A stretch of DNA of 32,000 nucleotides, taken from contig NZ_CP030918.1 in NCBI RefSeq assembly GCF_003324675.1, positions 2,400,001 through 2,432,000 of the forward strand. The letters are read 5' to 3'. Source of the DNA: Paracoccus suum. GTDB taxonomy: Bacteria; Pseudomonadota; Alphaproteobacteria; Rhodobacterales; Rhodobacteraceae. The translations under genes were made by a program, and so were the position numbers. Positions 1 through 32,000 of this stretch are shown one piece after another (position 1 is the first letter of the stretch; each line of letters begins with the position of its first letter). A model generated the notes under the pieces. That model did not search any database, was not told the origin of the DNA, and saw only the letters and a program-made list of their open reading frames with translations.

Positions 1-114
1 CACACGGTGAGGGGTGCGCTTGCCGGCGCGCTAAAGAAAAAGCTCGGTCTGACCGTCACCTCGGAGAAAGTCGAAGGAAGAGGGCGCTGCTACCGCATCG
101 AGGACGCCGTCTGA
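1..114 (+). CDS. 3' end of a DUF3489-like protein (partial, runs off the window start)
   Basis: Frame 1 is open from base 1 to TGA 112-114. It translates HTVRGALAGALKKKLGLTVTSEKVEGRGRCYRIEDAV. The 'HTVRG..ALKKKLGL.v.SEK...gr.YRI' tail matches my memory of DUF3489 proteins, which often accompany DUF2924/serine-recombinase cassettes. The stop overlaps the next ATG (TGATG). Confidence 0.5.
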   Translation, partial: HTVRGALAGALKKKLGLTVTSEKVEGRGRCYRIEDAV

Positions 115-314
115 TGCCGCGGTACAGGGTCAAGATCACCCGTGCCGTCACCGAAAGCACCCGCGTGACCGTCGAGGCACTGTCCCCGGAGGCGGCGCAA
201 GCCGTCGCCTTCGTGGCGCTGGCCGACATGGAGGACGCCTTCTGGAACCTTGATGAGGGTTCGTGGAATGCAGGCCCCGCCTACATCACGGCAGTCGAGC
301 CTGCCGATGTGTGA
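114..314 (+). CDS. hypothetical 66-aa protein
   Basis: ORF in the track. Its start is coupled to the upstream stop, and the composition is protein-like rather than Arg/Pro/Gly junk. No recognisable motif. Confidence 0.45.
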   Translation: MPRYRVKITRAVTESTRVTVEALSPEAAQAVAFVALADMEDAFWNLDEGSWNAGPAYITAVEPADV

Positions 315-323
315 TGCCCGGCG

Positions 324-533
324 CTATCGCCAACGCTCGAACAGTCGTCGCAGCAGGTAACCCCGCGCCAACGACACGCCGACGAAGGCGAGGCCGATGC
401 TCAGATGCTCCGCGATTCCAGTCTCGATCCCGAACCACGGGAACACCACGATCTGCGTTGCGATGGCCAAAACGTAGCCGACGACAACGTTTGCCGCGGC
501 CTCGACCATCGACATGATCCGGCTCTGCTTCAT
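324..533 (-). CDS. small two-TM membrane protein, last gene of the minus-strand operon
   Basis: 69-aa ORF with two hydrophobic stretches (AAANVVVGYVLAIATQIVVFPWF and LSIGLAFVGVSLA). ATG 531-533 overlaps the stop of the methylase gene (530-532) as ATGA. Confidence 0.6.
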   Translation of the reverse strand: MKQSRIMSMVEAAANVVVGYVLAIATQIVVFPWFGIETGIAEHLSIGLAFVGVSLARGYLLRRLFERWR

Positions 534-1519
534 CGCAGGCTCTCCAGAAACGCCGTCACGAACTCCGCCGCGAGCGACGGAACGATTGCATTGCCGTAGC
601 CCCGCAGCAGCCCCATGCGACCGGGTAGCCCATCAGCCAGCGGGAATGTTCCGGGCTCAACGGGCCGCCAGCGGTCATCGCGGCAGAGGAGCCAGTCCGG
701 ATCTCGCCAGACGCCGTCCGTCGCATTGGCCCCGGCAGGGTCGGCGCCATCGACCAGTCCACCAGCTTCACCGTCCTGCGGCTCGCATCGGTGTTGCCGG
801 CCGCGTTGTATCGCTTCGTGGCGGGCGAGCCCGCCATCGCCGTCGGCCAACCCGCCAGCCAGACCTGTCGGCCGAGCAGCGCATTGATCGGCACCGACCG
901 GCATTCCGATCCGTCCTTGTGATCCCTCGCCGAGGCCGTCGCCCAACCCGCGAGTGACTGCGTCCAAGGCGACGGCGCCGAAGAACAGGCGTTGGCGGAT
1001 GTGCGGCGCGCCGATGCCCGCAGCCGGCAGATCGGCCGCCGCGACGGCGTAAGATGCCGCTTCCAGGTCAGCCGCCAGAGCGTCGAACCACGCCCAGCCA
1101 GTCGGGCCCTCAACTGCCGCGCGAGACTTTCTGCCAACCGGTCCGAGCACTGCCGCGCTCGCGACCTGCTCGCCGAAGACGAGCTCCGGGCGGCAGGCTG
1201 CGACGAGCCGCAGGAATGCCGGGGCGAGATGGCGGTCATCGTCCTGTCCCTTGCGCTGCCCGGCCTGACTGAAGGGCTGGCAGGGCGGCGAACCGGTCCA
1301 GACGGACAGATCGTCCGCTACGCCCGCGAGTCGCAGCGCATATGGCCAGCCGCCGATGCCGGCGAAGAAATGACATTGCGCGAAGCCGCGCAGCTCGGTG
1401 GGCTCCACCTCGAGGATGGACCTTTCGTCCACTTGGCCCGCGGGCAGAAGCCCGGCCGCGATCAGTTCCCGCAGCCAGGCGCAGATCGCGGGATCGGCAT
1501 CGTTGTAGTAGACGGCCAT
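530..1519 (-). CDS. DNA (cytosine-5)-methyltransferase, phage type
   Basis: Motifs: FFAGIGGW (motif I), SPPCQPFSQAG (motif IV, catalytic Cys), GAPHIRQRLFF (motif VIII-like), GYGNAIVP (motif X). Start moved to ATG 1517-1519 (MAVYYND...), which overlaps the ParB-MTase stop (1519-1521) as ATGA. The upstream 179 codons of the 508-aa track ORF are an Arg/Pro-rich overlap artefact. Confidence 0.85.
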   Translation of the reverse strand: MAVYYNDADPAICAWLRELIAAGLLPAGQVDERSILEVEPTELRGFAQCHFFAGIGGWPYALRLAGVADDLSVWTGSPPCQPFSQAGQRKGQDDDRHLAPAFLRLVAACRPELVFGEQVASAAVLGPVGRKSRAAVEGPTGWAWFDALAADLEAASYAVAAADLPAAGIGAPHIRQRLFFGAVALDAVTRGLGDGLGEGSQGRIGMPVGADQCAARPTGLAGGLADGDGGLARHEAIQRGRQHRCEPQDGEAGGLVDGADPAGANATDGVWRDPDWLLCRDDRWRPVEPGTFPLADGLPGRMGLLRGYGNAIVPSLAAEFVTAFLESLR

Positions 1520-2838
1520 CAGGCGGCTGCATCGGCCTTGTCGCCCAGCCGCTCGGCCTTCACCTCGGCGAAAATCCGGCCGTCGCCGTCGAGGATCGCC
1601 TCGCGCCCGGTGTCGGCCTGCCAGCGTTCGACGGCGACATCGACGTAAGCCGGGCTGATCTCCATCGCGAAGACGCGGCGGCCATTCGCTTCGCCCGCCA
1701 TGATCTGCGAGCCGGAGCCCGAGAACGGCTCGTAACAGAGGCCGCCGCGGGCGACGTGCTGGCGCATCGGGATGCCGAAGGCGTCGAGCGGTTTCGGCGT
1801 CGGGTGGTCGGGGCGCTCGTCCTTCGTGAAGGACGGCATTTCCCAGGTCGAGGGGAGCGTCTGCTCGGCCACCTTCGGCGGGCGGTTCGGGCGGCGCCAA
1901 CCCATGAAGCAGGGCTCGTGCTTCCAGAGGTAATGCGAGCGGGTGAGAACCCCCCGGTCCTTCACCCAGATGATCTGCTGGTGCACGAAGGCGCCCGCCT
2001 TCTCCCAGCAGGCTTCCAGCATCGCCTGGCGGCGCGAGGCGTGCCAGCAGTACCAAGCCGCGTCCTCGGTGATGGCTTCCGCCACGGCGGCGCCGATGAA
2101 GCTGTCATAGAGTTCCGCCCCCTGGCTGCTGTCGTCCCAGGTCACGCCGTAGGAGTGCGACCAGTCCTTGTTGCGGGTCGGGTGGTTCGAGCCGTCGTAG
2201 TCGACGAGGTACGGCGGGTCGGTCGCGAACAGCACGGCCCGCTCGCCGTTCATCAGGCGGCGCACGTCCGCCGCGCTGGTGCTGTCGCCGCACAGCAGGC
2301 GGTGATCGCCGAGGATCCACAGGTCGCCGGTGCGCGACGCCGGATTGCGCGGCGGTTCGGGGATGGTCACCGGCGGCACGGAGCCTCCGGCGCCACCTTC
2401 TTCACCGTCCCCCTCCGGCAAAAACGCCAGCAGCTTGTCGAGTTCGCTGTCGGGGAAGCCGACCAGCGACAGGTCGAAATCCTCGGCCAGCAGGTCGTTC
2501 AGTTCCGCCGACAGCAGCGCCTCGTCCCAAGTGCCGAGTTCCGTCAACTTGTTGTCCGCGATCCGGTACGCCCGCCGCTGCGCCTCGGTCAGATGACCGA
2601 GCACGATCACCGGCGCTTCGGTCAGCCCCAGCTGCGTGGCGGCCAGCACGCGCCCGTGGCCCGCGATTAGCTCTCCGTCTTCGCCCACGAGGCAGGGCAC
2701 GGTCCAGCCGAACTCGGCCATGCTGGCGGCGATCTTCGCGACCTGGTCGGCGCCATGCGCCTTCGCGTTCCTGGCGTAGGGCTGGAGGCGCGACAGCGGC
2801 CAGGTCTCGATCCGCTCGGGGGCGAAGGCGAGGGTCAT
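1519..2838 (-). CDS. ParB-like nuclease domain fused to an N6-adenine/N4-cytosine DNA methyltransferase
   Basis: N-terminus has a ParB/Srx-like core (NAKAHGADQV...LIAGHGRVLAA). C-terminal half has DPPY (motif IV) and EPFSGSGS (motif I), giving the beta-class order. This is a common phage/GTA-associated fusion. Confidence 0.9.
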   Translation of the reverse strand: MTLAFAPERIETWPLSRLQPYARNAKAHGADQVAKIAASMAEFGWTVPCLVGEDGELIAGHGRVLAATQLGLTEAPVIVLGHLTEAQRRAYRIADNKLTELGTWDEALLSAELNDLLAEDFDLSLVGFPDSELDKLLAFLPEGDGEEGGAGGSVPPVTIPEPPRNPASRTGDLWILGDHRLLCGDSTSAADVRRLMNGERAVLFATDPPYLVDYDGSNHPTRNKDWSHSYGVTWDDSSQGAELYDSFIGAAVAEAITEDAAWYCWHASRRQAMLEACWEKAGAFVHQQIIWVKDRGVLTRSHYLWKHEPCFMGWRRPNRPPKVAEQTLPSTWEMPSFTKDERPDHPTPKPLDAFGIPMRQHVARGGLCYEPFSGSGSQIMAGEANGRRVFAMEISPAYVDVAVERWQADTGREAILDGDGRIFAEVKAERLGDKADAAA

Positions 2839-2873
2839 GCAGGTTCCTGTCGATGGTCGATCGGCATCCGCCG

Positions 2874-3147
2874 GGTGGACTCCGGCACGGAGGGGTCCAC
2901 CGGCTTCCGGCCGGACTCCGGCATCCGCGGGGTATCCACCCTGGGCGGCCGGTCAGATGTTTGAATTCACGAGGGTTTCGAGGCGTCGCTGCTGGACGCT
3001 GGACTCCGGTGGCTTCCCAAAAATCCGGCCCTGTCGCTAGCGAAATGCCGAGCCAAGCCCGCCAGCATACGAATATCGCCAGAAAGGAACCAAGAACTCA
3101 ATGGGTTAGCCCATTGGACCCCGGCTGGACCCTTCGCTGGACCCCGG
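2874..3147. promoter_or_regulatory. Repeat-rich leader/intergenic region upstream of the methylase operon: five copies of GGACYCCGG plus a hairpin
   Basis: GGACTCCGG at 2877-2885, 2913-2921 and 3001-3009. GGACCCCGG at 3116-3124 and 3139-3147. A partial GGACCC at 3127-3132. Imperfect hairpin GGTGGACTCCG...CGGAGGGGTCCACC at ~2874-2901. Palindrome CAATGGG-TTAG-CCCATTG at ~3099-3116. No credible ORF in the region. Confidence 0.45.
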
Positions 3148-3255
3148 AAGCCAGCGGCGCGGCCTTTGCCTGCGCGCTCCTCTCCCGAGCATATTGGTTT
3201 TCTAACGGCCTCGTCGAAATGTGTAAGGCCCCGCGATGTACACCCGAAAATTTCC

Positions 3256-3702
3256 TCAGAGGACGATTTTTCTTGACAGGCGATTGGCGTTTTCGATGAC
3301 GAACTGCTGCGACCGACGGGGCGACGGCACGCGACCGTTCAGCCGCCAGGTGATCACGGCAAGGCCGTACTGCCAGCGCTTGGTCGCGGCCGTGCGCGAC
3401 AGACCGAACTGCCAGCAGATCGGCTTCCACGCCATGCCGTCGGCGCGGGCCCAGACCAGGCGCCCATCCTCGGGCTCCAGCCAGCGCAGCCAGAGCATCG
3501 CTTCCTCGGCCTGCGTGATCTGACGCGGGCTGGGTCTCGGGCGACGCATCTGCGGCTCCTGACCGACCTTGTCGGCGAAGCTGTGGAAGTACTCGGGCCA
3601 CGCGTTGAAGAAGCCCTGCGGCATCACGCCCGGCATCTGGCGCATGACGCCCGCCGCGAGCTCCAGCCGGTCCTGCACCTGTGCTGTGCTCCACTCACCC
3701 AT
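3256..3702 (-). CDS. phage-associated protein (DUF6362-like, from memory), possible HTH
   Basis: 148-aa ORF with GGGAGG 7 nt upstream of the ATG. The pattern W.T..V..RL.EA...LP...WP......R.P....I...EE.L.WL.WL...VW.RA.G..WK.I resembles a family seen in Rhodobacterales prophages. Confidence 0.55.
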   Translation of the reverse strand: MGEWSTAQVQDRLELAAGVMRQMPGVMPQGFFNAWPEYFHSFADKVGQEPQMRRPRPSPRQITQAEEAMLWLRWLEPEDGRLVWARADGMAWKPICWQFGLSRTAATKRWQYGLAVITWRLNGRVPSPRRSQQFVIENANRLSRKIVL

Positions 3703-3898
3703 GGCGCGCCTCCCGTTCGCGTTTGCCGTAGAGCCGCTCGCCGAGTTGCCGGACCAGTTCGCGCTCGGGCCAGGTGAGGCGGTGGTCGTCGACAGCCACG
3801 GCCAGAAGCCCCTGTTCCTTCCAGCCGTCGCGCTTGACCTCGTCGGGGTTGCGGCGCTGGCCGCCGTAGCCCTTGGGCGTGAACCGCATGCCGCTCAT
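3695..3898 (-). CDS. hypothetical 67-aa protein
   Basis: ATG 3896-3898 overlaps the RuvC-like stop (3895-3897) as ATGA. Charged, protein-like composition. Confidence 0.5.
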   Translation of the reverse strand: MSGMRFTPKGYGGQRRNPDEVKRDGWKEQGLLAVAVDDHRLTWPERELVRQLGERLYGKREREARHG

Positions 3899-4431
3899 CG
3901 CACACCTCCGCGGGTCTCCAGCGCCCAGAGCAGGATCGCGATGGCATCAGCCTCGTTGTCGTCGGCGGGGCTGAAGCCACGCGCCCGGGCGGCCGCCAGC
4001 ATGGCGTCCTTGTTCGCGTTGCCCTTGCCCGTGGCGTGGCGTTTGATGGTGCCGACCGGCACGCCATCGTAAGGAACGCCGCGCAGCTCGGCCCACGCGG
4101 TGAGCGTGGCCATGAGCCCGCCATAGACGTGGGCTGCATCCGTTCCAGCATGCCGGCGAACCTCCTCGAACCAAATGGCGGAAATCGGACCGGACAGCCG
4201 GTCCAGCTCGGTCAGCCAGTTGGTGAACCGCAGGTAGCGCATGCCGCCGCCGTCGAAGCGACCCTGGCGGAAAGACACGGTGCCGCTGGTGATCATCCCG
4301 TCGGCGCCGTGCAGGGCCCAGCCCGTGGTCGTGCCGAGATCAAGCGAGAGGAGCGTGCGATCGCCGCGGAAGGCGAGCGGCAGATGGGAGATTGCCTCGT
4401 GGCGGGAGGTGGCGAGAGTCAGGTCAGCCAT
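3895..4431 (-). CDS. RuvC-like Holliday-junction resolvase (phage type)
   Basis: Start set at MADLTL (ATG 4429-4431) with GGAGA ~8 nt upstream. LSLDLGTTTGWA carries the first catalytic Asp, and DNEADAIAILLWA is the C-terminal acidic RuvC motif. The 373-aa track ORF extends across the iteron region and is rejected. Confidence 0.8.
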   Translation of the reverse strand: MADLTLATSRHEAISHLPLAFRGDRTLLSLDLGTTTGWALHGADGMITSGTVSFRQGRFDGGGMRYLRFTNWLTELDRLSGPISAIWFEEVRRHAGTDAAHVYGGLMATLTAWAELRGVPYDGVPVGTIKRHATGKGNANKDAMLAAARARGFSPADDNEADAIAILLWALETRGGVR

Positions 4432-4556
4432 AGGTGATCTCCTCGTTGGGCTGCTTGGGTGGAAGACGACGGTGGTTGACGCTTGGCGGTACCGGCCGCC
4501 GTCGTCGGATCGGGATTGGCAGGGAGCGTCAGAGCCCGCGCTCGGAAACCCCTCGA

Positions 4557-4611
4557 CGTATGGGAGGAGAGGCCAAACCTGCAGGTTGGCCTCCCCATAC
4601 GTAGTATGGGG
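4557..4611. other. Overlapping, mutually exclusive stem-loops
   Basis: Imperfect 45-nt palindrome 4557-4601: CGTATGGG...GGCC.AACCTG/CAGGTT.GGCC..CCCATACG. A second perfect 8-bp hairpin, CCCCATAC-GTA-GTATGGGG at 4593-4611, re-uses the right arm of the first. Confidence 0.5.
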
Positions 4612-4619
4612 GCCTTCAT

Positions 4620-4849
4620 TGTTCGTCCTCCGTTCATCGTAAGACACTGAAATCATTAGTCTTTCGAGGTCGAACAGAGGGCGCGCAAGAGGACGAACAT
4701 ATTCGACCTCATTGGCCATCAAGCGATTGATTTCATTGACAAGAGGACGAACAATGGCGGAGGACGAACATGTTTGTCCTGAGGTCGAACAGGGCTTTCC
4801 GGAGGACGAACAAGGGCGATCGAGCACGATTTCAGGCATCTTCGTCCTC
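4620..4849. repeat. Iteron-like array of the 11-mer GAGG(A/T)CGAACA; putative replication origin or operator array
   Basis: Direct GAGGACGAACA at 4689-4699, 4743-4753, 4760-4770 and 4802-4812. GAGGTCGAACA at 4666-4676 and 4781-4791. Inverted TGTTCGTCCTC at 4620-4630. Degenerate inverted copies at 4700-4710, 4771-4781 and 4841-4849. The array lies immediately downstream of the primase/helicase gene in a locally AT-richer segment. Confidence 0.6.
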
Positions 4850-7198
4850 CGGAATCGGCCAGTCGGAGGGGTGCTCGACCTCGAGGCAGTCACCGTTCGA
4901 GGGCGACTTGTAGTGGGTCGGCACGACCGGTTTGCCGCCCGCGAAGACCTCTCCGGTCTCGGCGTCGACCTGCTCCTCGCAGCCGAACACCATGCCTTCG
5001 ACGCAGAGGTATCCAAAGCGCGACCGCACGACCGGATGGCCGTAGGGGCGGCCGTCGCGCACGAAGCGGATCCAGCCCTTTGTGGCGGCGACGTTCAGCC
5101 GGTCACGGATCGTGAACTGGCTGCCGAGACCGCGCTTGTTCTCGAAGGCCTCCCGGAACTGCGTCGAGGTATAGAGCCTGCCATTGCTCGCCTCCTCGAG
5201 CAGGATTGACAGGATGACATTGCGCTTGCGGTCGCGTTCGGCATCGTGCTTCGCGCCGGTCTCCTGGCCGACGATCCTCTCGTTCATCGGATTGATCTCG
5301 ACCCATTGGCCGCTCACCTTGTCGATCAGCTTCGCGGGCAACGCGGGACCATTGCGCAGCTCGATCTCCAGCTTTCGTTGCGAGCAGTCCTCGTCGGGGC
5401 GGTGCAGGATCAGGCCGGAGGTGTAGAACCCGCGCAGGGCGCTGGCGCCGGAAAGCGCGAGGAACGGATCCTCCTTCACCTGGTGCTTGCTGAGCTTCTT
5501 GGTGTGGTGGACCAGGATGACCCCGCAGTCGGGATCGATGTGGTCGCGCAGCACCTCCACCCGTTCCTTCAGGAAGAACATCATGGCGGTGTTGTCGTTC
5601 TCGCCGCCGCCATCTGGCCCGCCGTCGAAGAGGTTCCGGATCGGGTCGACGCAGAGGATGTCGGGCGGCGCATCCGGGAATGCCGACTGAATCGCGCGGG
5701 CGACCCGCACGCTGCCCTCGTTGTCGAGCAGCATCTTCAGTTTGGGCGTGGCGACGAATGTATCGCGGGCGGCGGCCAGCACATCGGGCGGCAGCGCGAT
5801 CTGCTTCAGCCGCTCGCGCAGATAGTGATACTGGATCTCGGCCTGCAGGTAGAAGATCCGCAGCGGGCGTGGCGGGGTGAAGCCGAGGAAGGGCTGACCT
5901 GCGGCCATGTGGACGAGCCAGGAGATCAGCAGGTCGCTCTTGCCGACCTTGGGCGCGCCGCCCAGCACCATAAGCCCGCCCGGCGTCAGCACGCGAGGCG
6001 CGATGATGTCCTCCGGCATCGGGCTCTGGTCGTCCAGCAGCGCGCCCAAGGTGAAGGCGGGCATCTCGACCGGCCCCGGTGCGCCGGAATCCAGCCGGAT
6101 CAGCGGCGGTCCGTATCTCTCGACATGCCGCTCCCAGAGCCGCTCGGATTCGCGCTTCAGCCGCTCGACCGGCCACTGGGGCCGCAGCATCGCGGCGTTG
6201 TAGCCGCAGATGCCTTCCCAGCCCTCGTCCCTTGTGATCCGGCCCTCGTGGACCATTCGGATGAAATGCCCGATCGCGGCCGAGGCACCCTCGAAACGGG
6301 ACCAGTCGTCCGCGCCGCCCTCGCGCACCGGCGTGACCAGCACCTCGTCCATGGCGGGCTTGTCGGGATGGGTGAAGGCGGGCTGCAGGGACACGCCCGG
6401 TGCGGGCGGCATGTCGGTCACGGCCTCGATGAACTCGGCCAGATCGCGTTCGCGGTCGGGGTTCAGCTCGACGATCCGCACCTGCGTCTTGAGGTTGTTC
6501 TTGTAATAGACGCTGCCGGCCACCCGGATCGGCTGATGCGCCGAGCGGAAGTGCATGTCACCGCCGACCTTGGCGGCAATGTCGCCGCGCAGACGCGTCA
6601 CGCGGGCTATGTCGTCGCCCTCGGCGGGTTCCGTCAGCGCCCACCAGACGTGGCACTTGCGCTGCCCCTCGGCCGTGACGCCGCCGCTCTCCACCACCAT
6701 GCTGGGCGGGCCGAGGTGGCGCTCCAGATGCGCGCGCCTGGCCGCGATGTCACCGGTGTCGAGATCGACCACCACGGTCTGCATCTGCAGGATCTCGGCG
6801 GCCCTGGCCTGACCGGGCGCGGCGACGGTGCCGGGGATCACATAGACCGCCGCCCCCTCGCGCGAGGCCCATGTCGCGAAGGTGGCCATCTTCTCCGGGG
6901 CAGCCCGATCCGCCTCGATCCAGATGTTGTGCGGACGGCCATCGATGCCCTGACCCTTGTCGATGAAGCTGCGGACCGGGATCAGGCCGTCGCAGTATCC
7001 GAAGACGACCTGCATGAATTGCGCGATCTGCGCAGGGTCGGGCTCGTCGCCGAAAACGTCGATCTGCGGCGCGGCGTCGTTGAAGTCGCGCCACGGGTTG
7101 AAATGAACGATGTTTTCCTTGGGCTCATCGGGCGTCGTGTCGTCGCGCATGGCTGGCTCCTGGTCGGGATCGGATGGATCGGTGGGCTCGTTGGTCAT
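4832..7198 (-). CDS. Primase-polymerase (AEP-like) N-terminal domain fused to a RecA/RepA-type (AAA_25-like) helicase/ATPase
   Basis: VVVDLDTGD (DxD) and SGGV...KCHVWWAL (sG.G.H) are AEP prim-pol motifs. GGAPKVGKSDLL is a Walker A, followed by a RepA-like core (VILVHHTKK). Start set at ATG 7196-7198 (MTNEPTD), which overlaps the upstream stop as ATGA. Confidence 0.8.
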   Translation of the reverse strand: MTNEPTDPSDPDQEPAMRDDTTPDEPKENIVHFNPWRDFNDAAPQIDVFGDEPDPAQIAQFMQVVFGYCDGLIPVRSFIDKGQGIDGRPHNIWIEADRAAPEKMATFATWASREGAAVYVIPGTVAAPGQARAAEILQMQTVVVDLDTGDIAARRAHLERHLGPPSMVVESGGVTAEGQRKCHVWWALTEPAEGDDIARVTRLRGDIAAKVGGDMHFRSAHQPIRVAGSVYYKNNLKTQVRIVELNPDRERDLAEFIEAVTDMPPAPGVSLQPAFTHPDKPAMDEVLVTPVREGGADDWSRFEGASAAIGHFIRMVHEGRITRDEGWEGICGYNAAMLRPQWPVERLKRESERLWERHVERYGPPLIRLDSGAPGPVEMPAFTLGALLDDQSPMPEDIIAPRVLTPGGLMVLGGAPKVGKSDLLISWLVHMAAGQPFLGFTPPRPLRIFYLQAEIQYHYLRERLKQIALPPDVLAAARDTFVATPKLKMLLDNEGSVRVARAIQSAFPDAPPDILCVDPIRNLFDGGPDGGGENDNTAMMFFLKERVEVLRDHIDPDCGVILVHHTKKLSKHQVKEDPFLALSGASALRGFYTSGLILHRPDEDCSQRKLEIELRNGPALPAKLIDKVSGQWVEINPMNERIVGQETGAKHDAERDRKRNVILSILLEEASNGRLYTSTQFREAFENKRGLGSQFTIRDRLNVAATKGWIRFVRDGRPYGHPVVRSRFGYLCVEGMVFGCEEQVDAETGEVFAGGKPVVPTHYKSPSNGDCLEVEHPSDWPIPEDEDA

Positions 7199-7962
7199 GC
7201 CGCCAGGCTCCAGCACCGCTCGGCGTGAGCGCAGAACCGGCATTCGAAGAAGTCGCGATTGGTGGCGATGCGGGGCAGCAGCTCGCCCGCGTCGGTGGCC
7301 TGCAGGATCCGCACCGCGCGGTCGGACATGCGCTGCGCCAGATCGGCATCGAACGGCACCAGCTCATGGTGCAGCTCGGCCGTGTCCTTGTTGATGGCCG
7401 TGAAGAGCGCGGGCGCCGCCGAGATCCCGGGCACCGATGGCTCCATGTAGGCTTGGTAGATCGCGATCTGGGCGGCATAGACCGGCTTGGAGACGGTGAC
7501 CCCGTCCTTGACGCAGGCACGCCAGTTCTTCGCGTTCATGGTCTTGCATTCCCAGAGCGCGGGGGTGCGCAGACCGAGCGCGGCCGGGGCTGCGGCCACG
7601 ATCCCGTCGACATGGCCACGGATACGGCCACCGGCGACGGAAAAGCCGAACTGCTCGCCATCGGGGCGATTGCCCTTGCGGGTATAGAGGTCGAGCCCCG
7701 CCGCCCGCAGCCAGCGGATCGCCAGATCCTCAAGCTGATGGCCGATCTCGAAGATCCTCAGCGTCTGCCCGCCGAAGTCCGAGCCCTCATCCTTGGGCGC
7801 GCCAGCAAACTCGAACTGCAGCGCGCGTTCGCAGGAGTGCCCGAGGCGGGACGCGCCGAGATAGGCCCGCGGCGGCGTGGCTTCCCGCTCGGCGACGAGC
7901 GCCGCGTCGACCAGCGCGTTGATCCGCTCGGCCACGGAGGGCCGATGGTTGAAATCCAGCAT
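7195..7962 (-). CDS. PD-(D/E)XK exonuclease with Cas4-like cysteine cluster
   Basis: GHVDG...LWECKT gives the D...ExK core. N-terminal HSCE plus C-terminal CRFCAHAERC give a Cas4/RecB-family 4-Cys arrangement. ATG 7960-7962 overlaps the upstream stop. Confidence 0.8.
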   Translation of the reverse strand: MLDFNHRPSVAERINALVDAALVAEREATPPRAYLGASRLGHSCERALQFEFAGAPKDEGSDFGGQTLRIFEIGHQLEDLAIRWLRAAGLDLYTRKGNRPDGEQFGFSVAGGRIRGHVDGIVAAAPAALGLRTPALWECKTMNAKNWRACVKDGVTVSKPVYAAQIAIYQAYMEPSVPGISAAPALFTAINKDTAELHHELVPFDADLAQRMSDRAVRILQATDAGELLPRIATNRDFFECRFCAHAERCWSLAA

Positions 7963-8390
7963 CAGAACGGGATCTCCGATTGGCTGGCGATCTCGGCCAT
8001 CTCGGCGCGGAACGCCTCCACGGTGGTCACGATCAGCCGGTGCATGTCGTTCTGCGTCAGCTGGGCCAGCGGCCGGTCCCAGCCGATCCGCTCCATCTCG
8101 GGTGCGAGCGCACGCATCACCGCGGGCAGCGCCTGTGTTTCCTCTTCTGTGAAATCGACCATGCTCAATCCTCTTTTAGCTTTGCGGGTGAAGGCCGCCT
8201 GGCAGCCCATCGAGCAGAACCAGCGGCGGGTGCGGTGCCGGCGCGGCCGGTGGGGTTCGGACCAGCCGAAGCCGCGGGTCCGGGATGCGCAGACGGCGCA
8301 GAGCGCCGGGCGCGGATGCCAGAGGCGATCAAAGCCCGGTCGATCCGCAGCCTCTGCGGACGGGGATGGCACTTGCGCGACATGGCTCAC
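7962..8390 (-). CDS. DUF6511-like protein (Cys-pair N-terminus plus helical C-terminus)
   Basis: GTG 8388-8390 overlaps the helicase stop (8387-8389) as GTGA and reads in frame to 7962. CAVCASRTRGFGW...WFCSMGCQAAF followed by MVDFTEEE...IGWDRPL matches my memory of DUF6511. An internal ATG at 8162 with an AAGAGGA RBS is an alternative start giving a 66-aa product. Confidence 0.55.
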   Translation of the reverse strand: MSHVAQVPSPSAEAADRPGFDRLWHPRPALCAVCASRTRGFGWSEPHRPRRHRTRRWFCSMGCQAAFTRKAKRGLSMVDFTEEETQALPAVMRALAPEMERIGWDRPLAQLTQNDMHRLIVTTVEAFRAEMAEIASQSEIPF

Positions 8391-10072
8391 GCCGCCCTCC
8401 GCTCGGGCTCGGCTGCCGTGACGAGGCGCCGGATGTCGCGCTTGTTGAACTGGAACGAGATCAGCGCCGAGGCGCGATAGCGCGTCAGGCCGAAGTCGTG
8501 CCGGCACTCGGGCGGCAGATACTGCAGCTGCTTCTCGGTCGGCGGCTGGCGCAGCCAGGATCGGGTCTTGAAGGCGCTCTCGTCGGTCTCGTGGGTGTTC
8601 AGCCAGTCGTCCGCCTGCGCGAGGCAGACGGTCCTTTCGCCGACGCCCAACAGGTGCGGACGTTCGCCCTTCGCCCCGCCGATCGCGTACCAGACCCCGT
8701 CCAGCCAGAAGATGCCGCCCCAGGCGGTGAAGCCCGTGGCCATCAGCGCGTCGTCCGTGCCGAAGAGGTCGACCCACGCGAAGCTCGACCGCTTCAGCAG
8801 GTCGATCTCGGTCATGATGAAGCCGGAGAGCGGCGCCGTGCCCCCGTCCGTTCCCGCGTCCTCGGGCGGGAACGCTTCGCCGCAGAGCGGGCATTCGCTG
8901 GCGGCGAGCGGGATCTCCGCCTCGCAGGCCGGGCAGGTCTTCGTCGGCGCCTCTCCGGTCTCGGTCTTGCCGTCGAGATCGACATCCTGTTCCAGCGTAC
9001 CGTGGATCAGGCTCGAGGTGCCAAAATCCAGCACGACGCAGTCGGTCTTGACGATGCCGGGATGTTCCTCGGGATCGACGGTGCGCAGGCCGCGCCCCAC
9101 CATCTGGATCATGGTGGACTTGTAGGAACTGGGCCGCAGCAGCACGACGCAGGAAGTGGGCGGATGGTCCCAGCCCTCGGTCAGCACCGCGACATTGACG
9201 ACGACGCGGATGTCGCTGGCCGCATAGCTGGCGAGGATCGCCTTGCGGGTCTCGGCCGCGAGATCGCCATGGATCAGCGCGGCGGAAACGCCCGCCGCAC
9301 TGAACGCCTCGGTGACGTGTTCGGCGTGGGCGACGGTGGAGCAGAACACCACGGTCTGCCGTTCTTCGGACCCCGCCTTTTCCTTCCAGTGGCGGATCAC
9401 CTCGTCGGTGACGGGGGCGCGGTCCATGATCCCCGCGACCTCCGCCATGTCGAAATCCGACATGGTCTTCCGGACCGCGCGCAGCTCGTCCTGCACGCCG
9501 ACATCGATGACGAAGGTGCGCGGCGGCACCAGGTGGCCCGATGCGATCAACTCGCCCAGCCGCACCTGGTCGGCGACATTGTCGAAGACCTCGCGCAGTC
9601 CCTTCCTGTCGCCGCGGTTCGGCGTCGCCGTGACCCCGAAGATGCGGGCGTCGGGATTGGCGTCGCGCACCCGGTCGATGATGCGACGATAGCTGTCGGC
9701 GACGGCATGGTGCGCCTCGTCGATAACCAGCAGGTCGAGGCGCGGCATGTCGGCGAGGTTCGACGCCCGCGCCAGCGTCGGCACCATGGCAAAGGCGACC
9801 TGGCCGCCCCAGGACTTCTCCGTGGCGTCGATCACCGAGGTGGCGACGCCCGGCACCACGCGCTGGAACTTGGCGCGGTTCTGCTCCGTCAGTTCGTCGC
9901 GGTGCGCCAGCACGCAGGCCTTGGCACCGTTGCCGATCATCTCGCCGGTGACCGCCGAGAGCATGATGGTCTTGCCCGCGCCGGTGGGTGCCACGCCCAG
10001 CGTGTTGCCGCGGGAGGCGAGCGCAGCCACGCTGCGCTCGACGAAGGTCTTCTGGCGGGGGCGCAGGCGCAT
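8387..10072 (-). CDS. SF2 DEAD/DEAH-box helicase with internal C4 zinc ribbon
   Basis: APTGAGKT (motif I), VIDEAHH (motif II), GVTATP (motif III), MVGRGLR (motif VI), CPACEAEIPLAASECPLCG zinc ribbon. AAGGGGGA RBS upstream of ATG 10072. Confidence 0.9.
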   Translation of the reverse strand: MRLRPRQKTFVERSVAALASRGNTLGVAPTGAGKTIMLSAVTGEMIGNGAKACVLAHRDELTEQNRAKFQRVVPGVATSVIDATEKSWGGQVAFAMVPTLARASNLADMPRLDLLVIDEAHHAVADSYRRIIDRVRDANPDARIFGVTATPNRGDRKGLREVFDNVADQVRLGELIASGHLVPPRTFVIDVGVQDELRAVRKTMSDFDMAEVAGIMDRAPVTDEVIRHWKEKAGSEERQTVVFCSTVAHAEHVTEAFSAAGVSAALIHGDLAAETRKAILASYAASDIRVVVNVAVLTEGWDHPPTSCVVLLRPSSYKSTMIQMVGRGLRTVDPEEHPGIVKTDCVVLDFGTSSLIHGTLEQDVDLDGKTETGEAPTKTCPACEAEIPLAASECPLCGEAFPPEDAGTDGGTAPLSGFIMTEIDLLKRSSFAWVDLFGTDDALMATGFTAWGGIFWLDGVWYAIGGAKGERPHLLGVGERTVCLAQADDWLNTHETDESAFKTRSWLRQPPTEKQLQYLPPECRHDFGLTRYRASALISFQFNKRDIRRLVTAAEPERRAA

Positions 10073-10086
10073 GGCCGGGATCCCCC

Positions 10087-10716
10087 TTACTGAGCCCAGC
10101 TCGGCCGACCGGCGAACCCCGCACCGGCGTTGGTCGCTGGCTGGTTCGTCCGGGGCGCTGCGGGGGCGGCATGCTGCGATGCCTGACCCTGCGCAGCAGC
10201 GGCGCCGAACTGCAGACCCGCCGCACCCATGACCTGCGCGTAGTCGCGATGGTCGGGCGTGACCGCGCTGCGGATCTCGTTCTTGTCGTCGCCGCTGGCG
10301 TCGGTGCCGATGTCGATGCGGGCGATGAACTCGATCCCGTCGAGATCGGCGAAGCCGCCGATGCGCCGCGCCGCCTGCGCCTCGGCCGACATGTCCTTGT
10401 CGGAAATCCCGCGGGCCGAGTTCAGCATGCCGCGCACGAGGCTGCGGCCCATGTTGGCCCAGTCCGGCCCCTTGGGGCTGTAGAGCCCGATCAGGGTGAA
10501 GATCTTGCGCCGGGCGTACTGGCCTTCGGTCACCGTGAACTCGCCGTTGAGATAGACCGCGCCGGTCGAGCCGCGCGTGGCATAGCCGCCCGTCCAGCCC
10601 TGCGACGGATCGTCGAAGCCGCCCGGGCGAATGGTCAGCCGCACCTTGGCCAGCGTGCCCTTGGGGATCAGGTTGGTGTTGCTCTGCGCGTCGTTGAAAT
10701 CGTTCCAGGAACCCAC
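10087..10716 (-). CDS. DUF669-like protein (putative phage ssDNA-binding partner of the Sak4-like ATPase)
   Basis: GTG start at 10716 with AAGGAGG 6 nt upstream. Sits directly downstream of the AAA_24-type ATPase, as in Sak4/DUF669 modules. Low-complexity Ala/Gly/Gln C-terminal tail. Family assignment is from memory. Confidence 0.55.
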   Translation of the reverse strand: MGSWNDFNDAQSNTNLIPKGTLAKVRLTIRPGGFDDPSQGWTGGYATRGSTGAVYLNGEFTVTEGQYARRKIFTLIGLYSPKGPDWANMGRSLVRGMLNSARGISDKDMSAEAQAARRIGGFADLDGIEFIARIDIGTDASGDDKNEIRSAVTPDHRDYAQVMGAAGLQFGAAAAQGQASQHAAPAAPRTNQPATNAGAGFAGRPSWAQ

Positions 10717-10733
10717 GGGGAACCTCCTTTTGA

Positions 10734-11609
10734 TCAGGATTGCGGTTGGGATTGGGCGTCAGCCGCCGGATCGGCGGGTGGCGGGGTGTAGGTCAGGCGC
10801 TTGGGCGCAGGCGCGACGGGAGCGCGGATCTTGGTCATCAGGCGGCCGAGATGTGGCTCCTCGACCTGATCCAGACGGCCGGAACGGTCCTTGGCCGGGA
10901 AGCCCCAGGGATTGATCGTCTGGCAGACGAAGGCGCGATAAGGATCGCCCCCGTCGGCCTTCAGCTCCGCCATGGTGATCACCTCGTCGACGATCCCCGG
11001 CAGTTCGAGCCCAGTCTTCGAGCCGTCGATCTGCGGCTGGAACACCTTGCGATTGAAGTCGTCGAGCTTCTCGTCGAGGATTCCGACGAACCAGACGTTC
11101 TTGGCCCGCGTGTGCTGCAGATGCGTGAGCCAGCCGATCATCTCGCGGCCATGCAGCCCGTAAGCGCCACGGATGTCGGGCTTGCCGGTCTTCTCCGACA
11201 GCGCCTCGGGCTGGCCCTTGCACCAGCCGAAGCACAGCCGCCCCGCCACGGTGATCGAGTCCACGAAGATCGTGTCGTAGCGGTCCAGCGCCGCCGGATC
11301 GCCGAAGCGGTCGCAGACTGCCCTGTAATGCGCCGGGCTGTAGGGCTGGTCGTCGCGCAGCGCCGGGTTGGGGCCGCCGATGAACACTGCGAAATCCCGG
11401 CATTCCGTCCAGGTCCGCGGCCGGATGCTGTCACCCGCCCAGCCCTCGATGGCGAGATCGCCCGCTTCAAGATCCATGAAGAGGGTCGTCGAGGCGTTCA
11501 GCGTCCAGAGCAGCGATGTTTTCCCGATGCCCGACTTGCCGAAGATGCAGCCCTTGACGCCGCGGGGCTCGGCCAGCCGCTGGTCGGCGCTGATGATGGG
11601 GATGCTCAT
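10734..11609 (-). CDS. Sak4-like AAA (AAA_24) ATPase, RecA-fold recombination/annealing protein
   Basis: Walker A GKSGIGKTS near the N-terminus and Walker B-like IFVDSIT. Size and context are typical of phage Sak4-type ATPases. Confidence 0.8.
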   Translation of the reverse strand: MSIPIISADQRLAEPRGVKGCIFGKSGIGKTSLLWTLNASTTLFMDLEAGDLAIEGWAGDSIRPRTWTECRDFAVFIGGPNPALRDDQPYSPAHYRAVCDRFGDPAALDRYDTIFVDSITVAGRLCFGWCKGQPEALSEKTGKPDIRGAYGLHGREMIGWLTHLQHTRAKNVWFVGILDEKLDDFNRKVFQPQIDGSKTGLELPGIVDEVITMAELKADGGDPYRAFVCQTINPWGFPAKDRSGRLDQVEEPHLGRLMTKIRAPVAPAPKRLTYTPPPADPAADAQSQPQS

Positions 11610-11807
11610 CGATCGCCCCCCTGCGGGACGAAATCGCCCGCCTCGAGATCCATGAACAGCATCGTGGGCGCCTTCAGCGTCCGGAGCAGCGAGGTCTTTC
11701 CGACGCCCGACTTGCCGCAGATGCAGAGCCTGACGCCGCGGGGCTCCGCGTGCCGCTGGTCGGGGCTGATGATGGGAAGGCTCACTGATCGCCCTCCTGC
11801 GGGACGA
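11454..11807. repeat. Tandem duplication, two diverged ~178-nt copies with period 176 bp
   Basis: Copy A (11454-11631) aligns without gaps to copy B (11630-11807) with 28 mismatches by hand count (~84% identity). Each copy holds the last ~7 codons of the upstream gene plus the first ~52 codons of the ATPase gene. Confidence 0.85.
11606..11785 (-). CDS. 59-aa Walker-A-only ORF created by the tandem duplication (truncated ATPase paralogue; may be a gene fragment)
   Basis: GTG 11783-11785 overlaps the upstream stop (GTGA), and its own stop overlaps ATG 11607-11609 (ATGA). Translation: VSLPIISPDQRHAEPRGVRLCICGKSGVGKTSLLRTLKAPTMLFMDLEAGDFVPQGGDR. The full gene begins MSIPIISADQRLAEPRGVKGCIFGKSGIGKTSLLWTL... 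Confidence 0.45.
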   Translation of the reverse strand: MSLPIISPDQRHAEPRGVRLCICGKSGVGKTSLLRTLKAPTMLFMDLEAGDFVPQGGDR

Positions 11808-12315
11808 TCTCGATCTTCAGCGTGCCGGGCCGGACGGTGCGCGCGGGCTCGAAACCGGCCCGGATTGCATCCGGCCAGGCAGCGTATTTGCGCTCGGGCA
11901 CCTTGAAGCCGACGTCGACATACTGGGCCGGATCGTCCCCGGCGGCGCGGATGCGCTCGACCATGGCCGCGAGGCGGTCCTGATCCCAATCCACCCGCTT
12001 CGGCAGGTCGGCAACGATGGTGAAGTCGCCATCGTCGAAGCGGATCGTGCCGGTGTCCTTGCCCGCAGCCTGCCGGATTTCGGCCGCGCGAGTGGCGTAG
12101 CGGGCCGTCAGGGCGCCATCGAGGCGAGCCTTCGCAGCCTTGATCCGCCCCATGCGCGCGTCGACCTCGTGCTGCAGGATGGCCAGCAGTTCGACGGGCA
12201 GCTGGGCGATGTCCTGCAGGCCGAGGCCCGGCAGGTCGTCGACGGTGGGGGTGTTCGCAGGGAACGGCATGTAGGGGTCTCCATGATCGGGAAGGAAGGA
12301 CTGGAAGGCGACCAT
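11782..12315 (-). CDS. hypothetical phage protein (coiled-coil N-terminal half)
   Basis: 177-aa ORF. ATG 12313-12315 overlaps the upstream stop. Protein-like composition. It occupies the position that Gp157-like proteins often hold upstream of Sak4, but I cannot confirm homology. Confidence 0.6.
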   Translation of the reverse strand: MVAFQSFLPDHGDPYMPFPANTPTVDDLPGLGLQDIAQLPVELLAILQHEVDARMGRIKAAKARLDGALTARYATRAAEIRQAAGKDTGTIRFDDGDFTIVADLPKRVDWDQDRLAAMVERIRAAGDDPAQYVDVGFKVPERKYAAWPDAIRAGFEPARTVRPGTLKIEIVPQEGDQ

Positions 12316-12668
12316 CAGGCGACCTCCTGCTCGGCGAGCAGAAGCGCGGAGAGCGAGACGGCTGCGGCCTTCGGCTTGGGCCGGGCGATGGCGATGTAGG
12401 CGAACTGGTCTGGGCCCGAGCGCTCCTGCACCAGGTGCACGAGGCCCTGTTCGGCGGCCCAGAAGGCGCGCGACCCGAGCCGGGCCAGTTCCGCGCGCTG
12501 CTGGTCCGGCAGCCGGGCGAACATCGGGAAGATGTCGAGGGCCAGAAAGCCGCGATGGTATTCCAGCCGGTCGCCCGGCACGGCCTGCGCCACCCAGGCG
12601 CAGAACTCGGTCTCGGTGAGCGGTCGGCGCGCGCGGACCGTGATGAAGGGGGTGGTGCCCATGAACAT
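12315..12668 (-). CDS. hypothetical 117-aa protein
   Basis: Strong AAGGAGGAG RBS ~6 nt upstream of ATG 12668. Protein-like composition. Confidence 0.65.
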   Translation of the reverse strand: MFMGTTPFITVRARRPLTETEFCAWVAQAVPGDRLEYHRGFLALDIFPMFARLPDQQRAELARLGSRAFWAAEQGLVHLVQERSGPDQFAYIAIARPKPKAAAVSLSALLLAEQEVA

Positions 12669-12690
12669 GATCTCCTCCTTTCGCCTCTAC

Positions 12691-13284
12691 TCAGGCCGTC
12701 GCGAGATCGTCCCAGGCGGGACCGAGACCGTGGGCGGTGAGGACGAGGCGGAGATCGGCGAGGCGGCGGTAGAGCGCGGACCGGCTGCCGAAACCCTCAG
12801 CCGCCAGCGCGGTGACGGGGCGATGCGCCAGCGCTGCGCAGAACCGGCGATCCTCAACCGGGAGCCGCGCGAGGGCGACCTGCAGGGCGTGGTGAAGTTC
12901 AGTGACGGCCGTCGCGGAGCAGGTCTGGCCATGCCAGGCGGCAAGCCCGTCCTCCGCGGTCAGGGTATTGCCGACCGGCTCGCGGGTTCCGGCCAGCGGC
13001 ACCTCAAGCGAGAGCATCGTCCCGCCCTGCGCACGGCGCCGGCGGTGATGGCGCATCGCGATCCGCGAGGACTGGTTGCGCAGGACGATGTTGGCGAAAG
13101 CGCCGATCCCGCCGCGCGAGGGGTCGTAGGCCGGCGAGCGGCGCAGGAGATCGATCAGGAGGTCTTGGCCCAGATCCTCGCGCTCGCAGACCGGCAGGCA
13201 CAGCTTGCGCCGCAGCCGTTGTGCCGCCGCATCCGCCTCGCGGATGATGGTTTCAATGTCGTCGGGGGAAAGTTCGATCTGCAT
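12691..13284 (-). CDS. sigma-70 family (ECF-like, regions 2 and 4) factor; first gene of the minus-strand operon
   Basis: DLGQDLLIDLLRR...DPSRG.IGAFANIVLRN resembles region 2. SRSALYRRLADLRLVL is a region-4-like HTH. The size (197 aa) is typical of ECF sigmas. Confidence 0.6.
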   Translation of the reverse strand: MQIELSPDDIETIIREADAAAQRLRRKLCLPVCEREDLGQDLLIDLLRRSPAYDPSRGGIGAFANIVLRNQSSRIAMRHHRRRRAQGGTMLSLEVPLAGTREPVGNTLTAEDGLAAWHGQTCSATAVTELHHALQVALARLPVEDRRFCAALAHRPVTALAAEGFGSRSALYRRLADLRLVLTAHGLGPAWDDLATA

Positions 13285-13549
13285 CGCTGTGCGCCTCGGT
13301 CATCGTTTCTGATGAGCCCAAGGTGCCGGATGCTGTCGGCGCGCAGGTGGGAACGGGGTGGGAATAAGGTGGGGGGTTGGTGGGGCGTCCAGACCTGAGC
13401 GTCAGTTTCTCGTGCAGGTCTCCATCAAAGCCCTTGGCCATCAGCCAAAGGGCAGCACTATTGTAGCGCATGTGCCTTCGGGGCCTACCCGTCGACAGTG
13501 CCACGCAGGTGATGCAACATCGGCATATACTGAGCTGGAAATCGAACGC

Positions 13550-15211
13550 ATGAACTTGAAGCCTCCGCCGGTCGACAAGGGACGAGCCGGCCTCGATGAA
13601 TTTCGCAGGAATGCGAAACTATACGAACTATCGCTTACAAACCGGATGAGCCGAGAGTTCTATCGGGCGGATCTAACGAAGTGGCAAAAGCTCTACGCGA
13701 CCTTGGCTGCAAAACGCGAGCCGGGAAGCAACGCTGCGATCCACTTCGCTTCGCTGTCATCGCTTTGCGGCGATCTGTTGGATCAATATGGGCCCGAGTC
13801 ACCGCCAAAGAAGCGAGCACCAAAGACGACTACGTCGACCCGACTGGTGTATCCCGATTTCCCGGATGAAGTAACTCACAGGCTCCATTTTCTGGAAGGG
13901 CCTGGGGCGCGACGCCAGCGCGCCAATGACCTCGTGTCGCACGCCGCCTTCGTTTTTCGACAAACCTCCAGTACCGGTCGCGTTCTCGTCTCGGTTGGAA
14001 CCCGGCAAGATGATACCAGACTGTTCGAGCGGCTGGTCGAGGCAATTGGAGCGGGTCTGTTTGGTGATCCGGCGAAGTCCGGTTTTGATGCGGCGCGCCA
14101 AAACCCCCAGTGCGCCAGCGATGCGGTAACCCCTCTGGACAGGGTCTGGCAGGACAACAACCAGGCGCGCGGATATAGCTGGCAGGCGCGTGCTTTGGGC
14201 GATCAGTTCCGGGGCGTTGACGGCAAGGGGCTTCCACAAGACCTTCCGGACGTGAAGGACGCGCCCCCTTGGGATCCGGACCCAAAGTGGCAAAATATTC
14301 TGAACTTGACGGAAGCGAACCGACTCCTTGATGCGATGGATTTGGTGGAAGCCATCCCAGGGCGTGATCGTGAGGCGCTTTTGGACGAGGTGATATATCT
14401 GAAATTCCTGACAGATCGCGAAATCCGAGCTGATGACGTGAGGCTGATCGCTCGTAAGTATGCAGCGACGTCGCTCATCGCGGGTCGCCTGCATGACGAG
14501 TTCGAGGCATTTGTGGCCTACTTGGATCAGGAGTTGCAGGACGATCCGCCCGTGCTTTCCAAACTGATTCGATTTGACCCTGACTTTGGCCAAGGGATGA
14601 TCCCTGTGCCGCCTCCCGCGTCGGACTGGCCAGCATACCGTGCATATCAGGCTCAGTTCATCAACTCTACGGCGCCTCGTGGCCGCATCTTCTCAGTAAA
14701 CATCGATGTTGGCTTCGCCAATGTCGAGAGCCTGCTCGCGGGGCATATGGCGCTGGCAGAGGACGCGTTTCGCCGCGATCGATCTATACCGGAGATCGGT
14801 GCGAGCGGGGGGATTTCCGAGCTTGCACTTCTTGACCTTTTCTGTGCGATTTGGCCCAACGCCAAGCACCAATGGCGCCCCTGGTTTCTTGGCCGTCAGT
14901 CGATCGACATATACATTCCCGAGATAAACTTGGCAGTAGAGTATCAAGGCCAGCAGCATTACGAGCCGGTCGCACTGTTTGGCGGCGAGGAAGGCTTCAA
15001 GAACGCACAGGTTCGGGATGAGCGAAAGCGACTGCTACTGAAGGCGAACAGCGTCCGCCTCCTTGAGTGGCGATATGATGCACCGATATCGAGAAAAGCG
15101 CTGATGCTAAAGCTGGCTGACATTGGGATATCTTTGCCACTCGAAGATTGGAGTGAGCTGGCGTCTCAGCCGTCAACCACGATATCCGAAGCGGGGACGC
15201 CAAGCCGATAG
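13550..15211 (+). CDS. 553-aa protein: unrecognised ~450-aa N-terminal region fused to a DUF559/Vsr-like PD-(D/E)XK endonuclease domain
   Basis: C-terminus reads RQSIDIYIPEINLAVEYQGQQHYEPVALFGGEEGFKNAQVRDERKRLLLKANSVRLLEWRY. This fits the D...(E)xQ/K...H...RD..K pattern of the DUF559 / restriction-endonuclease-like fold. First in-frame ATG is used (13550); its RBS is weak, so the start is uncertain. GC is visibly lower than in the flanks. Confidence 0.7.
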   Translation: MNLKPPPVDKGRAGLDEFRRNAKLYELSLTNRMSREFYRADLTKWQKLYATLAAKREPGSNAAIHFASLSSLCGDLLDQYGPESPPKKRAPKTTTSTRLVYPDFPDEVTHRLHFLEGPGARRQRANDLVSHAAFVFRQTSSTGRVLVSVGTRQDDTRLFERLVEAIGAGLFGDPAKSGFDAARQNPQCASDAVTPLDRVWQDNNQARGYSWQARALGDQFRGVDGKGLPQDLPDVKDAPPWDPDPKWQNILNLTEANRLLDAMDLVEAIPGRDREALLDEVIYLKFLTDREIRADDVRLIARKYAATSLIAGRLHDEFEAFVAYLDQELQDDPPVLSKLIRFDPDFGQGMIPVPPPASDWPAYRAYQAQFINSTAPRGRIFSVNIDVGFANVESLLAGHMALAEDAFRRDRSIPEIGASGGISELALLDLFCAIWPNAKHQWRPWFLGRQSIDIYIPEINLAVEYQGQQHYEPVALFGGEEGFKNAQVRDERKRLLLKANSVRLLEWRYDAPISRKALMLKLADIGISLPLEDWSELASQPSTTISEAGTPSR

Positions 15212-16116
15212 CCCCGGTTGCGCACGGTCATGATCAGGGTCTTGCTCTCGAGATCGGTGAAGCCCGCAGCCTTGAACGCGTCGCGCAGCTCGCGGATCAG
15301 ATCCTTGGCCTCGCGCGCCGTCGTGCCTTCGACATGGGATCCGGAGGCGACCTGATCGCGCGACAGCGCCTTTTCCAGCAGGCGCTCGAACACGGGGAAG
15401 ATCTGACGCGACAGAATGACGGAGCGACCGTTCCAGTTAACCTCGGCCGTGGCTCGCCGAACGCGAAGCACGGGCGTCACCGGGACCGGCGCCAAGGCAG
15501 CGACGTCGATTGCGGCGCCGAGACCATCCGAGGCGGGCGTCAGCAGCGCGAGGGTTTCGACCAGATGAAAGCCAGCATCGTGATGTCGCCGGGCAGCCTC
15601 CGGGGGTAACTCCGGTGCGAGTATCGTGATGTCCGAGCCCTGCGCGGCCTGGCGCAACGATGCGATGATGCCGTCGCCGGTGAGGGCTGCAGGCTCAAGC
15701 GCAAGAAACACCGCCCCTCCCAATGGCGTATCGCCGAGCCGCCAGACCTTCTCCCTCGCGAGTTTCGGGGCCGCGCCGAACCCTGCTGCCGCGCCGATCA
15801 CGGATGCCAGCGCTTCACTGCCGATGCGGAACGCCCGCAGATCGTCCTCGGTGAGATCGATGTCCTGTCGGCGATCGAGCGGACACTCGGCCCGAAATGC
15901 ATCACCCGCTTTCCGGATCGGCCGACAGGGGAGGCCGCACTCGCATGCATCGCAGACCTCCCATTCGGTGAGCGGCGCCTGTTCGACGAGGACGCGCCTT
16001 GCCAGCAGCCGATCGAAGAGCGGACCAAAGAAGGGTGCGGCAAGCTCGCCGGGCAGGATCGCGTCGTCGCCTGCCTCACTCAGCCGCGTCAACAAGCTCA
16101 AAATCGTCTCGGTCAT
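15166..16116 (-). CDS. 316-aa protein: N-terminal Cys cluster plus C-terminal OmpR/PhoB-type winged-helix DNA-binding domain
   Basis: Cys cluster: CDACECGLPCRPIRKAGDAFRAEC. C-terminus: VNWNGRSVILSRQIFPVFERLLE...IRELRDAF...IMTVRNRGYRLG, matching the trans_reg_C pattern (..Lt..Ef.ll..L....I..LR.k.....I.TvrG.GYrl). No receiver domain. Confidence 0.7.
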   Translation of the reverse strand: MTETILSLLTRLSEAGDDAILPGELAAPFFGPLFDRLLARRVLVEQAPLTEWEVCDACECGLPCRPIRKAGDAFRAECPLDRRQDIDLTEDDLRAFRIGSEALASVIGAAAGFGAAPKLAREKVWRLGDTPLGGAVFLALEPAALTGDGIIASLRQAAQGSDITILAPELPPEAARRHHDAGFHLVETLALLTPASDGLGAAIDVAALAPVPVTPVLRVRRATAEVNWNGRSVILSRQIFPVFERLLEKALSRDQVASGSHVEGTTAREAKDLIRELRDAFKAAGFTDLESKTLIMTVRNRGYRLGVPASDIVVDG

Positions 16117-17317
16117 TCATCAGCCCGTTCCGTTCGATCAGCTTCATCACCCGCGCTTCATGTTGGGTGCGGCGAAACTGCACGACGCCCGGAGGCCGCA
16201 GCTTGACCGTCACCTGCGACTGGCGCTTGCCGTCGCCCTTGAACAGGATCCGGAACACGAGCTCGCCCAGCCGCCAGGCGCCGGCGAACGAGACCGGTGT
16301 GCTACCGAAATGCTGGAGCGCGTCACCGCCGAGATCCCGCGAACGCAGCGTGCGCACCACGCGGGGATACCCCTTCTTGCCGGGCGCCATCAGGTCGGCC
16401 GCCGCCTCGATGATCAGCACCTTGTCGATCAGCGGATCGTAGGCGGCATCGAAGGCGAAGCCCGGTCCGGCCAGTTCGACCGGGCGCAGGGTATAGAGGT
16501 CCTGCGCATCGTCGCCGTCAAAGAAACCGGGCCTGTCCAGAATGATCGAGGCGAAAAGTTCCGCGATCTCAGGCTGATGCGCCTTCCGGATGCGGGCCAG
16601 CCGCAGCATGCCGGTGTTTTCAGAGTATCGCAGCACCGCGTGCGAAATTTGCCGCACGCTGATGACCCGCTCCTGCTGGCCCTCGACGACCGGCATGGTC
16701 GAGACCATGGAGCCATGGCTGACCACGAGATTGATCTCGTCATCGTCGTCGTAATCGCCCACCCGGCAGTAATCGCCGAGGAACGCATCGCGGAACAGCT
16801 CCGCGACGGCCGTCCGGAATGCCTCTACCTTCTCCTCGGTCAGGTCGATTGCGACGCCGCGTTCCCGCCCGGCGTACTCATGGAGGCGATCAGCGGTGAG
16901 CATCGCCATGTGGTCGGCGGCGGCATCGAACAGCTCGGGATGCTCCAGAAAGACCCGGACGGCGATGTGTTTGGGGTCATGCGCCTTGTTCGGCGCGTCC
17001 TCGTCGCCGGTCTTCATGTCCGGGAACAGATCGATGCCCTGACGATCGGCCTGCGCCTGGATGATCTCCAGGCCGCGGGCATCGCCCAGTTCCGCGATGC
17101 GGTGCAGATCGCCGCGCAGCCCTTCAGGATAGCTGTCCTCGGCGCCGGTCAGCAGCTTCTCCAGCGCCTCGCGGGCGGCATCCTCCTCCTGGTCCAGCAG
17201 ATCGACGGAGAAGCTCTTGTACTTGCCCTCGTGCCGAGCCAGCAGCGGCTTCATCAGGGCGAGGTCGATGGTCTTGATGAACCGGGGGTTCACGAACTTC
17301 TTCAGATTGCCGGCCAT
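16076..17317 (-). CDS. 413-aa protein of unknown function (no motif recognised)
   Basis: GGAGAGGA RBS ~8 nt upstream of ATG 17317. Protein-like acidic composition. No Walker A, nuclease or HTH motif seen. Overlaps the downstream wHTH gene by 41 nt. Confidence 0.7.
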   Translation of the reverse strand: MAGNLKKFVNPRFIKTIDLALMKPLLARHEGKYKSFSVDLLDQEEDAAREALEKLLTGAEDSYPEGLRGDLHRIAELGDARGLEIIQAQADRQGIDLFPDMKTGDEDAPNKAHDPKHIAVRVFLEHPELFDAAADHMAMLTADRLHEYAGRERGVAIDLTEEKVEAFRTAVAELFRDAFLGDYCRVGDYDDDDEINLVVSHGSMVSTMPVVEGQQERVISVRQISHAVLRYSENTGMLRLARIRKAHQPEIAELFASIILDRPGFFDGDDAQDLYTLRPVELAGPGFAFDAAYDPLIDKVLIIEAAADLMAPGKKGYPRVVRTLRSRDLGGDALQHFGSTPVSFAGAWRLGELVFRILFKGDGKRQSQVTVKLRPPGVVQFRRTQHEARVMKLIERNGLMNDRDDFELVDAAE

Positions 17318-17455
17318 CCCGAATCCTCTCCGCTGCAGGTTGTTTGTTCATCTTATGTTTCCGGCGCGTGAGCATGCAACCTGTGCGTGATCGCGTGGGA
17401 CGAACCTCGAGAGAGGTGAGTAGAGGCCCGAGGAGACGACCGACCCGAGGCCCGC

Positions 17456-17659
17456 ATGAAACGCCCGAACCCACTCCCCCCCGATCGGATGACCGCCGCT
17501 GAGCGCCGCACGGAGCTGTGCAACCTGCTGGCGCTCGGGCTGGTTCGGTTGCGGATGCGAGAGCGAGGCGAACACCCTGACGATACTGGAGAAATTTGCC
17601 TACACTCTCCGACCGACCAATGCCGTCATGCAACTCCAACTCACCGGAGAACCGCATGA
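17456..17659 (+). CDS. small conserved-looking ORF preceding DUF2924 (67 aa)
   Basis: Its stop (17657-17659) overlaps the DUF2924 ATG (17656-17658) as ATGA. The pattern MTAAERRTELCNLLALGLVRLRMRE...GE..L..SP.Q..HA resembles short ORFs I recall upstream of recombinase cassettes in alphaproteobacteria. The start could instead be the internal ATG at 17489. Confidence 0.5.
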   Translation: MKRPNPLPPDRMTAAERRTELCNLLALGLVRLRMRERGEHPDDTGEICLHSPTDQCRHATPTHRRTA

Positions 17660-18111
17660 CGACCCACGATCCGATCCCCGCGCGCCTGGCCGCGCTGAAC
17701 ACCGCGACGACGCCGGACCTGAAGAAGCAGTGGCGGGAGATGTTCGACAGCGAGCCGCCGCCGTTCAACCGCCGCTACCTCGAAAGCCGGCTGGCCTACC
17801 GCATCCAGGAACTCGCCTATGGCGGGCTGAAGCCGGAGACGATCCGGCGCCTCGAACGGCTCGGCGAGGAACTGGACGGCGGCGACAGGAAGAAGCGTGG
17901 CATGCGCGCCGACCGTGACCGCCCGATCACCGGGACGCGGTTGCTGCGCGAGTGGCAGGGTGTCGAGCAGGTCGTCACCGTCACCGCCGATGGCTTCGAA
18001 TGGCAGGGGCGGCCCTACAAGTCGCTGTCCGCCATCGCCCGCGCCATCACCGGCACCCGCTGGAATGGCTGGACCTTCTTCGGGCTCAAGAACCACAGGG
18101 GTCGGAAATGA
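17656..18111 (+). CDS. DUF2924 domain protein (serine-recombinase accessory)
   Basis: LKKQWREMFDSEPPPFNRRYLESRLAYRIQELAYGGLKPET...GTRLLREWQG..H.V.V...GFEWQGRPYKSLSAIARAITGTRWNGWTFFGL is the classic DUF2924 pattern. GGAGAA RBS 6 nt upstream. Confidence 0.8.
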   Translation: MTTHDPIPARLAALNTATTPDLKKQWREMFDSEPPPFNRRYLESRLAYRIQELAYGGLKPETIRRLERLGEELDGGDRKKRGMRADRDRPITGTRLLREWQGVEQVVTVTADGFEWQGRPYKSLSAIARAITGTRWNGWTFFGLKNHRGRK

Positions 18112-19433
18112 CGAAGCCGCCCGAAAAAGCGAAGGTCGTCCGCAAGCTGCGCTGCGCGGTCTACACCCGGAAATCCTCCGAGGAGGGACTGGAGCAGGAG
18201 TTCAACTCGCTCCATGCCCAGCGTGAGGCTTGCGAAGCGTACATCGCCAGCCAGCGCTCCGAGGGTTGGGTGCTGGTCCGCGATCAGTATGACGATGGCG
18301 GCATATCCGGCGGCACGCTCGAGCGCCCCGGCTTGAAGCGGCTGCTGGAGGACATCGAGGACGGGCTGGTCGACGTGGTGGTGGTCTACAAGATCGACCG
18401 CCTCAGCCGCTCGCTGGCCGATTTCGCCAAGCTGGTCGAGGTATTCGACCGGAACGGCGTCACCTTCGTCTCGGTGACGCAGAGCTTCAACACCACGACG
18501 TCGATGGGGCGGCTGACGCTGAACATCCTGCTCAGCTTCGCCCAGTTCGAGCGCGAGGTGACGGCCGAGCGGATCCGCGACAAGGTCGCCGCCAGCCGGA
18601 AGAAGGGGATGTGGATGGGCGGCGTGCCGCCCTACGGCTACCGCGTCGAGAACAGGAAGTTGCTGGTCGACGAGGAAAGCGCCCCACATGTGCGCTGGAT
18701 CTTCGCCCGCTTCCTCGAGATCGGGTCCTGCACGGAACTGGCGCGGGAGGTCGGCACGCGCGGCATCCGCACTCCCCGCGGCAACCGGATCGACAAGAAA
18801 TACATCTATCGGATGCTCAGCAACCGCGCCTACATCGGCGAAGCGGTCCACAAGGGCGACAGCTATCCCGGCGAACACGACGCGATCATCGACAGCGCGA
18901 CGTGGGACCGCGTCCACGCCATCCTGCTGGAAAGCCCGCGCAAGCGCGCCGCCCGGACTCGCGCCGACACACCTGCGTTGCTGAAGGGGCTGCTCTACGG
19001 CCCGGACGGCGCTGCCTTCTCGCCGACGCATACCCGCAAGGGCGGACGGCTGTACCGCTACTATGTCAGCCAGACGGTGCTGAAGCATGGCGCCGGATCG
19101 TGTCCAGTCGGCCGCGTGCAAGCGGGGGAGATCGAGGCGGCCGTCATTGACCAGCTGCGCACCGTGTTCCGCCAGCCTGAGATCGTTGCAGGGACGTGGA
19201 AGGCGGCGCGTGCGGAGATCGGCGACATCACCGAATCCGACGCCCGCGCGGCGCTGCAGCAACTCGATCCGCTGTGGAACGAACTCTTCCCCGCCGAGCA
19301 GGCGCGAATCGTGGCGCTGCTGGTCGGGCGCGTGGACATCGGCATGGACGGATTGAACGTCCGGCTCCGCATGGATGGTCTTGGCGCCCTTGCGCGCGAG
19401 ATACTGGCCGGAGACATGGGAGCGGCCGCATGA
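18108..19433 (+). CDS. large serine recombinase (resolvase/invertase catalytic domain plus recombinase domain)
   Basis: AVYTRKSSEEG (catalytic Ser), VYKIDRLSRSL, SFAQFERE, GGVPPYGY. ATG 18108-18110 overlaps the DUF2924 stop as ATGA. Confidence 0.9.
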   Translation: MTKPPEKAKVVRKLRCAVYTRKSSEEGLEQEFNSLHAQREACEAYIASQRSEGWVLVRDQYDDGGISGGTLERPGLKRLLEDIEDGLVDVVVVYKIDRLSRSLADFAKLVEVFDRNGVTFVSVTQSFNTTTSMGRLTLNILLSFAQFEREVTAERIRDKVAASRKKGMWMGGVPPYGYRVENRKLLVDEESAPHVRWIFARFLEIGSCTELAREVGTRGIRTPRGNRIDKKYIYRMLSNRAYIGEAVHKGDSYPGEHDAIIDSATWDRVHAILLESPRKRAARTRADTPALLKGLLYGPDGAAFSPTHTRKGGRLYRYYVSQTVLKHGAGSCPVGRVQAGEIEAAVIDQLRTVFRQPEIVAGTWKAARAEIGDITESDARAALQQLDPLWNELFPAEQARIVALLVGRVDIGMDGLNVRLRMDGLGALAREILAGDMGAAA

Positions 19434-19852
19434 CCCGCGGCACGCCGGTTCCTCAGACCGTGACGCTCCACGTCCCGTTCCGCGTCGTGAAGCGCGGTGG
19501 GCGCAAGGAGATGCAGTTGCCTGCCGGCGCCGCGCAACAGCGCAAGGCAAACAGCACACTTATCAAGGCTCTGGCCCGCGCGTTCCGCTGGAAGCGAATG
19601 CTCGAGTCGGCTGAATTTGCCACCATCGCTGAACTGGCTGAGCGAGAGGGGATTGCGCAATCATACATGACGCGTGTCCTCCGACTCACGCTGCTCGCCC
19701 CCCACATCGTCGAGGCGATCCTCGACGGGCGGCACGACCCGGAGGTGGAGCTGACGCGGCTGTCTGAGCCGCTTCCGTTCGAGTGGGCAGACCATTCCGC
19801 CCACTTCACGAAAGCCACCAAAGGGGGAACGCGCGCATGCGCCGATGTCTAA
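19430..19852 (+). CDS. recombinase-associated HTH protein (ParB/KorB-like HTH)
   Basis: ATG 19430-19432 overlaps the recombinase stop as ATGA. TIAELAEREGIAQSYMTRVLRLTLLAPHIVEAILDGR is a ParB-type HTH plus the 'LAPDIVEAIL.G' motif. Confidence 0.7.
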   Translation: MTRGTPVPQTVTLHVPFRVVKRGGRKEMQLPAGAAQQRKANSTLIKALARAFRWKRMLESAEFATIAELAEREGIAQSYMTRVLRLTLLAPHIVEAILDGRHDPEVELTRLSEPLPFEWADHSAHFTKATKGGTRACADV

Positions 19853-19983
19853 GAGGATCCCAGATTATTCCCACGCAACCGCCTGAGGGGGTACGCAAAG
19901 TGGTTTGCACCGGCTATACGCATCCCTTAAGGAGCCGCAAGAACAATGGCGGAACACTGCGCGACGCGCACGAAAGTCTGACG

Positions 19984-21972
19984 ATGGAATTTGATGTTGA
20001 TGCCGAGCTGTCGAAGCTCACCCGAGACGAGCTCGAGCGCCTTGCGAAGAGCATGATGACCAGCGGGGTGGCGCTCAGCTTCCACGGCCGACGTTCCGCC
20101 ATGCAGATCGCCAAGCGTGTCCGTCCTCGCCAGACTCGCCGGGAGCCTCGCCTCAATGTTGGCACGCCGGAGGCTCAAGCGAGGAATATGCTGATCGAAG
20201 GCGAAAACCTCCAAGCAATGGTGACGCTGTACAAGTATCGGGGCCAAGTCGATCTGATCGTCACGGATCCCCCTTACAACACCGGGCAGTATTTTCGCTA
20301 CAACGACCGGTGGGACAACGACCCGAACGACCCGGACCTCGGAACCATCGTGTCCAACGAGGACGGCTCCAAGCACACGAAATGGATCAAGGCAATGATG
20401 CCCCGCCTTCAGATAATGAAGGCGATGCTTAAACCATCCGGCGTGGTAGCAATCTGTATCGATGATAACGAGCTTTTTCATCTCGGTATGATGATGGACG
20501 AAGTTTTCGGGGAGAATAACCGGGTAGCTATCATCAATTGGCAGAAAGCATACTCTCCGAAAGGCGGAAATTCGATATCGAAGACCACTGATTACGTATT
20601 GGTCTACGCGAAGGACAAAGATCTCTCGAGGATGCAGCTGCTCCCGATTGACCGGTCTGGCACGAAGAACATTGACGGCGATGATGGGGGGGACTGGATT
20701 CCAACAGACCCGACAGCCAGGCAACACCGTGGAGCCACAGCCTATGCAATCCAGTCGCCGTTTACGGGCCATTTGCATTATCCAAACGGGGAATACGTCT
20801 TCGATGGACAGCTTCCGGAGCCCAGATCGCACTGGGTAAACTTCACAAAAGAGGAGGTCATCAAGTATCTCGCTGAGTGGGGTGTGAAGTACGTTGAACG
20901 CGACCTAGGCGATGGCCGGGGCAACGCTCTAGTCATCGCTGACTCTGATGTTGCCTTGGAGGGGTATCGGCCAGACCGGGACATGGCGGTTCAGCGAGCT
21001 GCACAGCTGGCGACTGAGCGTCGACAAAAGGGCAATTGGCCAAAGCTCTTCTTTCGCGACGATAAGAGTAGGAGACCTGGCGCGGGCCGCCCGCGGCTCA
21101 AGACGCCGATCGATGCAGTTCGGGCTGGCATGATTCCGACAACCTTCTGGGATGAAGATTTGTATGAATTCCCGATCGAGATCGGGTCCGTCACGTGGCC
21201 ACATGCACAATCTGGCCATTCAGATATGGCTCGCAAAGAGCTGGACGCGATCGTTGGAAAAGGACATGCGTTCGATACGGTTAAGCCTTTGCGTCTCCTA
21301 AAGAAGATCATCCAAATCTGGTGTCCACCAGAAGGTCTGGTTCTCGATCCTTATGCTGGTTCTGGATCGACAGGTCACGCAGTTCTTGAACTCAATCATG
21401 ACCTCGGCTCCTCCAGGCGTTTTATACTCATCGAGCAAGGCGCGCCTGAGAACGGTGACAAATATGCTCGTACACTGACTTGGCAACGCCTCAAGAACGC
21501 TGTGACTGGGGAGCGGCCCACGGGTAAACCAGCTACAGCCCTAGGCGGCGGCTTCGAGTATCGGCTCCTCACGAAGACCATCGACGCGAAGACGGTTCTC
21601 ACCATGCAGCGGGACGAGCTGATAGATGTGGTGCTGACTTCCCACTGGGAGACGCATAAGCGTTCTGCCCCGAGCCTCACCCGAGTTGATGGCGTTGACT
21701 ATCAGTATCTTGTCGGGAAGGATCAGAATGGTGAGGGATACTTCTTGATTTGGGACAATGGTGGCCCTGTCGGATCCCTTAACCGCGACACATACAAGCA
21801 AGTCGTGTCCGAGGCTAAAAAGGCTGGCCTTGAACCACCTTTCCATGTCTACGCCCGATACGAGCTTTTCCAGTCGTCGAACGTTCGTTTCTGGAAGATT
21901 CCGGACAAGATCCTTGCGGATCTTGGTTTGACGGACAATGATCAGTTCAACAATTCTGACGATAACGAATAA
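19984..21972 (+). CDS. mod: Type III-like restriction-modification methyltransferase (Mod; beta-class N6A/N4C MTase)
   Basis: TDPPYNT (motif IV) in the N-terminal third, ICIDDNE, and LDPYAGSGSTGHA (motif I) in the C-terminal third give the permuted order typical of Type III Mod. Stop TAA 21970-21972 overlaps the res ATG (TAATG). Low GC. Confidence 0.85.
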   Translation: MEFDVDAELSKLTRDELERLAKSMMTSGVALSFHGRRSAMQIAKRVRPRQTRREPRLNVGTPEAQARNMLIEGENLQAMVTLYKYRGQVDLIVTDPPYNTGQYFRYNDRWDNDPNDPDLGTIVSNEDGSKHTKWIKAMMPRLQIMKAMLKPSGVVAICIDDNELFHLGMMMDEVFGENNRVAIINWQKAYSPKGGNSISKTTDYVLVYAKDKDLSRMQLLPIDRSGTKNIDGDDGGDWIPTDPTARQHRGATAYAIQSPFTGHLHYPNGEYVFDGQLPEPRSHWVNFTKEEVIKYLAEWGVKYVERDLGDGRGNALVIADSDVALEGYRPDRDMAVQRAAQLATERRQKGNWPKLFFRDDKSRRPGAGRPRLKTPIDAVRAGMIPTTFWDEDLYEFPIEIGSVTWPHAQSGHSDMARKELDAIVGKGHAFDTVKPLRLLKKIIQIWCPPEGLVLDPYAGSGSTGHAVLELNHDLGSSRRFILIEQGAPENGDKYARTLTWQRLKNAVTGERPTGKPATALGGGFEYRLLTKTIDAKTVLTMQRDELIDVVLTSHWETHKRSAPSLTRVDGVDYQYLVGKDQNGEGYFLIWDNGGPVGSLNRDTYKQVVSEAKKAGLEPPFHVYARYELFQSSNVRFWKIPDKILADLGLTDNDQFNNSDDNE

Positions 21973-24299
21973 TGGAACCCATCGAATTTCAAGCCCGCGC
22001 CGCAGCGCAAGTTGCTCGGCGCTTCACCGATTACGCTGCAGACCCGCTAATGGTGAATCGCACCACGCCTGTTCCGTTTCTGCAGACGCTCGTGGCGATC
22101 ACCGGCAGCGGCAAAACGTTGATGCTAGCTGAGGCTGTTGCGCGGATTGGCGAAGAGCTTCCTCTTCCGCCGGTGGTTCTGTGGATATCGAAGGGACGTG
22201 TGGTGGTCTCGCAGACCTTCGAGAACCTTTCGTCTGGCAAGTATGCGGATAACCTCCCCGGTTTTCGAGTTATGCCGTTGCTGGAAGCCGCGCCCGAACA
22301 CTTGAGCAGCGAACATGAGCCGTTGCTCCTCGTTGCAACCGTTGGCAAGTTCGCGATCGACGACGCGTCGAGCGAGGAGCGCAAGGTTTATAGGGCTCAG
22401 CTCGACTTGGCAGAGGAGTCCCTGTGGGAGCTACTTAAGAAGCGCCGTACTGCGAAGGGACAGAGGCGTCCCCTGATCGTCGTCTATGACGAAGGACACA
22501 ACCTGTCCGATCTTCAGACCGATCGGCTCCTAGAACTCGCACCTGATGCGCTGATCGTTGCTAGCGCCACCATGTCGCTGCCGCCGCGTCTGAATAATGT
22601 CATCTCTCGCCTTCGTAGCGACCAAGGATGGACCGATCCGGATTTCTCGACGACCGTCTCGAGCCCAGAGGTCGTGGAGGCCCAATTGGTGAAGCAGCGG
22701 ATATCAATTGACGGATACATCACCCCGCTAGAACCCGCGCTAGATAACTTGCTGACCGACATGCGGAGGGCGCAGCAAGCAGCTCAAAATCTGAAGCTGC
22801 CTTTCCGACCAAAGGCCATATATGTCTGCTCCACCAATACTGTGGATGGCGTGCCAGTCTCAGAAGACCTCAAAAGGCCCTTTCAGGAACGACAGGCCCG
22901 GCCCATCCTAATATGGCGACACCTCGTCGAGGTCGCAAAGGTAGACCCAGCCAAGATCGCCGTCTACTGTCAGCTTAAATTCTCGAAGGAATCGCAGAAG
23001 CCGCCAGAAATGCACCTCTTCGATGGGGCGGAAAAAGACTACTCCCGATTCATCGCCGGCGACTACGAGCACATCATTTTCAATCTTGGCCTTCAGGAAG
23101 GCTGGGACGATCCAGCGGCGTCTTTCGCATACATAGACAAAGAAATGGCGTCAGCGCGACAAATCACTCAGGTCGTCGGGCGAGTCCTTCGGCAACCCGG
23201 GGCACAGCACTACAGCGATCCGGTCATGAACACGGCGCACTTCCACATCCGGACCGATGAGAAGCGGGTCTTCGACGACATCTTGACGCAGATCCGCGCG
23301 GACCTGGTTTCCGAGCATCCGTCCATAGCGTTGGTGGTGAAGGATGAGAAAACCCGAGGGAAGAAGGACAGCCTAGACCCACGGCCGGCTCGGACCATAC
23401 CCACTGTCGCGATTGAAAGTAGCGATGCGCTAGAGCCTATAGGGAAGATCGTCAAAGGAATGATGGACTTCCGAGACGGCGGACAGAACACGATCGGTCA
23501 AGGGAGCCGCATGCAGGTACTGCAGCTCATTGGATCGGAGACGGATCCACATTATGACTGGGTCGAAGTAGATCACAGCAACCGGATTATGACACGCCAT
23601 GTATTCCGCCGTGAGATTCAAAGGTGCTATCCGGGTGGGCTGCGAAGAGCGGGCGGCCCGATCAACTTGGTGGATATCGAGGACCCGAAGTTTGATGCGT
23701 TGATCGAGGCCAGCAGCCCGGCTGCAGAGCATATAAGGGAGACGGCTCGCAAAGTGGTAGAGGCCTATATTCAGCACTCCTTGGTTTTCCAGGATGATGC
23801 GGGCCACCCCTATTCAGTTGGACCGATAGCGGTTGACAGCAACGGAGGCGAGACTTTCAAAAAGTCGCTGCACGAACGCTATTCTGGCCTGAACGGCTTT
23901 GAACTGAGGTTTGCGAGGGCGATCGACAAGACCCAACGGGTCTGGACGCGGAACCCGTCCGGCAGCGGATATTCGATCCCACTATTGCATGCCGGGAAGG
24001 CGTACTTCCCCGACTTCCTCGTCTGGATAGATAAGGACATCGTGGCTATCGATACAAAGGGCACGCACCTTCTGCTTGAGGCATCGGCATCAAAATTGTT
24101 CGAGATCGGCGGATCAGAGGGAGGGCGACGGATCGTTCTTCGTCTCGTGTCGGAGGGGCATGTCGAAATTTCTAACGGCACCATCCACACCCGCAAGACA
24201 GCGGGCTTCACTGTCTGGGTGTGGCGGCATGGCCGTCCGCAGCCCATCTTCTGCGACACCGAGAAAGAGGCGGCGGAGATCTCCATCCGGCTCGACTGA
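21972..24299 (+). CDS. res: Type III-like restriction enzyme Res subunit (SF2 helicase plus C-terminal PD-D/ExK nuclease)
   Basis: ITGSGKT (motif I), VYDEGHN (DExH), VASATM (motif III), VVGRVLR (motif VI). C-terminal YFPDFLVWIDKDIVAIDTKG gives PD...DxK. At 775 aa it is shorter than classical Res proteins. Confidence 0.85.
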   Translation: MEPIEFQARAAAQVARRFTDYAADPLMVNRTTPVPFLQTLVAITGSGKTLMLAEAVARIGEELPLPPVVLWISKGRVVVSQTFENLSSGKYADNLPGFRVMPLLEAAPEHLSSEHEPLLLVATVGKFAIDDASSEERKVYRAQLDLAEESLWELLKKRRTAKGQRRPLIVVYDEGHNLSDLQTDRLLELAPDALIVASATMSLPPRLNNVISRLRSDQGWTDPDFSTTVSSPEVVEAQLVKQRISIDGYITPLEPALDNLLTDMRRAQQAAQNLKLPFRPKAIYVCSTNTVDGVPVSEDLKRPFQERQARPILIWRHLVEVAKVDPAKIAVYCQLKFSKESQKPPEMHLFDGAEKDYSRFIAGDYEHIIFNLGLQEGWDDPAASFAYIDKEMASARQITQVVGRVLRQPGAQHYSDPVMNTAHFHIRTDEKRVFDDILTQIRADLVSEHPSIALVVKDEKTRGKKDSLDPRPARTIPTVAIESSDALEPIGKIVKGMMDFRDGGQNTIGQGSRMQVLQLIGSETDPHYDWVEVDHSNRIMTRHVFRREIQRCYPGGLRRAGGPINLVDIEDPKFDALIEASSPAAEHIRETARKVVEAYIQHSLVFQDDAGHPYSVGPIAVDSNGGETFKKSLHERYSGLNGFELRFARAIDKTQRVWTRNPSGSGYSIPLLHAGKAYFPDFLVWIDKDIVAIDTKGTHLLLEASASKLFEIGGSEGGRRIVLRLVSEGHVEISNGTIHTRKTAGFTVWVWRHGRPQPIFCDTEKEAAEISIRLD

Positions 24300-24530
24300 G
24301 ACTTCGGCGCACCAACGATTTCGGTTGGACGTCAGTGGCATTTTATACAAGTGGCACCGGGATCGGAGTCTTTGCGGGGCTTCAAGAAAATGATTCTTAA
24401 ACAATGACTTAAGAGCTATTCACCAAAACCGCGCAGTTAACAGGTCCAGAGAATATCGGCCCCGAGAGACCGCTTCCGGGCCGCCTGGCGCCGCCGCCGG
24501 TGCTCAGCCCATCCCGCATAACCCTCGAAA

Positions 24531-24560
24531 ACAACGGAAAAATCCGGCCGGCGCCGGATC
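24531..24560 (-). terminator. Rho-independent terminator downstream of tRNA-Ser
   Basis: On the minus strand: ATCCGGC-GCCG-GCCGGAT stem-loop (24542-24559) followed by TTTTTCCGTTGTTTT. Confidence 0.6.
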
Positions 24561-24585
24561 GGGAGACACCTTTCGCGAGGGCAAG

Positions 24586-24675
24586 TGGCGGAGAGGGTGG
24601 GATTCGAACCCACGGAACCCTTGCAGGCTCAACGGTTTTCGAGACCGCCCCGATCGACCACTCCGGCACCTCTCC
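24586..24675 (-). tRNA. tRNA-Ser (anticodon CGA), CCA encoded
   Basis: Reverse complement: GGAGAGGTGCCGGAGTGGTCGATCGGGGCGGTCTCGAAAACCGTTGAGCCTGCAAGGGTTCCGTGGGTTCGAATCCCACCCTCTCCGCCA. It has a 7-bp acceptor stem GGAGAGG/CCTCTCC, anticodon loop CT-CGA-AA, a long variable arm (class II) and a GGTTCGAATCC T-loop. Confidence 0.9.
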
Positions 24676-24695
24676 GCGCTTGGGTGGTGGCGGGG

Positions 24696-24723
24696 ATTTA
24701 GTGGGGGGGCGCTGGAAGCGCAA
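24696..24723 (-). promoter_or_regulatory. candidate sigma-70-type promoter for tRNA-Ser
   Basis: Minus strand reads TTGCGC-N16-CTAAAT, ending ~20 nt upstream of the mature tRNA 5' end. The match is weak and the assignment is positional only. Confidence 0.3.
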
Positions 24724-24895
24724 GCGGTTTCTGGAGGGCGGATCGTTGCCGGGGCGGAAGGGGCTGCGGCAGTCGGCAGGGTATCCGCTGTCCTCCCCCG
24801 CGACCGACGCGCGTCGCAGGGTGACGCCGCTGGCGCGGGGTTGTCGGCCGTGTCCTGCGCCTTTAACCCTTGGCCCAACCACGGAGGGCTTCCCG

Positions 24896-25927
24896 ATGAT
24901 GATCTGCCCCGATCTTGCTGCCGCCGTCGGCCGCACGCCGCTGATCCGCCTTAACCGGGCCTCCGAGGCAACGGGTTGCGAGATCTGGGGCAAGGCCGAG
25001 TTCATGAACCCGGGCGGCTCGGTCAAGGACCGGGCGGCGCTCTATATCATCCGCGATGCCGTTGCACGTGGGGCGCTGCAGCCGGGTGGCACGATCGTCG
25101 AGGGCACGGCGGGCAACACGGGGATCGGTCTTGCGACCTTGGGCGCCTCGATGGGCTATCGCACGGTGATCGTCATTCCGGAGACGCAGAGCCAAGAGAA
25201 AAAGGATGCCCTGCGCCTTGCCGGGGCGCGGCTGGTCGAGGTCCCGGCCAAGCCCTACAAGGATCCAAACAACTACGTGCGCTACTCCGGCCGCCTCGCC
25301 GAAGCCCTGGCCAAGACCGAGCCGCAGGGCGCGATCTGGGCCAACCAGTTCGACAACACAGCCAACCGCCGCGCCCATGCCGAGACGACCGGTCCAGAGA
25401 TATGGGAGCAGTTGCAGGGTCGGGTCGACGGCTTTGTCTGCGCCGTGGGCTCGGGCGGCACGCTTGCCGGGGTCGCCGATGCATTGCAGCCGCATGGCGT
25501 CAAGATCGGCCTTGCCGACCCGGAGGGCGCGGCGCTGTTTGCCTGGTACACCGAGCGGCGGTTTGAATCGCCGGGAAATTCGATCACCGAGGGGATCGGG
25601 CAGGGCCGCATCACGGCCAACCTCGAAGGGTTCACCCCGGACATGGCCTGGCGCATCCCGGACGCCGAGGCACTGCCTTACATCCATCAGCTGGCGCAGG
25701 ACGAGGGGCTGCTGCTCGGCGGCAGTTCGGCCATCAACGTGGCGGGCGCGGTGCGCATGGCCCGCGAGATGGGGCCGGGGCGGACCATCGTGACCGTGCT
25801 CTGCGACAGCGGCAGCCGCTACATGGGCCGGCTCTGGAACCCGGATTTCCTGCGCGAGAAGGGACTGCCGGTGCCGCCATGGATGGATGGCACGCCCGCG
25901 CCCATGCCGGACGTCCGCGAGGGCTGA
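24896..25927 (+). CDS. PLP-dependent cysteine synthase family enzyme (CysK/CysM/CBS-like)
   Basis: NPGGSVKDR (PLP lysine), EGTAGNTGIGLA, VGSGGTLAG. GGAGGG RBS 7 nt upstream of ATG 24896. The track ORF's N-terminal extension overlaps the tRNA and is rejected. Confidence 0.85.
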   Translation: MMICPDLAAAVGRTPLIRLNRASEATGCEIWGKAEFMNPGGSVKDRAALYIIRDAVARGALQPGGTIVEGTAGNTGIGLATLGASMGYRTVIVIPETQSQEKKDALRLAGARLVEVPAKPYKDPNNYVRYSGRLAEALAKTEPQGAIWANQFDNTANRRAHAETTGPEIWEQLQGRVDGFVCAVGSGGTLAGVADALQPHGVKIGLADPEGAALFAWYTERRFESPGNSITEGIGQGRITANLEGFTPDMAWRIPDAEALPYIHQLAQDEGLLLGGSSAINVAGAVRMAREMGPGRTIVTVLCDSGSRYMGRLWNPDFLREKGLPVPPWMDGTPAPMPDVREG

Positions 25928-25930
25928 GTG

Positions 25931-28477
25931 ATGACCAGACTGCGCCATCCCGCCGCTGCCCTGGCGGCCGCCCTGATTTGGCTGATGTTGCTGTGCGCGC
26001 CGCTGTCCGCGCAAACCGACACCGCGGAGCCGGACTATGCAACATGGGACAAGTTCGCGACCCAGGTCGAGCAGAGCCTCGATCGCAATGACGTCGACGA
26101 TGCCGCCTTGCAGCAGATGCGCAGCCGGGTCGTGGACTGGCGCGCGCGCTTTCTCGCCGCGCAGGGAAGCAAGTCAACCCGCGTCGGCACCCTGCAGGAC
26201 CAGATCGCGGCCTTGGGGCCTGCGCCGGCGGCGGACGCAACCGAGCCCGAGGACGTGGCCGCCCGCCGCAAGGAGCTGAATGCCGAACTGTCAGCCGAGC
26301 AGGCGCCCGTATTGCGGGCCAGCGAGGCGTACGGCCGCGCCGAAGGCATGGTGACGGCCATCGACAAGACCCTGCGCAGCCGCCAGGCCGCGGCGGTTTT
26401 GCAACTGACGCCCTCGCCGTTGCTACCGTCCAGTTGGGCGGCGGCGGCGAGCGACGGGAACCGCCTTGCGGCGGGCCTACGTGACGAGGTGGGTGCGCGC
26501 CTCCAGCGGTTTGGCGCGACGGGCGCGGCGCAAAAATTGCCAGGGGTGGCTGTGCCGCTGGCGATTGCGCTGCTGCTGCTGACCGTGGGGCGGCGCTGGG
26601 TGAATGGCCTGCCGGGACGCCTGGCCCGTCGCCTGCCGACGCGGGCTCAGGGAGCGGTCAGTTTTATTGCCTCGCTGACGCAGATCGGCCTGCCGGTAGT
26701 CGGCGTTTTCCTGGTACTGGTCGCGATCGAAGCGACGGGGTTGCTGGGCCAATGGGGCACGCCCTTCGTGCTGTCGGCCGCCGCGGCGGGCGTGACCTTC
26801 TTTATCGGCGCATGGATTGCCCGGCAGCTGTTTCCGGTCGATCCGGCGCAGGCCTCCTTGCTGGGGTTGGTCTCGCCGGCGCGCGACGCCGCGCGGCATC
26901 AGGCGACGTTGCTGGCGGCGGCCATGGCCCTCGAGCAATTCATCGCCCGGCCGCTGCTACCTCTCTCCGGGTTCAACCGGGAATCGGATTTTGCGGCCAG
27001 CGTGCCGGTGCCGTTCAGCGATGCCGGCGCGGGGGTCGTGCATCTGCCGCTGATCCTGCTGGGCGCGCTGCCACTTTTCCGGCTGGGTAAATTGCTGCGG
27101 CCTGCGCCGGCGACCGTTATCACCACCTCCGACAAGGTCCTCGCTACCCTGGCGGCGATCGTCCGGGTCATCGCCGTAGTCGCGCCATTGGCAGCAGTGA
27201 CGGGCTATGTCACCGCAGCCAATGCAACCCTGTGGCCCGCGGCCGTGACGCTGGCGCTCGCCGGGCTGATCGTGCTGCTGCAGCAGTTTTTTGTCGATCT
27301 GTGGCAAATCGTCAGACGCACCCCGGAGGGCGCCCGCGACTCGCTGGCCCCGGTCATCATCGGCCTCGCCCTGTTGCTGGTCGCGCTGCCGATCCTGGCA
27401 CTGACCTGGGGTGCCAGGGTCTCGGATCTGGCCGAGGTCTGGACGCGGCTCGCGAACGGCTTTCGCATCGGCTCGGTCCGGTTGTCGCCGGGCGCGGTCA
27501 TCACCTTCTTCGTGGTCTTCGCCCTCGGCTACACAGTGACCCGCGGCGTGCAAAGCACGCTGCGCAAGACCGTCCTGCCGCGCACCCGCATCGACGCGGG
27601 CGGACAGAACGCCATCGTCTCGGGCCTTGGCTATGTCGGCATCTTCATCGCCGCAATGCTGGCCATCGTCTCGGCCGGCATCGACCTTTCCAGCCTCGCC
27701 ATCGTCGCGGGCGCTCTGTCGGTCGGTATCGGTTTCGGTCTGCAGAACATCGTGTCGAACTTTGTCTCCGGCATCATTTTGCTCATCGAGCGGCCGGTGA
27801 CGGTCGGCGACTGGGTGCAGGTCGGCACGGCGCAGGGCGTAGTGCGCCGGATCTCGGTCCGTTCGACCACCATCCAAACCTTTGACCGGAGTTCGGTCGT
27901 GGTGCCGAACAGCGACCTGATCACCCAGCACGTCACCAACTGGACGCGGGGCAGCCTCAGCGGGCGGGTGATCGTCGCAATTTCCGTCGCCTATTCCAGC
28001 GACACGCGCAAAGTCACGGACATGCTGATCGAGATCGCCGAGAACCAGCCGACAGTCCTGATCGAGCCGGCGCCCCTGGCGATCCTGACCGGCTTTGGCC
28101 CCGACGGCATCAACTTCGAACTGCGGGCCATTGTCTCGGACATCAACCAAGGGACCACGGTCGCCAGCGAAATGCGCCAGCAGATCGTCGAGCGCATGAA
28201 GGCCGAGGGGATCGAGATGCCCTTTGCCCAGCGCGACATCTGGCTGCGGAACCCGGAGAGCCTGGCGCCGTCAGGTCCGAATCCGCTTGGGTCCGCTGGC
28301 GCCGGGGCGCCGGTCCCGGACACCAAAACCGCTCTGCCGCGCGCGGCGCAAGTCGACACGCGGCGACCGACCAGCGGCGCATCAGCGGATGCCGGAAAAC
28401 AGGACGAGCTGGATCCACGCATTGCGGCGAGCGTTGCGGGCGGCCCGGCGGACGGCGGGAGCGAAGGCGGGAGATAG
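25931..28477 (+). CDS. MscS-family mechanosensitive channel with long periplasmic/coiled-coil N-terminus (MscK/KefA-like architecture)
   Basis: Signal-peptide-like N-terminus, multiple TM helices, and an MscS core GFGLQNIVSNFVSGIILLIERPVTVGDWV...VRRISVRSTTIQT. The start is ATG 25931 or GTG 25928, directly after the upstream stop. Confidence 0.85.
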   Translation: MTRLRHPAAALAAALIWLMLLCAPLSAQTDTAEPDYATWDKFATQVEQSLDRNDVDDAALQQMRSRVVDWRARFLAAQGSKSTRVGTLQDQIAALGPAPAADATEPEDVAARRKELNAELSAEQAPVLRASEAYGRAEGMVTAIDKTLRSRQAAAVLQLTPSPLLPSSWAAAASDGNRLAAGLRDEVGARLQRFGATGAAQKLPGVAVPLAIALLLLTVGRRWVNGLPGRLARRLPTRAQGAVSFIASLTQIGLPVVGVFLVLVAIEATGLLGQWGTPFVLSAAAAGVTFFIGAWIARQLFPVDPAQASLLGLVSPARDAARHQATLLAAAMALEQFIARPLLPLSGFNRESDFAASVPVPFSDAGAGVVHLPLILLGALPLFRLGKLLRPAPATVITTSDKVLATLAAIVRVIAVVAPLAAVTGYVTAANATLWPAAVTLALAGLIVLLQQFFVDLWQIVRRTPEGARDSLAPVIIGLALLLVALPILALTWGARVSDLAEVWTRLANGFRIGSVRLSPGAVITFFVVFALGYTVTRGVQSTLRKTVLPRTRIDAGGQNAIVSGLGYVGIFIAAMLAIVSAGIDLSSLAIVAGALSVGIGFGLQNIVSNFVSGIILLIERPVTVGDWVQVGTAQGVVRRISVRSTTIQTFDRSSVVVPNSDLITQHVTNWTRGSLSGRVIVAISVAYSSDTRKVTDMLIEIAENQPTVLIEPAPLAILTGFGPDGINFELRAIVSDINQGTTVASEMRQQIVERMKAEGIEMPFAQRDIWLRNPESLAPSGPNPLGSAGAGAPVPDTKTALPRAAQVDTRRPTSGASADAGKQDELDPRIAASVAGGPADGGSEGGR

Positions 28478-28645
28478 GTCACGCCGAGCGAGGTTGCAGT
28501 TCACGCCGACACTGCAAAGAATTCTGCCGGCGCCCCAGTCAAAGGATTCCGCCGGCAGCCCTTAGAAGCCGTGCTAAGCATATCCCCGCGATCCGTCCCG
28601 CTTGAGGCAGGCGAACCGCGCGAGCATTAGCCGGCGCGGCGCAGC

Positions 28646-31399
<2,754 letters not shown>

Positions 31400-31578
31400 G
31401 GGGGTTGCGCCTCAAGATATTGTTGTGCCGGGGTATAGCCGCCCCTGCGGGTGGGTGCAACGAATGGCTGGAGTGGGCTGGCCAAGGCTGGCCTGGAAAA
31501 GCAGGGGGAAAGCCCGCCCGCCATTGCGAGCGCCGTCCCGGCCGCCTATTCTTCGCTCGACGCCGCCCAGAGGGTCCG

Positions 31579-32000
31579 ATGCCTTGCCTTGCCGACGGCG
31601 GCGACAGCCGAACGCGCGACTACCTGCTGATCCGCTGCGGCGCGGTCGGTTCCCGCGAGATGCGGCTGGCGCGGCACCTTGCTGCGTGGTTCGGGCCCCG
31701 CATCCGTTATCTGGTCGATGCCTCGGCCGGACCGGCGGAGATTGACCCCGCGGCGCGCGCCGCCTCCATCCAGATCACGCCGGAGTGGCTGGCGCATCGC
31801 CGCCTGATCTCGTTTGAGACCTCTGGCTGGCGCTGCGGCGACTACTGCTATTATGCGGCCGTGGACATGATCCCCGAGATGGACCGGGCTTGGCTTATCG
31901 AGGCGGATGTGTGGCCCAGCTTCGATGATCCCGGCGCGTTCTTCGCGCCGCTGGAGGCAGACCCCGCCGATTTCCTGGCGCCGCTTTACTCGCCGCGGGG
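31579..32000 (+). CDS. 5' part of a hypothetical protein (partial, runs off the window end)
   Basis: Frame is open from ATG 31579 (alternative ATG 31660) to the window end. Translation ...MRLARHLAAWFGPRIRYLVDAS...ISFETSGWRCGDYCYYAAVDMIPEMDRAWLIEADVWPSFDD is protein-like. Absent from the track because no stop lies in the window. Confidence 0.45.
   Translation, partial: MPCLADGGDSRTRDYLLIRCGAVGSREMRLARHLAAWFGPRIRYLVDASAGPAEIDPAARAASIQITPEWLAHRRLISFETSGWRCGDYCYYAAVDMIPEMDRAWLIEADVWPSFDDPGAFFAPLEADPADFLAPLYSPR

What the first reader, a model, noticed from the sequence alone, without database searches (positions are those of the whole stretch)
13285..17455. Unassignable three-gene cargo block between the phage replication module and the integrase module: best candidate for an undescribed defence or regulatory system
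Most genes in the flanking phage modules can be given at least a family-level call; these three genes cannot be assigned to any known system.
- They occupy the slot between the early/replication operon (head at 13284) and the serine-recombinase module (17456 onward). In prophages this slot usually carries moron or defence cargo.
- The block lies ~2.7 kb from a Type III-like R-M pair on the same element.
- Contents: a nuclease-domain fusion (13550-15211, +) converging on a two-gene overlapping operon (17317 -> 15166, -). That operon encodes a motif-less 413-aa protein and a Cys-cluster/winged-helix protein.
- A predicted DNA-binding component, an unknown partner and a PD-(D/E)XK effector together are a plausible defence architecture. 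I cannot match the combination to any named system from memory.
- The nuclease segment also looks lower in GC than its neighbours (judged by eye, not computed).
Basis: partly seen in the sequence, partly recalled or inferred. Interest (0 to 1): 0.8.

Follow-up and report, generated by a model that had tools for sequence, protein, structure and literature searches.

The report
Prophage induction switch plus unrelated nuclease cargo
The three genes are not one system: two are a conserved, previously undescribed control module of a widespread alphaproteobacterial prophage, probably the DNA-damage-triggered switch for its early genes, and the third is an independently mobile nuclease-like gene sitting in a defence-gene hotspot.

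Summary
All three ORFs are real, match no Pfam, NCBIfam or PADLOC family, and the nuclease gene is low in GC. They are not a three-gene cargo block.

**The 413-aa (B) and 316-aa (C) genes are prophage backbone.**
- In all 41 related loci checked, from Rhodobacterales to Hyphomicrobiales and Rhodospirillales, B precedes C with a 35-41-nt overlap.
- The pair always lies between DUF2924 plus a serine recombinase and a sigma-like early gene.
- B has an RdgC/RexA-type fold, seen by structure only.
- C has four invariant Cys, an alpha/beta domain and an OmpR/PhoB winged helix.

**Two conserved DNA elements suggest the mechanism.**
- An alphaproteobacterial SOS box (GAAC-N7-GAAC) sits 40-46 nt upstream of B in 31/31 distinct upstream regions. 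The window copy has one mismatch.
- Four CCCACC repeats at exact 11-nt spacing (pho-box-like) lie 100 nt upstream of the sigma-like gene.
- Inferred: LexA gates B-C, and C then binds the repeats and activates the early operon.

**The nuclease gene (A) is independent cargo.**
- It occupies a variable slot that elsewhere holds GmrSD, HNH, PLD and other genes.
- It lies beside B-C in only 1 of 36 genomes that carry it.

Interest is moderate.

The parts
16076..17317 (-). Gene B, 413 aa: conserved backbone protein with an N-terminal helical region and an RdgC/RexA/CENP-N-type fold. First gene of the B-C operon.
   Evidence: ORF. 222 homologue clusters of fixed ~413 aa with no Pfam domain. AF2 pLDDT 81, pTM 0.71. 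Foldseek: RdgC 2owl E 3.5e-5, prob 1.0, TM 0.40-0.45, then CENP-N/Chl4; phage 'RdgC / recombination-associated' proteins in BFVD. No sequence-level link to RdgC.
15166..16116 (-). Gene C, 316 aa. Residues ~1-110 form a helical/beta region with invariant C55, C58, C60 and C78 (probable Zn site). Residues ~115-205 form an alpha/beta domain with no invariant Asp. Residues ~215-310 form an OmpR/PhoB-type winged-helix DNA-binding domain.
   Evidence: alignment A1. AF2 pLDDT 87. Foldseek: ArlR, PhoB and CadC DNA-binding domains at TM 0.55-0.66, prob 1.0. Profile against PDB: ArlR DBD 1.2e-6. Some relatives carry PF00486.
17346..17360 (-). SOS-box-like direct repeat AAACATAAGATGAAC, one mismatch to GAAC-N7-GAAC, 43 nt upstream of the B start codon. 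It overlaps the putative -10 (TAAGAT, 17350-17355); the putative -35 is TTGCAT (17374-17379).
   Evidence: GAAC-N7-GAAC at -40 to -46 in 31/31 distinct B upstream regions: 28 exact, 3 with one mismatch. The alphaproteobacterial LexA motif is GTTC-N7-GTTC (PMC3323433, PMC9578287). The promoter hexamers were read by eye from the alignment.
13346..13384 (-). Array of four direct repeats CCCACC at exact 11-nt spacing (starts at 13384, 13373, 13362, 13351), 100-62 nt upstream of the ATG of the sigma-like gene. Predicted binding site of C.
   Evidence: Zero-mismatch match with chance expectation 0.01 per window. Present at -100 in all 33 distinct loci, 0/300 shuffles in most. One copy per locus and none in 80 other loci of the same phage group. 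The motif varies with lineage: CCCAT, GCCCAT, CACAC.
13285..13345 (-). Conserved leader between the repeat array and the sigma-like gene. It contains a TCATC-N6-GATGA palindrome and a GAGG ribosome-binding site.
   Evidence: Alignment. RNAalifold support for a hairpin is weak, -3.6 kcal/mol.
12691..13284 (-). 197-aa sigma-like protein, first gene of the early/replication operon and the predicted regulatory target. It lies outside the finding's coordinates.
   Evidence: Pfam Sigma70_r2 E 3.5e-4, below the cut-off. A profile gives only sub-significant matches to ECF sigma factors CnrH, SigH and SigE. Always follows C or the cargo slot.
13385..15165 (.). Variable cargo slot between the stop codon of C and the repeat array. 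In this window it holds gene A.
   Evidence: The gap from C to the sigma-like gene ranges from 110 to 4963 nt, with GC mostly 0.52-0.61 (range 0.52-0.67). Contents differ between loci: HNH, HNH_2, GmrSD, PLD, T5orf172, DUF4238, Beta_protein plus ImmA-like, LuxR/MFS and others. In cargo-less L010 the array starts 8 nt after the stop codon of C.
13550..15211 (+). Gene A, 553 aa: independently mobile accessory gene. The N-terminal ~400 aa have no detectable relatives of known function; residues ~400-530 are a nuclease-like domain. The last 20 codons are a window-specific extension running antisense into C.
   Evidence: Homologues are 533-542 aa. No Pfam, PADLOC or PDB sequence match.
14747..15139 (+). 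Nuclease-like C-terminal domain of A, with invariant D, E-x-Q-G-x-Q-H, GG and D-x-x-K positions.
   Evidence: More than 6000 proteins carry this domain fused to many different N-termini, some with NUMOD1 / I-HmuI NUMOD modules. PHROG nuclease families. The fold is not verified.
17456..17659 (+). Conserved small ORF (67 aa) between B and DUF2924, on the integrase strand. Function unknown.
   Evidence: Conserved in the alignment. Called as a 71-aa gene in L120. No Pfam hit.

Best explanation
The block is two unrelated things.

**1. B-C is a conserved two-gene control operon** of a ~40-65-kb temperate phage lineage of Alphaproteobacteria. It lies between the integration genes (small ORF, DUF2924, large serine recombinase, p140), which run divergently, and the early operon headed by a sigma-like gene.

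Proposed mechanism (every step below is inferred, not shown):
- In the lysogen, host LexA binds the SOS box over the -10 of the B promoter and keeps B-C off.
- DNA damage removes LexA, and B and C are made together from overlapping, probably translationally coupled, genes.
- C, an OmpR/PhoB-type winged-helix protein without a phospho-acceptor receiver, binds head-to-tail to the four 11-nt-phased CCCACC repeats. It activates the otherwise -35-less promoter of the sigma-like gene, which starts the early/replication programme.
- B, an RdgC/RexA-fold protein, is predicted to be a DNA-encircling or DNA-coating partner. It either assists C at the switch (as lambda RexA biases the cI/cro switch) or restrains RecA on phage DNA.

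Shown here: the synteny, the protein folds, and the two conserved DNA elements with their positions.

**2. Gene A is a separate, horizontally mobile accessory gene.** It was inserted, in antisense orientation, into a defence/moron hotspot between C and its predicted operator. It is most likely a stand-alone nuclease-based defence or selfish gene.
For: **Synteny**
- B and C are adjacent and overlapping in every locus with sequence available: L001-L037, L119-L121 and L155.
- This holds even where B is only 41-46% identical and the replication modules differ.

**The element is a real prophage**
- Relatives on the same contigs encode large terminase, portal and a protease-capsid fusion.
- Host genes (PALP enzyme, MscS, GyrA) start near 24.5 kb.

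**Protein folds**
- C: OmpR/PhoB winged helix.
- B: RdgC, CENP-N and phage RdgC-like proteins. RexA is a published RdgC-fold switch modulator (PMC11077077).

**SOS box**
- Present in 31/31 distinct upstream regions at -40 to -46.
- Matches the alphaproteobacterial LexA motif GTTC-N7-GTTC (PMC3323433, PMC9578287).

**Repeat array**
- Unique in the window, with chance expectation 0.01.
- Position-conserved at -100 in 33 loci and found once per locus.
- Its motif changes along with the lineage of C.
- A 7-bp repeat plus 4-bp spacer is the pho-box/SARP architecture (established knowledge).

**Control must act in trans**
- Cargo of 1-5 kb, mostly on the opposite strand, separates C from the sigma-like gene in most loci.
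- So any link from the B promoter to the early operon must act in trans.

**A is independent**
-.
- The slot holds PADLOC/Pfam defence families in other loci: GmrSD/HEC-06 1e-156, 'beta' 3e-44, HNH, PLD.
Against: - There are no binding, expression or induction data. The LexA box and the C-array link rest on motif resemblance and conservation only.
- The window's own SOS box has one mismatch (AAAC).
- The B-RdgC similarity is fold-level only (TM 0.35-0.45). hhalign against E. coli RdgC gives nothing, and RexA itself was not among the top 50 Foldseek hits.
- The -10 element assumed downstream of the array is weak and was read by eye.
- The sigma-like assignment is sub-threshold.
- Another backbone protein, p140, has a weak HTH and could be the real repressor.
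- The direction of C's action (activator or repressor) is not determined.
- A's function is untested, and its N-terminal 400 aa are uninterpretable.
Confidence: 0.55

Rival explanations
1. One reading: A, B and C together form one undescribed defence system, with a DNA-binding sensor, an unknown partner and a nuclease effector.
For: - The genes are adjacent and none is annotated.
- A carries a nuclease-like domain.
- The region lies between two defence-rich slots.
Against: - A is absent from 35 of 36 B-C loci.
- B-C is absent from 35 of 36 genomes that carry A.
- A is convergent with B-C, differs in GC and has its own contexts on ICEs, plasmids and next to IS elements.
- B-C is invariant backbone with phage regulatory DNA elements.
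- No PADLOC hits.
Confidence: 0.03
2. B-C is the lysogeny-maintenance (immunity) module. C is the prophage repressor, made in the lysogen, and shuts the early promoter by occupying the four repeats. B is a RexA-like accessory or exclusion protein. The GAAC-N7-GAAC element is an autoregulatory or other site, not a LexA box.
For: - Its position next to the integrase at the head of the early genes is the usual place for an immunity region.
- No CI-type repressor is visible in the backbone.
- In L005 and L037, C diverges sharply (47-56%) while flanking genes stay 80-92% identical. This is the mosaic pattern typical of immunity determinants, and the repeat flanks change with it.
- Lambda rexA lies beside cI (PMC11077077).
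Against: - B-C is transcribed in the same direction as the early operon rather than divergently.
- An alphaproteobacterial SOS-box consensus sits over its -10 in 31/31 lineages, which argues that B-C is off in the lysogen.
- The array lies upstream of any plausible -10, at activator-type distance.
- OmpR/PhoB and SARP proteins on 11-bp-phased repeats are typically activators (established knowledge).
Confidence: 0.22
3. B-C belongs to the recombination/excision machinery rather than to transcription control. B, an RdgC-like DNA ring, modulates RecA or acts as the directionality factor for the adjacent serine recombinase. C targets it to DNA. The repeat array is a recombination or replication site (iteron-like).
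For: - B has an RdgC fold, and phage 'recombination-associated' proteins are its best viral structural matches.
- B-C is adjacent and divergent to DUF2924 plus the serine recombinase in all loci.
- An SOS-induced excision factor would be logical.
- The early operon encodes AAA_24, a PD-(D/E)XK nuclease and helicases.
Against: - The array sits exactly in promoter position in front of the sigma-like gene, far from the att ends and from the helicase/primase genes.
- No known serine-integrase directionality factor has this fold (own knowledge).
- C has the DNA-binding domain of a transcription-factor family.
Confidence: 0.12
4. Gene A is a selfish homing-type endonuclease rather than a defence gene.
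For: - Its C-terminal domain matches PHROG 'homing endonuclease' and 'intron-encoded nuclease' families.
- Relatives of the domain carry NUMOD1 / I-HmuI-NUMOD DNA-binding modules typical of homing endonucleases.
- It shows patchy, mobile distribution.
Against: - Full-length A has a conserved 400-aa N-terminal region with many invariant residues and no NUMOD module.
- It occupies a slot that otherwise carries defence families.
- In about 20 Sphingomonadaceae it has a conserved upstream partner gene.
- It does not interrupt a gene.
Confidence: 0.3

Closest known systems
OmpR/PhoB-family and SARP activators on phased direct repeats (pho box: 7-bp repeat + 4-bp spacer)
   Same: - C ends in an OmpR/PhoB-type winged helix.
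- The predicted site is four 6-7-bp direct repeats at 11-bp spacing just upstream of a promoter that lacks a visible -35.
   Different: - There is no phospho-acceptor receiver: no invariant Asp in the middle domain.
- The DNA-binding domain is C-terminal, as in PhoB, but is preceded by a Cys4 domain that neither family has.
- The window protein scores below the Pfam PF00486 cut-off.
- It is phage-encoded and paired with an RdgC-fold protein.
E. coli RdgC and lambda RexA (RdgC/RexA/Iml3-Chl4 fold; PMC11077077)
   Same: - B's best structural matches are RdgC and CENP-N/Chl4, and in viruses, phage RdgC-like proteins.
- Like rexA beside cI, B is encoded next to the phage's switch regulator.
   Different: - No sequence similarity.
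- B is 110 aa longer, with an extra N-terminal helical region.
- No RexB-like partner.
- RexA itself is not among the top 50 hits.
- Ring dimer formation and DNA binding are untested.
LexA-controlled prophage switches: GIL01 (LexA plus gp7; PMC4551915, PMC6182141), coliphage 186 tum, CTXphi (the last two from own knowledge)
   Same: - A host SOS box lies over a phage promoter at the top of the lytic cascade.
- No CI-type repressor is evident.
- A phage-encoded activator acts downstream (gp6 in GIL01).
   Different: - The host class and box type differ (alphaproteobacterial direct repeat).
- The induced products are an RdgC-fold protein and an OmpR-type regulator, not a LexA homologue or an antirepressor.
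- The element is integrated by a serine recombinase.
- Nothing has been tested experimentally.
Prophage and satellite defence hotspots (P2/P4-type variable loci; own knowledge)
   Same: - A fixed position between conserved backbone genes holds different defence-type genes in different relatives.
- The cargo is low in GC and mostly antisense.
   Different: - The phage lineage and flanking genes are different.
- Some occupants are metabolic or regulatory genes: LuxR, MFS, 5'-nucleotidase, dehydrogenase.

Membership tests
OmpR/PhoB winged-helix DNA-binding domain (Pfam Trans_reg_C, PF00486), for C | Sequence match to the family model above its threshold | tested here: inconclusive
   - The window protein scores E 0.12, 12.9 bits, against a cut-off of 26.2.
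- Several homologues carry a precomputed PF00486 hit.
- The family profile A1 hits the ArlR, YycF and PhoB DNA-binding domains at 1e-6 to 3e-3.
OmpR/PhoB winged-helix DNA-binding domain, for C | Fold: N-terminal beta-sheet, three helices and a C-terminal beta-hairpin wing | tested here: met
   The AF2 model (pLDDT 87) aligns to the ArlR, PhoB, CadC, CovR and AdeR DNA-binding domains at TM 0.53-0.66, rmsd 3.1-3.7, prob 1.0.
Two-component response regulator, for C | Receiver domain with a conserved phospho-acceptor Asp | tested here: not met
   - The middle alpha/beta domain aligns loosely to receivers (BaeR, CosR).
- No Asp is invariant or nearly invariant between residues 110 and 210 across 78 homologues.
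- There is no Response_reg hit.
RdgC family (Pfam PF04381), for B | Sequence membership | tested here: not met
   - No RdgC hit for B or for any of 80 homologues.
- Profile against PDB sequences gives nothing.
- hhalign against E. coli RdgC gives prob 0.06.
RdgC/RexA/Iml3-Chl4 fold, for B | Structural similarity over the centre and base domains | tested here: met
   - Foldseek: 2owl E 3.5e-5, prob 1.0, 331-354 aligned columns, TM 0.40-0.45.
- CENP-N/Chl4 follow next; phage RdgC-like proteins match in BFVD.
- TM values are moderate, so this is a fold-level statement only.
RdgC/RexA fold, for B | Dimer that encircles or coats DNA non-specifically | not testable with these tools
   No multimer prediction or assay was available. 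Many invariant Arg/Lys/His residues (R28, R49, H72, K116, R185, H201, R222, R396) are compatible with DNA binding.
Alphaproteobacterial LexA operator (GTTC-N7-GTTC direct repeat) | Sequence motif in promoter position | tested here: met
   - Found at -40 to -46 from the B start in 31/31 distinct upstream regions.
- 28 are exact and 3, including the window, have one mismatch.
- Motif as given in PMC3323433 and PMC9578287.
Alphaproteobacterial LexA operator | LexA binding and DNA-damage induction | not testable with these tools
   No expression or binding data were available.
Known anti-phage defence systems (PADLOC-DB 2.0), for A, B and C | Match to any component model | tested here: not met
   Zero families at E <= 1 for all three proteins.
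PD-(D/E)XK nuclease superfamily, for A's C-terminal domain | Catalytic D...(D/E)-x-K core and the restriction-endonuclease-like fold | tested here: inconclusive
   - An invariant D...E-x-Q-G-x-Q-H pattern is present, with Q where K is expected.
- No Pfam match in A or in 99 of 100 relatives; one relative hits DUF2726 at 7e-4.
- No PDB sequence match.
- No structure prediction quota was left.
Homing endonuclease, for A | Nuclease domain plus sequence-specific DNA-binding modules (such as NUMOD), and location in or beside a target gene | tested here: inconclusive
   - The domain matches PHROG homing-endonuclease families.
- NUMOD modules occur in relatives but not in A.
- A interrupts no gene.
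Type III restriction-modification (neighbouring genes 19984-24299) | Mod methyltransferase followed by a Res helicase-nuclease | tested here: met
   N6_N4_Mtase at 3.7e-32, followed by ResIII at 3.9e-5 and DEAD.

The most novel reading that the evidence does not exclude
A large lineage of alphaproteobacterial temperate phages has no repressor of its own. Host LexA alone keeps the prophage silent by sitting on one promoter. DNA damage releases a two-protein switch: an RdgC/RexA-fold DNA clamp plus a receiver-less, Cys4-containing OmpR-type activator. That switch turns on a phage sigma factor through a pho-box-like array. This would be a new architecture for the lysis-lysogeny decision and a new function for the RdgC fold. 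Separately, A (alone, or with the 'HHIFYSWQSD' partner seen in Sphingomonadaceae) could be a new nuclease-based defence gene.
Probability: 0.3. Interest if true: 0.7.

Novelty: new variant of a known kind. Interest (0 to 1): 0.5.

Why it matters
- The B-C pair, the SOS box and the repeat array are conserved in hundreds of prophages of marine and soil Alphaproteobacteria (Ruegeria, Paracoccus, Roseovarius, Aquamicrobium and others). No induction switch is described for these phages, and both proteins are annotated only as hypothetical.
- The analysis turns two orphan genes into a concrete, cheaply testable circuit: LexA, then the B-C promoter, then C binding the array, then the sigma-like gene.
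- If correct, it would explain how these prophages sense DNA damage and would give the RdgC/RexA fold a second phage-switch role.
- It also maps two defence hotspots flanking the integrase module. These are useful for mining new defence genes, including gene A.

Tried and rejected
**Protein searches that found nothing useful**
- Pfam, NCBIfam and PADLOC on A, B and C: nothing significant.
- Exact-protein look-up of B: not on record.
- tblastn of B against GenBank phages and of C against PLSDB plasmids: no match.
- Profiles of B, of A's nuclease domain and of full-length A against PDB sequences: nothing.
- hhalign of the B profile against E. coli RdgC: no similarity.
- Per-member Pfam scan of 80 B homologues: only scattered noise.
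- Per-member Pfam scan of 100 carriers of A's domain: no family for the domain itself.

**DNA-level tests that were weak or negative**
- The sigma-70 promoter and terminator scan of 13000-17800 gave nothing above chance.
- A generic repeat search of the intergenic regions gave mostly chance pairs, apart from the 11-nt array.
- A hairpin between the array and the sigma-like gene has weak RNAalifold support and was not pursued.
- A sigma-54-type reading of the conserved GGCA...TTG stretch was rejected because the spacing is wrong.

**Literature and other readings**
- A Phaeobacter prophage quorum-sensing preprint (PMC13345283) does not mention these genes.
- B as a capsid protein (NCBIfam capsid_maj_Podo, E 0.032) was rejected as noise.

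Full report
**1. The observation**

The three ORFs exist as described:
- A: 13550-15211 (+), 553 aa.
- B: 16076-17317 (-), 413 aa.
- C: 15166-16116 (-), 316 aa.

B and C overlap by 41 nt. A and C overlap tail-to-tail by 46 nt.

None of the three reaches significance in Pfam, NCBIfam or PADLOC. PHROGs match only the last ~120 residues of A, to phage nuclease families: phrog_34504 at 2.7e-24, phrog_559 at 9e-17 and phrog_9084 'homing endonuclease' at 3e-12.

GC is 0.57-0.59 across 13501-15000, against 0.62-0.67 for B-C and 0.66-0.71 for the early operon.

- DUF2924 (2.5e-52) and a large serine recombinase.
- A type III-like Mod/Res pair.

Host genes (PALP enzyme, MscS channel, GyrA) begin near 24.5 kb, so the element ends there.

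**2. B and C are backbone, not cargo**

Breadth of the families:
- B has 222 homologue clusters of almost fixed length and no Pfam domain.
- C has about 400 clusters.
- Sources span Rhodobacterales (Ruegeria, Paracoccus, Roseovarius, Limimaricola), Hyphomicrobiales (Aquamicrobium, Aurantimonas), Sphingomonadales and Rhodospirillales.

Every genomic context retrieved shows the same order:
- Divergent arm: p~130-140 <- serine recombinase <- DUF2924 (<- a ~70-aa ORF).
- Forward arm: B -> C -> [variable slot] -> a 190-197-aa sigma-like gene -> a 113-117-aa gene -> replication genes.

This holds in 41 loci. It includes loci where B is only 41-46% identical and the replication module is of a different type: DEAD helicase with Prim-Pol, UvrD with Toprim, or DnaB. 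The B/C overlap of 35-41 nt is conserved throughout.

The element is a genuine prophage. On contigs that also carry B-C, the region beyond the methylases encodes large terminase (phrog_15, 1e-264), portal, and a protease-major-head fusion. IMG/VR proviruses of this group are 41-65 kb.

**3. The variable slot and gene A**

The distance from C to the sigma-like gene varies from 110 to 4963 nt, with GC mostly 0.52-0.61. Contents differ from locus to locus:
- Two HNH families.
- A GmrSD/HEC-06 type IV restriction enzyme (PADLOC 1e-156).
- An NgoFVII-like PLD protein.
- T5orf172.
- DUF4238.
- 'Beta protein' with an ImmA-like peptidase (PADLOC 'beta', 3e-44).
- Also LuxR/MFS genes, a 5'-nucleotidase and a dehydrogenase.

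Most occupants are antisense to the phage genes. A second variable slot beyond p140 carries type I, IIG or III R-M systems, Abi_C, DUF4411/M78, AIPR/SNF2, and TIR/SLATT genes.

A occupies the first slot in only one other metagenomic locus (L011 = L122) and one species genome (Plastorhodobacter daqingensis, L155, 94% identity).

Conversely, 36 species genomes carry a full-length A homologue, and 35 of them have no B, C or sigma-like gene within 6 kb. In those genomes:
- A lies near relaxases, IS elements or large ATPases.
- In about 20 Sphingomonadaceae it lies directly downstream of a conserved ~550-aa protein with no family match.

So A does not travel with B-C.

Features of A:
- Its C-terminal domain occurs in more than 6000 proteins with many different N-termini, some bearing NUMOD modules.
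- That domain has an invariant D...E-x-Q-G-x-Q-H...GG...D-x-x-K pattern.
- Neither the domain nor the conserved 400-aa N-terminal part matches Pfam or any PDB sequence.
- The window copy is 20 aa longer than all homologues, because its ORF runs on into the antisense of C.

**4. What B and C look like**

C (AF2 pLDDT 87) has three parts:
- An N-terminal region with four invariant cysteines (C55, C58, C60, C78).
- A small alpha/beta domain that aligns loosely with receiver domains but has no conserved Asp.
- A C-terminal OmpR/PhoB winged helix. Foldseek TM is 0.55-0.66 to ArlR, PhoB, CadC and CovR, and the family profile hits the ArlR DNA-binding domain at 1.2e-6.

B (pLDDT 81, pTM 0.71):
- It matches E. 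coli RdgC best (2owl, E 3.5e-5, prob 1.0, TM 0.40-0.45), followed by CENP-N/Chl4.
- Among viral models it matches phage 'recombination-associated / RdgC' proteins.
- There is no sequence-level support.

The RdgC/Iml3-Chl4 fold is also that of lambda RexA. [quoted passage not shown]

**5. Two conserved DNA elements**

*(a) An SOS box upstream of B.* Alignment of the region upstream of B shows GAAC-N7-GAAC at -40 to -46 from the start codon in all 31 distinct upstream regions.
- 28 copies are exact.
- Three have one mismatch, including the window (AAACATAAGATGAAC, 17346-17360).
- Lineages whose surrounding intergenic DNA is otherwise unalignable still carry it.
- It overlaps a plausible -10 of a TTGNNN-N17/18-TANNNT promoter.
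- GTTC-N7-GTTC is the LexA operator of Alphaproteobacteria (PMC3323433; PMC9578287).

*(b) A repeat array upstream of the sigma-like gene.* A ~105-nt block upstream of that gene is conserved right up to the cargo boundary. It opens with four direct repeats CCCACC at exactly 11-nt spacing (window 13346-13384).
- A zero-mismatch match has a chance expectation of 0.01 per window.
- The array sits at -100 in all 33 distinct loci.
- It occurs once per locus and nowhere in 80 loci covering the methylase-to-capsid part of these phages.
- In cargo-less L010 it starts 8 nt after the stop codon of C.
- In diverged lineages the phasing and position persist, while the motif shifts: TCCCAC, CCCAT, GCCCAT, CACAC.

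A 7-bp repeat plus 4-bp spacer is the site architecture of PhoB and of SARP activators. Both use OmpR-type winged helices (established knowledge).

**6. Proposed mechanism**

Shown here:
- The synteny.
- The protein folds.
- The two DNA elements and their positions.

Inferred:
- LexA occupies the B promoter in the lysogen.
- DNA damage derepresses B-C.
- C binds the array as tandem dimers and activates the sigma-like gene's promoter, which starts the early programme.
- B is a DNA-binding partner, either RexA-like at the switch or RdgC-like towards RecA.

One argument for action in trans: in most loci 1-5 kb of mostly antisense cargo separates C from the sigma-like gene. Read-through from the B promoter therefore cannot be the link.

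Weak points:
- There are no binding or expression data.
- The -10 element downstream of the array is weak.
- The sigma assignment is sub-threshold (Pfam E 3.5e-4; ECF sigmas at E 0.5-2).
- The window's SOS box is imperfect.
- p140 has a weak ParB/MarR-type HTH and could be a repressor.

The main rival is that C is the lysogenic repressor.
- For it: the usual position of immunity regions, and the sharp divergence of C (47-56%) in L005 and L037 within otherwise 80-92% identical backbones.
- Against it: the SOS box argues that B-C is off in the lysogen.

**7. Comparison with known systems and novelty**

The parts resemble known things:
- OmpR/PhoB/SARP activators on phased repeats.
- The RdgC/RexA fold.
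- LexA-gated prophages such as GIL01 (PMC4551915, PMC6182141).
- Defence hotspots in prophages.

The combination is not described in the sources searched: an SOS-boxed operon encoding an RdgC-fold protein and a receiver-less, Cys4-bearing OmpR-type regulator, with a pho-box-like array in front of a phage sigma-like gene. Both proteins are annotated only as hypothetical or 'OmpR/PhoB-type domain-containing'. I rate it a new variant of a known kind, namely a prophage induction switch.

A is an uncharacterised mobile nuclease-like gene in a defence hotspot. It is a reasonable but unproven defence candidate, and it is unrelated to B-C.

**8. Verdict**

- The physical observation is largely confirmed.
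- The interpretation as a single three-gene defence or cargo system is refuted by co-occurrence.
- The 'regulatory' alternative is supported for B-C, with a specific and testable mechanism.
- Confidence that B-C is backbone and A is independent cargo: about 0.9.
- Confidence in the LexA -> B-C -> array -> sigma-like-gene activation circuit as stated: about 0.5.

Noticed in passing
window 19941-19955 (+) and 19858-19874 (+): An exact GAAC-N7-GAAC lies 29-43 nt upstream of the ATG (19984) of the type III mod gene, the same distance as the box in front of B. A CCCA-type repeat pair, TCCCAGATTATTCCCAC, lies 70 nt further upstream. This may be SOS or phage control of the R-M cargo, or it may be chance: three exact boxes occur in the 32-kb window.
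   Followed up: no
window 10709-10723 (+): A second exact GAAC-N7-GAAC sits at the junction of the AAA_24 gene and the 209-aa gene. It recurs at the same place in most related loci, but the region is about 97% conserved anyway, so the recurrence is not independent evidence.
   Followed up: partly
window ~13296-13313 (-): A palindrome TCATC-N6-GATGA(C) lies 17-34 nt upstream of the ATG of the sigma-like gene. It is conserved in distant lineages, with some compensatory changes in L121. RNAalifold support is weak. It could be an operator for another dimeric regulator or a 5'-UTR hairpin.
   Followed up: partly
window 17456-17659 (+): A conserved 67-aa ORF lies between B and DUF2924 on the integrase strand. 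It is called as a 71-aa gene in L120 and has no family match. It may be a small regulator or an excision factor.
   Followed up: partly
window 19430-19852 (+): A conserved ~140-aa protein downstream of the recombinase has a sub-threshold ParB/MarR-type HTH (E 0.0085). It is an alternative candidate for the prophage repressor or the recombination directionality factor.
   Followed up: partly
window 15149-15211 (+): The window copy of A is 553 aa, whereas all homologues end at 533-542 aa. The usual stop is missing, and the ORF reads 20 codons further into the antisense of gene C.
   Followed up: yes
L160-L190 (Sphingomonadaceae and others), about 1.7 kb upstream of the A homologue: In about 20 genomes A is preceded, on the same strand, by a conserved ~550-aa protein starting MPHHIFYSWQSD. 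That protein has no Pfam or PADLOC hit. A TrwC-like relaxase lies about 6 kb away. This may be a two-gene accessory unit on ICEs or plasmids.
   Followed up: partly
L023:5096-5122: This relative has only three of the four 11-nt repeats, because exactly one repeat unit is deleted. It is a natural variant that could be used to test the function of the array.
   Followed up: no
L005/L006/L007 and L037, gene C: C is only 47-56% identical to the window protein, while the flanking recombinase, DUF2924 and sigma-like genes are 80-92% identical. This is a mosaic, immunity-type pattern of allele replacement centred on C.
   Followed up: partly

What the first reader, a model, noticed from the sequence alone, without database searches (positions are those of the whole stretch)
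15166..17317. Overlapping two-gene operon: unknown 413-aa protein plus Cys-cluster / OmpR-type winged-helix protein without a receiver domain
The two ORFs overlap by 41 nt (16076-16116), which suggests tight co-expression. The downstream protein has an OmpR/PhoB-type wHTH at its C-terminus but no response-regulator receiver. In its place is a C-x2-C-x-C-x3-C...C cluster and an Ala/Gly-rich middle region. The upstream protein shows no ATPase, nuclease or HTH motif that I can see. This does not match a standard two-component layout.
Basis: partly seen in the sequence, partly recalled or inferred. Interest (0 to 1): 0.65.

Follow-up and report, generated by a model that had tools for sequence, protein, structure and literature searches.

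The report
SOS-gated prophage switch gene pair
The two overlapping genes are real and form the conserved first operon of a widespread but unstudied family of alphaproteobacterial prophages; they most likely relay a host DNA-damage signal into phage gene activation.

Summary
Both ORFs are real genes under purifying selection. They are adjacent in about 160 related loci, and the out-of-frame overlap of 29-41 nt is conserved. They lie in a prophage-like element, divergent from a DUF2924 plus large serine recombinase module and upstream of a sigma-factor-like gene and a phage replication/recombination module.

Gene A (413 aa) has no sequence family. Its AlphaFold model matches the RdgC / CENP-N DNA-binding fold, the fold class reported for lambda RexA.

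Gene B (316 aa) has an N-terminal winged-helix-like domain, a Cys4 cluster, a receiver-like alpha/beta remnant with no conserved acceptor Asp, and a C-terminal OmpR/PhoB wHTH.

Two cis elements were found. A LexA box (GAAC-N7-GAAC) overlaps the -10 region of the A promoter in 154 of 161 loci; the window copy has one mismatch. Four 11-bp-phased direct repeats lie upstream of the sigma-like gene. Their core (CCCAC, CACAC, CCCAG, CCCAT) co-varies with B's recognition helix and is exchanged together with B in natural recombinants.

Best model (inferred): host LexA represses the operon; DNA damage releases it; B then activates the sigma-like gene. A's role is unresolved. This is a new variant of a known kind (GIL01-like logic).

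The parts
16076..17317 (-). Gene A, 413 aa. New protein family with no Pfam, NCBIfam, PHROG or PADLOC hit. Predicted RdgC/CENP-N (RexA-class) DNA-binding fold.
15166..16116 (-). Gene B, 316 aa. Domains: N-terminal winged-helix-like domain (aa 5-53), Cys4 cluster, receiver-like alpha/beta remnant, C-terminal OmpR/PhoB wHTH.
16076..16116 (-). 41-nt out-of-frame overlap of the A stop and the B start, read as translational coupling. Conserved as 41 or 32 nt in relatives.
15883..15954 (-). Codons for the Cys cluster C55, C58, C60, (C64), C78 of B. C55, C58, C60 and C78 are invariant. Putative zinc ribbon.
15544..15765 (-). B residues 118-191: alpha/beta domain resembling the C-terminal half of a receiver. 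No conserved acceptor Asp.
15181..15471 (-). B residues 216-312: OmpR/PhoB-type winged helix-turn-helix. Recognition helix at about aa 270-283 (TTAREAKDLIRELR).
17346..17360 (-). LexA (SOS) box-like direct repeat AAACATAAGATGAAC, one mismatch to GAAC-N7-GAAC, 43 nt upstream of the A start. A -10-like ATAAGA lies inside the spacer.
   Evidence: motif from PMC9578287 and PMC3091678
17376..17381 (-). -35-like GGTTGC of the A/B promoter, conserved in all allele types.
   Evidence: read directly from the sequence; inference
13341..13384 (-). Four direct repeats phased at 11 bp (CCCACCaaccc CCCACCttatt CCCACCccgtt CCCACCtgcgc), ending 56 nt (last CCCACC core: 61 nt) upstream of the sigma-like gene start. 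Proposed B-binding, pho-box-like array.
12691..13284 (-). Divergent ECF-sigma-like gene (197 aa), the proposed target of B. It is the first gene of the conserved replication/recombination operon.
13550..15211 (+). Cargo gene with a C-terminal homing-endonuclease-like domain, lower GC, inserted in the variable B-to-sigma spacer. Shared only with L008. Not part of the core module.
17456..19433 (+). Divergent integration module: conserved small ORF (17456-17659), DUF2924 (17596-18111) and a large serine recombinase (18108-19433).

Best explanation
A and B are the first, translationally coupled genes of the leftward early operon of a 40-58 kb temperate-phage-like element of Alphaproteobacteria. 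Their sigma-70-type promoter has a host LexA operator (GAAC-N7-GAAC) over its -10 region. The inference is that the pair is held off in the lysogen and released by the SOS response. B is a receiver-less OmpR/PhoB-type DNA-binding protein. It is proposed to bind, as head-to-tail dimers, the four 11-bp-phased repeats that sit where a -35 element would be upstream of the sigma-factor-like gene, and so to switch on that gene and the replication/recombination genes behind it. A is a DNA-binding protein of the RdgC/RexA fold class, made in fixed ratio with B. It probably works with B on DNA, or tunes the RecA/LexA decision as RdgC and RexA do. Shown here: gene reality, synteny, the domains, the two cis motifs, and their conservation and co-variation. 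Inferred: LexA binding, B binding, the sign of regulation, and the role of A.
For: Context. The pair is divergent from DUF2924 plus a serine recombinase and lies upstream of a sigma70_r2-like gene, a Sak4-like annealase, a Cas4-type exonuclease, a primase/helicase and a RuvC-like resolvase. Synteny holds down to 44% identity. There are 145 relatives in IMG/VR viral contigs of 40-58 kb. LexA box. A perfect GAAC-N7-GAAC sits at -40 to -45 from the A start in 77 of 81 genome loci and 77 of 80 viral loci. The half-sites are invariant and the spacer varies across allele types whose flanking DNA is unalignable. This is the published alphaproteobacterial SOS box. A distant relative, L086, instead carries its own LexA/S24 repressor gene directly upstream of A-B. 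Repeats. The four-unit array is unique in the window (3 overlapping matches against 0.05 expected). Equivalent arrays are present in all 64 genome loci listed and in 67 of 78 viral loci. The repeat core co-varies with B's recognition helix: REAK with CCCACC, RPAN or RTPR with CACAC, RAAS with CCCAG. Cassette exchange. In L050, L080 and L082 the flanks are about 86% identical at the DNA level, but the block [A promoter + A + B + repeats] is replaced. L024 against L023 and L027 keeps A at 92-95% and the flanking genes at 85-99%, but swaps the C-terminal two-thirds of B (45%) together with repeats 1-3. This ties repeat identity to B and not to A. A-B coupling. The overlap is conserved, and a natural A-B fusion, P0417, lies next to a serine recombinase. 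Folds.. The precedent for 'host LexA represses an early promoter, which makes a phage activator' is GIL01.
Against: There is no experimental data. No transcription start site is known, so activator and repressor geometries cannot be separated. No clear -10 element follows the repeats. The window's own LexA box has a G-to-A change in its first half-site, so control in this copy may be weakened. Co-variation of helix and repeats is confounded by shared ancestry, and several distinct wHTH clusters share the CCCAC core. The sigma-like assignment is weak: Pfam E=3.5e-4 below cut-off, NCBIfam 1.5e-5 below cut-off, PDB SigE 0.05. In the distant relative L085 the pair lies beyond the recombinase next to an ordinary ImmR/ImmA/Cro switch, and in L086 a terminator follows B. 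The pair can therefore be an accessory to a classical switch rather than the switch output. The fold match of A to RdgC is modest (TM 0.31-0.45), with no sequence signal.
Confidence: 0.55

Rival explanations
1. B is the immunity repressor. It is made at a low, LexA-leaky level in the lysogen, occupies the four repeats and blocks the sigma-like gene or read-through into it. A/B plus the repeats would then be the element's immunity cassette.
For: The mosaic replacement of [promoter + A + B + repeats] between otherwise about 86%-identical elements resembles lambdoid immunity-region swapping. No CI, Cro or XRE-type repressor was found between the recombinase and the replication genes in this family. 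B evolves faster than A. Some genomes carry two or three elements, with different B types (L010, L011 and L047 in one strain).
Against: The LexA box over the A/B promoter predicts low expression in the lysogen and high expression after damage, the opposite of what a maintenance repressor needs. The array lies upstream of the space where a promoter can fit (61 nt to the ATG), which is pho-box-like activator geometry. B has no self-cleavage or sensing domain.
Confidence: 0.17
2. A/B is a Rex-like, prophage-expressed exclusion or switch-biasing accessory. A would be a RexA analogue, with B in place of RexB. It would protect the lysogen from other phages or bias commitment to lysis, and would not be a core activator.
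For: A's model matches RdgC and CENP-N. This is the same fold class reported for lambda RexA, which binds DNA non-specifically and biases the switch toward lysis. In L086 the order is LexA/CI-like repressor, A, B, terminator, parallel to cI-rexA-rexB. In L085 the pair sits at the prophage end beyond the integrase. The adjacent spacer is a hot spot for nuclease and defence-type cargo.
Against: No sequence similarity to RexA. B is a soluble DNA-binding protein, not a membrane protein like RexB. There is no PADLOC hit and no effector domain. A/B are universally present and fixed in position, unlike the variable cargo next to them. The repeats that co-vary with B point to specific gene regulation.
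Confidence: 0.15
3. A/B controls site-specific or homologous recombination, either as a directionality factor for the neighbouring large serine recombinase or as a RecA modulator of the RdgC type.
For: The linkage of A to a large serine recombinase persists down to 22% identity (L083, L085, L086). RdgC is recombination-associated and inhibits RecA activities. SOS-timed expression would suit an excision factor.
Against: A/B alleles are exchanged independently of the recombinase: the recombinase is about 90% identical where A is 45% and B 34%. That argues against a specific protein-protein partnership with the recombinase. The OmpR-type wHTH plus co-varying repeats lie next to the sigma-like gene, not next to an att site.
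Confidence: 0.08

Closest known systems
Bacillus phage GIL01 lytic switch (host LexA with gp7 on promoter P1; activator gp6 on late promoter P3)
   Same: There is no phage CI. A host LexA operator sits on the early promoter. The SOS-released early operon encodes a phage activator that turns on the next promoter.
   Different: The proteins are unrelated. Here the proposed activator is a receiver-less OmpR-type wHTH protein with a Cys4 cluster, the partner has an RdgC/RexA-class fold rather than being the 50-aa gp7, the target is a sigma-like gene, the element integrates through a serine recombinase, and the host is alphaproteobacterial with a direct-repeat SOS box.
PhoB/OmpR-family activators on pho-box-type sites
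   Same: B has a C-terminal wHTH of this family. Its proposed site is made of tandem 11-bp direct repeats with a conserved core and a variable spacer, placed where a -35 would be. The pho-box geometry is from established knowledge.
   Different: There is no phospho-acceptor receiver and no kinase partner. The N-terminus is a winged-helix-like domain plus a Cys4 cluster. Activity is presumably set by expression level or by protein A rather than by phosphorylation.
E. coli RdgC and lambda RexA (RdgC/RexA/IML3-CHL4 fold class)
   Same: The best Foldseek matches of the A model are RdgC (2owl, E=2.5e-5), CENP-N/CHL4 chains and phage 'RdgC' proteins. RexA belongs to the same fold class, lies in an immunity region and affects the lysis-lysogeny switch.
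   Different: There is no sequence similarity by hhalign (probability below 1%). A is about 110-130 residues longer, with an extra N-terminal helical region. TM-scores are only 0.31-0.45. The partner is not RexB-like.
Orphan or atypical OmpR-family regulators (for example HP1043, PDB 2hqr; CadC/ToxR-type wHTH proteins)
   Same: These are phosphorylation-independent wHTH regulators, and they appear among the structural and sequence matches.
   Different: HP1043 keeps a complete receiver fold. CadC and ToxR carry the wHTH at the N-terminus and are membrane proteins. B has a different domain order and a phage context.

Membership tests
OmpR/PhoB wHTH (Pfam Trans_reg_C, PF00486) | Sequence match to the family profile at the curated threshold | tested here: inconclusive
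   The window protein alone scores E=0.12, 12.9 bits against a cut-off of 26.2. However, 39 of 50 homologues match (best 2.4e-9), and the family profile hits ArlR, PrrA, PhoB and other DNA-binding domains at 4e-10 to 1e-5.
OmpR/PhoB wHTH (Pfam Trans_reg_C, PF00486) | Fold: N-terminal beta-sheet, three helices and a C-terminal hairpin wing | tested here: met
   The AF2 model (pLDDT 86.5) has strands 217-234, helices 240-250, 259-263 and 270-283, and a hairpin at 295-305. Foldseek matches the ArlR, CovR, AdeR and PhoB DNA-binding domains with target-normalised TM 0.53-0.66 and rmsd 3.1-3.6 A.
Two-component response regulator | Receiver domain with a conserved phospho-acceptor Asp and acidic pocket | tested here: not met
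   No member hits Response_reg. The invariant or near-invariant residues in 118-200 are W125, G128, L127, R134, F137, P168 and A181, with no Asp. Only the C-terminal half of a receiver aligns (PrrA 54-232; BaeR and CosR over 195 columns).
Two-component response regulator | Cognate histidine kinase encoded nearby | tested here: not met
   No kinase was found in the window around the pair or in the conserved neighbourhood of the related loci examined.
RdgC family (PF04381) | Sequence membership | tested here: not met
   No Pfam hit for any of 57 members at E<=10. hhalign of the family against E. coli RdgC gives probability 0.04%.
RdgC/RexA/CENP-N fold class | Structural similarity of the base and centre domains | tested here: inconclusive
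   Foldseek: 2owl E=2.5e-5, TM 0.31-0.45. CENP-N/CHL4 chains E=1e-4 to 5e-3. Phage RdgC proteins E about 5e-4, TM 0.3-0.45. The model has pTM 0.70. RexA itself was not among the top 50 matches.
RdgC/RexA/CENP-N fold class | Dimer that binds DNA non-specifically | not testable with these tools
   This needs SEC-MALS and EMSA, or a multimer prediction.
Lambda Rex exclusion system | RexA homologue paired with a RexB-like membrane protein next to a CI repressor | tested here: not met
   hhalign against lambda RexA gives probability 0.18%. The partner B is a soluble wHTH protein. A CI/LexA-like neighbour is seen only in the distant relative L086.
Alphaproteobacterial LexA regulon (SOS box GAAC-N7-GAAC / GTTC-N7-GTTC) | Direct-repeat box overlapping the promoter | tested here: met
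   For the family, 77 of 81 and 77 of 80 loci have a perfect box at -40 to -45. The window copy is AAAC-N7-GAAC, one mismatch, at 17346-17360. The motif is taken from the literature.
Alphaproteobacterial LexA regulon (SOS box GAAC-N7-GAAC / GTTC-N7-GTTC) | LexA binding and damage-inducible transcription | not testable with these tools
   This needs EMSA and expression data.
Known anti-phage defence systems (PADLOC) | Match to a defence-system protein model | tested here: not met
   No hit at E<=0.1 for A, B or the neighbouring genes.
Recombination directionality factor of the adjacent serine recombinase | Co-inheritance and co-variation with its recombinase | tested here: not met
   The recombinase is about 90% identical where A is 45% and B 34% (L050, L080, L082).

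The most novel reading that the evidence does not exclude
A and B form a previously undescribed two-protein switch. An RdgC/RexA-fold DNA clamp is physically coupled (in one lineage fused) to a receiver-less, zinc-binding OmpR-type activator. Host LexA gates the pair, and the pair fires a phage sigma factor. The activator helix and its four-repeat operator are exchanged together as a specificity cassette, so that co-resident prophages do not cross-activate. A may feed back on RecA/LexA to set the induction threshold. This would be a second, modular solution, alongside GIL01, to running lysogeny without a phage repressor. It would also give the RexA/RdgC fold a defined regulatory partner.
Probability: 0.3. 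Interest if true: 0.7.

Novelty: new variant of a known kind. Interest (0 to 1): 0.58.

Why it matters
These elements are common in marine and soil Alphaproteobacteria, including Paracoccus, Ruegeria, Roseovarius, Shimia, Devosia, Bosea and Pannonibacter. The scans found 168 relatives in one-genome-per-species contigs and 145 in IMG/VR. No isolated phage in INPHARED carries either gene. A concrete circuit of LexA box, then A/B, then phased repeats, then a sigma-like gene gives a testable account of how such prophages sense DNA damage without a CI-type repressor. It would also assign a biological role to a large unnamed protein family (A), and provide naturally orthogonal activator-operator pairs (CCCAC, CACAC, CCCAG, CCCAT types). 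If A acts on RecA/LexA or on B, it would extend the still obscure biology of the RexA/RdgC fold.

Tried and rejected
- Single-sequence scans of A and B against Pfam, NCBIfam, PADLOC and PHROGs gave nothing usable.
- Pfam on all 57 A members at E<=10 gave only noise.
- tblastn of A, B, the 754-aa protein and the sigma-like protein against INPHARED phages found no match. A against PLSDB plasmids also found no match.
- Exact look-up of window proteins in the assembly index found nothing on record, so the element could not be extended to the left.
- The A family profile against PDB sequences gave no real hit.
- hhalign of the A family against E. coli RdgC and lambda RexA found no sequence relationship.
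- The consensus promoter/terminator scan of 12200-17800 found no terminator and nothing useful. The promoter elements named in this report were read from cross-locus conservation instead.
- A sigma-54 reading of the conserved GGCAC..TT.GG block downstream of the repeats was considered and dropped. The -12 element does not fit, and OmpR-type proteins are not sigma-54 activators.
- The directionality-factor idea was rejected because A/B swap independently of the recombinase.
- The literature search for DUF2924 plus serine recombinase returned only an unrelated Wolbachia paper. No paper on this element family was found.

Full report
**Observation**

The window holds ORF A at 16076-17317(-), 413 aa, and ORF B at 15166-16116(-), 316 aa. 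They overlap by 41 nt in different frames. A has an ATG preceded by GGAGAGG. B starts MTETILSLL inside the last 13 sense codons of A.

Both are real genes.
- A has 222 homologues at E<=1e-3 and B has 317. Their lengths cluster tightly at 413 and 316 aa.
- A profile of A finds 849 representatives in the 50%-clustered library.
- Pairwise dN/dS against relatives is 0.05-0.16 for A in comparisons of 69-97% amino-acid identity, and 0.32 at 54%. For B it is 0.21-0.30.

**Where it lies**

Right of the pair, on the other strand, are a conserved 67-aa ORF, a DUF2924 gene and a large serine recombinase. Next come a PHROG 'recombinase'-associated gene, a low-GC methyltransferase plus ResIII-helicase cargo, tRNA-Ser, and then host genes: a PALP enzyme, MscS and GyrA.

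Left of the pair, on the same strand, are:
- a sigma70-region-2-like gene;
- two small genes;
- a Sak4-like annealase;
- a 754-aa protein with DUF6511;
- a Cas4-type exonuclease;
- a primase/helicase;
- a RuvC-like resolvase;
- ParB-methyltransferase and C5-methyltransferase genes.

This is the integration end and early region of a prophage-like element. Supporting this, 145 relatives of A lie in IMG/VR viral contigs of up to 58 kb, usually 2-10 kb from one end. No isolated phage in INPHARED and no PLSDB plasmid encodes A, and no INPHARED phage encodes B.

**Conservation of the pair**

A scan of one genome per species found 168 relatives across Rhodobacterales, Hyphomicrobiales and other Alphaproteobacteria. 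In essentially every locus with enough sequence the order is the same. The recombinase, DUF2924 gene and small ORF sit on one strand; on the other strand run A, B, a spacer, the sigma-like gene, two small genes (117 and 177 aa in the window) and the annealase. In the viral set B follows A in 79 of 80 loci.

The overlap is 41 nt in 38 loci and 32 nt in at least 21, always in the same relative frame.

A very distant relative, P0417, is 22% identical to A over 370 residues. It is a single 755-aa protein whose C-terminus ends in a Trans_reg_C-like wHTH, and it lies divergent from a serine recombinase.

Other distant A-like genes are also followed by B-like genes. hhalign of the B family against the L086 partner gives probability 90%, E=1.6e-6, over the N-terminal 200 residues.

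**What the proteins are**

B's family profile matches OmpR/PhoB DNA-binding domains at E=4e-10. Thirty-nine of 50 members hit PF00486, but the window protein alone does not (E=0.12). The AF2 model has mean pLDDT 86.5 and shows four parts:
- a winged-helix-like unit at residues 5-53;
- a beta-ribbon carrying the four invariant Cys;
- a well-folded alpha/beta domain at 118-191;
- the wHTH at 216-312.

The best Foldseek matches are full-length OmpR-family regulators over about 195 columns: BaeR at 5.5e-5, then CosR, RpaA and PrrA. The sequence profile aligns to PrrA from residue 54 onward. The middle domain is therefore a receiver-like remnant. It has no conserved Asp, and no member hits Response_reg.

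A has no sequence family. Its model has pLDDT 79.9 and pTM 0.70. It matches E. coli RdgC at E=2.5e-5 with TM 0.31-0.45, then CENP-N/CHL4 chains. In the viral library it matches phage proteins named RdgC.

The lambda RexA structure paper places RexA, RdgC and IML3/CHL4 in one DNA-binding fold class. It reports that RexA binds DNA non-specifically and biases the lambda switch toward lysis, and that RdgC reduces RecA-dependent LexA cleavage. At the sequence level A is unrelated to RdgC and RexA. The link is at fold level only and is of modest strength.

**Two cis elements**

*LexA box.* Forty to 45 nt upstream of the A start, 77 of 81 genome loci and 77 of 80 viral loci carry a perfect GAAC-N7-GAAC. 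The half-sites are invariant. The 7-nt spacer varies and reads like a -10 hexamer (ATATTAT, ATAATCA and similar). A conserved GGTTG lies about 17 nt upstream. GAAC-N7-GAAC, equivalently GTTC-N7-GTTC, is the published LexA operator of Alphaproteobacteria. The window copy at 17346-17360 reads AAACATAAGATGAAC, one mismatch.

*Phased repeats.* Immediately upstream of the sigma-like gene lie four direct repeats phased at 11 bp. In the window they occupy 13341-13384(-): CCCACCaaccc CCCACCttatt CCCACCccgtt CCCACCtgcgc. The pattern CCCAC-N6-CCCAC occurs three times there and nowhere else in the window, against 0.05 expected by chance. Equivalent arrays occur in all 64 genome loci listed and in 67 of 78 viral loci. 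Their core differs between lineages: CCCAC(C), CACAC, CCCAG, CCCAT, CCCACg.

**Linking the repeats to B**

When B proteins are clustered on their wHTH, the core follows the start of the recognition helix:

| Recognition helix | Repeat core |
|---|---|
| TTAREAK-DLIRELR | CCCACC (also in L039, where B is only 49% identical overall) |
| QTGRPAN-EI.RDLR and QFQRTPR-EIVRDLR | CACAC |
| TTGRAAS-DLVREMR | CCCAG |
| NSGRGAA-DLVRELR | CCCAT |

Recombination breakpoints agree with this. L050, L080 and L082 are about 86% identical to the window in DNA from the recombinase up to 17394-17414, and again from 13271, which is 13 nt inside the sigma-like gene. Everything in between is replaced: the A promoter, A at 45%, B at 34%, and the repeats.

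L024 compared with L023 and L027 keeps A at 92-95% and the flanking genes at 85-99%. It replaces B from about residue 80 onward (45% overall) together with repeats 1-3. The repeats therefore travel with the C-terminal part of B and not with A.

**Model**

Host LexA sits on the A/B promoter. DNA damage removes it. A and B are made in coupled amounts. B binds the four repeats as two head-to-tail dimers, as PhoB-type proteins do on pho boxes, and turns on the sigma-like gene and the downstream early genes.

The geometry fits an activator. In the compact alleles only about 115 nt separate the B stop from the sigma-like start. The array ends 56 nt before the ATG (the last CCCACC core 61 nt before it), so its last unit sits where a -35 would be.

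The closest described logic is phage GIL01, where LexA represses P1 and the P1-encoded activator gp6 fires the late promoter.

The role of A is the weakest part of the model. The options are a DNA-bound co-factor of B, suggested by the coupling and the fusion, or a modulator of RecA/LexA, suggested by analogy with RdgC and RexA.

**Caveats and rivals**

- No transcription start is known, so B could equally be a repressor. The exchanged cassette would then be an immunity region, as its mosaic behaviour suggests.
- In distant relatives the pair accompanies a classical switch. In L085 it lies beyond the recombinase next to ImmR/ImmA/Cro. In L086 the order is LexA-like repressor, A, B, then a clear intrinsic terminator, a cI-rexA-rexB-like layout. 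This keeps a Rex-like accessory role alive.
- A directionality-factor role is unlikely, because A/B alleles swap independently of the recombinase.
- The sigma-like assignment is itself weak.

**Verdict**

The pair is a conserved, uncharacterised regulatory module of a large prophage family. It is best read as an SOS-gated activator pair, a new variant of a known kind of phage switch. Interest is moderate to high, because the circuit is concrete, widespread and directly testable.

Noticed in passing
window 13285-15165; related loci between B and the sigma-like gene (for example L024:12303-13958, L012:12227-13474, L007:12240-14681, L039:12202-13071): The spacer between B and the four repeats varies from about 110 bp to 3.5 kb and holds different cargo in different elements. 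Examples are GmrSD_N, a PLD-like nuclease, DUF4238, DUF3800, NOV_C, HNH nucleases and an RNase_T exonuclease. It looks like a hot spot for defence or nuclease cargo. The window's cargo is a roughly 553-617-aa gene with a homing-endonuclease-like C-terminus and lower GC, shared only with L008.
   Followed up: partly
window 19783-24299 and 24586-24675: A low-GC block (54-57% against about 67%) encodes an N6/N4 DNA methyltransferase and a ResIII/DEAD helicase. It lies between the recombinase module and tRNA-Ser(CGA). Host genes (PALP enzyme, MscS, GyrA) begin right after the tRNA. This is the likely right end of the element with restriction-modification or defence-like cargo.
   Followed up: partly
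window 17346-17360: The window's LexA-box-like site has A instead of G in the first half-site (AAAC-N7-GAAC), while 154 of 161 relatives have a perfect box. This copy may be less tightly repressed, or may be decaying.
   Followed up: partly
window 17456-17659(+): A 67-aa ORF (MKRPNPLPPDRMTAAERRTELCNLLALGLVRL...) upstream of DUF2924 is conserved in nearly all related loci at 45-85% identity. It has no Pfam hit. A conserved CGTCCCA lies between it and the A promoter in all allele types.
   Followed up: no
L010, L011, L047 (Ruixingdingia sedimenti LG-4); L008, L014 (Plastorhodobacter daqingensis): Single genomes carry two or three copies of the element. In R. sedimenti two are CCCAC-type and one is CACAC-type. 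Coexistence of different B/repeat types fits selection against cross-talk.
   Followed up: no
L022, L032, L037, L041: Near-identical high-GC copies are filed under Oceanobacillus, Exiguobacterium, a gammaproteobacterial MAG and a Desulfobacteraceae MAG. These are probably contamination or mis-binning rather than true hosts.
   Followed up: no
L019, L020, L040, L041, L042: Some copies are decayed. In L040 (Amaricoccus macauensis) A is truncated by a frameshift. In L019 and L020 B and the downstream genes are deleted, and in L020 A abuts the primase/helicase gene.
   Followed up: no
window 13285-13340 and equivalents: A block between the repeats and the sigma-like start, GGCA(C/G)..T.GG...CATCAGAAACGATGACCGAGG, is conserved across allele types. 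It contains a small TCATC/GATGA hairpin just before the RBS. Its role (promoter, 5' UTR element) is unknown.
   Followed up: no
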